64,000 bases of DNA from assembly GCA_963976765.1 (NCBI GenBank), contig CAXBME010000002.1:310001-374000 (forward strand), written 5' to 3'. Under the pieces are notes generated by a model that ran no database searches, was not told the DNA's origin, and saw nothing but the letters and a program-made list of their open reading frames with translations. Numbering within the stretch: the stretch's first letter is position 1; each line of letters begins with the position of its first letter. The DNA comes from an uncultured Planctomycetaceae bacterium. Lineage in GTDB: Bacteria; Planctomycetota; Planctomycetia; Planctomycetales; Planctomycetaceae. Shown one piece after another: positions 1 to 64,000 of this stretch. The position numbers and the translations under genes are program-made.

Positions 1-2544
1 GATGTCGTAGCGTTTACCTTCCTGGTCGAGCCGTTGTGACTTCATGTAAACGTTTTCGCCGTCGCTCGACAGAATGTCCGGCAGACCCACCGGCATCTGC
101 AACGTTTCGTGACGCATCTGAAGGTTGTTGCCGGTTTCCGGATCGATCTCGTCGATGATCGATTCAGCGACCATGCTGCCGGTGCGAGCGTCGAGTTTCA
201 AGAAACGCAGACCGCCGTCCAGGAAATTGGACCGACCGGCAACTCCGAAGACAAAACCGCTCTGCACGAGCACGCTGCCGTGTACTGGCCAGACAGATTC
301 AAGCTGTTCGAATGCCATCAGTCGACGATCTTCGGGAGCGGCGAGGTATCGCCAGACGAGTTCTCCATCGGTCGCGCGGACGCAGTAGATCCAGCCGTCG
401 TTCGCGCCGAAATAGGCTCGTCCGTCTTCGATGGTTGGCGGCGAATCGACTCGGCTGCCGGCAGTGAATGTCCAGACTTTCTTACCGGTGGCCGCGTCGA
501 GCGCGTGAACTCGGTGTTCGTCGATCTGTGCTACGAAAAGTTTTCCCTCGGCGACGGTGACGGCTGATAATCGCCCGCCCAGATTCGTGGTCCACTTCGT
601 CGCAAGCTCCGTCGGAACTTCAGTAAGCGATGTGCCGCTGCGAGTCTGGTCGTGGCGGAAGGTTGGCCAGTCATCGGCGACGGACGACGCCGTGATTGAG
701 TCTCCGAACGCCGGACCTTTGACCAGGCGAGCTTCTTCAGGCACGTCCTTCGGTGTCTCTCGCGAGGCAGTTGCGGGAGCCAGCGCATTGAAGCCGTACA
801 GTTTGGCTTCCGGGTAGCACGCACAATTGTGAGGCGGGGCATAAACCAGACCGTTGCACGGCATGATCCCATAGAGACAGCCACCTCGAACCCAGTGGTT
901 GATGTCCCAGCTCTTCTCTTTCGTATCGACGAATTCGATGCCCGTTCGCGACGGCATGATGAAGTTTTCAGTCGCCTTGGCGATGTAGCAACGGTGGTGA
1001 AACCAGTAAGCACTGACGTCGGGCGGGAAGGTGATCTTCACTTCGCCGGTTTTGAAGTCGCGAGCGGTGAAGGCACCCGAGTCGCCTCCACTGGTCGTCG
1101 GCGCGGACCAGACGAGGTCTTTCACGATGAGCAAATCTTCCGGCGACTGATAGCCCGATCGGTCGTGCGGAGCTTCCCACAGAACGTTGCCGGTTTTCAC
1201 GTCGAACGCTTTCATCGTGCGTTCGCCGCCAGCGTAAAGCAGAATGCCTTTGTGGATGACCAGTCGCGGTCCGAAGTTGTAGGTGATCGTGCGGCGCCGC
1301 GCGGCTGGTTCGGAACTCCACTCCATGTCGCCGGTAACTCGATTCAGACAAACGACCTTTGTTCCATCGTGAAGGTAGACTCGCTCGGCGTCTGCCGTAA
1401 GGGTCAGCGGTGCGACCTGCGTACGGCGTTGCCAGTTTGTCTTGCCGGATGCTGCGTCGATAGACATGACGATGACGGGCTTTTCGTTCCAGCGCCAGTT
1501 CTTGCCGACGTCGCCCTGGTCTCCGACGACAGGATTCAACGGTGCGTACTTGACGAGGTCCGATTCTTCCTTGTTGACTGTCAGAAAAAGCGTTCCGTTG
1601 TCGTGCAGAATTTCTTCAGTCGACGCCGTGCCGTCGTAGGTGCGAAGAATTTCTCCAGTCGCGGCGTCGATGGCGGACAGCGGAGCGTCGATGCCCAGCG
1701 TGGCATAAACCTCGTCCTTCGTCGCGACCAGACGTCGAGCGAGCTGAGTCGGGCCACTCTTCAGCGGCCACAGATGACTGTGCCATTTCGGGATGTCCTG
1801 CTTCCAAAGGACCGTCCCGTTAAATGCGTCGCGACCGACGAGCTTCCAGCTTGGTGGAAGCTGAATCGAAACCCGCGAGCCTTCGTCCATGATATAAAAC
1901 AGCCGACCGGCGGCAGAGACCAGAGCACTCATGCTGGCCATGCGGTCGTGGTGTCGCGACCAGCGAGGGCTGCCCAGCCATTGCAGATGCCGAGGCGGGC
2001 CGACGACGGTGTCTTGAGCAACGGCGTTATTACTCGCACTGTGCAGGTAATGAGACCAGTCATCGATGTTGCCCGGACGAGGCTTCACGACTTTCTTCCA
2101 CTCCTCGCCGTTCCGAATGAAGGCGACGCCGCTGGGGGTCAGTGCTCGCAGGATCTCGTCGTTCGAAATGCCGCTGCGGTTTTCGATCACCATCAGATTG
2201 ACAAGGTTCTCGATGTACGGCAGCCGCTCGCCAGTCAGCAGCCCGACGGAAACTTCCCCGTAAACTCCCATTTTCTGCAGAGCTGATCGAGCGGCGTTGA
2301 CCTTCGTGATGTCACGGTCAATACCGTGGACCTGGTAGCGACTGTTGACCTTCAAGTCAGCTGTGAGCTTGCCATCGCTCAGGCCGAGATGAACGACCAG
2401 TCCTCCTTTAATGCCGGATTGTTCGATCAGCGTTGCCGCTTCGGATGCTGCGACGGGAGCGGCGTTCGCTGTTGTTGCATCGGAAGTCAGACCTGGCAAG
2501 ACCATGATCAGCAGAGCAAGCAGCACGATCGTTGGGCGATTCAT
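1..2544 (-). CDS. Secreted PQQ-like/BamB-type beta-propeller repeat protein with degenerate methyltransferase-like N-terminal domain (3' end runs off the window)
   Basis: ATG at 2544 after a GGAG RBS. Translation starts MNRPTIVLLALLIMVLPG (signal peptide), then SGIKGGLVVHLG...YQVHGID. The same frame reads sensibly at position 1 (…MKSQRLDQEGKRYDI). Absent from the ORF track, consistent with no stop in the window. The long + strand ORFs here are antisense shadows. Confidence 0.8.
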   Translation of the reverse strand, partial: MNRPTIVLLALLIMVLPGLTSDATTANAAPVAASEAATLIEQSGIKGGLVVHLGLSDGKLTADLKVNSRYQVHGIDRDITKVNAARSALQKMGVYGEVSVGLLTGERLPYIENLVNLMVIENRSGISNDEILRALTPSGVAFIRNGEEWKKVVKPRPGNIDDWSHYLHSASNNAVAQDTVVGPPRHLQWLGSPRWSRHHDRMASMSALVSAAGRLFYIMDEGSRVSIQLPPSWKLVGRDAFNGTVLWKQDIPKWHSHLWPLKSGPTQLARRLVATKDEVYATLGIDAPLSAIDAATGEILRTYDGTASTEEILHDNGTLFLTVNKEESDLVKYAPLNPVVGDQGDVGKNWRWNEKPVIVMSIDAASGKTNWQRRTQVAPLTLTADAERVYLHDGTKVVCLNRVTGDMEWSSEPAARRRTITYNFGPRLVIHKGILLYAGGERTMKAFDVKTGNVLWEAPHDRSGYQSPEDLLIVKDLVWSAPTTSGGDSGAFTARDFKTGEVKITFPPDVSAYWFHHRCYIAKATENFIMPSRTGIEFVDTKEKSWDINHWVRGGCLYGIMPCNGLVYAPPHNCACYPEAKLYGFNALAPATASRETPKDVPEEARLVKGPAFGDSITASSVADDWPTFRHDQTRSGTSLTEVPTELATKWTTNLGGRLSAVTVAEGKLFVAQIDEHRVHALDAATGKKVWTFTAGSRVDSPPTIEDGRAYFGANDGWIYCVRATDGELVWRYLAAPEDRRLMAFEQLESVWPVHGSVLVQSGFVFGVAGRSNFLDGGLRFLKLDARTGSMVAESIIDEIDPETGNNLQMRHETLQMPVGLPDILSSDGENVYMKSQRLDQEGKRYDI

Positions 2545-2934
2545 CAGGTATCGTCTCCAGAGAAATCAGGCGCGAATCAAAATTCGGTAGGCGCGATGCG
2601 GAGATCTGAACCGGTCTGGTCTGAGATTGCAAATCCGTGACGCCGGACTTCGATCGAAGGGCTGAAACCTCAAAGCCGCAGGTCGACGCTGCCAGCATGG
2701 CTGTGAGCCGAAAGCATAGAACGCTTCATCCTCAGTGTATGATGAAACAGAGAGCCCACATTCATCGCGAATGAATGATGAGTCATCCTGTCACTGCCTC
2801 GTAACGATAAGCCGAAACAGAATTGGGTTGAACAACGTGCTCCTCACAGCTCAACAGTGCGACCTGACAATGCTCGACTCCCAATAATCGGGACTCCCAT
2901 AACCGGATGATTGATCTGGCTGAGACGTCGTCGA

Positions 2935-4491
2935 CTACGGCGTGCTTTCCGTCCCCTCCCGATCAGCGGCTGGCCCCTCGATGGCCGCTCGGTTTAACGC
3001 TTTGAGGTACGCTCGGGCACTGGCGGCGACGATGTCGGTGCTGACGCCTTTGCCGTGGAAGACCCGGTCGTTGACTTTGATTTCAACCATCACCTCGCCC
3101 TGGGCATCCTTCCCGCTGGAGATGCTGCGGACCTGATAGTCAGTGAGGACGGCTTCGATGCCGATCACCCGTTCCAATGCTCGGAAGATCGCGTCGACGG
3201 GACCATCGCCAGTTGCCGCGTCCTGGAACACTTCTTCAGAATCTTCGCGCCGCATCTCCAACGTCGCCGTCGGAAGTACGTCGGTGCCAGCGACGGTGTG
3301 AAATCGTTCGAGCGACCATTGATCCTGGCTCTCGCCGACGTGCCCTTCGATCAAGGCGATGATGTCCGAATCGTAGACCTCTTTTTTCTTATCGGCGAGC
3401 GCGATGAATTCGTCGAAAACTTCCTGCACGAGAGTGTCGTCGAGTTCGTAGCCGAGATGCTTCACACGGTCGCGGAACGCATGCCGGCCACTGTGTTTGC
3501 CGAGGACGAGGTTCGTCCCAACGTACCCGACGTCGTCCGGCCGCATGATCTCGTAGGTGCTTCGGTTTTGAAGCATGCCGTGCTGATGAATGCCGGCTTC
3601 GTGAGCGAACGCGTTCTGCCCGACGATGGCCTTGTTCCGCTGCACGAGCATGCCCGTGATTCTGGAAACCAACCGGCTGGTCGAGAACAGTTTCTTCGTA
3701 TTGATCTTCGTGCCGACCTTGTAATGGTCCTGCCGGGTTTTGATCGCCATGACGATTTCTTCGAGCGCCGCGTTGCCGGCTCGTTCGCCGAGACCGTTGA
3801 TCGTGCACTCAACCTGTCGCGCTCCGGCTTCGACTGCCGAGAGGCTGTTCGCCACGGCCAAACCCAAATCGTTGTGGCAGTGCGTGCTGATGACGGCCTT
3901 GTCGATGTTGGGCACGTTTTCTTTGAGATGCCGGATGATGTGGAAGTAGTGCGACGGCGTTGAGTACCCCACCGTGTCCGGAATATTGACCGTTGTTGCC
4001 CCGGCCGCGATGGCCTTTTCAGTCACTTCGCAGAGGAAGTCGAGTTCTGTACGCGCGGCGTCTTCCGGAGAGAACTCGACGTCGTCCGTAAAGCCCTTCG
4101 CCCGTTCGACCATCTCGACCGCCCGCTGAACGATCTCATCTTTGCCCATCTTGAGTTTATGCTCGCGATGGATAGCGCTCGTGGCGAGAAACACGTGCAT
4201 ACGTTTTTTCTCGGCGTCCTGAAGGGCGTCGCCGGCTCGGTCAATATCCTCAACGCGGCAACGAGCAAGGCCACAGATCGTCGTCTGACTGCCGAATTCG
4301 CGAGCGATCTTCTGCACGGCTTTGAAGTCGTCGGGCGAGGCGATCGGGAAGCCGGCCTCGATGACATCGACGCCGAGTTCGACCAGAGCCTTCGCGATCT
4401 CCATCTTCTCGCTGATTGTCATGCTGCAGCCAGGTGACTGCTCGCCATCGCGGAGTGTCGTGTCGAAAATCGTGATCGTATCGCCGGACAT
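2935..4491 (-). CDS. leuA: 2-isopropylmalate synthase
   Basis: IFDTTLRDGEQSPG, HCHNDLGLAVAN, ECTINGLGERAGNA, HEAGIHQHG and the C-terminal regulatory domain (GDGPVDA). ATG at 4491 with GGAG 9 nt upstream. Confidence 0.96.
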   Translation of the reverse strand: MSGDTITIFDTTLRDGEQSPGCSMTISEKMEIAKALVELGVDVIEAGFPIASPDDFKAVQKIAREFGSQTTICGLARCRVEDIDRAGDALQDAEKKRMHVFLATSAIHREHKLKMGKDEIVQRAVEMVERAKGFTDDVEFSPEDAARTELDFLCEVTEKAIAAGATTVNIPDTVGYSTPSHYFHIIRHLKENVPNIDKAVISTHCHNDLGLAVANSLSAVEAGARQVECTINGLGERAGNAALEEIVMAIKTRQDHYKVGTKINTKKLFSTSRLVSRITGMLVQRNKAIVGQNAFAHEAGIHQHGMLQNRSTYEIMRPDDVGYVGTNLVLGKHSGRHAFRDRVKHLGYELDDTLVQEVFDEFIALADKKKEVYDSDIIALIEGHVGESQDQWSLERFHTVAGTDVLPTATLEMRREDSEEVFQDAATGDGPVDAIFRALERVIGIEAVLTDYQVRSISSGKDAQGEVMVEIKVNDRVFHGKGVSTDIVAASARAYLKALNRAAIEGPAADREGTESTP

Positions 4492-4541
4492 CGGATCGCT
4501 CTCCATGAGCCTTGGGAATCGTTCAGTTAAAAAGTCTATTC

Positions 4542-4686
4542 TCACACGAAGGCACAAAGACACGAAGCATTCAAGACATCAGGGGACGAGATCAGGCAGG
4601 TCTGGGTGTAGCCAGTCTGAGATTCCTGGAATTGTTCCTCTTCGAATTTCTCCGTCATCTCTTAGTGGCTTTGTGACTTCGTGTGA
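4542..4686. repeat. Palindromic intergenic element A (26-bp imperfect terminal inverted repeats)
   Basis: tcacacgaaggcacaaagacacgaag (4542-4567) versus cttagtggctttgtgacttcgtgtga (4661-4686): 23/26 complementary, with internal 8-nt CACNAAG periodicity. Confidence 0.75.
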
Positions 4687-4732
4687 AACTTCAGTCAGCA
4701 GGTAAAGTCAGTTGGTCTCAAAATCAGCCAAC

Positions 4733-4765
4733 AAAAAAACCCTGAGGCCGGGAAGCCTCAGGGTT
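4733..4765 (-). terminator. Intrinsic terminator of the leuA attenuator (3:4 hairpin)
   Basis: Perfect 11-bp stem aaccctgaggc/gcctcagggtt with a 6-nt loop, followed on the minus strand by a U-run. Confidence 0.88.
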
Positions 4766-4801
4766 GTTTTTGTCTGACTCGACCGAAACGGTCAACACAA
4801 C

Positions 4802-4867
4802 CTAAGCCATTCCCGGAGGGAGGGGATGCAGTAGTAGCAGGCTTAGGTTGAGAAGGTCGTGATTCAT
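4802..4867 (-). CDS. Leucine attenuator leader peptide (LeuL-like), MNHDLLNLSLLLLHPLPPGMA
   Basis: 21-codon ORF with 8 Leu codons, including four in a row (CTG CTA CTA CTG) and three CTA codons. It lies directly upstream of a terminator and leuA. Confidence 0.88.
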   Translation of the reverse strand: MNHDLLNLSLLLLHPLPPGMA

Positions 4868-5037
4868 CGGAGTTTCAATTTTCTTTGGTCAATTTGTCGC
4901 GGCTCGAAACCGCTGAAAGTCACTCTACCCCTGACTATCGGACCCGTCAAGCTGCCGAGTCGAGTCAAAATTCACATTCGCGACAACGGCAGACACGAGC
5001 CTGGCTCAACGGGTTCGCACCCCGACCCAAAACATCA

Positions 5038-5121
5038 AACCACGGATTACACGGAATAGAACAGGGATGCTCTAAGGGGGCATCCATTGCTGATCCGTAC
5101 GCATCCGTGAAATCCATGGTT
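5038..5121. repeat. Palindromic intergenic element B
   Basis: aaccacggattacacgga (5038-5055) versus tccgtgaaatccatggtt (5104-5121): 16/18 complementary, with an internal ggatgc/gcatcc hairpin. Confidence 0.7.
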
Positions 5122-5446
5122 CCTTAATTTCGATTGCCGCTGAGCTGGCGATGCCCGGCAACGTGTCAGTCTGGAAGAAGCTGTCAAACCAGGTAAGCGA
5201 TGGCTGTGGACAAACGGGAAAATGAGTTCGTACCCCTTCCGTCCGAGGACGGGCTGCTTTACGCTGGTCGGATCGCTGGTTTGTGGAGCGAAATCCGCTG
5301 TGGCGAAGCGGTCTGGAGCTCGAATTTCGAGGACTCTGGAAGTGGCTCCACCTTCAGGTCATGCCCGATCTGACGCATTCCCCGATGTTGATCGCTGTCG
5401 GATTCCGTTCCGGCTCGATTCGCAAAAAGTGACGACAAGACAGTTT

Positions 5447-5523
5447 TAACCACAGAGGCACAGAGTTTCGGAGAAGCCAGGGAATTACCTCGTTGCATCC
5501 TTGTCCCTGTGCCTTTGCGGTTA
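5447..5523. repeat. Palindromic intergenic element C
   Basis: taaccacagaggcacagag (5447-5465) versus ccctgtgcctttgcggtta (5505-5523): 16/19 complementary. Confidence 0.7.
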
Positions 5524-5598
5524 GAAAAATTGAGTTTCAACATTCACCGCGAGAATGCGGTCGAGAATTCAAAGTATTCCAGTCAAAGGTTCATCATC

Positions 5599-7374
5599 GT
5601 GCTCCGTTCACACACCTGCGGCGAGCTGACAACCGACCATGCCGATTCCGAAGTCAAAATCTGTGGCTGGGTGAACAATTACCGGGACCACGGCGGGCTG
5701 ATCTTTATCGATGTCCGAGACCGTTACGGCCTGATTCAGGTTGTCTTCGACCCGAACGACAGCGTCGAAGCTCACAGAATGGCTGGCTCGCTTCGCAACG
5801 AAGACGTCATCCAGGCAAACGGAGTGGTGCGTCTGCGGGGCGAGGGACTCGTCAACCCGAACATCGCTTCCGGCAAGATCGAAATTCGAGCGCAGGAGCT
5901 GATCGTCCACAACAAAAGTAAGACGCCACCGTTCGAACCGACTGGTGAGAACATTCCCAACGAAGACCTGCGTCTGAAATATCGATACATCGATCTGCGG
6001 CGACCGGCTCTGCAGGAAGCGATGATTCTGCGACACAAGCTGTGCAAGGCGACTCGTGAATACTTCGACAAGCTGAACTTCCTGGAAGTCGAAACGCCGA
6101 TGCTCGGCAAGAGCACTCCGGAGGGGGCTCGCGATTACCTGGTTCCCAGCCGGGTGCACCCAGGCGAATTCTATGCACTGCCGCAGTCGCCTCAGCTCTA
6201 CAAGCAGTTACTGATGGTCGGCGGCCTGGACCGCTACTACCAGATCGCCCGCTGCTTCCGTGACGAAGACCTGCGAGCTGACCGGCAGCCTGAGTTCACT
6301 CAGATCGACGTCGAAATGTCGTTCGTCGAGCAGGAAGACATCCTGACGACGATCGACGGGCTGATCGCTCACATGGTGAAAGAAGTTCGCGGCACGGACA
6401 TCCAGCTTCCGTTGCCCCGGCTGACTCACGCGGAAGCGGTCGAACGATTCGGCAACGACAAGCCGGACATGCGGTTCGGAATGGAACTGGTCGACATCGG
6501 CGAAATCGCTGCCCGTTGCGGATTCGGCGTCTTCGCGAAAACGATCGAAGGTGGCGGTCGAGTCCGCGGCCTCAACGCCAAGGGAGCCGCCGAAAAATAC
6601 AGCCGCCGCAACATCGACGAACTGACCGCTTTCGTCGGCGACTACGGTGCCAAAGGGCTGGCCTTCTTCCGTGTCAAAGAAGGATCGCTCGATTCGCCGA
6701 TTGCCAAGTTCTTCTCGGAAGAAGATCAGAAAGCGATCATCGAAGCACTCGACGGAGAAAACGGCGACCTGCTGTTCTTTGTCGCGGACAAGTGTGAAGT
6801 CACTTCGGCGGCGCTGGCTTCGCTGCGAGTTCGACTCGGTAAAGAGCTGAAACTTTACGACCCGAAAGAGATCAACGTACTGTGGGTGCTGGAGTTTCCG
6901 CTGTACTCACGAGACGAAGAGAACGGTCGCTGGAAAGCCGAGCACCATCCGTTCTGCTATCCGCACAAAGACGACCTGGACAAATTCGACACCGACCCAG
7001 GCTCGATGCGAGCTCAATCGTACGACCTTGTCTGCAACGGCTACGAAGCCGCCAGCGGCAGCGTTCGTATTCACGACCCGAAAGTGCAGCAGAAAGTCTT
7101 TGATTTCATCGGCATCGCCGAAGCAGAAGCAGAAGAACGCTTTGGCTTCCTGTTGAACGCGCTTCGCTACGGAGCACCGCCTCACGCCGGCATCGCGTTG
7201 GGACTGGATCGCTGGGTGATGATGTTCCTGGCGAATGACAATATCCGCGACGTCATCGCCTTCCCGAAAACTCAGAAGGCCGCCGACCAGATGACTGAAG
7301 CTCCGAGCGAAGTTGACGCGATCCAGCTTCGAGACCTGCATATCAAACTCGACGTCCCTCAGGACGAAGTCTGA
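5599..7374 (+). CDS. aspS: Aspartate--tRNA ligase
   Basis: (M)LRSHTCGEL start, [52 protein letters not shown] and [17 protein letters not shown] at 5599 after AAAGGT. Confidence 0.97.
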
Positions 7375-7570
7375 TCGACGGCCGGTAATCTGCGTGGCAA
7401 TTTGATTTTCGGAATCAGAGCGTCGTTGTCGACGACTCGCGACTGACGTTCGAAGGCCGCTTCGACTTGTTGGCGGTCTGAACGTATCTGAAAAACTTCC
7501 TGTTTCGGAACGGCGAACTGGTGTGCCACGATCGGGAAGTCATTTCACGCATGATCCTTAGCCGAGGCGC

Positions 7571-7609
7571 AAAAGAAAACGACGCCCTGGAAAATTCCGG
7601 GGCGTCGTT
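7571..7609 (-). terminator. Intrinsic terminator downstream of flagellin
   Basis: Stem aacgacgccctggaa/ttccggggcgtcgtt, followed by TTTTCTTTT on the minus strand. Confidence 0.8.
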
Positions 7610-7683
7610 GTCAGGTCACTGTGGTTTGTTACGCGGGAGAAAGGTGGCTCCTTTGTAACGACCTGTGGTTCGTCGGGGAACGA

Positions 7684-10188
7684 CTAGCCGAGCAGCGAAA
7701 GAACCTGCTGTGGCTGCTGGTTCGCGATTGACAAAACCGAGATACCAGCCTGACTCAGAATCTGAGCCTTGGTCAGGTTGGCGGTTTCGACCGCGAAGTC
7801 TGTGTCGACGATCTGGCTTCGTGCTTCGGAAATGTTTTCCAGAGCCACTCCCAGTGTCGCGACGTTGGTTTCGATGACGTTTTTCTGAATGGCTCCCAGT
7901 CGGCCTCGCAGAGTGGAGACTCGATCCAGAGCTTCTTCAACGATGCTGACCAGGTCGGCACCGGACTGGCCATCGCCGATATCCAGCAGGCTCTTGCCGC
8001 CACCGGAACCCAGCTCGAAGAGCTTTCCGGACAGTCCGCCAAGACGGGCCGTATTAACAGACTCGATGCCGATTCCGATCTGTCCTGATGACGAGACTTC
8101 CTCGCCAATCTGGAACGTTGCTCCACCGCCGTTGATGGTGAAGCTTGCCGTATTGGCAGCCGTGTTCGCGGAGGTCTCGAACGTGATCGAAGCATCCAGA
8201 GAACCGGTTCTGATCGAGGCTTTCAGGCCATCCGTCTTGGCAATCTGGCCATTGATCGTGACACCGATGTCAGCACCAGTATCTCGACCAGCGGCTGTCG
8301 TGCTGTCACTGAGTGTGGTTGCAAACGAACCGCTCAGAACATCAACTTCGACAAACTGCCGTGAGCCGAAGTCGTTGCTGGTCAGAATCAGAGCACCGCT
8401 GCCGGCGTCAACAACACCGTTCGCCAGACCGCCGGTATCAGCAACAGTTTCCGATCCATCCCCTTCGGCAGTCGCATTGACGATCAGGCTGGCAGACGCG
8501 TCAGCATTGATAGCGGCCGCAACGTCAGCGGCTGTCGAAATAATGTTGCCATCAGCATCGGTCGCCAGATTGACGGTGATATCCGGATCATTTGCCGTAC
8601 CGCCAATTGTGATCGACAGTGCCTGGTCGGCGGCGGCTGGATCGGCAAACGCGACACGAGCCGTTCCAACACTCGGGTCAGACCGAACATCGGTGAACGA
8701 CACGTCGTTGTTCAATCCGTCGTTGCCGTCTGTGAAGGTAGTCGCGGCGGCGGCAATTGCCAAGGTCGTGCCTGTGCCAATATTCGTGGTATCCGTCGTG
8801 ATAAACTCAGCCGCACCGCCAGCCGTCTGATCGGCTGCAATGATATCGACCACTTCCTGCAACGTCGCCCCTGCCCCCAATGTCACGCTGACCGTGACAT
8901 CGCCATTGGCATCAGTTGCTGCTGTCGCAGAAGTAGCACCACCAGATGTCAGTTCGATTGATAGCGAACCGCCAAGTGTGGCAAACGAACCAGCAGTTGA
9001 CGTTGCTCGGTTGTCGGAGAATGTGACCGACTCGCCGTCGACCCCGCCAGTCAAGTCAGCAGCAGCTGCCACGTCAATTACGCCTACCGACGAATCGTTT
9101 GTGACTGTCACCAATGCACTGGCAGCACCATTTGTCGCGATTGCATTCTGGATGTCAGCGAAGTCGGCAGTGGAGTTCCCTGAACCGTCGTCTCTAAGTT
9201 CGATCTCGATGTTGACGTTTCCGCTCCCGTCCGTGGTAATTGCGCTGACCGAAGACGCACCAGACCCACTAGCACCGTTAACAAACGAGACGGACACTGT
9301 GCTGTTTCCGAACGAGGCATCCGTCCCAATCGTTGGGTCTGATCCACGATTGTCAGTGAAGACAATCCCACCACTCGTGGATGCGCCAACTGTCAGTGAG
9401 TTCCGAATCGCATTCGTGCTGAGTTCGAATGTGCCTGCGGTAGCTCCCTTGGTCAGGACCAGACCGTTTCCGATTGTGGCCGAGACACCGGTTGACTCGC
9501 TGACGCTGTTGATGGCGTCGCGGACGTTGGCAACAGTGCTGCCTGCGTCAAACTGAAGCACCTGGCTGCCGATGCCGCCTGAAACTTCAAGTGTCGTGGC
9601 GCTGGAGATGTTGCCGCCGGAGTAACGCAGTTCAGCTTTCTCGGCTGCACTGGTCACGGTAGCGTCAACAGAGATGGACGAGCTGGTCCCGAGCAACGCT
9701 TCGTTTACCTGGAAGTCAGAAATCTTGGCAGCATTTGCTGCTGTGAACGAGGTGTTGAAACCCTTTGACCCGTCGATCAGCTTGTCACCACCGAACGTCG
9801 TGTTTGACGAGATTCGGTTAATGGCAGAGAGGGCCGTATCGATCTGAAGCTGGTTGGCTTCGATCTCTGTGTCGGACAGAGCTCCACTGTTCAGACCTTC
9901 CTGAACCAGCCCACGAATCTGGTTGAGCAGTCCGCTGATTTCACCCAATGCACCATCGGCAGTGGCGATCACGTTGCTGGCTCGGTTGCTGTTTTTGATT
10001 GACTGCTCGATCGTGGTGACCTGGAATCGCAACTTCTCGCTGCCGATCAGGCCAGAAGGATTGTCCTTACCACTGTTGATCTGCGAACCCGTTGAAAGTC
10101 GCTGAATCGCTGAGTCAAGCTTGCTGTTTGCTTTGTTGAGGTTTCGAAGGCCTCGGGTAGCGCCAACGTTTGTGTTAATCCGCGTCAT
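7684..10188 (-). CDS. fliC: Flagellin (834 aa, large variable region)
   Basis: N-terminus MTRINTNV…IQRLSTGSQINSGKDNPSG. C-terminus RGRLGAIQ…ENISEARSQIVDTDFAVETANLTKAQILSQAG…QVLSLLG. Confidence 0.96.
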   Translation of the reverse strand: MTRINTNVGATRGLRNLNKANSKLDSAIQRLSTGSQINSGKDNPSGLIGSEKLRFQVTTIEQSIKNSNRASNVIATADGALGEISGLLNQIRGLVQEGLNSGALSDTEIEANQLQIDTALSAINRISSNTTFGGDKLIDGSKGFNTSFTAANAAKISDFQVNEALLGTSSSISVDATVTSAAEKAELRYSGGNISSATTLEVSGGIGSQVLQFDAGSTVANVRDAINSVSESTGVSATIGNGLVLTKGATAGTFELSTNAIRNSLTVGASTSGGIVFTDNRGSDPTIGTDASFGNSTVSVSFVNGASGSGASSVSAITTDGSGNVNIEIELRDDGSGNSTADFADIQNAIATNGAASALVTVTNDSSVGVIDVAAAADLTGGVDGESVTFSDNRATSTAGSFATLGGSLSIELTSGGATSATAATDANGDVTVSVTLGAGATLQEVVDIIAADQTAGGAAEFITTDTTNIGTGTTLAIAAAATTFTDGNDGLNNDVSFTDVRSDPSVGTARVAFADPAAADQALSITIGGTANDPDITVNLATDADGNIISTAADVAAAINADASASLIVNATAEGDGSETVADTGGLANGVVDAGSGALILTSNDFGSRQFVEVDVLSGSFATTLSDSTTAAGRDTGADIGVTINGQIAKTDGLKASIRTGSLDASITFETSANTAANTASFTINGGGATFQIGEEVSSSGQIGIGIESVNTARLGGLSGKLFELGSGGGKSLLDIGDGQSGADLVSIVEEALDRVSTLRGRLGAIQKNVIETNVATLGVALENISEARSQIVDTDFAVETANLTKAQILSQAGISVLSIANQQPQQVLSLLG

Positions 10189-10470
10189 GGCAATATGCCT
10201 TTCCTAAAGTGACCTTGGTGTTCCCTGGCTCTCCCGCAACCACTGATTTGATTCCGTCATCCGACGGCGTTGAATCAGTGGTTCATTCGAAGTGCCTCGG
10301 ACAGTTGAATCCCTGGCGTCTGAGAAAGTTGTTCCAACGTGTCTTCTGTGGTGTCAGTCAATCTGCCAGCCTCCACGACGTGGAACTTCTGGCTCAGACA
10401 GAAATCTCCTGTTCGGGGCGTCGATCGCTGGGAACATCCCGAGTGATCTATATGGCTCCTGCCAGTGCCT
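10189..10470 (-). promoter_or_regulatory. Candidate long flagellin 5' leader with multiple CsrA-type GGA sites
   Basis: 11 GGA in about 270 nt, including hairpins UGGC-AGGA-GCCA (10453-10464) and CCGUC-GGAU-GACGG (10254-10267), plus a GGA within the SD (UAGGAAAGG). Confidence 0.55.
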
Positions 10471-10476
10471 TGTTTC

Positions 10477-10484
10477 TTATCGAC
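10477..10484 (-). promoter_or_regulatory. Possible sigma-28 -10 element (GTCGATAA) for flagellin
   Basis: 7/8 match to GCCGATAA. No canonical TAAA -35 at the expected spacing. Confidence 0.35.
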
Positions 10485-10970
10485 TGACATTTGTGGTTCG
10501 CTGTTGATCAGCGAGTTGTGTCAGCCGTTTCGAAAGCCCTTCTCCATAACCGAATTGACTCCCAGACTTTTCTGGGCCATCGCAGTCACTATCGGTCAGG
10601 AAATCACGAACTGCGGATGTTTAGATGGAGCAACTGTGGAAATCAGGGACTATTAAGAGTGACACCTGATGAGCAACAGGGATTTCCCTCACTCTTATGA
10701 GCGAGTGAGCAGCCGGACGCGGTTTCAGCGTGAAACCAGAGAAACTACAGGCGACCTGAACGTGCCGCCGGGCGTCTGATACGATCCCTCGTTTGCGGGA
10801 TCAAAGAATGGCCCTGAACCGAAAGGTTGAGGGCGTGCCGTTGTCAGAAACTGGCCGGAGCGGGGGCGAATTTCGTTGATCGACGACCGTCCCCCCGCGA
10901 CGAACGGTCGGAGCGTCGTGCTCGGCACCACGTGGCCGGGCAATCGACGCGCGATCCTTCCGCTCAGCTG

Positions 10971-11192
10971 CTAGGTGGACGGCGACGTGGTGTCGTCGGC
11001 GACTTTCTCGCCGGATTCAGCCTGAGTCCGCTCGCGCTGAATCGCTTCGTAAACTTCCTGCCGATGTACGGGCACCTCTTTGGGAGCTTCGATACCCAGT
11101 CGGACCTTGTCACCACGAATGTCGACGATCGTAATTACGATGTTGTCGCCAATGATGATGCTCTCATCTCGTTGTCGGGACAAAACCAGCAT
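10971..11192 (-). CDS. csrA: Carbon storage regulator CsrA
   Basis: [62 protein letters not shown] before ATG at 11192. Confidence 0.96.
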
Positions 11193-12053
11193 CTGCAAGA
11201 CTCCTTCTCGTGTGTGAACTGCGTCTAACGACCAGACGTCAATTAATTCAGGTTCCGCGACCGCTTCAGTCTGAGTCGCAATGGCCAACGCAGAATTGGT
11301 GCCGGTCGCGATGCCAACCGTTGAGTCGACCTTTGCCAACTCGCGGTTGCCAGTTGGGGATCGCCGTCAGGAAAGCGAGCCTTCCAGAGACGCCGACATC
11401 CTTCCCGCACCGGGTGTACTTGATCCGTGGTTCCGTCATCGTCTGTCAGAGAGTCGCAACCCGGGCGCGTTTCCGGGATAAACACAGGACTCGCGAAAAC
11501 GGGGTGTCGGCTGTTCCGTTTGTGACGGGAAGAACGGATACTCGTGCAGAGATTTCGAGGCGAATTGCCGAAAGTCATTTGACGTTCAGCCACTTGACTC
11601 GAAATGGAATCAGTCGGCTTGAAAAATGAATCCGGCAGAAGCTGGACGTTAAAGTCGACTCGTTGCGACTCCGACGATGGCTGGGTAATGTTTGAGACGT
11701 GCCGGATTAAGGCCGCCGAGCCAGAGTTTCAGCGACGAGGAGCCATCCAAAGACTGGCTGTCTACGATGATCACCCTCGGCGTTGTTTGATTCTCCAGCC
11801 AGTTTTGAACGCGCCGCGTCAGGACAGAAAGACTGAACTGGCGACTCGACCAACGGCGTTCGAGTCGACAGACTGGTCAGGTTTCAGAAGTTGTCCCAGG
11901 CTGATTGGCAACCGACTCAGGGCTGCTCTGGCACAAAGCGTCGTTGATAGAATATTCGTGCCAGATCACTCGCCGTGATTTTATATCCGGGTGACTTTGT
12001 ATCAGGCGTCCCGCGTTCCCCCACTTCGTCGGAAAATCTACGGAGCTGTTTCG

Positions 12054-13967
<1,914 letters not shown>

Positions 13968-14112
13968 TGAGTTCAGACAGAGGGATCCGTTTAATCGGAC
14001 GTTGATTCTGTCAAACCGACAAAGTATTCAAGGTGTTTACTCTGCTGATCGAAAGGAATGTCGTATCAAAGATCAGGCTCAGAACGCTCTGAATAAGGCT
14101 CCAGGACTTGAA

Positions 14113-14140
14113 TTGACACAATCGGTATTCGAGTTAAGAT
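14113..14140 (+). promoter_or_regulatory. Candidate sigma-70 promoter about 880 nt upstream of rho
   Basis: TTGACA-N16-TAAGAT. Confidence 0.5.
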
Positions 14141-15024
14141 GCCGGGAACCTTTGAGTACTGTTGCCTTCCTCACGTATCGGTTTCTTGTTCCGGTAGTTT
14201 ACGGTTGAGGAAGTTGAATCCGGGTTCCACGTCGGACTTAGTGTCAGCTCGATTGTCCCCACTTTCGATCTCACCGTTTCTGGCTTAGAGCGGATTCACT
14301 CATCGGTTAGCTTAGCCCTGAAAACGCGTGTGTCTGTTGACTCACTGGCTGTCTCAGTCTTCAATGCAAGAACGACTGATGGATGCAGACTCATGTTCGG
14401 GGCGTCACCTGGTCGCGGTCTTAAGTGCTGTGAAGCAGTGGCTGTAGAGTCGTGGCTTTGCAAAACGGATGGCTTCACGTTGGCTGCATCCTGGCCTGTT
14501 GCAGGTTGCTCTGGTCCAACGCCCGCTATTGTGAGTTGCGGAGTTGTTGGGGAACGATACTCTGGAATCCGGGCTACGGATCGCCCGGTGGTACCTTGAC
14601 GCACTCTCGCGTCATTTGATTTTCAAACGTCTGCGGCGTGCAATGTCGCTTTTCGGGAATCACTAAAGGTCATTGTTAGTCTTGTGGCCGATGCGCCTGA
14701 GCTTCTGGCTGGTTTGGCTGAGGTGGACTGTTAAACCTCACCCCTCGCGTTTTACCTCGGATCGGACTTCTTTCCGTTATCCAATGGCACTTTTTGCTGG
14801 CGCTTTCTGGTAGCCGGTTGTCAGCCTTCAGGCTGTCCACAAAACGCTTCAACAGTCGAAATCGAATCCGCTGTCTGCGTTTTGTGAAATCCTGCTGAGT
14901 TGAGTTTCGGGCTCCTTCAGTAACTGCCCGTCGAACACCGTTGTGTACTCTGTGGACAGGTCGTGATTGGCTTCATTTTTATCATTGAAGTAACGAATCC
15001 TGTTCATGCATCGCTCCGTCTGGA

Positions 15025-16851
15025 ATGAGTTTTATGGTCGCTAAGAGTTCAGATTCATCAGCTAAACCACCCGCCCGTCGACGTCGACGCGTTCGTACCA
15101 GTGAGGATGAAGTGGCAAGTTCTTCGAACAACGACGATGTAAGAGACGTCATCTTTGACGAGTCGGAAGACGCTGCTCCGCCGAAACGGAAGAAAGCTGC
15201 TCGCCGCAAAAGTGCAGCCGCAAAGTCGACGGAGCAGGAGCCGGACAAAGTCGCTGCTGGTGGCAGCGATGACTCAGAACCAGCCAAGCCAAAGCCGCGC
15301 CGACGGACACGCCGTACGACCGCAGCAGACGTTAGTGATGGCGAAGTGAGTGATCGCGATTCGTCGAATGATGAAGCACCTCCAGTTCAGTCGTCGCAGG
15401 ATCGAGCCGAACAGGATCGCCAGGAAAGACTGGATAACCGCGAGCAGGAAGGCGCTACATCAGATTCCGATGAAGACGGTCGTCCTCGACGCCGGCGCCG
15501 ACGCCGAAGGCGGCCACAGGGTGGCGGCGACGGCGGATTTAACAACAACGGCGGTAACAGCAATAACCATCAGGCTGGCGGTGGCGGTAACAACCAGAAC
15601 CAGCGCGGTGGGCGGCGACGACGCGGCCGGGGCGGTCGAGACGGCGGACGCGATGGTCGAGACAGTCGCCAGGGGGGACGCGATCGTGTTCGTTCCGTAG
15701 CTCCCAGCACGGAAGTTATCGAAGGGACGATCGATGGCGTCCTGGAGCTGCATCCGAAGGGCTATGGTTTTCTTCGGAACGCAGAGAAAGGGTACGTCGC
15801 ACAGGAATCAGATCCGTTCGTGCCGAGTTCACTGGTCGAAAAATACCGGTTACGTGAAGGCGTCATGATTCGAGGGGATGTTGGACCAGGGGTTCGCAAT
15901 CAGGGACCGCGGCTCAAAGAGGTCGAGTTGATCGACGGCATGACTCCCGAAGAGTATTCCGAGATCAAGAATTTCGACGAACTGACTCCGATCACACCGC
16001 ACGTTCACATTCGGCTGGAGACTGGCCCCAAGCCTGTGACCATGCGTGTCATGGATATGCTGACGCCGGTCGGAAAAGGCCAACGGGCATTGCTGGTCGC
16101 TCCGCCGCGAACTGGTAAGACGATGCTTCTGCAGGACATCGCCGACGCAGTCAGTAAGAACCATCCCGAAATGCATTTGATGGTTCTGTTGATCGATGAG
16201 CGTCCTGAAGAAGTCACCGAGATGACTCGCTGCGTCAAAGGCGAAGTCATTGCGTCTTCGATGGACCGTGATGTCGAAAGTCACGTCCGCATGAGCCAGC
16301 TCATGATCGAACGAGCCAAGCGAATGGCTGAAGCAGGCAAGGATGTTTTCATCCTGATGGACAGCATCACTCGCATGGCTCGAGCGTTTAACAAATGGGC
16401 CGGTGGTGGCGGTGGTGGCGGCAGTCGCCACTCGGGAACGATGAGCGGCGGCCTTCATGTGAAAGCTCTCGACATTCCGAAGAAGCTTTTTGGAACGGCT
16501 CGCCAGTTCGACGAAGGCGGCTCGATTACGATCGTCGCGACAGCGCTGATCGAAACGGGTGGCCGTATGGACGACGTGATTTTTCAGGAGTTCAAGGGGA
16601 CAGGCAACATGGAGCTTGTACTCAGTCGCGACCTGGCGGATCGTCGAATCTGGCCGGCAATTGACATCACTCGATCCGGCACACGACACGAAGAAAAACT
16701 GTTTGCCGAAGACGCTCTTGATAGTGTAATCATGCTTCGTCGGAGCCTGATTTCGCTCAGCCCTGTCGAAGCGATGGAGACACTGACCAGAACGCTGGAG
16801 CGGTTTCCAACAAACACAGAGTTCCTCACGAAAGTGAAGGCGATTCTTTAA
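15025..16851 (+). CDS. rho: Transcription termination factor Rho with long disordered N-terminal extension
   Basis: [53 protein letters not shown] and [10 protein letters not shown]. The start may be ATG 15025 or 15034. Confidence 0.96.
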
Positions 16852-16877
16852 CCGCAACGCCGTTTTTGAAGAACTTG

Positions 16878-16919
16878 ACTCCCGATTTCAGCAACCGCTG
16901 AAGTCGGGAGTTTTTCTTT
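16878..16919 (+). terminator. Intrinsic terminator after rho
   Basis: Stem actcccgatttcagc/gctgaagtcgggagt, followed by TTTTTCTTT. Confidence 0.88.
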
Positions 16920-17108
16920 GCGCTGCTTTAGACAGGTTCGGCACAAGAGACGCGACATTCACAATCCGGTCGGAAGTTTACAGCGTACTTTGACTGGTGA
17001 TTTCGGATTCTGTTGATTGGAGCCTTCGATTCTCGTTCTCCAAACTGGCACGCAAGCGCTGGTCTCAGAACGTCACGACTCAGAACAAACGACGAGAAGG
17101 GTAGCACG

Positions 17109-17348
17109 ATGGGGATGATCGACCTGGGATCTCCAGCGGCGAAGGTTCATTCGTCATTGGAAAACCTGCAGGAAGCCTGGATGGCGGCACAGGAAAAGTG
17201 GAACGATGACAACGCTCGCAAGTTCGAAGAAGAGTATCTGATGCCGCTGGCGTTGACGGTCAAACTGTCGCTCGACGCAGTGAACCGGATGGCTGAGACA
17301 CTGCACGAAGCCGAACGGGACTGCCAGGAAGATCGAGAAGTCGTTTAG
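17109..17348 (+). CDS. Small helical-hairpin protein, WXG100/ESAT-6-like (WND variant)
   Basis: 79 aa: two amphipathic helices joined by K-W-N-D-D-N-A-R-K-F. No signal peptide. GAAGGG before ATG 17109. Directly upstream of the FtsK/EccC-like gene. Confidence 0.65.
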   Translation: MGMIDLGSPAAKVHSSLENLQEAWMAAQEKWNDDNARKFEEEYLMPLALTVKLSLDAVNRMAETLHEAERDCQEDREVV

Positions 17349-17433
17349 GACGTCTGGCAGCATCGCTCGCTGTGGTCGTGAAAAACTACCGAATACTTCT
17401 GCTGTCGTTCATGCTCGGAGAATTCGAAATATC

Positions 17434-20400
17434 ATGACAACTCTGCATAGCGAAGCTGACCCGATTCACGACTTAACGGAATCTGACGAAGCGACCGCAT
17501 CTCAGATGCTGTCAGATTCGGCACCGGATACACTCAACGCTTCGATATCTGGCACGCGGTATTCCGGGAACGCTGTGAAATCGGAGTGCGCCGTGTCTGG
17601 TCGGCTTTTCCCTGGTGACCGGCAGCAAGAGGAGATCAAAGTGCCGGGTGATGCTGCTGCGAAGCGAGTTCAGAATCTGATTCAGTCATTGTTCGACGGG
17701 ATTGCCCAGCGAGTTGATGGCGAGCTTGGTCTCGCGCAGCGACTGAAGAATGAACTGGCCGATGAACAGGTCCGCTTCCAGGCAGAGTCCGAAGCACGGC
17801 AGGCGCTTTACGAAACTGAACGAAAGGCTTTGCAGTCTGAATACGATTCCGTTTGCGCCGAGGCTGGACTTCATTATCAGGGGCATTACTCAGCGGCGTC
17901 CGAAGAGTATGACGAAGCACTTCGAGCCGCCAATGACGACTACGAAGACATCGCCGATCAGATTCGCAAGGAGTTCGAAGAGACTCGCTGGATGGTCGTG
18001 TCGTATTTCGACGAGAACGCAGGTGGGTCTCCCAAACAACAGTTCGAGCAGTTTGAACACAACGTTGAACGATCTCGCGAGCATCTTGAAAGCGAGTCAA
18101 CGCAACTCGAAGAGATTCACAAAGCCACTGTCGCGACCTTAAAAAAACGCCGCATGTGGACAGAGCCAGATCCAGCAGATCATGGTCCGTTGCCATCATC
18201 GCTCGACGGTCTGATTGAGCTGTTCGAAGAGCGGGCTGAGCAGACGCGTACTCAGGCAGCACGGTTGAACCGTCAAAAGTTGCCGTTCCTGTTTGCCGGT
18301 CTGTTGCCGCTGATTTTTTTTGTGGTGGTTGCTGGCGGACTGACAGCGACGACGTGGTTCGCGGTTGACCCCGCAATGCTTGGTTTCAAGACAACGCCAC
18401 CAATGCAGGAATGGCTGGCGATTCTTGGCGGCAGCTCTATTGTTCTAACGTTGGCCATACAAGGAATCCTGTTTGGAATCGCTCGCAGCGGTGCCGATTC
18501 CGGATATGAGAAACTGACTCAGGTGATCGTCGACTTACAGGCTGCTCGTCAGCAATGGACGCGACTTTCTGCTCGTGAGTTCAAGCGTCGAAAGAAGGAG
18601 TTCGACGAATGGTTCACATCCCTCGTTGAACAACGGGATTCACGGCTGCGAATGTCGCAGGAAAAGTTTGATCGAGAAATAAATTCTCATCGGCAACGCC
18701 GCGCCGAGCTGCTCAAGCAGGCAAACGATCGATACCCGTCTTTGATGGAACGACTGACTCGTGAACGCGACGAAAGATTGCAGCTGGCTCACGACGAGTT
18801 CCCACAAAAACTCGACAAGCTCAAAGCAAGATTTGAATGGGACACGAAGAAGATCGGCGAAGAAAGCCAGAGTCGCGCAGCAGCGATTCAGCAGCGATAC
18901 GATTTCGACTGGCAGAACATGTCGCGGTCATGGCATGGCGTCGTTGAATCGGTGCGTACTACCGCAGATCGGATGAACGCCGACGCGGCAAGAATTTCGC
19001 AACGCTGGCCCGACCTGGCGTTCGGAAACTGGGCTCCAGCAGCGTCGATCCCAGGCGGAGTTCGACTCGGCGATTTCAAACTGAACCTCGACGACATCGA
19101 GTATGGAATACCGGAAGATGATCGGCTTGTCCCGGAGGTCAGCGAGTTCTCAATCCCCGCCATGCTGCCGTTTCCAGACAAGGCTTCACTGCTGCTCCGA
19201 GCGAGCGGTGCCGAAGGCCGCCAGGCATCAGTTGACCTTCTGCAGGTCGTGATGCTTCGATTGCTGGCAACATTGCCGCCTGGAAAAGTTCGCTTCACCA
19301 TCATTGATCCGATCGGGCTGGGTGAAAACTTTTCTGCCTTCATGCACCTTGTCGATTACGACGAACTGCTTGTAACAAGCCGAATCTGGACCGAAGCATC
19401 GCACATCGACCAGCGGCTGACCGACCTGACCGAGCATATGGAAACGGTTTTCCAGACGTACCTGCGCAACGAGTTCAAAACGATCGAAGAGTACAACGAG
19501 TTCGCAGGCGAAGTCGCCGAGCCGTACCACATTCTGGTGATCGCCGGCTTTCCGTCGAGTTTTTCGGAACAGGCGGCAAGACGTCTGACAAGCATCATGT
19601 CGAGTGGTCCTCGATGTGGCGTTTACACACTGTTGAGCGTCGATCCACAGTTGACCATGCCGCCTAACTTCAGTCTGGCAGATGCGGCCTACGAAGCGAC
19701 GTGTCTGTCGTGGAATGACGGAGCTTTCGCCTTCGATGATGAGGAAGTTGCCTGGCTCCCGCTGGAGTTGCACCAACCGCCTGAACCTGATGAGTTCAGT
19801 CGATTTGTAAAGCGAGTTGGTGACGCTTCAAAAGATGCAAGACGTGTCGAAGTCTCTTTCGAGCGAGTTGTCCCGAAAGAACTCTGGCAGCAGGACAGCC
19901 GCAGTGGTCTGGATGTTCCGCTTGGCCGTGCAGGAGCGACGAAACTTCAGCATATGCGTCTGGGAAAAGGGACGTCGCAGCACGTTCTCATTGCTGGCAA
20001 GACGGGTTCCGGCAAGTCGACGCTGATGCACATTCTGGTGACAAATCTCGCTCTACATTACAGCCCGAACGAGATTGAGTTTTATCTGATCGACTTCAAG
20101 AAAGGCGTCGAGTTTAAGACGTACGCTGCGAATCGATTGCCGCACGCTCGCGTGATTGCCATCGAGAGTGATCGTGAATTCGGACTGAGCGTTCTGCAGC
20201 GGCTCGATGGAATTCTGAAAGAACGTGGCGATCTGTTCCGAGAACGAAGCGTGCAGGACATCGCCGGATTTCGTAACAACAATCCAGAGCGGATGCCTCG
20301 AATCATGCTGCTGATTGACGAGTTTCAGGAGTTCTTCACCGAAGACGATCGGATCTCGCAACAGGCTGCGTTGCTGATGGATCGGCTGGTGCGTCAAGGT

Positions 20401-21876
20401 CGAGCGTTCGGCATGCACGTGATGCTGGGATCGCAGACGCTGGGCGGAGCCTACTCGCTTGCACGCAGCACGCTCGGACAGGTTGCTGTCCGGATCGCGT
20501 TGCAGTGCAGCGAGGCTGACGCGCACCTGATTCTCAGTGAAGACAATACGGCCGCTCGGCTGCTGACTCGACCAGGCGAAGCCATCTATAACGACGCCAA
20601 CGGACTACTGGAAGGAAACCACCCGTTCCAGATCGCGTGGCTCGACGATGACAAACGCGACGGGCATCTTGGGCAGGTTCGCGACCTCACCGATGCGCAG
20701 AACATCGAAACTTCCGCCCCCATCATCTTTGAAGGGAACGTTCCGGCGATTCCGACTAACAATCGGGAACTGGTTGCATTATTTGCACCGGATCGAGTTG
20801 CCGAACCAACCTCGATTGTCGAAGCGTGGCTGGGCGAAGCGGTGGCCATCAAACCTCACACCTCGATTGGGTTTCGCCGGCTTGCAGGGTCGAACCTGCT
20901 GATCGTTGGGCAAAGTCCCGTCGGAGCACGCGGAATCCTGTCGTCGGTCGTGCTGGCCGCAGTCGGTCAGGTTCCGCCGGTCATACCCGACGATGCCGTC
21001 GGGCTGGTCGAGGATGACCTGGAGACAGACGACTCAGAATCAACAGCTAACGACGCGGCGTCTGAAACTTCAACTGTCGACGCGCTGGAAGCCATGAAGT
21101 CGTTCTCGTTTGCCAGCATGAAAATCCCGAATCCAGTTGACGAACCAGCAGAACCGAATGCCAAAGATGCAGGCAAAGTTCTTTCCGCAGCGCAGCTCTA
21201 TATTCTGGACGGTGAACTGGCAGACGCTCCGAGCGTCGAATTCTGGAGCAGTCTGACGCAAGGGTTGCCTCACGACATCCGTGTAGGTGGTCCAAACGAT
21301 GCCGCCGAGCTTGTCGGCGAACTGGCTGCAATTGTCGAGTCTCGTGGCAAGTCGACCGCTGCCCCTCCAGTCTTTTTCGTTGTCGACAACCTCGGTCGCT
21401 TCCGGGATCTTCGGAAGGGTGACGATGACTACAACTTTTCGCCCGACCGGAGCAAAGCCGCGAGCCCGGCAAAGCAGTTCGTTCAAATTCTGAAAGAGGG
21501 ACCGAGCGTCGGAGTCCACGTTCTCGTCTGGGCCGACACTTACAACAACGCCAGTCGATGGATGACGAATCAGACCATGCGGGAACTGGAAATGCGAGTC
21601 GCCTTCCAGATGAGCGCGACCGATTCAAGCCATCTGATTGATTCACCGGTTGCCGGGAGGCTTGGACAAAACCGAGCATTACTCTACCTTGAGGAAACAG
21701 GCACGCTTGAAAAGTTTCGTCCGTACGGTCTGCCGTCCGCGGAATGGCTGGCGACAATCAATGGACGCTTCAAATCGGATGAAAAAGAAGCGAACAATAC
21801 CGCCTCTGAGATTGCGACAATCCCCGACGAAGACATCGAAGTTTGCGATGACCTGAGTTCCTGGACGGTGCTTTAA
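17434..21876 (+). CDS. Membrane-anchored FtsK/SpoIIIE-family ATPase, EccC/EssC-like (type VII secretion-like coupling ATPase)
   Basis: Coiled coil, two TM helices, a second coiled coil, a degenerate ATPase-like domain (…PPGKVRFTIIDP), an intact ATPase (HVLIAGKTGSGKS, YLIDFKKG, LLIDEFQ, RQGRAFGMHVMLGSQ) and a degenerate C-terminal ATPase (NLLIVGQ, FVVDN, EGPSVGVH). No FtsK gamma domain. Confidence 0.85.
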   Translation: MTTLHSEADPIHDLTESDEATASQMLSDSAPDTLNASISGTRYSGNAVKSECAVSGRLFPGDRQQEEIKVPGDAAAKRVQNLIQSLFDGIAQRVDGELGLAQRLKNELADEQVRFQAESEARQALYETERKALQSEYDSVCAEAGLHYQGHYSAASEEYDEALRAANDDYEDIADQIRKEFEETRWMVVSYFDENAGGSPKQQFEQFEHNVERSREHLESESTQLEEIHKATVATLKKRRMWTEPDPADHGPLPSSLDGLIELFEERAEQTRTQAARLNRQKLPFLFAGLLPLIFFVVVAGGLTATTWFAVDPAMLGFKTTPPMQEWLAILGGSSIVLTLAIQGILFGIARSGADSGYEKLTQVIVDLQAARQQWTRLSAREFKRRKKEFDEWFTSLVEQRDSRLRMSQEKFDREINSHRQRRAELLKQANDRYPSLMERLTRERDERLQLAHDEFPQKLDKLKARFEWDTKKIGEESQSRAAAIQQRYDFDWQNMSRSWHGVVESVRTTADRMNADAARISQRWPDLAFGNWAPAASIPGGVRLGDFKLNLDDIEYGIPEDDRLVPEVSEFSIPAMLPFPDKASLLLRASGAEGRQASVDLLQVVMLRLLATLPPGKVRFTIIDPIGLGENFSAFMHLVDYDELLVTSRIWTEASHIDQRLTDLTEHMETVFQTYLRNEFKTIEEYNEFAGEVAEPYHILVIAGFPSSFSEQAARRLTSIMSSGPRCGVYTLLSVDPQLTMPPNFSLADAAYEATCLSWNDGAFAFDDEEVAWLPLELHQPPEPDEFSRFVKRVGDASKDARRVEVSFERVVPKELWQQDSRSGLDVPLGRAGATKLQHMRLGKGTSQHVLIAGKTGSGKSTLMHILVTNLALHYSPNEIEFYLIDFKKGVEFKTYAANRLPHARVIAIESDREFGLSVLQRLDGILKERGDLFRERSVQDIAGFRNNNPERMPRIMLLIDEFQEFFTEDDRISQQAALLMDRLVRQGRAFGMHVMLGSQTLGGAYSLARSTLGQVAVRIALQCSEADAHLILSEDNTAARLLTRPGEAIYNDANGLLEGNHPFQIAWLDDDKRDGHLGQVRDLTDAQNIETSAPIIFEGNVPAIPTNNRELVALFAPDRVAEPTSIVEAWLGEAVAIKPHTSIGFRRLAGSNLLIVGQSPVGARGILSSVVLAAVGQVPPVIPDDAVGLVEDDLETDDSESTANDAASETSTVDALEAMKSFSFASMKIPNPVDEPAEPNAKDAGKVLSAAQLYILDGELADAPSVEFWSSLTQGLPHDIRVGGPNDAAELVGELAAIVESRGKSTAAPPVFFVVDNLGRFRDLRKGDDDYNFSPDRSKAASPAKQFVQILKEGPSVGVHVLVWADTYNNASRWMTNQTMRELEMRVAFQMSATDSSHLIDSPVAGRLGQNRALLYLEETGTLEKFRPYGLPSAEWLATINGRFKSDEKEANNTASEIATIPDEDIEVCDDLSSWTVL

Positions 21877-22091
21877 GATTTCGAGCTTCCTGCAAAGTCC
21901 CAGACGGCCTCAGCGAACATTCCAGCAGCGCTCACAGAACCAGCTGAGGCGGGCTGCTCAGACTTTTCGGATGCGAGAACACAAACCTCAAGTCGTCCGG
22001 CTATACTCCGTCGTCCTGCTGGCGGCGACCACTGGCGGGCTGCAGCCAAACAGAAACTCCCCTGCTTTACTTGTACGTGACGATTCGATTA

Positions 22092-23201
22092 ATGACTTCT
22101 TCGGCTCCCGATTCGTTCCCATCCACTCGTGACTTCTCACAGCATTTCCGCCCAACCGGAAGTGCTCTAACGATGCGCTATGAGTCGTTGCAGAAGTCCG
22201 ATGCCGTTCACTGGACGGCGCAGTATCGCTTTCTGGAACGTCTGGGGGCGGGCTCGCAAAGCGTCGTTATGCTGGCAGACCGGCTGGGGTCACTTGATGT
22301 TTCGCTGCGTGTTGCGTTGAAACTGTTTTCTCCGTTGCTTTACCCCGATACAGATTCGTACCTGACTGAGATGGCTCAGACAGCTCAGATCGCGATGAAG
22401 ATCGCATCGATTCAGCAGGATCATCTGCTGGACGTTCACAACTTCATTGAGAGCAGCGGCATTCAGATCATGGTGATGGAGTGGGTCGATGGCTTCGACC
22501 TGAAGTACCTGATGGAGCCGGAGCGACTGCGGGCAACGGCTTCAGCGGCCGGACGTGAACGCTGGGTACACGTCAACGATGTTGTCGTTACCGCAGGGCC
22601 AACTCAATCCAGACTGAAGCCTGGAGTCGCCCTTCACGTTCTTCGGGAGTGCCTCGCTGGTTTGTCAGTACTTCACCGAGCGAACATCATTCATGGAGAC
22701 ATTAAACCATCGAACATCATGCTGAAAAGAACAGCCAGTTCGAAGGTAATCGATTTTGGTTCGGCCTTCGAAATCTCCCGGCCACGTATTCAACCGGCCT
22801 GGACGCCGCGGTATGCCGCTCCGGAAGTCATCGAAACCGGGAAGTTTGAACTGAACTCTGACCTCGCGAGTCTTGGGTATGTCTTTCTGGAGTTGATTTC
22901 CGGACGATCGCCATTCGATGACGTCAAGACGAAAGTTCAAATGCTGGACGTCAAGAATTCTCTGCATGATCGAGTGGAAGACGTATTACCGCGCGACGTT
23001 CGCCGCGATGCAGGGCTGGTTGAGTTAATCCGCGGCATGATTCACCCGGATTGTTCGCAACGTTTTTCCGGTCCTGATGACGCCGATTTATCTCCCGACG
23101 GCGCGGCCGCAGCGCATAAGCGACTGGTACTGGGCGATCTTTCCAGCGAGTACGAAAACGACATCCGCGAATGGCTGCAGTATGTGCCTTCTCCGAATTG
23201 A
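22092..23201 (+). CDS. Soluble Hanks-type Ser/Thr protein kinase
   Basis: LGAGSQSVV, VALK, HGDIKPSN, IDFG, YAAPE and SDLASLG. No TM segment. Confidence 0.9.
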   Translation: MTSSAPDSFPSTRDFSQHFRPTGSALTMRYESLQKSDAVHWTAQYRFLERLGAGSQSVVMLADRLGSLDVSLRVALKLFSPLLYPDTDSYLTEMAQTAQIAMKIASIQQDHLLDVHNFIESSGIQIMVMEWVDGFDLKYLMEPERLRATASAAGRERWVHVNDVVVTAGPTQSRLKPGVALHVLRECLAGLSVLHRANIIHGDIKPSNIMLKRTASSKVIDFGSAFEISRPRIQPAWTPRYAAPEVIETGKFELNSDLASLGYVFLELISGRSPFDDVKTKVQMLDVKNSLHDRVEDVLPRDVRRDAGLVELIRGMIHPDCSQRFSGPDDADLSPDGAAAAHKRLVLGDLSSEYENDIREWLQYVPSPN

Positions 23202-23308
23202 TGCGTCGAAGTCGTAGCTTTAATGGCAGGCCGAAGAAGGCTCAACACAAGTCCGGAACGCCGAACGAGATTTGGCTCCCCAGCTGCTGAAAATGAGCTG
23301 GCAGACGA

Positions 23309-23344
23309 AGAAAGCCTCGCCGGATGGCGAGGCTTTCTGTTTTT
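23309..23344. terminator. Probable bidirectional terminator between the kinase and fliA
   Basis: Perfect 13-bp stem agaaagcctcgcc/ggcgaggctttct with T-rich tails, between convergent genes. Confidence 0.8.
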
Positions 23345-23364
23345 CCGGCTGAGAATTCCGACAC

Positions 23365-24144
23365 TCAGGCAAACTCTGGACGACGTCGTCGGAGCTGGTC
23401 TTTTAAGCGAGCCACAATGCTGGAGTGCATCTGACTGACTCGTGATTCTGACAGACCAAGCGTCGAACCGATTTCCTTCATCGTCAATTCCTCGTAGTAG
23501 TAGAGGATCATGATGAGGCGTTCGTTGCGGTTCAGACCTTTGGTGACCAGACGCATGATATCGCGTTTCTGAATTCCACCGGTGGGGTCTTCGCCTTTCT
23601 GATCTTCGACGATGTCGACCTCTCGAACGTCCTTGTAGCTATCAGTCTCGTACCATTTCTTATTCAGACTGACGAGCCCGACGGCGCTCGCGTCGGATTT
23701 CATCTTTTCGTACTCTTCGAGCGACATTTCCATCTCAGCGGCCATTTCGGCGGCTGTTGGCGGACGTCCCACACGAGCTTCAACGCGCTTGCGTCCGGCT
23801 TCGAGCTTGCTGGCTTTGCTTCGTACAAGTCTCGGAACCCAGTCCATGGTGCGGAGTTCGTCCAGCATCGCTCCACGAATTCGCGGGACGCAGTACGTCT
23901 CGAATTTGACGCCACGTTCCATGTCGAATGCTTCGATGGCATCCATGAGTCCGAAGACGCCGGCCGAAATCAGGTCGTTCAGGTCGACCCCTTCGGGCAG
24001 TTTCTGCCACACACGCTCAGCGTTGTATTTGACTAACGGAAAGTACCGTTCGATGAGAATGTTCCGCAGTCGCTGATCCTTGAGATCTGCTTTGAAGTCC
24101 TTCCAGACCTCTGCCAGAACTTCGTCGCTGATCTTCGTTGCCAT
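23365..24144 (-). CDS. fliA: FliA/WhiG-family RNA polymerase sigma factor (sigma-28)
   Basis: DLISAGVFGLMDAI, FETYCVPRIRGAMLDELRTMDWVPR and YYYEELTMKEIGSTLGLSESRVSQMH. GGAGG RBS before ATG 24144. Confidence 0.94.
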   Translation of the reverse strand: MATKISDEVLAEVWKDFKADLKDQRLRNILIERYFPLVKYNAERVWQKLPEGVDLNDLISAGVFGLMDAIEAFDMERGVKFETYCVPRIRGAMLDELRTMDWVPRLVRSKASKLEAGRKRVEARVGRPPTAAEMAAEMEMSLEEYEKMKSDASAVGLVSLNKKWYETDSYKDVREVDIVEDQKGEDPTGGIQKRDIMRLVTKGLNRNERLIMILYYYEELTMKEIGSTLGLSESRVSQMHSSIVARLKDQLRRRRPEFA

Positions 24145-24211
24145 GAAACCCTCCGTGGTTTTCATCGTCATGCAGTTTCGAACTCTGTTATGGACGCGTC
24201 AGCAGCGTCGT

Positions 24212-24469
24212 TCAGGGTTCGGTACTGAGTTGTTGGTTGTTGTCCTGAGGTGCGTTTTCGCCAATGACTTTTCTGATTTTCGAAATCACCATGTCTTCCA
24301 GCAGGCGACGGGTGAGTTCTCCGATGATCAGTCCGATTCCGAAGAATACGGCTCCGATCTTGATGGCCAGTGTCAGTACTGTCTGAAATTCCGAACCGTC
24401 CAGAACGCCGCGAAGTACAACCGTCGCAAACGCGATGAGTGCAAGTCGACATGCAATGTGGAGTGCCAC
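24212..24469 (-). CDS. Small membrane protein upstream of fliA
   Basis: 85 aa with two hydrophobic segments, co-oriented and closely upstream of fliA. Confidence 0.6.
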   Translation of the reverse strand: MALHIACRLALIAFATVVLRGVLDGSEFQTVLTLAIKIGAVFFGIGLIIGELTRRLLEDMVISKIRKVIGENAPQDNNQQLSTEP

Positions 24470-24561
24470 GGGACTGTCCGAAAACTGGTACAGGCAACGA
24501 CTGTGATCTCTTGCAGAAACTCACCAGGAGTGACGTAATTGCGAAGAGGGCCTGCTTCGAT

Positions 24562-24569
24562 TTATCGGC
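24562..24569 (-). promoter_or_regulatory. Sigma-28-type -10 element (GCCGATAA) upstream of the small gene/fliA unit
   Basis: Perfect GCCGATAA about 90 nt upstream of the start. The -35 is not canonical. Confidence 0.45.
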
Positions 24570-25122
24570 CAGTTGGACTTCTGAAATCAGCCTTTTCGGA
24601 AAAGTTTTCGTAATCGGAAAAGTTTGACAAGCAGAGAAAGCAAGATCTGTGAAGCTTCAAGGTGGTAGGAGAAGAAGGAGTGAAGTGACCAGCAGAGTGC
24701 CGGCAATGAGAAATGACGTGTGGTGAGATGGGTCAGCAGGCTAACCCGGGGTTCATCATTGAGTGAATGTCAAATGGAGGCCATTCTGGACTGAATGTAG
24801 ACATCCCAAGGGGACATGTACTGTATTTACTGTTCGATCAGATCCAGCGACGCCGTATTGGAACGATGATTTTTCGAGTAATTTTTGACCGGGCATTAAA
24901 TCGAAGCAGGAGAGGACTAAGAACTCAGATTTGCGATCAGGCCGCACATCCGTGCTCTCGATTCTCTCCTGCATGTTTGAGTGCCAGACGGCATGAAGTG
25001 GCCCGCACGACTCGCACTCCACATAAAGTTGTAGATCTCACCGTAGTTCAATCCACGTTTACAGGTCAGGTAGCGTCTTCAATCAGGCATACCTGCTGCC
25101 GTTGCTGGTTGCGAAAGACGAA

Positions 25123-25437
25123 CTACTCAACCGCCTCGAAATCTGAGTGAGTGAGGCAGGCCCATTTATGATAGATCTGCTGATCCTCACAACGTTTGAC
25201 GTACGACGCGGGCATTGAGGTCACGACGGCATCGTCCCATTCAACAAAGTATTTGAAAGGAGCCTTTTTGCCGGAAACCTCGACAATCCTGCCAGTCCAG
25301 CCAGCGAAGGAGATATCCGGAAAATCCGGTGAGACGACTTTATCAAGAGCACGAATGCTGGTCCCAACCTTGTGCTTAACCGTCTTTTTCTTGACGGTCG
25401 TCTCAGGTTGAGAATTGGAGGCGGTCACACTGGGCAT
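25123..25437 (-). CDS. Hypothetical protein (small, beta-rich, SH3-like appearance)
   Basis: 104 aa with AGGA RBS and protein-like motif PDFPDISFAGWTGRI…VEWD. Confidence 0.65.
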   Translation of the reverse strand: MPSVTASNSQPETTVKKKTVKHKVGTSIRALDKVVSPDFPDISFAGWTGRIVEVSGKKAPFKYFVEWDDAVVTSMPASYVKRCEDQQIYHKWACLTHSDFEAVE

Positions 25438-25597
25438 CTGTCTGTCCTGCTTCTGGGAAGTTCTGTTTTAGGACGGTCAACCTGACGGCTCGCTGCGGGA
25501 AACAATCAGATCAACTGGCTGTCAGAAAACGGCTTCAATCGAAATTCACAGTTAGGCGTGGATGTAGGGTCAACAGTTCGAATTCAGTTCGGGTCAA

Positions 25598-26500
25598 TCA
25601 ATGAGCGGTCACAGTCGGCAATGCAGAGAATCGCTGATCAGCGTGAGCTGGATCGGCATTTCCAACTCCTGCCATTGAAGGTCGTGTCTGGTGCATGACG
25701 ATCGGCTGCGAATGGGCAACTGTAGGCTGAGCTATGACGGGCTGTCCGAACGCAATCGCCGACTGAGCCGGCGGATAGTTGGCGAATGTCGGCTGCGGTG
25801 TCTGGGCAATAATCGGCTGCCCGTTGACGAAAGTCGGCATCTGAGCAAACTGCGTCGACGTCTGCGGAGCCACTGAACCACCAAGAGTAGCGACTCGGCT
25901 TTTAACATCGGGCTGATACCAGTTCTGGTAGAGCGACCGACGGTACATGGCAACGGCCTCGCTGGATCGTCCCTGATCCTGATACACCTGTCCGAGGTGA
26001 GCGAGTGCCGTAGCATTTGAGGGATCAACCTGCAGCGCCTGTCGAAGATTTTCTTCCGACGCGGCGTGGTTACCCATTTCACGGTTGAGCCACGCGAGTT
26101 CGATCTGCGGCTCAGGAATGTATGGTTGAGTGTCAGCCCAGGCGGTCATCAGCTCATGAGCTTCGCCAGTACGGCCCTGTTCGTTCAGCAGTTTCGCCAG
26201 GCTGTGGTACGACGGCTGGTGCATCGGATCGATGTCGAGCACCTGTCGATAAACCTGCTCAGCTCCCGCTGTATTGCCCTGCTTCCACATGGCGGACGCA
26301 ACATTGTGAAGGTATGCCGGCTTGCGGGGATTGTCAGCAGCAGCCATCCGAAAATAACGACTGGCTTCGGCGTAGTTCCCGCTCTTGAAATTCCGTGTGC
26401 CCATTGTGTTGTGCACAAACCCGTTCGGTGCACCACATCCGGCCAGCAGACTGACCAGACAAGTGATGATCGCGCAGGCCATGACCCGTGTGAAAAACAT
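25598..26500 (-). CDS. Tetratricopeptide-repeat lipoprotein
   Basis: Lipobox LAGC, several TPRs (e.g. ALQVDPSNATALAHLGQVYQDQG) and a Pro/Gln-rich tail. ATG 26500 with GGAG. Confidence 0.85.
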   Translation of the reverse strand: MFFTRVMACAIITCLVSLLAGCGAPNGFVHNTMGTRNFKSGNYAEASRYFRMAAADNPRKPAYLHNVASAMWKQGNTAGAEQVYRQVLDIDPMHQPSYHSLAKLLNEQGRTGEAHELMTAWADTQPYIPEPQIELAWLNREMGNHAASEENLRQALQVDPSNATALAHLGQVYQDQGRSSEAVAMYRRSLYQNWYQPDVKSRVATLGGSVAPQTSTQFAQMPTFVNGQPIIAQTPQPTFANYPPAQSAIAFGQPVIAQPTVAHSQPIVMHQTRPSMAGVGNADPAHADQRFSALPTVTAH

Positions 26501-26888
26501 GGGTGGAATTCTCCAGAAAGTTAATGCCGGAACCGATGCGGAACGAATATTCCTCGTACAGCCCACGACCTTTCGATCAGAGATATGCACGAAGAACTGA
26601 AACGTAACTGAGTTAAGAAAACGCAGACACGAATCTGTGGATGAGTTGTGATTGGGTGAGTGATGCCCCGTCAGACATCGCGTGCTCTGAGGAAGTCGAG
26701 CGAAGGAAAGGTGCGTCGGATGTGACTCGGACGAAGTGAGTGACGGGAATTTGCTTCAGGGCCGGGCAGACTACTGGTCGACAAAAAACGCTGCAATACC
26801 GAATTGCAGACTCTGCAATAGGTCTGAAAATATTACACAACCTGCAAGTCCGGTACGGCGAATGGAGACGTCGATCGCCGCTGCCAAC

Positions 26889-28163
26889 CTACTGGATCCG
26901 TGCGTAATACCTCAGCATTTCGGCGTCGAGCAGAATCAGATTGTCACCGAACGATTCCTTGAACAGTTTGACTCGCGCTTCGGGAGCCAACTGTCGAGTG
27001 ACTTCCGGCGAGGCCATTTTCTGAAGGAACCTGGCGTATTCACGCGGCCGAGTTTCGATCAACCAGAATGAAAGAGCCCACGCCTGAGCATAAGCGTTGC
27101 TCATTTGAGTGCTGAAAGTTTCGTCGTCTCGAATGAACTTCTCAAGAAAACCCGCAGGGCGACCTTCTTTGATGAACTTCTGCAATCCGTAATGCCAGCC
27201 AGGATTCAATCGCTTCCTGACGTCTCGGTCCATCGCAAATTCCTCCATGCCCGGCGTTTCAAAGACCGTTGCCAGGCCTTCGACGACCCACTTCGGATTT
27301 CGCCCCGTTCGATTGTGGAGTCCCAGGTTATAACCAAGCTGGTGAGTCGCCTCGTGAATCATCGTTTCGCGAAGATCCGAGTTGATACCCGCTCGCGATG
27401 CGACATCATCCAGACCATGAGAATGTCCGAACTGGCTCTCGGTCCCGGAATTTTGAAACGCCCAGCCCCAGGCGGCGTCTTCCAGCTGAGCGCGTTCACC
27501 GAAGAAGCCATCGCAGCCAGCCTCCTGGAACGCCGCCGCCAGCAATCGTTCACTGGTCGCTGCCTCGTGGTTGAGAATCGAGGCTTGAGACTTCTGATCT
27601 TCGAACATGATCACTCGGTTATGGGTCGACCAGTAGTAACCGAGGATGCTGGAATTAACTTTCGCGTTTTCCCTGCGAGCATAGTCGAGGAAACTCTTTC
27701 GATCCTTCAGGACGACGGCAATCATCGGAAATTCGGGGTCGCTCAGCTCAAAACCCCGAATAGAAAAATACATGTGAAATCGCCGCCAGGTTTTCTCGAA
27801 GACTTCGCAGTAGGATTTTGCGCGACCTTCAGGAGCACACACGACATAGTGTCTTGTCGTCGCCACTTCAGAGTCACTGCCGAACTCCCTGAGCAGCTTC
27901 GTTCGCAAAGTCTGAAACGAGTGAGGGGCAAAGGTGGAAGAGACCTTCTTGAACCGAGTGACCTTACTCAGGTCGATCGTGTGCATCTTCCCTTCGCGGT
28001 CATAGAGCGTACACCACCCCTGGCCACGTTCTGCGATGCGACCTTCAACGGCTGCGTCACCAAGGCGAAGTTCCACCATTGGCTGGGCGGCAAATGCCGA
28101 TCGAGATGAAGAGAGAACAGCCGCAAAGGCGGCAGCGACGAGCAGAATGTTTTTTGGATTCAT
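26889..28163 (-). CDS. DUF1570-domain secreted protein (zincin-like HExxH)
   Basis: Signal peptide MNPKNILLVAAAFAAVL, TMIHEATHQ, WVVEGLATVFE and YAQAWAL. Confidence 0.8.
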   Translation of the reverse strand: MNPKNILLVAAAFAAVLSSSRSAFAAQPMVELRLGDAAVEGRIAERGQGWCTLYDREGKMHTIDLSKVTRFKKVSSTFAPHSFQTLRTKLLREFGSDSEVATTRHYVVCAPEGRAKSYCEVFEKTWRRFHMYFSIRGFELSDPEFPMIAVVLKDRKSFLDYARRENAKVNSSILGYYWSTHNRVIMFEDQKSQASILNHEAATSERLLAAAFQEAGCDGFFGERAQLEDAAWGWAFQNSGTESQFGHSHGLDDVASRAGINSDLRETMIHEATHQLGYNLGLHNRTGRNPKWVVEGLATVFETPGMEEFAMDRDVRKRLNPGWHYGLQKFIKEGRPAGFLEKFIRDDETFSTQMSNAYAQAWALSFWLIETRPREYARFLQKMASPEVTRQLAPEARVKLFKESFGDNLILLDAEMLRYYARIQ

Positions 28164-28565
28164 CGTCGAATTGAGTCTATCAGCAGAGGTGAATCGTGAT
28201 GCGGATGCAGCCTCCAATTGCTGACGCTCAGTCCAATCCCTCGCCTCAACTATACCTCTCGCCTCGCGCAGCGTGAGATTTGAGCCGGCAATCTCCACGA
28301 GCTTTCAGGTCCGCCGACCGGGGTTAAGACCACCGTTGACTAACCTGCCAGCCAGGCACGAACTGCCAGCTTCCACAGACAATCGATTGATTGCAGCAGG
28401 AAATGCCGGTCTGTCACGAGACGACGGCGACGCGCTGAGTCACTTGTCGAAAACACAGAAAGACCACTTCGGAATATCACTGGCTCCACCAGCGCAGATT
28501 TTCCGGCAATGGCCAGGCACCGATCGCACTGGCAGGACCAGTGGCACACATCCTTCAAACGTCTG

Positions 28566-29960
28566 CTAACTCACTGCGGATCCCATCGGGCCGAAGAAGC
28601 AGTAGTACGGTTGGGATCCGTCGGCGACTCGCTGAATGTAGAGGGCGAGTTCTCGCAGGTGATAGTCGCCCCACATGCACGATTCGCTGTGAGGGATTTT
28701 CGATCCTGCCGGGATGTGGTCCCAACCTCGCGGCTGATGATAGATCGTGTGCAGAAGCTGCCCCTGGTGATCGTCGTCCGTGCTGAGGTACGGTTCGGCG
28801 AACAGCGACTGAGCTGTCGTCAGTCCAGCCTGCCAGTATCGAGCGGCCGCATCGTCATCGTGACCTTGCAGGAAGCGCCCAAGTCTGAGCAGCCCCTGAG
28901 CACTGATCGCGGCAGCCGAACTGTCGACAGGCTCGTGATCGTTGAACGGCTCGGACGGACGATTCAGGTAATCACCCAGTTGAGAAAGCCCCGGAACGCC
29001 GGTGTCCCAGTAAGGCACGCCATCGGTCGGTGTGTTCTCGATGAAGAAATCGCATGACGCCTGAGCAGCCTTCAGCATGACTTCTTCGATTTCTTTTCGA
29101 CCGCCGAGAGGATCGAGCTGCTCGTCAGAAATGCTCTGCAGAAACTCCAACTGCTCGGGATAGCCAGCGATAATCCACGACAAGCCGCGTGTCCAGGTTG
29201 AAAACGGCGAATAACCCTGCTGCGTGCTCGGGCAGCGGTACCGACCATCATTCCGGTTGAAAATGCTTTCGTGGGCGACACGACCGCAGACATCGTATGT
29301 GTCGCGACTTTCTCCGTAGTAGACGTTGTACTTCGCCGTTGTCCGAGCGTGCTGGATCATGCGGTCCAGCAGGCAGATCGGATCATCGTTTTCTCCCATC
29401 AGTGAATGCCCAAGCTGGTGAGCCAGTGACAGCGACCTCATCGACCGAATCGTGTCGCAAAACAGCGAGTGGGGGCCGTTGAATGAGTACACGTAGCCGT
29501 GCCCGTCGGCGGTCGTGCTCCAGCGCGATGCCTGGACAGCTCCGGAAACTTTCAGCGCCAGTTCGTAGAAGTCGAGTTCTTTGTCGTCGTGCGAAATCCG
29601 ACCTTCCAGCATCAACCGGCGGAGATTCCCGTAGGTGCTGACGTTGTTAAAGCCGTGATCGTGAACTCCGACATGCGAAACATGCGGCGCCATTCGTTCG
29701 ACGGTGTTTCGTCGACCGATCTCCAGAAACTGCTCATCGCCCGTCGCGTCGAACTGCAGAATTGCCGAGCCGAACTGAAATCCCTGAGTCCATTCGGTCC
29801 ACCCTTGCGGCTGATACTTTCCTTCGATTGTGAAAACCGGCGTCTGCGAGTTCGCCGAACATGATTCCTCAATGGAAAGAATCTTTCGTCCAGACGCATC
29901 CCACATCTGGTCGATGGCTGGAAGCAGGTCAGCAGTTGTCAGCTCAGAGTTGATAATCAT
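28566..29960 (-). CDS. Glycoside hydrolase family 88-like (unsaturated glucuronyl hydrolase)
   Basis: WTEWTQGF, HDHGF, QQGYSPFSTWTRGLSW, DGVPYWD, DSSAAAI and WGDY. Confidence 0.85.
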   Translation of the reverse strand: MIINSELTTADLLPAIDQMWDASGRKILSIEESCSANSQTPVFTIEGKYQPQGWTEWTQGFQFGSAILQFDATGDEQFLEIGRRNTVERMAPHVSHVGVHDHGFNNVSTYGNLRRLMLEGRISHDDKELDFYELALKVSGAVQASRWSTTADGHGYVYSFNGPHSLFCDTIRSMRSLSLAHQLGHSLMGENDDPICLLDRMIQHARTTAKYNVYYGESRDTYDVCGRVAHESIFNRNDGRYRCPSTQQGYSPFSTWTRGLSWIIAGYPEQLEFLQSISDEQLDPLGGRKEIEEVMLKAAQASCDFFIENTPTDGVPYWDTGVPGLSQLGDYLNRPSEPFNDHEPVDSSAAAISAQGLLRLGRFLQGHDDDAAARYWQAGLTTAQSLFAEPYLSTDDDHQGQLLHTIYHQPRGWDHIPAGSKIPHSESCMWGDYHLRELALYIQRVADGSQPYYCFFGPMGSAVS

Positions 29961-30013
29961 CGTGTTGTCAGTCGAGTTTGGGGCAAAGTCACAGTGCTAC
30001 GAAGTGAGTGCCG

Positions 30014-30859
30014 TCAGCTTCCCGAGCTGCGGTAACTGCGGAGCGACCACTGAAACAGCATTCTGGAAAGGACGAGGCCGACGGTCGACGAAACCAGCCC
30101 GATCACCGGGTAGTGCCACTCAGTCAGCCCCTTCGCAATGACACGAGCGGGTACGGTAACGACCAGTAGAATCGGTATCGCAAAGGTAAAGGTGCCCTGC
30201 AGGATCTCGCAGAACTCCAGCCGCTGGGCATCCACGCCGTTGTAAATGCTGCGCGGGTAGCGTGCGAAAACCGTGATGTAGAACCAGAAATCGTAGAGTC
30301 CCTGGTTTCTGGTCAGCCAGATGCTGGTACTCGCCATCGCGATCATCAGGCTGTAGAAAAAAAACACTCCCACGACAATGAATCCCAGGTAAGCGGCGAC
30401 CTGCATGACGCTGACCGGCTCCCCGATCTGAATCAGCGAGTACGTCAGCAATCCCAGAGCCAGCAGCGACTGGTTGACCATCGCCAGCTCCATCTTCTCG
30501 CACGAAATCAGGAACTGCGTGTCGATCGGTTTGACCAGAACGAAGTCGAGATTGCCCGTTCGAATCATCTCGCTGAAGTTTGCACAGTTCGGCATGAACA
30601 GGGCTTCGATGATCGAGTTGATCAGCATCCCCGTCGCCATGAAGGCAAAATACTGAGGCCTCGTCCAGTCATTGATTGTGTCGACGTTGCGGTAAACGAT
30701 CTCGAACAACGTAATCTGAGCGCAAAACCAGAACGCTCGCGTGATTACATTAATAAGGAAGTTGCCGCGGAACATCATCTCACGGACGAGCGCGTTCCGT
30801 AGAAACGTCGTCCAGACTCGCCTGTAGTTTGCTTGCGCTGATTTCGCGGGATGATTCAT
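30014..30859 (-). CDS. ABC-2 family transporter permease (DUF990-like)
   Basis: [28 protein letters not shown] and YRSSGS C-terminus, with about 6 TM segments. Confidence 0.85.
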
Positions 30860-31083
30860 GCGGAGAGTTTAGCAACCGATCGAAAGTGTGCCCATTTGCT
30901 GAACGGACGAAATGGCAAGGCGCCGATCGTGTTCGTCGGGATCCTCATCTGGACAGGATTTTGGGTTTTCCATATCAACCGGCTGGATTTTGTTAAAGTT
31001 CCGGGAAGAAGGCCTCGAAACGCCAGTGACACCTGACGGACAAGGTGTAAATCGTTGCTGTTTCGGACTTTCTAACTCGTTTT

Positions 31084-33237
31084 ATGAACGACGCGGAGGC
31101 ATGGATGCCGCCGGATTCGGCCAACGGATTGCAGCAGACATGGGCGCAGGTGCGGGGATTCGCGTTCCCGCTTCTGATCGTGACGTCCATTCTGGTGATC
31201 ATTGCGCCGCTGCCCCCGCTGATGATGGACATGCTGCTGGCCTGTAATGTGACGGCTGCCGTCCTCATCCTGCTGACGACAATTTACGTCTCCAGACCGC
31301 TCGAATTCAGCGTATTTCCGGCGATTCTGCTGGGAACCACGCTCGCCCGGCTGGTGCTGAATGTTGCCTCCACCCGGTTGATTCTGACTCGAGGAGCGAC
31401 CGACAAAACTGGAGCGGCGGGCGAAGTCATTCAGGCGTTTGGCGAATTCGTCGCCGGTGACAAGATCGCCGTTGGGCTGATTCTGTTTGCGATTCTGGTC
31501 GCGATTCAGTTTCTGGTCATTACTAAAGGTTCCGGTCGAATCAGCGAAGTCGCGGCCCGATTCTTTCTCGACGGAATGCCCGGCAAGCAGATGTCGATCG
31601 ACGCCGACCTCGCGGCCAATGTGATCACTCAGGACGAAGCGAAAGCTCGCCGCCAGGAAATTTCACAACAGGCGGACTTTTACGGAGCGATGGACGGTGC
31701 CAGCAAGTTCGTGCGCGGTGACGCTATCGCCGGCATCGTTATTACGTTGATCAATATTGCCGGCGGTCTGTATATCGGCATCGTCGAGAACGGGATGAGT
31801 TTCGGCGAAGCTGGAGAAGTCTTCACGAAGCTGACCATCGGTGATGGACTGGTGACGCAGATTCCGGGCTTTCTGATTTCGCTGGCGGCAGGTCTGATCG
31901 TGACCCGGTCATCGGTCGAAAGCGACCTGCCGAAGGAAGTCATGAGCCAGATGTTTCGGCATCCGGAAGCTCTGTTTCTCTCGTCGGCATTTCTGGGAGC
32001 AATGGCATTTACCGGAATGCCAATGGGGCCACTGCTTTTCCTTTCGGCCGGATGTACGGTGATCGGCCTGTCACTGCAGAAGAATTTGAAGAAGACCGCG
32101 CAGGCTGCTGATATCAAGACGGCGGCGGACCTTCCAGAGAATCAGCCTCCCCCGGAACGGAAGCCGGAAGACCGTCTGCCTGTCGAACCGCTGATGGTGG
32201 AACTCGGAGCGGGCGTCGTGCCACTGGCCGACCCGTCTCGCGGCGGCGACATGCTGGAACGAGTCATGCAGATTCGACACCAGATCGCCGAAGAGCTGGG
32301 CATCATCCTTCCGAAAGTTCGCGTGCGGGATAACACCTGGCTCGGCGTCAATGAATACGTCATTCGAATTCGCGATATGGAAGTAGCGAAGGGCGAGGTC
32401 TGGCCATCAAACATACTGGCAATCAACCGCGGAACCGCCGAAGGCGACCTGCCCGGAATTAAGACGACCGACCCACTGAACGACAATCCGTCGTTCTGGA
32501 TCGACCCCGGCCAGGTGGACCGTGCGGAAGGACAGGGTTACGCAACTGTCGAACCATCGATCGTCATCATCATGCATCTGACCGAGATCATTCGTCAGCA
32601 CGCATCCGAACTGCTGACACGTCAGCACGTTCATGAGTTGATCGGTGCCTTGAAGGACCGCGCTCCGAAGCTGGTTGAAGAAGTGAATCCCGACCATGTC
32701 AAAATGTCGCACGTTCATCAGGTGCTGAAGAACCTTCTGGCCGAGCGTGTACCGGTGCGTGATCTGGAAACCATCCTGCAGACAACCATCGACAACTCAG
32801 ATCGAATTTCGAACCTGGCGATCATGACCGAGTACGTCCGCACGGCGCTCGCTCGAACGATCTGTCAGAAGTATCGAGATTTGAAACGTCGAATTCACCT
32901 GGTGAGTCTCGACCCGGTTCTGGAAGACTTCCTTCGGCAGAAGATGGATTTTGACCAGTTCGGGATTGGCTCGAAGCTGACGCCGCAGGAGTCCGAAGCC
33001 ATCCTGGATGGTCTGAAAGTCGAGCTGAAAAAACTGACCGACATCGGTCTGCAGCCTGTCGTCATCACGACGGCTCCGCAGATTCGAGCCGGTTTGCGAC
33101 AGATGACGAGCCGGGCATTGCCGAAACTGGCCGTGCTTTGTCTCAACGAAATTACTCCGGAAACACAGATCGTCAGCCGCGGCTATGTGAGTGCCGAAGT
33201 TCTGCGATCCGTACTGATGGCTCAAACAGAAGGTTAA
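31084..33237 (+). CDS. flhA: Flagellar export apparatus protein FlhA
   Basis: RLVLNVASTRLIL, ITKGSGRISEVAARFFLDGMPGKQMSIDADL, FYGAMDGASKFVRGDA and LTIGDGLVTQIP. Confidence 0.96.
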   Translation: MNDAEAWMPPDSANGLQQTWAQVRGFAFPLLIVTSILVIIAPLPPLMMDMLLACNVTAAVLILLTTIYVSRPLEFSVFPAILLGTTLARLVLNVASTRLILTRGATDKTGAAGEVIQAFGEFVAGDKIAVGLILFAILVAIQFLVITKGSGRISEVAARFFLDGMPGKQMSIDADLAANVITQDEAKARRQEISQQADFYGAMDGASKFVRGDAIAGIVITLINIAGGLYIGIVENGMSFGEAGEVFTKLTIGDGLVTQIPGFLISLAAGLIVTRSSVESDLPKEVMSQMFRHPEALFLSSAFLGAMAFTGMPMGPLLFLSAGCTVIGLSLQKNLKKTAQAADIKTAADLPENQPPPERKPEDRLPVEPLMVELGAGVVPLADPSRGGDMLERVMQIRHQIAEELGIILPKVRVRDNTWLGVNEYVIRIRDMEVAKGEVWPSNILAINRGTAEGDLPGIKTTDPLNDNPSFWIDPGQVDRAEGQGYATVEPSIVIIMHLTEIIRQHASELLTRQHVHELIGALKDRAPKLVEEVNPDHVKMSHVHQVLKNLLAERVPVRDLETILQTTIDNSDRISNLAIMTEYVRTALARTICQKYRDLKRRIHLVSLDPVLEDFLRQKMDFDQFGIGSKLTPQESEAILDGLKVELKKLTDIGLQPVVITTAPQIRAGLRQMTSRALPKLAVLCLNEITPETQIVSRGYVSAEVLRSVLMAQTEG

Positions 33238-33363
33238 GAACAGACGCGCAGAACGCGTCTCGACGCACCGGATTGCTCCGCCGAATTTCAGGGGGCATCA
33301 GGACGCGCCCCGTGAAAACAACAATCACAGCGGCCCGAAGCATTTGCGACGGAAAGATTTTTC

Positions 33364-34971
33364 ATGAACGAAATCAAGACATTCAAAGCGGGATCGATGC
33401 AGGAAGCGCTCGCGATCGTGCGGAGTGAACTGGGCAGCGACGCCGTGATTCTGAACACGCGGCAGATTTCTCATCGGCGACTGATTCCCTTCCTGAAAAA
33501 ACGTCAGGAAGTTGAAGTGACCGCTGGCGTTTCCCTCGGAACTCGTGCTGCGAATTCGCAGGCGTCAGTTGCCGCCCCGCGCGCCGGCGCTCCGCGTGCC
33601 GCGACATCGACGTTCGAGCACCGAGCAGGATCGTTTTCCGCAGAAGTATCAGACGATGCGGCCGTCCTGAACTCGCCTTCTCCGGCTCCTCGTCAGACGC
33701 CCGTTCGACAACCGACTCCCTCACCGAAAGTGTCGACCGATCCCGACACGCCACTTGCCCGAGCAGCCGCTCTGGCGATGGAACTGGAACGTCGCAACGC
33801 CGACAAAGCACAACTTGAAAAGAGCCTCAGTGCATTGGAAGCTGCGGCGGCGGTCGCGACTCCGAATCTGGCCCCAGTGACGCCTGAACCGATGCCGCCG
33901 CTATCAAAACCAGGAGTCGCCCCAGATGAACAACCTGTTCGAAGCGAAGCCCCGCCCGTTTCCGAAACGCAGCCCGATCCTTCAGTAGAGTCCTCAGAAC
34001 AAACCGCACAGAAATCCAGACCAGCCAATCAGGCCGCTGGTTTGCAGGCCGCTGCAAAAGCGTTAAGCGAAGAAGGCAATTCGGCGAACGAACTGTCGGT
34101 GAAGCTCGATGTCCTGCAGAAGATGGTCGAAAGCCTCGCCCAAAAATCACACTTCCGCAGCGCCGACGAAGTGCCGAGCGAACTCTTCGACATTTACACA
34201 CAGCTCATCGACGCGGACATCGACGACGATCTCGCAAGAGAGCTGATCTGCAACCTTCGAAAAGAATGCACGGCAGCGCAACTTCATGATCCGGTTGGCT
34301 CGCGGGCTTTGTTGTCGGCGATGGTCGAAGCCGACATTCAGTGTTCGTCGCCGATTCAAACAGAAGTTGGCCGCCGCCGAGTCGTTGCACTGGTCGGCCC
34401 GACCGGAGTTGGCAAGACAACAACCATCGCCAAACTGGCTGCAAACTTTCGGCTTCGCGACGGCGTAAAAATGGGACTGGTCACCGTCGACACCTACCGC
34501 ATCGCCGCTGTCGAGCAACTTCGGACGTACGCAGAAATTATCGATCTCCCCATGAAGGTCGTCACCAGCCCGCAGGAAATGCGGCGGGCACTTGATGAAC
34601 TGTCCGATCTGGATCTGATCCTGATCGATACCGCCGGTCGAAGTCCTCGAGACGAGCTGAAAATCCAGGAGTTGAAGTCGCTGCTCAACGAAGCGAACGT
34701 TGACGAAGTGCATCTCGTGATGAGTCTCACAGCGAGCGTTCGCAGCATCCGGATGACCTGCGAACAGTTTTCCTCCGTGAATCCAACATCGCTGATCCTG
34801 ACGAAACTCGACGAAGCCGCTGGCGCCGGCAGCCTGCTGTCCGTCAGTCGCGACGTCAAACTTCCTTTCAGCTATCTGACCACCGGGCAGGACGTTCCGG
34901 AAGATATTGAACCGGCAAACGCCTGCCGTATCGCCCGCCTCGTGCTGGGCGAAGACCGACTGTTCGACTAA
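33364..34971 (+). CDS. flhF: Flagellar SRP-family GTPase FlhF
   Basis: N-terminal IKTF…ELGSDAVIL, GPTGVGKTTTIAKLA, DTYRIAAVEQL, DTAGRS, TKLDE and GQDVPEDI. Confidence 0.95.
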   Translation: MNEIKTFKAGSMQEALAIVRSELGSDAVILNTRQISHRRLIPFLKKRQEVEVTAGVSLGTRAANSQASVAAPRAGAPRAATSTFEHRAGSFSAEVSDDAAVLNSPSPAPRQTPVRQPTPSPKVSTDPDTPLARAAALAMELERRNADKAQLEKSLSALEAAAAVATPNLAPVTPEPMPPLSKPGVAPDEQPVRSEAPPVSETQPDPSVESSEQTAQKSRPANQAAGLQAAAKALSEEGNSANELSVKLDVLQKMVESLAQKSHFRSADEVPSELFDIYTQLIDADIDDDLARELICNLRKECTAAQLHDPVGSRALLSAMVEADIQCSSPIQTEVGRRRVVALVGPTGVGKTTTIAKLAANFRLRDGVKMGLVTVDTYRIAAVEQLRTYAEIIDLPMKVVTSPQEMRRALDELSDLDLILIDTAGRSPRDELKIQELKSLLNEANVDEVHLVMSLTASVRSIRMTCEQFSSVNPTSLILTKLDEAAGAGSLLSVSRDVKLPFSYLTTGQDVPEDIEPANACRIARLVLGEDRLFD

Positions 34972-35011
34972 CTGATTGCGACTTCCACTTCAAAAGAACT
35001 CATTACGAACC

Positions 35012-35896
35012 ATGCCCGATCAGGCGACTATTCTGCGAGGAATTGTTGAGACGCGACAGGATGCTCGTCCCGAGCCGACGTCGACCGGGCCTCATCGTGC
35101 GCGAACTATCGCCGTGACCAGCGGAAAGGGTGGCGTCGGTAAAAGCAACATTGCTCTCAACATGGCGATTGCGATGTCGAGACTTGGCAAGTCGGTATGC
35201 CTGCTCGATGCGTGTCTGGGGCTGGGAAATCTCGATCTGCTGTGCGGACTGAACGGCTACTGGAATCTTTCGCACGTTGTGAACGGTGCTCGTGCACTTA
35301 AAGATGTCGTGCTGGAAGGACCGGACGGAATTCATGTGATTCCCGGAGCGTCGGGGCTGATTGAGCTGGCAGACTGCCCCGCTGCCGTACAGCGCGAACT
35401 GCTCTTTCAAATGGAAGAGCTGGAGCGAAGCCACGACATTCTGATTGTCGATACGAGCACCGGCATTCATCGAATCGTCCGACAGTTTGCTACCTCAGCG
35501 GATCAGATTCTGCTGGTGACAACGCCGGAGACCACGTCCATGGCGGATGCTTATGCCACGATCAAGGCGATGGCTTCGCCCGATTGCCCACCGCTGGACA
35601 TTGTCGTCAACCAGGTTGAGTCGGCTGCCCAGGCGAAAGCAATCGTCGGTCGGCTTCAGCAAACGTCGAAGCTGTTTCTTCAGAAGTCTGTCGGGTACGC
35701 AGGGCATGTTTCGCGAGACCCGGCTGTCGTCGACGCGGTCGCCAGTCGAAAACCGTTCGTAGTCGACTCAACAAACTGTCCGGCGTCGACCGACATCCAC
35801 CAGCTGGCTCGTCGAGTCATCAGCAACGGTGGGTCGCTGCGAACTTTCCAGTCGTACTTCGACCGGTTTCGCAACGGCAAGCAACGCGCCGCCTGA
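35012..35896 (+). CDS. flhG: MinD-like flagellar number regulator FlhG/FleN
   Basis: N-terminal DQAxxLR activator motif and TSGKGGVGKS. Directly follows flhF. Confidence 0.9.
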   Translation: MPDQATILRGIVETRQDARPEPTSTGPHRARTIAVTSGKGGVGKSNIALNMAIAMSRLGKSVCLLDACLGLGNLDLLCGLNGYWNLSHVVNGARALKDVVLEGPDGIHVIPGASGLIELADCPAAVQRELLFQMEELERSHDILIVDTSTGIHRIVRQFATSADQILLVTTPETTSMADAYATIKAMASPDCPPLDIVVNQVESAAQAKAIVGRLQQTSKLFLQKSVGYAGHVSRDPAVVDAVASRKPFVVDSTNCPASTDIHQLARRVISNGGSLRTFQSYFDRFRNGKQRAA

Positions 35897-36037
35897 ACGC
35901 AATGTCGTGTGATTGTTGCCGGCCAGACATCATCCGTGCTTGACGGTCCCCTGTCCGATTGTCGGATGCGTTTCAGGATGCGACAGTAGCCGCTGCGTCT
36001 GTTGTCTGTAACGTGTCACGGTCTGAGTTCGATTGCC

Positions 36038-37132
36038 ATGTCCGAGTTGCCCCCGTTGATTGAATCTGCGTCTTTCCAGAATCTGCTGAGTGAGCTGCGA
36101 AACTCGTCAGGCCAGTTGAACGACGTCGACGCGTGGCCTGCGGAGCAGCTCAGTGGGATGTCCAAAGCCGGCGTGCTGGGCTGGATAATTCCGGAAGAGT
36201 TCGGCGGTAGCGGCATCACGAATGCGGAGCTGACAGCCGGTTACGAACAACTGTCCGCAGCCTGTCTGGCATCCACCTTCGTACTCACTCAGAGAAACGC
36301 TGCCATTCAGAGAATCGTGCAGTCTCAGAACAGTTATCTCAAAGAAGATCTTCTTCCGGACCTTGTGACCGATGAACTGTTTGCGACCGTTGGCATTTCA
36401 CACTTGACCACATCAAGGCAACATCTGGGTGAACCAGCCGTCACGGCTGAACGCGTCGATGCCGGATTTCATCTGACTGGTGAGATTCCCTGGGTCACCG
36501 GCGCAGACAAGGCAGACATCATCGTTTGTGGCGGAACACTGGAAAACAACACTCAGATTCTGGTTGCACTCGAAACAGTTAATCAGGGGGTCGAGATTGC
36601 ACCAGCGGTTCCGCTGATGGCGTTGAACTCGTCGCGCACAGCGACCGTCAAGCTGAATCATGTCTTTGTCTCGCTGGAGTACCTGCTGCATGGGCCGGTC
36701 GAGAACGTGATGAAGCAATCCGGCGGCGGAGCGGGGTCTTATACAACTTCGGCACTGGCTGTCGGCCATGCCGCCAACGCAATTCGTCAGCTTCGAGAAG
36801 AAGCCAGCCGCCGACCGGAACTCAACGAGATCCTGCAACCATTTGTTGACGAGCACGCGTCGCTCTCCGCCGACCTTTGTCTGGCCGTTTCCGGAAATGC
36901 TGACACGCCCCCGAACCTCACTGCCGAAGCGATGCGGCAACGGTCCAACTCGCTGGCACTCCGCGCAAGCCAGGCGTGTCTGGCCGCGAGCAAAGGAGCT
37001 GGCTTCGTCGCCAGCCACCCGGCATCGCGACTGGTTGCCGAAGCGATGTTCTTCCTGGTGTGGTCGTGCCCTCAGCCGGTCGTGCTTGGAAACCTGCGGG
37101 AACTGGCGTGCGCCTCGAATTACGAAAATTGA
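36038..37132 (+). CDS. Acyl-CoA dehydrogenase-family flavoprotein
   Basis: IPEEFGGSG, LTGEIPWVTGA and C-terminal helical domain (GAGFV…HPASRL). Confidence 0.8.
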   Translation: MSELPPLIESASFQNLLSELRNSSGQLNDVDAWPAEQLSGMSKAGVLGWIIPEEFGGSGITNAELTAGYEQLSAACLASTFVLTQRNAAIQRIVQSQNSYLKEDLLPDLVTDELFATVGISHLTTSRQHLGEPAVTAERVDAGFHLTGEIPWVTGADKADIIVCGGTLENNTQILVALETVNQGVEIAPAVPLMALNSSRTATVKLNHVFVSLEYLLHGPVENVMKQSGGGAGSYTTSALAVGHAANAIRQLREEASRRPELNEILQPFVDEHASLSADLCLAVSGNADTPPNLTAEAMRQRSNSLALRASQACLAASKGAGFVASHPASRLVAEAMFFLVWSCPQPVVLGNLRELACASNYEN

Positions 37133-37212
37133 CAACCACGAAATGCACGAAAGTAAACGGAAAGGCGAAACCATTAATTACTTTTTGTTTCTTCCGTGTA
37201 TTTCGTGGTTGT
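37132..37212. repeat. Palindromic intergenic element D
   Basis: acaaccacgaaatgcacgaaag (37132-37153) versus cttccgtgtatttcgtggttgt (37191-37212): 20/22 complementary. Begins at the stop codon and lies between convergent genes. Confidence 0.78.
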
Positions 37213-37257
37213 TGATCATCAGTCGCCAGTCATTGAAGTCAGTCTCTTTGACGGCTG

Positions 37258-40200
37258 CTACTTTTTGCCATCTCCCTGCCCTGCTTTGGCGAGTTCATCA
37301 AAGTAGAGTTTGATCAGCTTTGCGTAGTCGCCGTTAGCTTTTCGCTGAGAAGATTGCAGAATTTCGGTCTTCAGGTTGCCGGGGAGCTGGCCCCAGTTTT
37401 TCATGGCACGGCGTTTCAGTTCTGTGTCGAGCGGGCCTTTCATCTCACCGTCAGCGAAGGCTCCGGTTCCGCTGTTGCCCAGTCCCGGTTGCTGGCTGGA
37501 CGGTTGCTGATTGCTTTGTCCCTGATTGTCTCCAGACTGGCTGCCGTCTGCGGCCAGTTGTTGAGCCGCGTCGCTGAGCATCTCCGCAGCTTGCTGCAAC
37601 GCGTCGGCGGCTTCCGCCAAAGCACCGTTTCGTTGTTGTGTCTGCTGGCCAGGCTGGTTGCCTGGGGAAGAACCTGGCTGACGTTTGGAACCCGGCGTGC
37701 CGGGAGTCGGTTGTCCTGACTGCTGACCGGGCTGGCTGTCCGATACGGCGTTATCAGGCGATGGCGCCTCGTCCGCTTGTTCAGCGGGGACGCCTTGTGA
37801 TGGCGGGCGTTGAGTCGGCTCGCCGTCAGAAGGGCTATCACCCGACGGAGGCTGAGCAGTGGCCGTTTCGCCGGTGGTTGCGTCAATCGCGGTCGTTCCT
37901 GGCTCACTGTTGCCCGAAGCTACTTCCGCGGATGTCTCGCCTGGTTCTCCTGAAGTCTGGCTGGCCTGTGGTGTTTCAGCAGCGGCTTGAGCCAAACGTT
38001 CCTGCGCGTTCTGAAGCTGTCTCATCGCGTCGGAAATCTGAGCGGCAAACTCACCCGGCACAGGTGAATTACTGTTGGGACGCGGTGAGTCAGCGGCGGC
38101 CTGCTGAGCTGATTCCCGCAGTGAATCCGCCGCCTGTTGTGCAGCCTGAGCGGCCTGGTCACGGCGCCCCGCCTGCATATTTTGAGCGGCCTGGCTGGCA
38201 GACTGCTGACCTTGCTGCGCGGACTGTTGAGCCGAGGAAGCTTGCTGCCCCTGCTGTTGGAGGTCGAGCGGCTGAGAGCCAAGTTGCTCGGCCAGTTCGT
38301 CCAGTGCCTGAGCAATCTGATCAGCCTGTGCCGCAAGTCGTCGTTGCTGTTCCTGCTGAGCGGCGGCTCGCTGAGAAGGAGAATTCTCCAACTGCTCAAA
38401 AGCATCGGCCATCTGCTGCTGTTGCACGGCGAGCTGTTGTGCTTGTTCGGCAAGTTCGGGGGCTGACTCCTGAAGAGCTTCGGCTGTTGCTGCAGCAGTC
38501 TGTTGAGCATCGGCTGCTTCACTGGCTGCCTGAGCGAATTGCCCGCCTCGTGCGGCGGCCTCTGCCTGTTCACTTTGCTGTGCAGACTCCGCCGCAGAGC
38601 GAGTCGCTGGCGAATCGGTGCCCGCTTCCCGAGCAGTTTGCAGTGCAAGTCGAGCCGCCTGCGCGGTCAGCTCTTCCTGCTGAGCCAGCAACTCGCCGAT
38701 CGATGGCGACGTCTGAGGGGAGGCGACAGGCTCGGAATTCGGTGGGTGCCCGACCGGATCGTTTTCTTCCGAAACAGCAACGTCAGCCGCAGAGTTGCCC
38801 GGCTCAGTGACCGGAGTCTGCCCCGTTGAATTCTGCTCTGTTGAATTCTGCTCAGCGGGCAGAGAACCAGCTTTTGTCAGCGGCTCGACGGATGGTTCAA
38901 CTTCTGAGTTCTGATCTTCGGGTTTCGCGATTGATTCGGCTGTCTGGCGAGCCAGTTCGGCGTCTTTCTTCAGAGACTCGGCCAGCAGTTCCTGAGGTCT
39001 GGCAACCTCACTGGCCTGGCGGGCAAGGCCAGCCAACTTTCCGAGCTGATGATCGCGCGCGGCCTCCAGCAGTTCGGGCCGCTGCTGCATCAGGTGGTCC
39101 AGGGCGGCCATCAACTCCGACTGCTCTTCCATCAGCAGTTGCTGATTCTCGGCCAGCTCCTGTCGAACCTCTTCGTGACGCTGCGCGGCGTCGCTGTCGA
39201 GCGGCTCTGCGGCGTCGGGCGTCTTCGAGGCAATCTCTTTGCGGAGCTGCTCGAGCTGTCTGGCATCGTCGGCAAGCTGGTTCGCTCGCTGGGAGATCCG
39301 ATTGAGTTCCAGCAGGTCTTCTTCCAGGTCGGCCAGTTTCTCGAACTCAACGGCAACGTTAGCCAGTCCTTCTTCGACCATGTCTGCAACAGCCGAGTTC
39401 TCATTGAGCATCGCTACCTGATCTTTCCTTTCCTGCTGAGACGACTCTGCAAGCTTCACGGCTACCGGATCAAGTTCGTCCGCCGCCATTCGCCACAAGT
39501 TTTCGCTGAGGTTGGCAAAGAGCGGGTGCTCCGAAAACTGGTTGGCAAGTTCTGCCATGCGGGCGGCCAGTTCTTCTTCACGGCCTGCCAGATTTTCAAC
39601 AGCCTGCTGCTGTGCAAACTTTCGGTCGTCGTCGAGCGACCGCTGAGCGTCGTCTCGAAGATCGTCGCTTTGTTCAACAGCTTCTCGAAGCTGGTCGCGG
39701 ATGTCCTGAAGTTCTTTCCGGATCTGCTCCTGCCGAGCCAGCACGTCGTTCGTTCCCTGTGCCGACGCGTCATCGCTGATCGCGACGTAACGAACCTTCG
39801 ACCAGACTTCGTTCGCCGATGGAGTCGGTCGTCCGTCAGCGGCTCGAATCTGCAGCTTCAGAAAGTCGCCCGACTTCACCGCGATGTCTGAAAGGTCGAT
39901 GCGGAATTCATGCTCCAGCGATTCCCGCCCGAGCAGTTCGCTCGGAGCTTTAATAACCTTGTTTAACCCTTCTCGCGACGAAACGTGCAGCTCAAGTTCT
40001 TCCAGAGCAACGTCGTCGACTGCGGAAACGCGGATGCCGTAAACGTCGGTCGGCTTTGCTCGATCCTGCTCGCCGCCGGGAACTTCCAGAACCGGTGGCT
40101 GATCGCGTCTGATGATTAGCTGACGGAACGGCTCGCTATCGTTCTCAAGGCCGTGAGATTCTTTCAGCACAAACGCGAACGCGCCCTGGATAGTCGCGGG

Positions 40201-41436
40201 AATCTGGAGCCGCGCTGAGAGACCGTCTTCTGCAACGACAAGTTGAGTCGCCGGCAGATCGTCGACGGTGACCAGTAAGTTCGATGTTGTACCCGGCTTT
40301 CGAAGTTCGTCGGCGGTTTCTTTGTCTTCTTCGTTTAACGGAACGACCTGTTGATCACCAGCCGCTTCGCTGTCGGGCAGGACCATCGCCGATAACCAGT
40401 TGATCGCTGCTTCGTCGACCGGCTGACTGAAAGTCAGATCGAAGGTTAGCCTGCTGTGTTCGAAGACGGCGATCTCGCCGGTGACTCCGTCGAGCGTTTC
40501 TCGTGGCTGACCGAGATAGCCCGGCGGCGAGATTTCGAGTTTCGCTGCCAGGACTTCGGGCCTATCCAGGACGTTGATCCTGTAGCGTCGCGAACGATTA
40601 CCTTCAGACGAGACAAAGAATTCCAGCGAGTCCTGCACGTCGGGTATCGCCGTCGTGAAGGCATCCCGATCTGGATCAAAGCGAAGCGTCCGGACGTCCG
40701 AGTTGCCGTCTTCGCTGTGCCATGAAAGCTGCACGGGCTCCGGGACAGGATCGTCCGAGCCGTTTCGCCAGGTCAACTTTACAACGATCTGCAGGTCGTC
40801 ACCTCGCGCGACGAATTCGTCGGCTCCTTCGATTTCAAAAAGTAATCGGCTGACGGATTCGTAATTGCCCCACGGGTTGAACAGCCGAGCCAACAGCAGG
40901 CTGGAAACCGACGGAAAGATCAGCAGCGAGAGCACGAGAAACGAAAGCGTCCCGAATCCGTAACTCAGACGTCTGACCGCTGGCCGAACCGAAACCGACC
41001 GGTCGAAGTCGCAGCGGGCGAGAGCTTCGAGCGTCTCTTCCTCAAGCAGATCCCGCATCAACGGCGACCCTTTCTCGGCGTCCGGGACGTCGGGGTCAGC
41101 CAGTTCGACCAGCGACGAGACTCGTTCACCAAGTTCAGGAAACTTCTCCTCGACCAGTGACGCGACTTCCGGATCCGTCAATCGAATAACCAGCGGGCGA
41201 ACGAGAAGGAAACCCAGCAGCACAACTTCGGCGACGCAGAACACGACGAAGCCGGCAAGACGCGGACCTGTTTGCAGGTCGAAAAGAAAGTCGATCAGCA
41301 GTGTGCCGATCAGCAGCCCGCACGACAGTGTCAGAAACAGCCCGCAACCTCGCAGAAACGCGACGCGACGAATCCGCCGCCGCAGCGAATCAAGCTGCGA
41401 AGTCACCGCGTGAGGAAGCACATACTGAAACGCCAT
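37258..41436 (-). CDS. Large membrane-anchored coiled-coil protein (DUF4175-like)
   Basis: N-terminal TM helices with VEEKFPELGERVSS, Ig-like middle region (PPGYLG, DQPP), Gln/Ala-rich coiled coils and C-terminal WGQLP…YAKLIKLYFDELA. Confidence 0.75.
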   Translation of the reverse strand: MAFQYVLPHAVTSQLDSLRRRIRRVAFLRGCGLFLTLSCGLLIGTLLIDFLFDLQTGPRLAGFVVFCVAEVVLLGFLLVRPLVIRLTDPEVASLVEEKFPELGERVSSLVELADPDVPDAEKGSPLMRDLLEEETLEALARCDFDRSVSVRPAVRRLSYGFGTLSFLVLSLLIFPSVSSLLLARLFNPWGNYESVSRLLFEIEGADEFVARGDDLQIVVKLTWRNGSDDPVPEPVQLSWHSEDGNSDVRTLRFDPDRDAFTTAIPDVQDSLEFFVSSEGNRSRRYRINVLDRPEVLAAKLEISPPGYLGQPRETLDGVTGEIAVFEHSRLTFDLTFSQPVDEAAINWLSAMVLPDSEAAGDQQVVPLNEEDKETADELRKPGTTSNLLVTVDDLPATQLVVAEDGLSARLQIPATIQGAFAFVLKESHGLENDSEPFRQLIIRRDQPPVLEVPGGEQDRAKPTDVYGIRVSAVDDVALEELELHVSSREGLNKVIKAPSELLGRESLEHEFRIDLSDIAVKSGDFLKLQIRAADGRPTPSANEVWSKVRYVAISDDASAQGTNDVLARQEQIRKELQDIRDQLREAVEQSDDLRDDAQRSLDDDRKFAQQQAVENLAGREEELAARMAELANQFSEHPLFANLSENLWRMAADELDPVAVKLAESSQQERKDQVAMLNENSAVADMVEEGLANVAVEFEKLADLEEDLLELNRISQRANQLADDARQLEQLRKEIASKTPDAAEPLDSDAAQRHEEVRQELAENQQLLMEEQSELMAALDHLMQQRPELLEAARDHQLGKLAGLARQASEVARPQELLAESLKKDAELARQTAESIAKPEDQNSEVEPSVEPLTKAGSLPAEQNSTEQNSTGQTPVTEPGNSAADVAVSEENDPVGHPPNSEPVASPQTSPSIGELLAQQEELTAQAARLALQTAREAGTDSPATRSAAESAQQSEQAEAAARGGQFAQAASEAADAQQTAAATAEALQESAPELAEQAQQLAVQQQQMADAFEQLENSPSQRAAAQQEQQRRLAAQADQIAQALDELAEQLGSQPLDLQQQGQQASSAQQSAQQGQQSASQAAQNMQAGRRDQAAQAAQQAADSLRESAQQAAADSPRPNSNSPVPGEFAAQISDAMRQLQNAQERLAQAAAETPQASQTSGEPGETSAEVASGNSEPGTTAIDATTGETATAQPPSGDSPSDGEPTQRPPSQGVPAEQADEAPSPDNAVSDSQPGQQSGQPTPGTPGSKRQPGSSPGNQPGQQTQQRNGALAEAADALQQAAEMLSDAAQQLAADGSQSGDNQGQSNQQPSSQQPGLGNSGTGAFADGEMKGPLDTELKRRAMKNWGQLPGNLKTEILQSSQRKANGDYAKLIKLYFDELAKAGQGDGKK

Positions 41437-41820
41437 GATTCATGCTTTCCGAGTGGCGAATTGCGAGTCGCAGGTCAGATTCCGCCTGACAAGATCAAAG
41501 TGTCGGCAAACCGGTCCAGTGTCTACACGCGGCACAGACGAATCAAGTTGCCGCCTTCACTGCTTGAAACAAGTGCAGAGGTTTAGAAAACTCTACCGAA
41601 TCGACGTCGACCGAATCCGGCTAATCGTTTCAGAATAAACGTCCGGCGTAACGCTTTCGACCGGTCGCCCTCAGAATCCAACTGAAAAGCTCATCACGCG
41701 ATCGAATTACGTTTGCCCGGCTCTGTGCTCAAAATGTCCAGCCACCACTACAGTCCTTGACGCATATTTACGGCGGAATCTGCTCAATCGCCTTTTACCA
41801 TGAAACCAGGCTGACGAATC

Positions 41821-42300
41821 ATGCGTCCAAATCTCGTTTATTCCCGGATTGGTTCGGCCTTCGTGCTACTTGCCGTTGCGGCGGCAGGATGTGGCGGCGG
41901 AGACGGCCTTGAACGAGTCGCGGTCAGCGGCTCGGTGACAATGAACGGTGAACCGGTTCCCAACGGCGTCGTGCGTTTCAGACCGGCAGAGGGAACTGAA
42001 GGGCCGATGGCCAACACCATGATTACCGACGGTCGATACGATATTCCAGGCACTCACGGACCGGTTCCGGGCAACTACGATGTCCAGGTTCTGGCTTACG
42101 AAGACCCCGGCTCGGCGGCGCCATCGACGACTTCGGCTCGACCAGCCGTCGCCAGCGACAAGCTTGGGCCGAAGACCTCGACCGACGATTCGGACAGTGA
42201 AGCCGTTCCCGTCGCACCGCAAGCTCCGAATGAATCAAAGCGAACCTTCAATGTGACGATCCCCGAACTTCCCTCTTTCGAGCAGGACTTCGCTCTTTAG
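41821..42300 (+). CDS. Planctomycete lipoprotein with carboxypeptidase-regulatory-like beta-sandwich (DUF1559-associated)
   Basis: Lipobox AAGC, VSGSVTMNGEPV…GVVRF and GPVPGNY. Confidence 0.8.
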   Translation: MRPNLVYSRIGSAFVLLAVAAAGCGGGDGLERVAVSGSVTMNGEPVPNGVVRFRPAEGTEGPMANTMITDGRYDIPGTHGPVPGNYDVQVLAYEDPGSAAPSTTSARPAVASDKLGPKTSTDDSDSEAVPVAPQAPNESKRTFNVTIPELPSFEQDFAL

Positions 42301-42466
42301 GAAACGCATCATTTTCTTCAGCGGCCGATTTCACGAGCGACCGAATGAAAACGACGTGTGCCACTGACTTTGCCGGTGGCACACACCTTGACCGACAACT
42401 TAAACAATCCGGCTGTCAGAAAAATTCATCACTGCATCATCCACAGCCATTATTCTGAGATTCACA

Positions 42467-43366
42467 ATGAAACAATCGACTCGCCGAGGATTCACGCTGA
42501 TCGAGCTGCTGGTTGTCATCGCAATTATCGCAATCCTGGTAGCGCTGCTGCTTCCCGCTGTTCAGCAGGCAAGGTCCGCCGCTCGGCGTTCGCAATGCAA
42601 GAACAATCTGAAGCAGATCGGCGTCGCGATGCACAACTATCACGAAACGCTGAACGTTCTTCCGATGGGCAGCCACGTTCGAGGCTCGTCGTGGGGAAGT
42701 CTGGTTTACCTGCTGCCTTACATGGAGCAGGCTCAGGCTTACGAAACTGTCGACTTCGAAGTGTCCGACTGTTGCGCGATGGTCAAAGCTTACCAGGCCA
42801 TGTCACCGGCTTTGCCGGAGCCGCAGTCACTGCAACTCCCGGCGCTGGTCTGCCCGTCTGATCCAAACACTGGCCGGGAATTGTTGTCTGGACCGACAGG
42901 CCCGGTTCCCGGCACCGGAGACTGCGGGCGGCTGATCCCTGGCAACTACCTGGGAGTATCAGGCGACACCGGTAACAGTTATCCCGCCTGCTTCACCATG
43001 CACACGACCAATGGCTCAGGAGTTTATTACTCGCAGAGTTCCACGCGGTTTCGAGACATCACCGACGGAACATCCAACACCCTGGCTTTCGGCGAACGAG
43101 GATTACCCAAAGAACTGGGTTGGGGCTGGGTAAAATGCGGCGGCAGTGAATGCGAACAGTACCTCAGTGTCGAAGCCGGTCTGATCCCACCTCAGAACGC
43201 GAACTCAAACGCCGTAAACATCTCCAGTTTCTGGAGCTGGCATGAAAGCGGCGCCCACTTCCTGATGGCCGACGGCTCCGTTCACTTCCTGAACCTCAGC
43301 ATCTCTCAATCCACTCTCGAAGCCCTCTCCACCCGCAGCGGCGAAGAACAACAGGGAGCTTTCTGA
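42467..43366 (+). CDS. DUF1559 prepilin-type N-terminal cleavage protein
   Basis: [45 protein letters not shown] and [14 protein letters not shown] (H-X9-DG). Confidence 0.93.
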
Positions 43367-43421
43367 ACCGCTCTGTGTAGAACCATTCCTCACGCCCGAG
43401 TCCCCGAGAAACGGAGTTCCA

Positions 43422-44405
43422 GTGAAGCCTGCCCGCCTTGTTATTGTCATCTTCGCTCTGAGTCCCCTGCTCTTCGGAACCGTGTCTGCACAGCAGAACG
43501 CCGGTCAGAAAGGCAAACAGAAAGAGAAACCGCCAACCGGCCCGTCGATTGTCTGGGTGAATGAGCAGGGCGATAAGGAACTTCCGACAGGAGTCACTCA
43601 TCGGACATTTCACAGCAAAGCGGCCGGGCAGGACGTGGGGTATTGCCTCTATCTACCGCCGGGGTATGACGACGAGGCAAACAAGGATCGGCGTTACCCG
43701 GTGATCTACAACCTGCACGGCAACGGCGGGAACGAGTTTCACAGTTTTGAAGACGTCGAGGTTCTGCACGAAGGCATTGTCGCTGGCAAATGGCCGCCGA
43801 TGATCGTCGTTCTGCCGAACGGTGGCAAAAGCACGTTCTACAAAGACTCGTACGACGGACGGTTTCCGATCGAGACGATGTTTATCAGGGAAATGATTCC
43901 TTACATCGACGAGACCTGTCGCACCATCGCCGCTCGGCATGGGCGATGCATCGAAGGCTTCTCGATGGGCGGTCGAGGCTCGACGCGGCTGGCGATCAAG
44001 TATCCCGACCTGTTCTGCTCGCTGTTCTGTCAGGCGGGCAATGTTCCTCGCACTTCGGAAAACTTTGACCCATCGATGCCGGATGTTTATCCCAATAATT
44101 TTCTGGGACCAGACATCCAGAATTACATCGACAACGACGTGTTCAAACTGCTCGAAAAGAACAAGTGGAAGGTCAAACGCGGGTTGCGAATTCTGATCGC
44201 CTGCGGAACGAAAGACGGAGGCCACTTGCCAACTGTTCGAGACTTTCACGCAGCCCTTGTCGAACACAACATCGATCACACCTACATCGAACTCGAAGGC
44301 CTCGGCCACCGCCGCACCGAAATGCTCAAAACCCTCCGCCCGATCTGGTTCGACTATCACGTCGAATCACTCCGTCGCGCCGCGACAGAATACGAAAACC
44401 GCTAA
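43422..44405 (+). CDS. Secreted alpha/beta-hydrolase (esterase family)
   Basis: Signal peptide, YLPPGY, RYPVIYNLHG, GFSMGG nucleophile elbow and GLGH. Confidence 0.85.
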   Translation: MKPARLVIVIFALSPLLFGTVSAQQNAGQKGKQKEKPPTGPSIVWVNEQGDKELPTGVTHRTFHSKAAGQDVGYCLYLPPGYDDEANKDRRYPVIYNLHGNGGNEFHSFEDVEVLHEGIVAGKWPPMIVVLPNGGKSTFYKDSYDGRFPIETMFIREMIPYIDETCRTIAARHGRCIEGFSMGGRGSTRLAIKYPDLFCSLFCQAGNVPRTSENFDPSMPDVYPNNFLGPDIQNYIDNDVFKLLEKNKWKVKRGLRILIACGTKDGGHLPTVRDFHAALVEHNIDHTYIELEGLGHRRTEMLKTLRPIWFDYHVESLRRAATEYENR

Positions 44406-44476
44406 CAGCAGGGTGGAGTCTTAACAAACCACTCCAATTCTGGTGCGTCGAGGCAAACCCGAAAACAAAATCACGA

Positions 44477-45511
44477 TCAAAGGCCGATGTAGCGAGCGTA
44501 GATGGCTCGGGCGAGGGCGGGTTCGTCGGTGCCTTTGATGATGGCTCGGCCGTCTTTGAAGAGCGTGATCTCGTAGTCGGGATCGGTCAGGGATACTCGA
44601 AGCAGAAACGCGTTCTGTGTGACCGTGCCCGATTCACGCAGCTTGCTGGCCATCTCGTCGAGCGACAATGCCGCTGGTTCCTGAGGACGGATTTGCACGG
44701 CATTGCGACCGCACAGGATCGTTGACTGAGAACCCTGCTGACCCGAGAGCCAGATTCGTTCTCCGTGTTTGCACGCGGCACAGTCGGCCTGCTCTCGAAG
44801 ATCGGACACGTTCATCTGGCGGAGCGTTCCGTCCCAGACGTCGATCATCGTCAGAGAAATCGCGACGTCTTCGCGGCGGCCGGCAAGAATTTTGATCGCG
44901 GTCATCGCCTGCAAGGATGCGATCACGTTGACCGTGGGGCCAAGGATGCCTGCCGTATCGCAGGTTTCTGTCGAACCGGCGTCGGGTGGAGAATCGATCA
45001 GGCAGCGCAGGCAGGCGGTTTCGTTCGGGAAGATGGGCATCGTCTGGCCGTGACTGCTGATGCAGCCGGCGTAGACCCAGGGGATGCCCGTCTCGAGTGA
45101 CAAATCGTTGATCAGAAATCGAATCTCGAAGTTGTCCGTGCCGTCGAGAATCAGGTCGACACCTTCGGCCAGCTGGCCAATGTTTGAGTATTCGACGTCG
45201 GCGACGACCGGTTCGATGGTGACATCGCTGTTGATTTTTTCGAGCTTCCTCGCGGCGGCGACGGACTTTGGAAGCTGGTTCTTAATGTCGTCTTCGTCGA
45301 AGAGGACCTGCCTCTGAAGATTGCTGAATTCGACAAAGTCTCGATCAACGATTCGCAGAAAACCGACACCTGCGCGTGTCAGAGTCTCCGCGAGAACCGT
45401 CCCCAGCGCTCCGCATCCGCAAAGCAGCACGCGGCTTTTCAGCAGGTTCCGCTGCCCTGCTTCGCCAAGCTGCGGAAAGCGGGTTTGTCGGCTGTAACGT
45501 TCGAGATTCAT
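44477..45511 (-). CDS. moeB: ThiF/MoeB-family adenylyltransferase
   Basis: RYSRQ, GCGALG, SNLQRQ, DGTDN, CLRC/CAAC zinc pairs and TCDTAG. Confidence 0.85.
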   Translation of the reverse strand: MNLERYSRQTRFPQLGEAGQRNLLKSRVLLCGCGALGTVLAETLTRAGVGFLRIVDRDFVEFSNLQRQVLFDEDDIKNQLPKSVAAARKLEKINSDVTIEPVVADVEYSNIGQLAEGVDLILDGTDNFEIRFLINDLSLETGIPWVYAGCISSHGQTMPIFPNETACLRCLIDSPPDAGSTETCDTAGILGPTVNVIASLQAMTAIKILAGRREDVAISLTMIDVWDGTLRQMNVSDLREQADCAACKHGERIWLSGQQGSQSTILCGRNAVQIRPQEPAALSLDEMASKLRESGTVTQNAFLLRVSLTDPDYEITLFKDGRAIIKGTDEPALARAIYARYIGL

Positions 45512-45547
45512 GCTGAAAGTTTACTTACTAATCTAACTGGCAAACGA

Positions 45548-46969
45548 TTACTGAACGGAGTCCTGAATCTTCCTGGCAACGCCTGCTTTGATCGCTGCTG
45601 CCGCGACGGCTTCGGCGACTGCAGGGGCAACTTTGCGGTTAAAGACGCTGGGAATGATATAGTCCGGGTGAAGCTCATCGTCGCTGATCACGCTGGCAAT
45701 GGCGACGGCGGCGGCCAGTTTCATGTCGTCCGTGACCGAGTGTGCCCGCACATCGAGCAGACCTCGGAACAGACCCGGAAAACACAGCACGTTGTTGCAC
45801 TGGTTGGGGTAATCCGACCGGCCAGTTGCCATGACTTTGACGAACGGCCCGGCGTCTTCAGGCATGATCTCGGGATCGGGGTTGGCGAGCGCAAAGACAA
45901 TCGCATCGTCAGCCATAGTCTGAACATCTTCGGGTGAAACCAGACCGGCAGCAGAGACTCCGATCAGAACGTCGGCTCCCTGAATCGCATCACTCAGCGA
46001 TCCGGTTTCGCCGCCGGAGTTTGTATTTTCGGCCAGCCAGTCTTTGACCGGGTTCATGCGGTCGGTACGGCCTTTGTAGATCGCTCCGGTGCGATCGCAG
46101 ACGACAATCTGTTCAACGCCAGCCAGCTTCAGCAGTTTGGCGATGGCCATACCGGCAGCTCCGGCACCGCTCATAGCGACTCGGATTTCGCCAGGCTTTT
46201 TGTTGACCACTTTCAACGCGTTGGTCAGAGCAGCCAGCACGACGATGGCTGTTCCATGCTGGTCATCGTGGAAGACTGGGATGTCGAGTTCTTCGTGCAG
46301 CCGTTGTTCGATCTCAACACATCTCGGCGACGAGATGTCTTCCAGGTTGATACCGCCAAACCCTGGGGCAATCAGCTTGCAGGTTTCGATGATCTTCTCA
46401 GGATCTTTCGTGTCGAGGCAGATCGGAAACGCGTCAACTCCAGCAAATTCTTTGAACAGCAGAGCTTTGCCTTCCATGACGGGCATGGCCGCTCGCGGGC
46501 CGATGTCGCCCAGCCCGAGCACCGCCGTTCCATCGGAAACAACGGCGACAGTGTTCTTTTTGATCGTGAGATTGTGAGCCGCTTCAGGGTCTTTGTGGAT
46601 GGCCAGGCAGACTCGCGCGACGCCCGGCGTGTAAGCCATCGAAAGGTCGTCGCGAGTTTTCACAGGGACTCGCGAGTTGACTTCAATTTTCCCGCCCAGA
46701 TGCATCAGGAACGTGCGATCCGAAACTTTCAGCACATCGACTTTTCCGTCGTCCTTCAGAACCTGAACGATCTTTTCGCCGTGCTCAACGTCGGACGTGT
46801 TGACTGTGAAATCGCGAGTGATCGCGTTCCCGCTGACGTCCACAATGTCGACCGCCCCGATCGAGCCACCGACGTCACCAATGATCGACGTGATGTGTCC
46901 CAACGCTCCGGCAGAATCAGGGTAGCGAAGTCGGACGGTGAGACTGTAAGACGGGCTAACAACTTTCAT
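45548..46969 (-). CDS. NAD(P)-dependent malic enzyme with N-terminal ACT domain
   Basis: YTPGVA, DGTAVLGLGDIG, VMEGK, NLEDI, FHDDQHGTA, GAGAAG and TGRSDYPNQ. Confidence 0.93.
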   Translation of the reverse strand: MKVVSPSYSLTVRLRYPDSAGALGHITSIIGDVGGSIGAVDIVDVSGNAITRDFTVNTSDVEHGEKIVQVLKDDGKVDVLKVSDRTFLMHLGGKIEVNSRVPVKTRDDLSMAYTPGVARVCLAIHKDPEAAHNLTIKKNTVAVVSDGTAVLGLGDIGPRAAMPVMEGKALLFKEFAGVDAFPICLDTKDPEKIIETCKLIAPGFGGINLEDISSPRCVEIEQRLHEELDIPVFHDDQHGTAIVVLAALTNALKVVNKKPGEIRVAMSGAGAAGMAIAKLLKLAGVEQIVVCDRTGAIYKGRTDRMNPVKDWLAENTNSGGETGSLSDAIQGADVLIGVSAAGLVSPEDVQTMADDAIVFALANPDPEIMPEDAGPFVKVMATGRSDYPNQCNNVLCFPGLFRGLLDVRAHSVTDDMKLAAAVAIASVISDDELHPDYIIPSVFNRKVAPAVAEAVAAAAIKAGVARKIQDSVQ

Positions 46970-47192
46970 GAGGTGATCCTGGAGAGCTGATTGGACATTC
47001 TGCGAGCGTGCAGCGGGATTGTTGGCTCGGCGAAGCTGATTTGCAAAGCTGGATCAATCTCGTTGGTGAGTCTCGTCAAACAGACTCGCAGGTCAGGCAC
47101 AGCCCGGACAGTGTCCGCTCACAAAACACAACCACGAAAGACGGCAACAAAGCGCGTCACGCGAAGCCAGCCTTCCGCGCCTGCACAGCAAC

Positions 47193-47228
47193 AAAAAAAG
47201 CCCCGGCTGCGCTGGGCAGCCGGGGCTT
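47193..47228 (-). terminator. Intrinsic terminator after RTX protein 1
   Basis: 13-bp stem aagccccggctgc/gcagccggggctt plus a U-run on the minus strand. Confidence 0.88.
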
Positions 47229-47602
47229 ATTGACTTTGTCGTCGTGTCACGCTCGTCGATCAGAAACCGTTGAGCAGAGCCAGTGCCTGAAGCACCGAAG
47301 TCTGGATGAGAAGGTTATTGTTGTCGAATTCGCCAGCATCCGGGCTGATGAGCACGTCGACGCCTTCACCGCCGTTGAACTGGTCGGTCGAACTGCCGCC
47401 GTTCAGCGAGTCGTCGCCTTCTTCTCCATAAAGTGAATCGACGCCCGCTCCGCCGAGCTGGTTGTCATTACCGTTCCCACCCAGCAGCGTGTCGGCACCG
47501 CTCATGCCGTTGAGCGTGTCGTTACCGTCGCCGCCCGCGACGATGTCGTCACCGTTTCCTGCATCGACATCGTCGTCACCGTCTCCGCCATCAATGATGT
47601 CG
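47194..47602. repeat. 409-bp perfect direct repeat, copy 1 (3' end and terminator of RTX gene 1)
   Basis: Identical base for base to 51520-51928 (offset 4326). Confidence 0.92.
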
Positions 47603-50600
47603 TTTCCGGCGTCGCCGAACACGATGTCGTTGCCGTCGCCGCCTTTGATCAGATCATTGTCGGCCTGACCTCGCAGTGTGTCGTCACCGGTGCCGCCGTT
47701 GAGTGAGTCATTGCCGCTGCCCCCGAGCAGTTTGTCGTTGTCCTGGTTACCGGCGAGCAGGTCGTCTCCCGCGTTACCGTTCAGAACGTCGTCACCAAAC
47801 CCGCCTGAGATCGTATCGTTGCCGTCATCCCCACCCAGCGTGTCATTGCCGAGGTTGCCCAGAACAAAGTCGTTCCCGGCACCACCTTGAATGGAATCGT
47901 TCCCGCTGTTGCCCAGCAGCGTATCGTTGCCGCCGTCGCCGAACAGGGTGTCGTTGCCGTCTCCCCCGTCGAAGAGATCATTGCCCAGGCCGCCGATGAG
48001 CGAGTCGTCACCGTTGTCACCGTTGATGGTGTCGTTGTTTCGCGACCCGGTAATCGTGTCGTTGCCATTTCCGCCGTTCAGACGCAGACGAACCTCACCA
48101 ATGTTGGCATCGACAGCCGTGATCGTGTCGTTGTCAGCCTGGCCATCAATATTGAGAACCAGTGCCCGCACGTCAGCGATCGTGCTGATCGTGATCGAGT
48201 CATCGCCGCTTCCGCCCAGCACGTTAACCGTCGATGTCGAGTTACTGACGGTGATGGAAGCTCCGCCTTCTCTGACACGAAGTCGTCCCGAATTACTGTC
48301 GACCGTGTAGACATTAACGTTCGCGTCACCCTGGATCGTGACTGTCTGCACGCCGGCAGAATCGACAAGCGTGTCGGCACCGTTTCCGATGCCGTTCCAG
48401 AGGACGGTGTCATTCCCGGAGCCAGTCGCAATAACGTCGTTGCCACCCTGACCGGCGATGGTGTCATCACCCGCTCCGCTGTCGATCGTGTCGTTACCGT
48501 CACCGCCCTGAATCGAATCATTGTCCGCCCCACCGCTGATGGAGTCGTTGCCCGATCCACCATTGATGAAGTCATCGCCGTTCTGAGCGATGATCGTGTC
48601 GTTACCAGTCCCGCCAAGCATGGTGTCAGCAGACGTGTCGATGTCATCGTTTGTGATCGTGGCGACACCGATCGGATTACCGAGAACAACCATCCCGGAA
48701 GGGTTCGAAAGCTGCAGAAAGAAGACCTCATCCGGTTCAGGAACAGAATCCGAGTTAATCGTGATGGTCACAGTCTGGCTTGTTTGCCCTGGTGCAAATG
48801 TAATCGTGCCCGAGTCCGCGACGTAGTCAACACCGGCAATTGCGCTCGAAGCAACTGTCGTGTAGTCGACGGTTGTGGCCGTCGTCTCAGCTGCTGACAG
48901 GGTAATGGTAAAGGTCGCATTAACTGTCCCGGAGTTTCCTTCAGTGATCGTCGGACTTGATGCGGAAACGAATGTCGGAGCCGGCGAAGGCTGAAACAAT
49001 AGCCCCGATACACCCGGAATCCCGGTATCTCCAATCAGCACCCCTGCGCCAGTCACCGGATCGATTTCGAAAAGCTCACTTCCAGAAGCTGCTATAAAAA
49101 TGTCACGGTCACTATCATACGCAAGAGCCGAGACTATTCCCGCCAGATCAATGCCAGTCGATCCGACGATCGTGATCTCTCGAGTATTCACGTCGATTCT
49201 GACAAGCGCATCATTGAGAATTGCGTCAACTCCCGTAGCCCCGAAGGGGATGATGCCGAACAGTTCATTGTTCCTGAAAGTCAGGCCGTCGTAATTTGGA
49301 TTACCCAGAACCGGCGTCCCATTCGTCAGAAGCGGTCCAAGGTTCACAGTTGCTGCGGTAACAGGATCAACCTGGTATAGATTCGGATTCGCCCCTCCAG
49401 CAAAGGCCATGTAAATAAGATCTGTAGTCAGGTCGTAGGCGAGATCGCCTTCTGACGCAGGGCCTGGAGAAGGATTGAGAGCAGCGATAACCGAGGCCGA
49501 CGCATTCACAGGATCAACCGAGAGCAATTGAGGCTGGGGAGACTGATTGAAACCGAAGATCGCAGTTCCCTGGCCGCGAGTCAGTCCGTTGAATTGATTG
49601 AAACCTGAGCTGCCAATCAATGTCGCCACAGCCGTTACCCGGTCAACTTCGTAGATATCACCTGTCGAGAAATCAGTCGCCACCAGGCGGAATCCGGCGT
49701 CGTCATCATTGATTGTTGCCTGTGCAAGCGGATCAAGGAGCGTGGCACCAACAGCGTTCGTGAGCACTCCGAAGAAGAATTCCGTTGCTTCAGTATTCAA
49801 GTCACCATTGACTCCCGTTGAGACGGTGACTGAAGTCTGGCCTGGCGTAAAAGTGATCAGGGAGTTTGTGACTTGAACGTAATCGCCGTCCGCGACCGTT
49901 GCCGCTCCGTCCAGTGTGGAGAAATTTGCCGTCACGGTTGATGTGCTGGCGGCTGAAAGAGTCACCGTGAACGTTGCCGTGACCGTACCTGAGTCGCCTT
50001 CCGTCACCGTTGCGGCATCAGAGATGGACAATGTCGGCAGGATGACAACTTCCTGTTCGAAAAGTAGATCGTCGCCGGTGCCGCCGTCCATGCTGTCGTT
50101 ACCGACTCCGCCGTCAAGTGTGTCGTCCCCGGAATGTCCTCGCAGCGTGTCATTGCCAGCCCCGCCGTCGAGCGAGTCGTTGCCGCTGCCGCCGTACAGT
50201 CGGTCAAGACCATCTTCACCAAACAAAGAGTCGTTGCCGCTTTGTCCGTTGATAATGTCGTCTCCGTCGCCGCCGAGCAGTGAATCTCTGCCACCGCCGC
50301 CGTAAGCCGTATCGTTGCCGGCGTCTCCCCTGACCGTGTCGTTGCCGGCCTGACCATTGACGATGTCGTTGCCGTCGCCGCCGTTGACGATGTCGTTTTC
50401 GGAGCCACCGAAGACAATGTCGTTATCTGCTCCGCCGTCCAGAACGTCCGCTCCCGAACTGCCATTCACGAAGTCCGCTCCGGCTCCACCATCGACCGTG
50501 TCGGCCCCGTCGCCAGCATTGATGCTGTCATCGCCGTCGCCGCCAAGAACAGAGTCGTTGCCGTTGCCCGCATCGATGGTGTCGTTGCCTGAGCCGCCGT

Positions 50601-51162
50601 CAATGGTGTCCTGGCCGTCGTCACCGTCGATCCGGTCGGCACCGGCACCGGCGATGATTGAATCGTTGCCGTCGCCACCGTCGATGGTGTCGTCGCCGTT
50701 TCCTGCGATGATCGTGTCGTTGCCGTCGTTGCCGTCGATCATCTCACCGAATTCATCGCTGCCGATGATCGTGTCGTCACCGTCACCTGCTTCGATGGTG
50801 ATTGACGTCAAAGCGGAGAACTCTGAAGCGGTGACACGACTCACGTCGATCCTGTTGTCCGAGTCGTCTGAGAAGATATTGAGCACCGTGACGGTGTTAG
50901 CCTGAATTGAGGGGATCGTCAAAACTGGTTGCTGGTTGGCATCCAGAACTTCGACGTTGCCGGACGTTGCGTTTCGCTGAACGGTCACGCTGTCGCCATC
51001 GTCGGCGAAGATGGACAGCTCCGTGGCATTGATCAGAACGCCGGCGGTCGTCAGCAGCGTTCGTCGTTCAAGCATTTCCGTCTGTTGCGAAGGTCCTGGT
51101 CGACGATTTGATCGAGACGGACGGCGATTCTGCAGACGTGTCAACCAGTGGGTAATTCGCAT
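47260..51162 (-). CDS. RTX-repeat calcium-binding surface protein with two Calx-beta domains and a central beta-propeller-like domain
   Basis: N-terminal [10 protein letters not shown] (planctomycete extracellular motif), many GGxGxD repeats and Calx-beta motifs (EGDSG…FTVTLS…DY…FTPGQT). Confidence 0.88.
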
Positions 51163-51519
51163 GACGTTTGCTCCTGATGCTCAATGTCGGATCGAGGGCA
51201 TCGCTTTGCGGTCGACGCAAGCTTCAGCGGGTTCAGCCGCGTGTACTTGTTCAGCCGATTGATGCCACGGTGTGGGATAGTGGTTTGTTGGGGCGTGTTC
51301 TGCGGGTTGGTTGCGCTACGGCAACAAACCCGCTCAGATAACCTGGTTCGAGTTTCGTGACGCCGCTGACTTTCCTGCCAAAGTGGACAGAATTCCTGAC
51401 ACTTCAATTCGCTCAGCCGTGACAACCCGCACTCACCTCCCATACCCCACCTTCCAGCATCCACAGTTCAGGCTCTGCCGGGCAAAGCCAGCCCTGCCTT
51501 CCGGACCTGCACAGCAACG

Positions 51520-51554
51520 AAAAAAGCCCCGGCTGCGCTGGGCAGCCGGGGCTT
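51520..51554 (-). terminator. Intrinsic terminator after RTX protein 2
   Basis: Same 13-bp stem and U-run as at 47193-47228. Confidence 0.88.
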
Positions 51555-51928
51555 ATTGACTTTGTCGTCGTGTCACGCTCGTCGATCAGAAACCGTTGAG
51601 CAGAGCCAGTGCCTGAAGCACCGAAGTCTGGATGAGAAGGTTATTGTTGTCGAATTCGCCAGCATCCGGGCTGATGAGCACGTCGACGCCTTCACCGCCG
51701 TTGAACTGGTCGGTCGAACTGCCGCCGTTCAGCGAGTCGTCGCCTTCTTCTCCATAAAGTGAATCGACGCCCGCTCCGCCGAGCTGGTTGTCATTACCGT
51801 TCCCACCCAGCAGCGTGTCGGCACCGCTCATGCCGTTGAGCGTGTCGTTACCGTCGCCGCCCGCGACGATGTCGTCACCGTTTCCTGCATCGACATCGTC
51901 GTCACCGTCTCCGCCATCAATGATGTCG
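51520..51928. repeat. 409-bp perfect direct repeat, copy 2 (3' end and terminator of RTX gene 2)
   Basis: Identical to 47194-47602. Confidence 0.92.
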
Positions 51929-54900
51929 ATTCCGGCGTCGCCGAGAATTCTGTCATTGCCGTCGCCGCCCTTAATCAGGTCGTCGCCGGACTGGCCCCGG
52001 ATGGTATCATCGCCGGTGCCGCCTTTCAGCGAGTCGTCTCCGCTGCCGCCAAGCACCTGGTCATTGTCGCGACCGCCGTCGGCGAGGTCGTCCCCACTGT
52101 TGCCGTTCAGAACGTCGTCGCCAAACCCGCCAAGCAGCGTGTCATTGCCGACGCCGCCAATGGCCGTGTCGTTGCCGAGTCCGCCAGAGACGATGTCATC
52201 TCCGTCGCCACCGTCCATCAGATCGTTGCCGATGTTGCCGAACAGGAAGTCGTTACCGGCTTCCCCGTTCAAGGTGTCATTGCCGTCGCCGCCGTCGACA
52301 CTGTCATTACCCAGACCGCCGAAGACCAGGTCATCCCCGCCGTCTCCGTTGATGCTGTCACTGTCTCGCGAACCGGTGATCGTGTCGTTGCCGGTTCCGC
52401 CGTTAAGACGCAGACGAACCTCACCAATGTTGGCATCGACAGCCGTGATGGTGTCGTTGTCAGCCTGGCCATCAATATTGAGAACCAGCGGGTTCACATC
52501 GGCCAGCGAGGTAATCGTGATGACGTCGTTATCGCTGCCACCATTGACGTTAATCGTCGTCGTCGAAGCGGCAACTGTGATCGACGCTGCTCCCTCAGCA
52601 ACTCGCAGCAATCCAGAGTTGCTGCTGACCGTGTAATTATTGACTCCAGAATCACCCTGAACCGTCAGCGTCTCGGCACCATCTGATGCCAGAATCGTGT
52701 CACTGCCGTTTCCGAGGCCGTTCCAGATAACGGTGTCGATACCCGCTCCGCCGGTGATAACGTCGTCACCACTCTGCCCGGCAATGGAATCGTCTCCATC
52801 CCCACCATCGATCGTGTCGTCACCATCACCACCGTTGATTGTGTCGTCGCCAAGACCAGACCGGATGAAGTCGTTTCCTGATGTGCCGTTGATTAAGTCA
52901 TCACCATCTGCACCAAGAATCGTGTCGTTACCAGAACCACCGTCGATGGTGTCACCTAATGCAACAAGAACGGTGGGAGTTGGAGCTGGCGGCAGCGGGT
53001 TAACAGCAGTACCGACCTGGCTGGCATTCTGGAAGAGCCAGGCTCCCCGACCAAGAGTTCCGATGACAAGAACATCGTCAACTGCATCGTAATCCATATC
53101 CCAGACTGGAACCGTCGGCAGGCTGGCATCCAATTCCACCCACATGCCCGGCACGGCAGGATCCATGACGTACACACCTCGGCGTGTTCCAACGGTCACC
53201 AGATCATTGACGCCGCTGATGTATTCGATTGTGCGAAGATCGTCGTTGATCAAGTCTCCCGTCACGTCGGTCCAGGTCGTACCGGCGTCGGTCGTCTGGA
53301 ACACCTGATTTGAGTCGATCACGAATGCAGTATTAAAGTTGGTCGAGTCGAGTACGATGTCGCGAACTCTACCACCGGGGTAAGTGGCTGCCTGAATCGG
53401 TGCTCCCGTGCCTGTCGTCCGGACAAAGACAGAATTACCTGAGCCAACGTAGAGAACGTCTGCATTTGGCGTCGCCCCCATGAACCCGCCGTAGGAAACC
53501 GCGTCGTCGCCGAAACCACCATTGACTCCAATGCTTGGCCCGACTTCCGTGACGGTGTCGCCCATATCGAAAGATTCATACGTCGAATTTGCTCCGCCGA
53601 TGATCAGTCGTGTGCCATCGACTTCGTTGACAATCACGGGAGTCGAAAACTGCGGAACAATCGCTGCACCATTACCCTGCACGGCCAGCGCGAGACCGGT
53701 AGAACTGATCACATTGTTATTTGCATCGACAACCCGTCGCCGGATCCCCAGCAGCGTCTGGGCACTGGTGTAACGGATAGACTGGTTCATCGCTGCCAGG
53801 GTAATGGTGTCAATGGCTACATCGCCACCGTCACCTTGATTAACGGTTCGCCAACTGGTGCTGCCTGCCGACTCCTGTTCCGAGGAACCAGTGTCCTGGT
53901 TCCCGGAAACGATGATGTTGGAGATCGTGTCGTAAGCGACATCGTGAATCTCCGTGATCTGTAGGCTACCATTGAGCGAGAACCAGTCACCCGAATTGTC
54001 CTGCGGGCTGGTGCGGCGATAGATGCCGCCGTCATCGCCTTCAATCAGGTCGCCATTGGCCAGAAAGACCATCTCGCGTGAGTCGGCATGCGGAGAACTG
54101 CTGCTGGCTGTTCCGCCACCGGGCGTTTGTGCGACGGAGTCGCTGTGAGTCAGATGCTCCCACTGCGGCGACGGCACGGCTCCGGTGGGTGCGACAGTGG
54201 TGTCGCCCCGGAATAGGCGACCGGTGAAATTCACAGCTCCGATGAAGTTCGGGAATGGCGTGTCCTGTCGGTCGCCGCCGACATACACGGTGTTTGGATC
54301 ATTCGGGTCGACTACGATCGAAAAGTGAATCGCACCTTGGCCACCTGGCTTATTGCGAGGGTTGAGTCCCTCATCGGCACCGCCGCCAGCATCTGGTGTC
54401 ATTGGCAGGTCCATGCGGGACCAAGCACCGCCTTGGTTATCGGTAAAACCAATGTACTGAGCCTGCCCGTTCTGCAACACCGCGATGTATAGCCGCCCGT
54501 TCGAGGCCACGGCCATTTCTGTATTGTTGTTCGACGCCGCCGAAATGATCGGGCTCAAAACGGCATCGGATGTAGAGATGTTCGTCCAGTTCACTCCGGC
54601 GTCAGTCGTCATGAAGATGCCAACGCTCTGAACGGCGGCATAAAACCGATTCGGATCAGTCGGGTCTTCAACCAGATCATGAACGCCCGTATTCGGCAGG
54701 CCACCTGTGCCAGAGATTGTCGTCCATGTGGCTCCGTTGTCCGTACTGCGGAACAATCCGCCTGTTCCACCACCGACAAAGCTCGCCGAAGCGACCAGCA
54801 GGTTACCATGCAGAACCACGCCTGATATGTTCTCGCCAGTCAGAACCGGGTCCATAATCTGCGACCAGGTGTCACCGCCGTCCTCTGACAGCAGCAGCCC

Positions 54901-56709
54901 ATCGCGATTACTACCGGTCCTTCCAAAGCTGCTGTAGGTCCCGATGCCGGCCAGAATTCGGTCCGGATTGCTCGGGTCAAGAATCATCGCCCCGATGGAC
55001 TGAGCCGTCAGATTGTCAGTCAACGACTCCCACGTCGGGACCGCTGTCGTGGCGTTCGTTGTTCGCCAGATGCCGCCGTTCGTGCCTCCGAGGTACAGGA
55101 TGTCCGCGTCAGTCGGATGTGCTGCCAGCGTATGAACGGCACCGACGACTTCGTTATTGGGCATCACGTTTTCCGTCTGCCCGTTGATGATCGGCGTCGG
55201 CCCCTGCGGCGTCCACAGGTCGTCGTTCACGATGACGACCTGCCCCTGCCCCGAAATGATGACTCCGCCCACAGGATTCGACAGGTCAACGGTGAAGAAT
55301 TCGTCAGTCTCGCTGACCATGTCTCCAACAACATCCACGGAGATCGACCGGGTGGTCACGCCTGGCGTGAATGTCAACGTGCCGCTGGTGGCGACATAAT
55401 CGTTGTTTGCGAGCGTCGCTGTCCCGTCGACTGTCGTGTAGTTGACACTTACCGATGTTGAAAACGCCCGCTGAAGTTGCACGTTGACTACAACTGAAGT
55501 CGTCCCTGCGCTGCCTTCAACAACGCTCGCCTGCACATCGATCGAAAACAACGGAGTGATATCCGACGCGATATCACCGGACTGAACGAGATCGTTGCCG
55601 GAATCGCCCAATAAACGGTCGGCCCCACCGCCACCTGAAATGGTGTCATTGCCGCTGTGTCCCCGGACAACGTCATTACCTGTCCCCAGGGGTGAAAAAC
55701 CAAAGGCATCCCCGAAGAGCGAGTCATCACCGCGGCCCCCGTAGATTGTGTCATCTCCATCATTGCCGATCCCGGTGTCATTGCCGCTTTGACCGTTGAC
55801 GATGTCGTTGCCGTCGCCGCCGAGCAGTGAGTCCCGACCGCCGCCACCGTAGGCCGTGTCGTCTCCGGCATCACCGTTGACGGTGTCGTTGCCAGCCTGG
55901 CCGTTGACGATGTCGTTGCCGTCGCCGCCGTTAACGATGTCGTTCTCTGAACCGCCGAGAATTGTGTCGTTGCCGTCGTCACCGTTCAGCAGGTCGACTC
56001 CTGACATGCCGTTAATCGAGTCGGCTCCGGCTCCGCCGTTGACAGTGTCCAGACCGTCTCCCGCGTTGATGGTGTCGTCACCGGTTCCGCCATCGACAGA
56101 ATCCTGACCATCACCGGCGTCGATGTTGTCGTTACCTGCCCCGCCGTCAATCGTGTCCTGACCGTTGCCACCGAAGATTGAATCCAGACCCGCTCCGCCA
56201 GTCACCAGATCGTTGCCGTCACCCGCGTCGATCGTGTCGCTGCCGCCTCCGCCGGTGATGACGTCGTTGCCGTCGCCGCCGTCGATCATCTCCGCGAAGT
56301 CATCGCTGCCGGTGATGACGTCGTCGCCGTCGCCCGCGTCGATCACGATCGTGCTGAGAGCACTGAATTCGGCCGCGTTCACCGGTGCGACACTGAGAGT
56401 GTTGTCCGCATCGTCGGCGAAAATATTGAGCGACGTCAGCAGACTGGCCTGGATAGACGGGATCGACTGGTACGGCTGGCCGTTGGCATCCAGCACTTCG
56501 ACGTTGCCGGTCGTCTGGTTGCGCTGCACGGTCGCGGAGTCGCCATCGTCAACAAAGATCGTCAGGTCAGTCGGACCGGTGAGGACTCCGACTGTTGTCA
56601 ACAATGTTCGCCGTTCCAGTGATTCAGTCGTCTGCTGCGACACTCGACGGTTGGTTTTCCGAGCGGGACGACGATTCTGGAAACGGGTTAACCAGTGAGA
56701 GATTCGCAC
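51586..56709 (-). CDS. RTX-repeat calcium-binding surface protein with a Calx-beta domain and a BNR/Asp-box (VPS10/GH74-like) beta-propeller region
   Basis: GTG start, [10 protein letters not shown], GGxGxD repeats and Asp-boxes SEDGGDTW, STDNGATW, TTDAGVNW, TTDAGTTW. Confidence 0.88.
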   Translation of the reverse strand: MRISHWLTRFQNRRPARKTNRRVSQQTTESLERRTLLTTVGVLTGPTDLTIFVDDGDSATVQRNQTTGNVEVLDANGQPYQSIPSIQASLLTSLNIFADDADNTLSVAPVNAAEFSALSTIVIDAGDGDDVITGSDDFAEMIDGGDGNDVITGGGGSDTIDAGDGNDLVTGGAGLDSIFGGNGQDTIDGGAGNDNIDAGDGQDSVDGGTGDDTINAGDGLDTVNGGAGADSINGMSGVDLLNGDDGNDTILGGSENDIVNGGDGNDIVNGQAGNDTVNGDAGDDTAYGGGGRDSLLGGDGNDIVNGQSGNDTGIGNDGDDTIYGGRGDDSLFGDAFGFSPLGTGNDVVRGHSGNDTISGGGGADRLLGDSGNDLVQSGDIASDITPLFSIDVQASVVEGSAGTTSVVVNVQLQRAFSTSVSVNYTTVDGTATLANNDYVATSGTLTFTPGVTTRSISVDVVGDMVSETDEFFTVDLSNPVGGVIISGQGQVVIVNDDLWTPQGPTPIINGQTENVMPNNEVVGAVHTLAAHPTDADILYLGGTNGGIWRTTNATTAVPTWESLTDNLTAQSIGAMILDPSNPDRILAGIGTYSSFGRTGSNRDGLLLSEDGGDTWSQIMDPVLTGENISGVVLHGNLLVASASFVGGGTGGLFRSTDNGATWTTISGTGGLPNTGVHDLVEDPTDPNRFYAAVQSVGIFMTTDAGVNWTNISTSDAVLSPIISAASNNNTEMAVASNGRLYIAVLQNGQAQYIGFTDNQGGAWSRMDLPMTPDAGGGADEGLNPRNKPGGQGAIHFSIVVDPNDPNTVYVGGDRQDTPFPNFIGAVNFTGRLFRGDTTVAPTGAVPSPQWEHLTHSDSVAQTPGGGTASSSSPHADSREMVFLANGDLIEGDDGGIYRRTSPQDNSGDWFSLNGSLQITEIHDVAYDTISNIIVSGNQDTGSSEQESAGSTSWRTVNQGDGGDVAIDTITLAAMNQSIRYTSAQTLLGIRRRVVDANNNVISSTGLALAVQGNGAAIVPQFSTPVIVNEVDGTRLIIGGANSTYESFDMGDTVTEVGPSIGVNGGFGDDAVSYGGFMGATPNADVLYVGSGNSVFVRTTGTGAPIQAATYPGGRVRDIVLDSTNFNTAFVIDSNQVFQTTDAGTTWTDVTGDLINDDLRTIEYISGVNDLVTVGTRRGVYVMDPAVPGMWVELDASLPTVPVWDMDYDAVDDVLVIGTLGRGAWLFQNASQVGTAVNPLPPAPTPTVLVALGDTIDGGSGNDTILGADGDDLINGTSGNDFIRSGLGDDTINGGDGDDTIDGGDGDDSIAGQSGDDVITGGAGIDTVIWNGLGNGSDTILASDGAETLTVQGDSGVNNYTVSSNSGLLRVAEGAASITVAASTTTINVNGGSDNDVITITSLADVNPLVLNIDGQADNDTITAVDANIGEVRLRLNGGTGNDTITGSRDSDSINGDGGDDLVFGGLGNDSVDGGDGNDTLNGEAGNDFLFGNIGNDLMDGGDGDDIVSGGLGNDTAIGGVGNDTLLGGFGDDVLNGNSGDDLADGGRDNDQVLGGSGDDSLKGGTGDDTIRGQSGDDLIKGGDGNDRILGDAGIDIIDGGDGDDDVDAGNGDDIVAGGDGNDTLNGMSGADTLLGGNGNDNQLGGAGVDSLYGEEGDDSLNGGSSTDQFNGGEGVDVLISPDAGEFDNNNLLIQTSVLQALALLNGF

Positions 56710-57075
56710 GACTTCGGCTCCTGTTGTGTTTCTGAAGGAAGCTGGTCGAGCGGTTCGCTTGCTGTCTCAATCACGCGAGCCACGTTTTGCCAGCTACGGC
56801 ATCCATGTGTCCTGCGGGCCACCTGCCCGCTGTGCGTTGCCGATTGCTTTGCCGCCGAAGTGAGGCTCCAGTTGCGAAAGCAGGGCATCACAGAGAACCT
56901 ACACCGAGTTTCAAGGTGAGGCGGACTTTCCTGTCAGATCGGAACCAAATGCCAGCCCGGAATCTTCGCGCGTCCCAACAATCGCTACACGCCGTTCATG
57001 CCAAACCCTCGCAGGCGGCACACTCCGAGCAAGCAGGTCAGGCTCTACCTGACGAAGCTTTCCAGCACCGGCAGG

Positions 57076-57187
57076 AACCACGAAACACACCAGATACACG
57101 AAAGCGATCTCGTGCGATTCCGGGTTCGAAATAGCGGCTACACAGCGTGGTCAGCAGGCTTTCGTAGACTCCGAGCTTTTCGTGGTT
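57076..57187. repeat. Palindromic intergenic element E (partly degenerate)
   Basis: aaccacgaaa…acgaaagc (57076-57105) versus gctttcgt…tttcgtggtt (57158-57187). The outer 10 bp and inner 8 bp are complementary. Confidence 0.65.
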
Positions 57188-57518
57188 GGTAAGTCCTCTT
57201 GAGAACGTCGCCAGGCAGAGCCCGGCCTGCGGAACGGGTTCTGAATCCTGCCGTTCCTTGCCGACTCTATTTGCCGTCTGTTACTGTTTGGTCGCTCGTC
57301 GCTGGCGGGCAGACGGCACGCTATGATCCCGCCTCTGGCTTTCAGCCAATCATTCAGATTCCCAGCCTCGACCCTCCCTCACTCGGAATCTCCGCGTAAA
57401 CCGACGTAATCAGCAAATCCGCACTGTGACCTTTCGGCCATCGCATGAAAGCTGTGACGGTTACAGTCGGGCAACAATTTTCCCAGGACTGATCCTCGCA
57501 GCACGGAACGTAGCAGTC

Positions 57519-60065
57519 ATGAGATTCTCAGCTTTGCGATCTTTGCTTCTGACGATTCTGGCAATCGTCGTTACCGCCTCCAGCCTCACGGCAACCTCTG
57601 TCTCGGCGGCGGATCCTGATCCGCTCGACTGGCCTTTCTGGCGTGGGCCCGAGATGAACGGAATTTCGCGTGAGACCGGCATCGTCGATAGCTGGTCACC
57701 CGAAGGCGAGAACCTGCTGTGGTTCAAGCCGGAGTTCGCCTCGCGGTCGACTCCAATCGTCATGAACGGCAACCTCTACTTCCTCGCGAACCTCAACCCT
57801 GGCTCGGAAGAAGAGGGCGAGAAGGTTGTCTGTGCCGACGCAGCCACGGGCGAAGTCAAATGGGAAAACAAGTTCAACGTCTTTCTGTCCGACGTTCCTG
57901 ATACTCGAGTCGCCTGGTCGAGCGTGGTTGGCGATCCGGAGACCGGCAACGTGTTTGCTCTCGGCGTTTGCGGATTATTTCAGTGCATCAACGGCGAAAC
58001 CGGCAAGACCCTGTGGAGCCATTCGCTCAGTGAAGAGTTCGGCCTGCTGAGCACCTACGGCGGACGCACCAACTTTCCGATCGTCTTCAAAGATCAGGTG
58101 ATCATCAGCTCGATCATCATTGGCTGGGGCGAGAAAGCCAAACCTCAGCACAGCTTCATCAGCTTTGACAAACGCAACGGTCAATCGGTCTGGTTCAACG
58201 GAACAGTTCCGCTGCCGGACGACACAACCTACAGCGCGCCGGTCCTGTCAGTCGTTAATGGAATGCCCGTCATGGTGTTTGGATCCGGCGACGGCGCGGT
58301 GCATGCCTTCCAGCCATCAACCGGCGTCCCTGTCTGGCGTTACGACGCGTCGCAGCGAGGAATGAACATTACGCCGGTCGTGATTGGCGACACCGTCATT
58401 TCCGGTCATAGCGAAGAGAACCTGGACAGCAGCGAAATGGGTGCTCTGTTTGCTCTCGACCTGACAAAAACAGGAGACATCACCAAGTCTGGTGAACGCT
58501 GGCGAAACCGCGAAATGTTTGTCGGCAAAAGTTCGCCCGTCGTGGTGGGAGATCGGATCTACGCAGTCGAGGACAGCGGGAACATGCTGATCGTCGATCT
58601 CAAGACCGGCGAACAGATCGGTCGAGAAAAACTCGGCACGATGGGACGAGCCAGCCTGCTTTACGCTGATGGAAAACTCTTCACCTGCGAAGGCAACGGT
58701 CGCTGGGCGATCTTCAAGATTACGGACGATGGATTGGAGCGAATTCACAAGTTGCGTCTGGACGGCGACGTGTCGGCTTCGCCGATCATTTCCCACGGCC
58801 GTCTCTACGTGACCACCGGTGCCGGTATGTACTGCATCGGTAATAAGGATGCAAAACCCGCCGCCGATCCTCGCCCGGAAGTGAAGGCTGAAGCCGCTGT
58901 CGGGTTTGACATGGAGCCCGCACACGTTCAGGTCGTGCCCACCGAATCATTATTGAAGAGTGGACCACAGGGACAACGGCAGCTTCATCACGTCCGCCTT
59001 TACAACAGTAAGGGCCAGTACCTCAAAACGTGCAAAGCTGACGAAGTTGAGTTTTCAATCAGCGGGCCTGGTTCGATCGACGCAGACGGACGGTTTACGG
59101 CTGCCAAAGAAAATTCGCACGGTGCCACGATTCTGACAGCCAAAGTCGGCAGCCTGACAGGAACGGCACGCATCCGAGCTGTGCCTGATCTTCCGTGGGA
59201 GTTCACTTTCTCCGACGGAGAAATTCCCGTCTCCTGGATCGGCGCCCGCTACCGGCACATCGCGCTCGACTTCGACCTCTACAAGAAGCTTGAAGCCGAA
59301 AACGTTCTACTGTCGCGACTTTATGTCTACTTCCGATCTGAGTTCGTCAACTTCGGGCCGACACGAGTCTTCGACAACACAACGCCACAACAGCGTTGGA
59401 CAGGTCTGCTGGATTTCTCAAACCTGACGGAGTCTGTCAAAACAGTCGACGACGCCAAAACGATTATCGATCCACTGCTGACGTCACTCAAGAAGGACGG
59501 CGTGCTGGCCGAGTGGACCTGGGAAAAAGTCGAAGGCAGCGGCCCTCGACTGACGGTTAAACGCGGTGCCGACAAAGTCTCCGGCAACGGTGTCATGTGC
59601 AAAATCACAACGATTCCAAAAGGTGCCCGCAGCCAGGGATGGATGGGACGTACCAATCTTTCAAACTACACAATTCAGGCCGACGTCTACAGTGCCGAAA
59701 GAAACAACAAACTCGGCGACGCCGGCGTGATTGGACAGCGTTACCGCCTCGACCTGATGGGAGCCGCGCAGGAGCTGAAACTCATCTCGTGGATTTCGCA
59801 CGAAGAGAAGTATCACTCCGTGCCGTTCGAGTGGAAACCTGACACCTGGTACACCCTGAAACTCAACGCCAGCCTCACTGAAAAGGACGGCGAGAAGATC
59901 GCGGTCCTGAAGGGAAAATGCTGGCCACGAGACGGCAAAGAGCCTGAAGAATGGACAATTAACTGGGAAGACCATCCTGCGAATGAAGTCGGTAGTCCCG
60001 GACTTTTTGGAAATGCCAAGGACGCGGAAGTTTTCTTTGACAACGTTAAGGTTTCAAACAATTAG
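57519..60065 (+). CDS. Secreted PQQ-like beta-propeller repeat protein with C-terminal beta-sandwich domains
   Basis: Signal peptide, DWPFWRGP and repeated DAxTGxxxW-type motifs. Confidence 0.82.
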   Translation: MRFSALRSLLLTILAIVVTASSLTATSVSAADPDPLDWPFWRGPEMNGISRETGIVDSWSPEGENLLWFKPEFASRSTPIVMNGNLYFLANLNPGSEEEGEKVVCADAATGEVKWENKFNVFLSDVPDTRVAWSSVVGDPETGNVFALGVCGLFQCINGETGKTLWSHSLSEEFGLLSTYGGRTNFPIVFKDQVIISSIIIGWGEKAKPQHSFISFDKRNGQSVWFNGTVPLPDDTTYSAPVLSVVNGMPVMVFGSGDGAVHAFQPSTGVPVWRYDASQRGMNITPVVIGDTVISGHSEENLDSSEMGALFALDLTKTGDITKSGERWRNREMFVGKSSPVVVGDRIYAVEDSGNMLIVDLKTGEQIGREKLGTMGRASLLYADGKLFTCEGNGRWAIFKITDDGLERIHKLRLDGDVSASPIISHGRLYVTTGAGMYCIGNKDAKPAADPRPEVKAEAAVGFDMEPAHVQVVPTESLLKSGPQGQRQLHHVRLYNSKGQYLKTCKADEVEFSISGPGSIDADGRFTAAKENSHGATILTAKVGSLTGTARIRAVPDLPWEFTFSDGEIPVSWIGARYRHIALDFDLYKKLEAENVLLSRLYVYFRSEFVNFGPTRVFDNTTPQQRWTGLLDFSNLTESVKTVDDAKTIIDPLLTSLKKDGVLAEWTWEKVEGSGPRLTVKRGADKVSGNGVMCKITTIPKGARSQGWMGRTNLSNYTIQADVYSAERNNKLGDAGVIGQRYRLDLMGAAQELKLISWISHEEKYHSVPFEWKPDTWYTLKLNASLTEKDGEKIAVLKGKCWPRDGKEPEEWTINWEDHPANEVGSPGLFGNAKDAEVFFDNVKVSNN

Positions 60066-60122
60066 CTCGGACGGTGTTTCCGCAGCCGGACACATTCTTC
60101 TGAAACGTTCTGAAGGTGAACT

Positions 60123-61853
60123 ATGAAAAACTATACGACTCATTTCCTGTCGCTGCTCACCCTGTCGATTGGTCTCAGCACCGGACAGGCCGGGGCGGAC
60201 GACTACGACCCGACTGCCGAAATTGTCAAAGACCTGGCCAAACTGAAGGTCGGCGCTAAAGACTGGCCGCAGTGGGGTGGATGGTCCGGCAAGAACAACA
60301 CACCGGACGGTAAGAACATCCCGATCGAGTGGGACATCGAAGAAGGAACCAACATCAAGTGGTCCGCGAAGCTCGGGTCACAGACATACGGCAACCCGGT
60401 CATCGCCAACGGCAAAGTTTACGTGGGAACCAACAACGGCGCCGGCCACCTGAAACGTTACCCAAGCAACGTCGACCTCGGCTGTCTGCTTTGCTTTGAC
60501 GAAAAATCCGGCAAGTTCCTCTGGCAACATTCAAGCCCGAAACTGTCAACAGGTCGAGTTCATGACTGGCCGCTGCAGGGAGTCTGCTGCTCACCGATTA
60601 TCGACGGTGACCGGCTCTGGTTCGTCACCAGCCGCGGCGAAGTTCGCTGCCTGGACACCGAAGGGTTTCTTGACGACGAGAACGACGGCTCCTTCACTGC
60701 AGAACCCAACGAAAACAAAGACGAAGCGGACGTCATCTGGGTCTTCGACATGATGGCCAAACTGACGGTTTCACAACACAACATGTGCAGTTGCTCGGTG
60801 ACTCTGGTCGGTGACATTCTGTTGGTGAACACGTCGAACGGACTGGATGAATCTCACATCAATCTACCGTCGCCAAACGCCCCCAGCTTCATCGCTCTGG
60901 ACCGAAACACTGGCGAACTCCTGTGGAGCGATAAGTCACCCGGCAGCAACATTCTTCATGGCCAGTGGTCGTCTCCGACCGTTGCCGAATTTAACGGCCA
61001 GACACAGGTAATCTTTGCTGGCGGCGACGGCTGGGTTTACAGCTTCGACCCAAGAGGCAATGGCGACGGAAATTCGAAACTGCTGTGGAAGCTCGACGGC
61101 AATCCGAAAGATTCCAAGTGGATCCTTGGTGGCCGCGGCACTCGCAACAACATCATCGCCACACCAGTTGTTTATGACGGACTGGTTTACGTCTCTGTCG
61201 GTCAGGATCCCGAACACGGCGAAGGGATTGGCCACGTCTGGTGCATCGACCCCAATAAAAAAGGCGACGTCAGCTCGACACTCGCTAAAGACAAAAACGG
61301 CAACATCATTCCACATCGTCGTCTGCAGGCGGTTGATACGGAAGAAGGGGAAAAGATCGAACCGAACCCCAACTCGGCGGTCGTCTGGCACTACACACAG
61401 GTCGATGTCGACGGTAATGGAAAGTTTGCTTTCGAAGAAACCATGCACCGTACAATCGGCACGGCAGCTATTAAGAACGACCTGCTGTTCATCTCTGACT
61501 TCAGCGGCCTGTTCCACTGCCTCGATGCAAAGAAGATTGACGAGAAAACGACCAACGAAGACGGCACTCACCCGCCGGTCGTTTACTGGAAGTACGACAT
61601 GTTCGCCGCTGCCTGGGGATCACCGCTGATCGTCGACGGCAAGGTCTACATCGGTGACGAAGACGGCGACATTGCCATCTTCATGCTCTCTTCCGATCCG
61701 GAAGTCGCGATGCCGGACGACGAGCCGATTGTCGAGATTAACGTCGGCAACGCGGTTTACAGTTCACCAGTCGTCGCCAACGACGTGCTGTACATCGCTA
61801 ATAAGTCGACGCTTTATGCCATCTCGTCGGGAGCTAAAGCTTCGGCTGAGTAA
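60123..61853 (+). CDS. Secreted PQQ-like (BamB-type) beta-propeller repeat protein
   Basis: Signal peptide, DWPQWGG, PVIANGKVYVGT, DEKSGKFLW and SSPVVANDVLYI. GAAGG RBS. Confidence 0.85.
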   Translation: MKNYTTHFLSLLTLSIGLSTGQAGADDYDPTAEIVKDLAKLKVGAKDWPQWGGWSGKNNTPDGKNIPIEWDIEEGTNIKWSAKLGSQTYGNPVIANGKVYVGTNNGAGHLKRYPSNVDLGCLLCFDEKSGKFLWQHSSPKLSTGRVHDWPLQGVCCSPIIDGDRLWFVTSRGEVRCLDTEGFLDDENDGSFTAEPNENKDEADVIWVFDMMAKLTVSQHNMCSCSVTLVGDILLVNTSNGLDESHINLPSPNAPSFIALDRNTGELLWSDKSPGSNILHGQWSSPTVAEFNGQTQVIFAGGDGWVYSFDPRGNGDGNSKLLWKLDGNPKDSKWILGGRGTRNNIIATPVVYDGLVYVSVGQDPEHGEGIGHVWCIDPNKKGDVSSTLAKDKNGNIIPHRRLQAVDTEEGEKIEPNPNSAVVWHYTQVDVDGNGKFAFEETMHRTIGTAAIKNDLLFISDFSGLFHCLDAKKIDEKTTNEDGTHPPVVYWKYDMFAAAWGSPLIVDGKVYIGDEDGDIAIFMLSSDPEVAMPDDEPIVEINVGNAVYSSPVVANDVLYIANKSTLYAISSGAKASAE

Positions 61854-61878
61854 TTGCGGAAGACTGGCAGTAAGGCTC

Positions 61879-61925
61879 AAGCCCTGAATGATTCGGCAGA
61901 CTTGCCCACCATTCAGGGCTTTTTT
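61879..61925 (+). terminator. Intrinsic terminator after the PQQ gene pair
   Basis: 12-bp stem aagccctgaatg/cattcagggctt followed by a T-run. Confidence 0.8.
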
Positions 61926-62488
61926 CGTGCGCCGACGGATTTGCGGCTCCGCAGACACGTTCTCCTGATGCGAATGCATAATCTGGCAGGCTCCGCGAGT
62001 GTCTCGTCGACTGAGGAAAACACCTGAATTGACGGTATTCGTCTCCTGAATGCTGCGACTCCTGTGCGAGGCGATGTAAGTTTGCTACGGCAGCCAACCG
62101 TCGCCAACTCCGACGACCTGAGGATTGTTTAGAAGCGTTGTGGCGAAAAGACGTTCAGAAGCGAACGTCGACAATCAACTCGAACAGGTACCACAACTTG
62201 ATACTTCAGCTCTGCTGCGAGACCGCAGCGAGCTGAACGATCGGCGTCGGACTGCGGCCTTGTCAGACGGTTCCGTGTCGGGGATTCGCCTGACGGACTG
62301 CTGTGCCGCATGGGTGCCTGGAACTTCGACAGGCTGTTCCAGCGCCCTGCGGCAGCTTTCATTTGCCAGCTCATGACCGGTGACGGCCAACGTTCTCTCG
62401 TACCCGGTTGCGATGCTCTGCGGCAGACCATATCACTCAGAAGACGTTCCCCGCGCGGCTCTCGATTCTTTTCCGGAGTGCTCTTCTG

Positions 62489-63937
62489 ATGCGATGTTTT
62501 TTGACGCTGACGACCTTGTTAGTTCTTGCTGTGCCGATGTTTGCTCAGGCGGCAAAGCGACCAAATTTCGTGTTCATCCTCGTCGACGATCTCGGCTACA
62601 TGGACATCGGAGCGAACAATCCAAAAACGTTTTACGAAACCCCCAACGTTGATCAGTTGGCTCGTGAAGGCGTTCGATTTACGAATGGGTATGCTGCCAA
62701 TCCGGTATGCAGCCCGACGCGCTACAGCATCATGACCGGCAGGTACCCATCACGAGTGGACGCGACAAACTTCTTCGCCGGCACACGCGAAGGCCGTTTT
62801 AAGCCGGCTCCGCTGAATGATCGCATGCCGCTGGAAGATGTCACAATCGCCGAAGCACTGAAAGCAGCCGGTTATCGCACGGCGTTTTTCGGAAAATGGC
62901 ACCTCGGACCGACAGAACAATTCTGGCCAGAGCACCAGGGCTTTGACGTGAACGTCGGCGGCCACGTTCGAGGTGCTCCTCGTAACTATTTTTCGCCGTA
63001 TTCTAATCCTCGTCTGGAAGATGGCCCCCGGGGCGAGCACTTAACGAAACGACTGACCGACGAAGTCGTGCGTCAGATTGGCGAGTTCAAAGACGATCCG
63101 TTTCTATGCTACCTCGCGTTTTACACAGTACACACTCCGTTGCAGGCTCCGAAGGAGCTGGTCGAAAAGTACCGGCGGAAAGCAGAAGCACTCGCCGGTC
63201 AGCCGGAGTTCGCCAATGAGGAACAGGTCTGGCCGAACGCCAGAGAACGCCGAGTGCGGATCCTTCAAAAACATGCCACGTACGCAGCGATGGTCGAAAG
63301 TATGGACAGCGCCGTCGGTCGAATCGTCGATCGCCTGAAAGAGCTGGACCTTTACGACAACACCGTCATCTGCTTCACGTCTGACAACGGAGGGCTGTCG
63401 ACGTCGGAAGGCTCACCCACGTCGAACCTTCCACTACGAGGTGGTAAAGGCTGGCTATACGAAGGAGGCATCCGCGAACCGTTCCTGATCCGTGCGCCAG
63501 GCGTCGCCAAAGCGGGCAATGTCTGCGACACGCCCGTCATCAGCACGGATTTCTATCCGACAATCCTCGACCTCGCTGGCGTTCCGCTGAAACCCGAACA
63601 CCATCGTGATGGCCAGAGTCTGGTTCCATTACTCAAGGGCGAGTCGAGTATCGATCGCGATGCTTTGTTCTGGCACTACCCGCACTATTCGAACCAGGGC
63701 GGCATCCCCGGCGGAGCCATCCGCGTCGGCGATTACAAACTGATCGAGCGGTTCGAGGACGGTCAACTTCACCTCTATAACCTGAAATCTGACATCGGCG
63801 AACGCGCGGATTTAGCGACTGAAATGCCCGGCCAGGTCACGGCGATGAAGAACCGGCTCCATGCCTGGTACAAAGACGTCGATGCGAAGTTCCTCCAGCC
63901 AAAACGTCCCGATGAACCCGCACCGTGGCGACCGTAA
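62489..63937 (+). CDS. Formylglycine-dependent sulfatase (Cys-type, secreted)
   Basis: PNFVFILVDDLG, CSPTRYSIMTG, GKWHLG, SDNG and LYEGGIREP. Signal peptide; GGAG before ATG 62489. Confidence 0.94.
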   Translation: MRCFLTLTTLLVLAVPMFAQAAKRPNFVFILVDDLGYMDIGANNPKTFYETPNVDQLAREGVRFTNGYAANPVCSPTRYSIMTGRYPSRVDATNFFAGTREGRFKPAPLNDRMPLEDVTIAEALKAAGYRTAFFGKWHLGPTEQFWPEHQGFDVNVGGHVRGAPRNYFSPYSNPRLEDGPRGEHLTKRLTDEVVRQIGEFKDDPFLCYLAFYTVHTPLQAPKELVEKYRRKAEALAGQPEFANEEQVWPNARERRVRILQKHATYAAMVESMDSAVGRIVDRLKELDLYDNTVICFTSDNGGLSTSEGSPTSNLPLRGGKGWLYEGGIREPFLIRAPGVAKAGNVCDTPVISTDFYPTILDLAGVPLKPEHHRDGQSLVPLLKGESSIDRDALFWHYPHYSNQGGIPGGAIRVGDYKLIERFEDGQLHLYNLKSDIGERADLATEMPGQVTAMKNRLHAWYKDVDAKFLQPKRPDEPAPWRP

Positions 63938-64000
63938 CGGACATCGTTTACTCGCTCTTAAACGAATCGACGACTGCGGAAATCCGGTCCAGGTCGAGCT

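Follow-up and report, generated by a model that had tools for sequence, protein, structure and literature searches.

The gene pair at positions 17109-21876 of the window (the whole 64,000-nucleotide stretch analyzed), which encodes a 79-aa W-x-D hairpin protein and a 1480-aa ATPase, constitutes two of the four genes of a type VII-like set. The remaining two, encoding an EsxA-like WXG100 protein and a 166-aa hairpin protein named Mid, were found on contig C5 of the source genome (G000), so that the module, described in an earlier note as consisting of two genes, comprises four. As to its function, we lean slightly towards a putative export role resembling T7SS, in which a helical trimer would be moved across the inner membrane. 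Type VII secretion has been demonstrated in both Actinobacteria and Firmicutes, and the host phylum has an outer membrane. The two loci contain the following features:

15025-16851, rho gene, upstream of esxB
16877..16912 (+), terminator-like hairpin of 16 pairs ending the upstream rho gene (consensus scan only)
17109..17348 (+), EsxB-like WXG100-type hairpin of 79 aa, with a W-N-D turn and a near-invariant Cys72 (homologue alignment, profiles, AF2)
17434..21876 (+), membrane-anchored three-domain FtsK/HerA-superfamily ATPase of 1480 aa (profiles, tree, fold)
G000:C5:254787-255059 (-), EsxA-like protein (Pfam WXG100, W-R-D), outside the window
G000:C5:254223-254723 (-), Mid, 166-aa hairpin, outside the window

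In line with the earlier reading, the stop codon of esxB lies 85 nt ahead of the ATPase ORF, and the helices of the small protein were recovered by AF2. Since the terminator-like hairpin, seen in a consensus scan only, closes rho, esxB and the ATPase gene are probably a transcription unit of their own. In relatives, the gene order was EsxA-Mid-EsxB-ATPase in 48 of 48 loci. No conserved fifth gene was found by ORF clustering of 97 fetched loci and part of the window, and neither the downstream Ser/Thr kinase nor the upstream rho gene was among the conserved neighbours in these loci and the window.

Among 121 genomes of the family, all four genes were present in single copy in 82, three genes in 2 and none in 37, and Mid was single-copy in 83/83 family genomes. 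In the phylum sample, the ATPase was detected in 13/150 genomes, all 13 of which also contained EsxA. The genes were spread over 2-4 loci in five of seven closed genomes, and the set was inherited in single copy, tracking taxonomy. All-or-none retention of a scattered, toxin-free set probably reflects a routine cellular job; we infer such a function, within planctomycete biology, because the four genes are retained jointly after operon break-up. A literature search found no published account of scattering combined with all-or-none retention of this module.

In the AF2 model (pLDDT 92), EsxB forms a helix-turn-helix hairpin (helices 7-28 and 34-78) with W31-N32-D33 at the turn, and its 79 aa are below the ~100 aa typical of WXG100 proteins. 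W-x-D takes the place of W-x-G at the turn, a motif that is not due to chance because W31 and D33 are invariant in 56/56 aligned homologues. EsxB alone gave no Pfam match; PF06013 was matched at E<=0.1 by 12/56 homologues, and 22/56 showed the first three positions of the C-terminal HxxxD/ExxhxxxH pattern of WXG100 proteins (PMC3935865). The family profile matched S. aureus EsxA (E 1e-4) and, by hhalign, the EsxA family (82%). The structural part of the fold check suggested in the note did not discriminate for a 79-aa hairpin: Foldseek returned nothing at E<=0.001, and the top VIA match, HP0062 (Z 8.8, rmsd 1.8 over 76), was tied with unrelated hairpins. Together, the sequence, profile and model results favour the WXG100-superfamily membership that had been proposed for EsxB.

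EsxA scored over the Pfam PF06013 cut-off (34.5 vs. 27.3 bits) and under that of TIGR03930 (24.3 vs. 44.85), and 50/50 members of its family matched PF06013 at E<=0.1. A shortened form of the C-terminal pattern, A80-xxx-E84-xx-L87, whose last position falls past the end of EsxA, was present in 46/50. The best solved relative was H. pylori HP0062 (profile E 6e-13), which belongs to the HP0062/HP0066 'minimal WxG + FtsK' set (PDB 3FX7); HP0062 likewise is a W-R-D WXG100 protein, and it is reported as a homodimer in the accounts concerned (PMC3397514, PMC4978471).

Modelling supports binding of EsxB to Mid. The pairing scored 0.80 vs. 0.33 for the best control (contacts agreeing to at least 96%, partner pLDDT of at least 87), in a three-chain job unlike the calibration. 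The value may also stem from a resemblance to WXG100, PE-PPE and LXG-Lap bundles of solved structure. In that calibration, the mark for the complex score was reached by 116/157 solved pairs and by 2/215 mismatched pairs. The expectation that an Esx partner gene would lie elsewhere in the genome was borne out by EsxA on C5; however, the modelled partner of EsxB is Mid, and EsxA contacts EsxB only via residues 86-89. EsxA can be placed in the trimer by likeness to the LXG-Lap trimer, in which, as described by Klein et al. 2024 (PMC10801868), two small hairpins bind a long helical carrier. By this analogy, EsxB and EsxA would bind the long Mid hairpin to form a rod-shaped helical trimer.

Mid of the source genome has no toxin domain and almost nothing on its C-terminus. 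In relatives, the C-terminus is a disordered tail in most and an Imm33-like, immunity-type domain in some (15/22 long homologues scanned). Matches in the ESM Atlas were confined to planctomycete clusters without names and a single Imm33-like one. None of the Mid matches in 401 phylum genomes ran into an Imm33-like domain, and a search of G000 for it gave no match, the positive control being likewise silent. In a relative on a Helicobacter plasmid, the gene order is the same, and a helical WHH nuclease with an SMI1/KNR4 immunity gene occupies the slot of Mid. By HMM, within a set of ~30 proteins, Mid matched plasmid toxin carriers from Deinococcus, Rhodococcus and Caballeronia weakly (E 4e-6 to 2e-4) and the Helicobacter nuclease not at all; as this homology is weak, the slot shared by Mid and the toxin carriers rests on gene order. 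The set might instead be an armed exporter of polymorphic toxins, with cargo genes at other sites in the genome that escaped detection; this would fit the armed Helicobacter relative and the tie of the family to toxin-immunity biology through the Imm33-like domain. It is nonetheless quite unlikely: G000 contains one WXG100 gene over cut-off and one strong Mid-type gene only, and no LXG match; Mid is single-copy throughout the family genomes; 27 longer forms of EsxA carry no toxin family; and no Mid homologue of at least 381 aa, as expected for a toxin fusion, was found, which is weak evidence. A YxxxD/E secretion signal was rejected for EsxA and Mid, as it followed the invariant Tyr in 0/50 and 20/188 scored homologues, respectively, and is not conserved. 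Among 190 Mid homologues, Cys73 occurred only together with Cys86 (74/74 cases, in related and hence not independent sequences), as would be the case for a hairpin-tip disulfide; Mid of the source genome lacks both tip cysteines.

The ATPase is organized as follows:

17659..18270 (+), N-terminal helical stalk, residues 76-279, with a predicted 118-residue helix (structure prediction)
18274..18483 (+), two-helix hydrophobic hairpin with a short loop, residues 281-350 (hydrophobicity, orthologues)
18484..18996 (+), post-membrane stalk, residues 351-521 (predicted helix 250-447 in model numbering, i.e. residues 324-521)
19111..19803 (+), D1, degenerate FtsK-fold domain without Walker A or B, its central part highly conserved
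19876..20658 (+), D2, intact ATPase domain
20806..21753 (+), D3, degenerate FtsK-fold domain with a lineage-specific acidic insertion at ~20974-21183

The two transmembrane helices and the intact ATPase domain between degenerate ones, as described in the earlier note, were found again by hydrophobicity, hhalign and PF01580. The hydrophobic segments span residues 281-312 and 327-350, and two such segments before residue 500 were present in 67/73 full-length orthologues. D2 contains Walker A (GKTGSGKS, 855-862) and Walker B (LLIDE, 959-963), and the motifs G[KR]TGSGKS, Walker B DE and the RQGRAFG arginine-finger region were conserved in 73/73 orthologues. The FtsK fold of the domains on either side was recognized by hhalign (D3-D2 97%, D1-D3 94%) and by PF01580 on D1 (23.5 bits). 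The note's claim of fewer ATPase domains was not upheld with respect to EssC, for which three FtsK-fold domains are the usual count; in the planctomycete ATPase, just one is active. Where coiled coils had been noted around the membrane hairpin, long helices were predicted on both sides, the post-membrane stalk as a single helix running on from the second membrane segment; the stalk sequence is poorly conserved (~30%). The acidic insertion (~residues 1181-1250) is real but, filled at 1201-1240 in only ~11% of 73 aligned ATPases, not a family feature, and nor are the poorly conserved residues 1-80. As noted before, no FHA domain was found in the ATPase.

Among the NCBIfam models, the ATPase scored best on EccC/EssC (~1e-30 vs. 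5e-6 for FtsK), and these were also its best matches among PDB sequences and folds (EccC 6e-20). However, the 106, 104 and 103 bits obtained with EccCa, EccCb and EssC were far below the cut-offs of 509, 347 and 778, and the ATPase formed, with the soluble Helicobacter and Caballeronia ATPases, a clade of its own (support 100/99), apart from EccC/EssC and FtsK. On these sequence grounds it does not appear to be an EccC/EssC member, although the note had called it EccC-like; it shares with them two membrane helices and tandem FtsK-fold domains. The clade lay on the FtsK side of the unrooted tree (98/86); in outgroup topology tests neither grouping was rejected (p-AU 0.24 with EccC/EssC, 0.066 with FtsK), in a tree where rooting failed because the outgroups, several of them ABC or PilT-like, were not separated from the rest by any single branch, and where 16 rows of the earlier unrooted tree were omitted. 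The FtsK/HerA superfamily fold, that side of the unrooted tree and weak matches to TcpA and FtsK (PDB sequences) would suit a role in DNA translocation or conjugative coupling, with the small genes beside the ATPase gene by chance. This is highly improbable: the window ATPase contains no FtsK gamma domain and is not nested in the FtsK clade, so that by sequence it is not the DNA-translocating FtsK of the cell, which was located, gamma domain included, on contig C7. Further, it is strictly co-retained with the three genes for helical hairpins, relaxase and T4SS genes were not conserved nearby in the 97 fetched loci and the window, and the GC content of the module equals that of the genome.

With regard to export, the reading we favour, the four genes would form a stand-alone type VII-like unit kept toxin-free by planctomycetes. 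The ATPase may assemble as a hexameric ring, as its FtsK/EccC family and invariant arginine-finger motif suggest. Its anchor, and probably also its pore, would be provided by two membrane helices per subunit, and a helical stalk of an estimated ~25 nm (~170 residues x 1.5 A) would keep the motor in the cytoplasm. The inactive D1 and D3 may recognize and gate the substrate, with ATP hydrolysis by D2 driving the trimer through the inner membrane to the periplasm; the trimer itself would be the cargo, together with whatever is attached to the C-terminus of Mid. The very long helices predicted on both sides of the hairpin, absent from soluble relatives, and the housekeeping-like inheritance would also agree with a membrane-shaping device, in which six stalks and hairpins tether or bend the inner membrane and the trimer is a polymerizing subunit recycled by the ATPase. 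We consider this very unlikely, given that Mid matched no PspA/ESCRT-III family, that the stalk sequence is so variable and that 37/121 family genomes dispense with the set.

This kind of module is already in print through comparative genomics (Zhang 2012; Bell 2024); the candidate exporter, which the note had proposed as distinct and little studied, is not new in kind. Note 6 to Table 1 of Zhang 2012 (PMC3482391) names planctomycetes and verrucomicrobia, describes solo WXG proteins with the same ATPase design and calls the sets mobile versions of T7SS; Mid, the second Esx and the membrane stalk are unmentioned in that note. In contrast to those modules, the planctomycete set is single-copy, taxonomy-tracking and GC-matched, and outlasts operon break-up. 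The EssC-like ATPase operon that Bell et al. 2024 (PMC11090510) place in type III-A CoCoNuT / TerY-P loci resembles the planctomycete set, as presented there: of its three ATPase domains only the middle one, D2, is active, the ATPase begins with a coiled coil, and a coiled-coil partner accompanies two WXG100-like proteins. That form is mobile and has no membrane helices, a D-ExK nuclease on the partner and a DNA-mimic gene after it, whereas in the planctomycete form a membrane hairpin lies within the stalk, the partner carries no nuclease, and neither an immunity gene nor neighbouring defence genes are present.

Similarly, hydrophobic segments are missing from the Caballeronia ATPase, and only a single marginal one is present in the Helicobacter plasmid ATPase (823 aa, without the long stalk); since these relatives lack a full membrane hairpin, the ATPase family is not always in need of a pore. 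They lend weight to a reading without export, in which a membrane-tethered ATPase acts within the cell as a remodeller that dismantles the Esx-Mid trimer or activates it, with a stress or anti-phage role taken from the TerY-P/CoCoNuT-linked soluble form. The Caballeronia locus lies among vWA, PP2C, kinase and CARF genes, the long stalk keeps the motor far off the membrane, and Bell et al. 2024 argue, in their treatment of the soluble form, for a different mechanism and tie the family to defence loci (PMC11090510). Against this reading, which we judge unlikely, no defence gene was conserved beside the module in the 97 fetched loci, and PADLOC gave generic ATPase-domain matches only and nothing for the three small proteins. 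The single-copy, taxonomy-tracking inheritance also speaks against it, being unlike that of most defence islands.

Compared with T7SSa EccC and T7SSb EssC, the set has a similar two-helix anchor, tandem FtsK-fold domains and WXG100 partners, and differs in its separate ATPase clade, the lack of FHA and YxxxD/E, and the long cytoplasmic stalk. As the earlier note had found for the window, EccB and EssB/YukC were not found, here in the whole genome (no PF05108 or PF10140 match in G000; controls positive). Because LXG and a conserved fifth gene were missing too, no known outer-membrane conduit accompanies the set. A bolder view, possible but held only tentatively, is that a mobile cassette for toxin export was domesticated in planctomycetes and verrucomicrobia, giving rise to a third class of type VII secretion with four genes. 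One stalked ATPase would be both pore and motor, and the toxin-free EsxA-Mid-EsxB rod, exported to the periplasm, would itself do the work there, whether as a scaffold of the envelope, as a conduit through the outer membrane or by carrying immunity-type domains.

Comparative genomics has documented WXG/FtsK sets in bacteria with an outer membrane; the literature search returned no functional test of such sets, and 'secretion system', 'T7SS' and 'type VII' do not occur in a 2025 Planctomycetota review. Being toxin-free and consisting of four single-copy genes with one active ATPase site, the planctomycete set is the simplest test case. If export holds, an EccC-like ATPase alone would be enough for a translocon, which raises the question of substrate fate in an outer-membrane cell. 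Finally, a YukD/EsaB match at C3:192922-193134 was rejected as a component: YukD-type matches occurred in 15/121 family genomes, three of them without the module, with no co-occurrence, and in the source genome the matching ORF, by ORF reading, heads a ubiquitin-like/E1/JAB/E2-type operon.

The earlier note described a 79-aa ORF and a 1480-aa ORF lying 85 nt apart, and both were recovered as follows:

Window 17109-17348: EsxB-like ORF, 79 aa, with W31-N32-D33
Window 17434-21876: ATPase ORF, 1480 aa, beginning 85 nt past the 79-aa ORF

This pair is half of a four-gene set. As the note had anticipated for a partner Esx gene, a 90-aa WXG100 protein (EsxA) is encoded elsewhere in the genome, on contig C5, side by side with a 166-aa helical protein (Mid). 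Both pairs are distant from contig ends, and the identical two-plus-two pairing was found in both other genomes of the genus. In a GTDB scan, at least 505 stretches encoding ATPase relatives were confirmed and 80 kept, their titles being nearly all Planctomycetota or Verrucomicrobiota (PVC). Sixty-two loci, counting the window and a contig that occurs twice, had 2 kb or more of upstream sequence; in these the ATPase was preceded by three small genes in 43, by an EsxB-like gene alone in two, by EsxA alone in one and by no small gene in 16. The order EsxA-Mid-EsxB-ATPase was observed in 48/48 loci with all three small genes, using profiles built from these loci. Neither a fifth conserved gene nor an outer-membrane partner was found among the conserved neighbours of the ATPase loci. 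One genome (G091) carries two ATPase copies (contigs C126 and C138; loci L039 and L041); in another, 86% complete (G008, contig C1, L044), a 960-aa ATPase adjoins EsxA, and Mid and EsxB were not found.

In a family survey of 121 genomes, each at least 90% complete, EsxA and EsxB occurred in the same 84 genomes, and Mid and the ATPase in 83 each. All four genes, in one copy each, were present in 82/121 and none in 37/121; the two genomes with three genes are fragmented assemblies (620 and 480 contigs). The set was spread over 2–4 loci in five of seven positive single-contig genomes, with the operon intact in two, and was dispersed over four loci in G204 and G237. Phylum-wide, distribution was patchy (ATPase in 13/150 genomes, EsxA in 14/150), and in the one genome with EsxA without the ATPase, EsxA lies at a contig end. 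The ATPase tree tracks taxonomy, with 14 label changes against a possible minimum of 13 and a shuffled mean of 23.2 (0/200 shuffles as low as 14), where labels are submitters' titles and related sequences are not independent. We infer that the set was passed on vertically and lost repeatedly, and that the products of scattered genes act together in trans.

Within the window, a 16-pair terminator-like hairpin located 3' of rho suggests that the EsxB-ATPase pair may be a separate unit. GC and GC3 of the pair agree with those of its neighbours and the whole genome (0.55 vs. 0.56). The Rho encoded at 15025-16851 is extended at its N terminus by a long charged stretch of low complexity (about 230 aa). 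The surrounding ORFs at 7684-11339, 23365-24171 and 31084-33237, which by their motifs appear flagellin-like (834 aa), CsrA-like, FliA-like and FlhA-like, are absent from the relatives' conserved neighbours.

The claimed architecture of the ATPase held. Two hydrophobic segments precede residue 500 in 67/73 full-length orthologues, matching the proposed TM helices, and Pfam searches of the ATPase detected FtsK_SpoIIIE and, as stated, no FHA domain, nor a gamma domain. The Walker A, Walker B and RQGRAFG motifs of the middle domain (D2) are kept in 73/73 full-length orthologues and, by profile comparison, two further FtsK-fold domains (D1, D3) lack Walker motifs, in agreement with one intact domain flanked by degenerate ones (D3-D2 97%, D1-D3 94%; D1-D2 not significant). 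An AF2 model of residues 75–1120 (pLDDT 84, pTM 0.59) predicted two helices, one of 118 residues that precedes the membrane hairpin and one of 198 residues that runs from the second membrane segment up to D1.

The designation EccC-like was sustained in part. NCBIfam ranked EccCa, EssC and EccCb top (about 1e-30) and FtsK next (5e-6), and Foldseek placed EccC and EssC (6e-20) ahead of FtsK (2e-13), a lead partly due to tandem domains. However, the ATPase scored far under the cut-offs for EccCa, EssC and EccCb alike, and its active domain was not nested within EccC/EssC. One unrooted split put this domain on the FtsK side, while a rooted sister-group test rejected neither; DNA translocation is a very improbable role, and a separate FtsK is encoded on C7. 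Profile searches of the genome found no EccB, EssB or LXG, extending the reported absence of EccB/EssB homologues beyond the window, and YxxxD/E is not conserved in EsxA or Mid. The module is T7SS-like in anatomy, but belongs to neither T7SSa nor T7SSb. A YukD match was rejected as a component, being unrelated to the set. This YukD-type ubiquitin-like gene, present in 15/121 family genomes, heads an operon (contig C3, 192889-200541; L216:6889-14541) followed by ORFs whose translations appear E1/ThiF-like, JAB-like, membrane, zinc-ribbon and E2-like.

EsxB has a predicted hairpin fold (pLDDT 92). Without a direct Pfam match, it appears tied to WXG100 through profiles (S. aureus EsxA, E 1e-4; EsxA family, 82%, W-x-D positions aligned); fold searches, Foldseek included, do not discriminate. 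The closest solved relative of EsxA is H. pylori HP0062. Mid matched no known family in family-profile searches and has 3267 representative homologues at E ≤ 0.001. Aligned to Mid, the two EsxA halves fall on 6–39 and 121–159 and bring the invariant tyrosines into register; they scored 24.9 and 19.7, against at most 16.2 for seven controls. This lends modest support to Mid as a putative WXG100 hairpin extended by about 75 residues. The C-terminal Cys of EsxB (position 72 of its homologue alignment) is present in 51/56, and Mid Cys86 in 132/190, Cys73 occurring only together with it.

A three-chain model, scored for EsxB against its partners, reached 0.80 vs. 0.33 for the best control, on a scale whose mark was reached by 116/157 solved and 2/215 mismatched pairs; this score may stem from resemblance to solved bundles. 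Contacts agreed at ≥96% and partner pLDDT was ≥87. Modelled EsxB sits on Mid 2–48 and 106–149, touching EsxA only at 86–89, a layout resembling the LXG-Lap trimer (PMC10801868). We lean towards a putative module exporting this helical trimer across the inner membrane; a structural role is improbable.

D1, D2 and D3 all have matches in plasmid-borne ATPases of Rhodococcus, Caballeronia, Deinococcus and Helicobacter, which unite with the PVC proteins in one clade (100/99). A single misplaced long-branch fragment also falls in this clade. In Helicobacter, the gene order is:

EsxA-like
340-aa helical protein with WHH nuclease
SMI1/KNR4
77-aa protein
ATPase

The Caballeronia locus shares this gene order. 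Mid occupies the slot held by a toxin in armed loci, in Helicobacter the nuclease-bearing helical protein, with sequence homology to these carriers weak or absent. A hidden toxin cargo is a reading we consider doubtful. An Imm33-like domain ends 15/22 long Mid homologues, picked by length among the best 150. This subfamily (about 335–370 aa; P0028, P0045, P0051, P0058, P0060, P0071, P0085 and others), corresponding to a 433-member Atlas cluster, would represent an immunity-type fold attached to a putative export carrier.

The Caballeronia ATPase has no hydrophobic segment and its locus lies amid vWA, PP2C and kinase genes, surroundings like those of TerY-P loci; intracellular remodelling or defence, instead of export, is unlikely, though less so than toxin cargo.

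Zhang 2012 (PMC3482391) records that planctomycetes and verrucomicrobia carry this type of ATPase together with solo WXG proteins, and terms it mobile; Bell 2024 (PMC11090510) describes a soluble, nuclease-bearing form, and Uchiyama 2016 (PMC4978471) WxG plus FtsK as a minimal T7SS set in H. pylori (see also PMC3397514, PMC3935865, PMC6471051). Our search, mostly outside subscription journals, found no functional test of such modules and no published account of the scattered, membrane-anchored form, which the Zhang 2012 or Bell 2024 supplements may list. The module is a known kind in a distinct variant: membrane-anchored, toxin-free, single-copy and kept as a set after operon break-up. On the Caballeronia plasmid (L158:5060-18495), the WXG100/FtsK set lies amid vWA, CARF, PP2C, Ser/Thr kinase and AAA genes, and on the Rhodococcus plasmid (L165:2752-10969) a related 930-aa ATPase follows Hsp70, TPR and GrpE genes.
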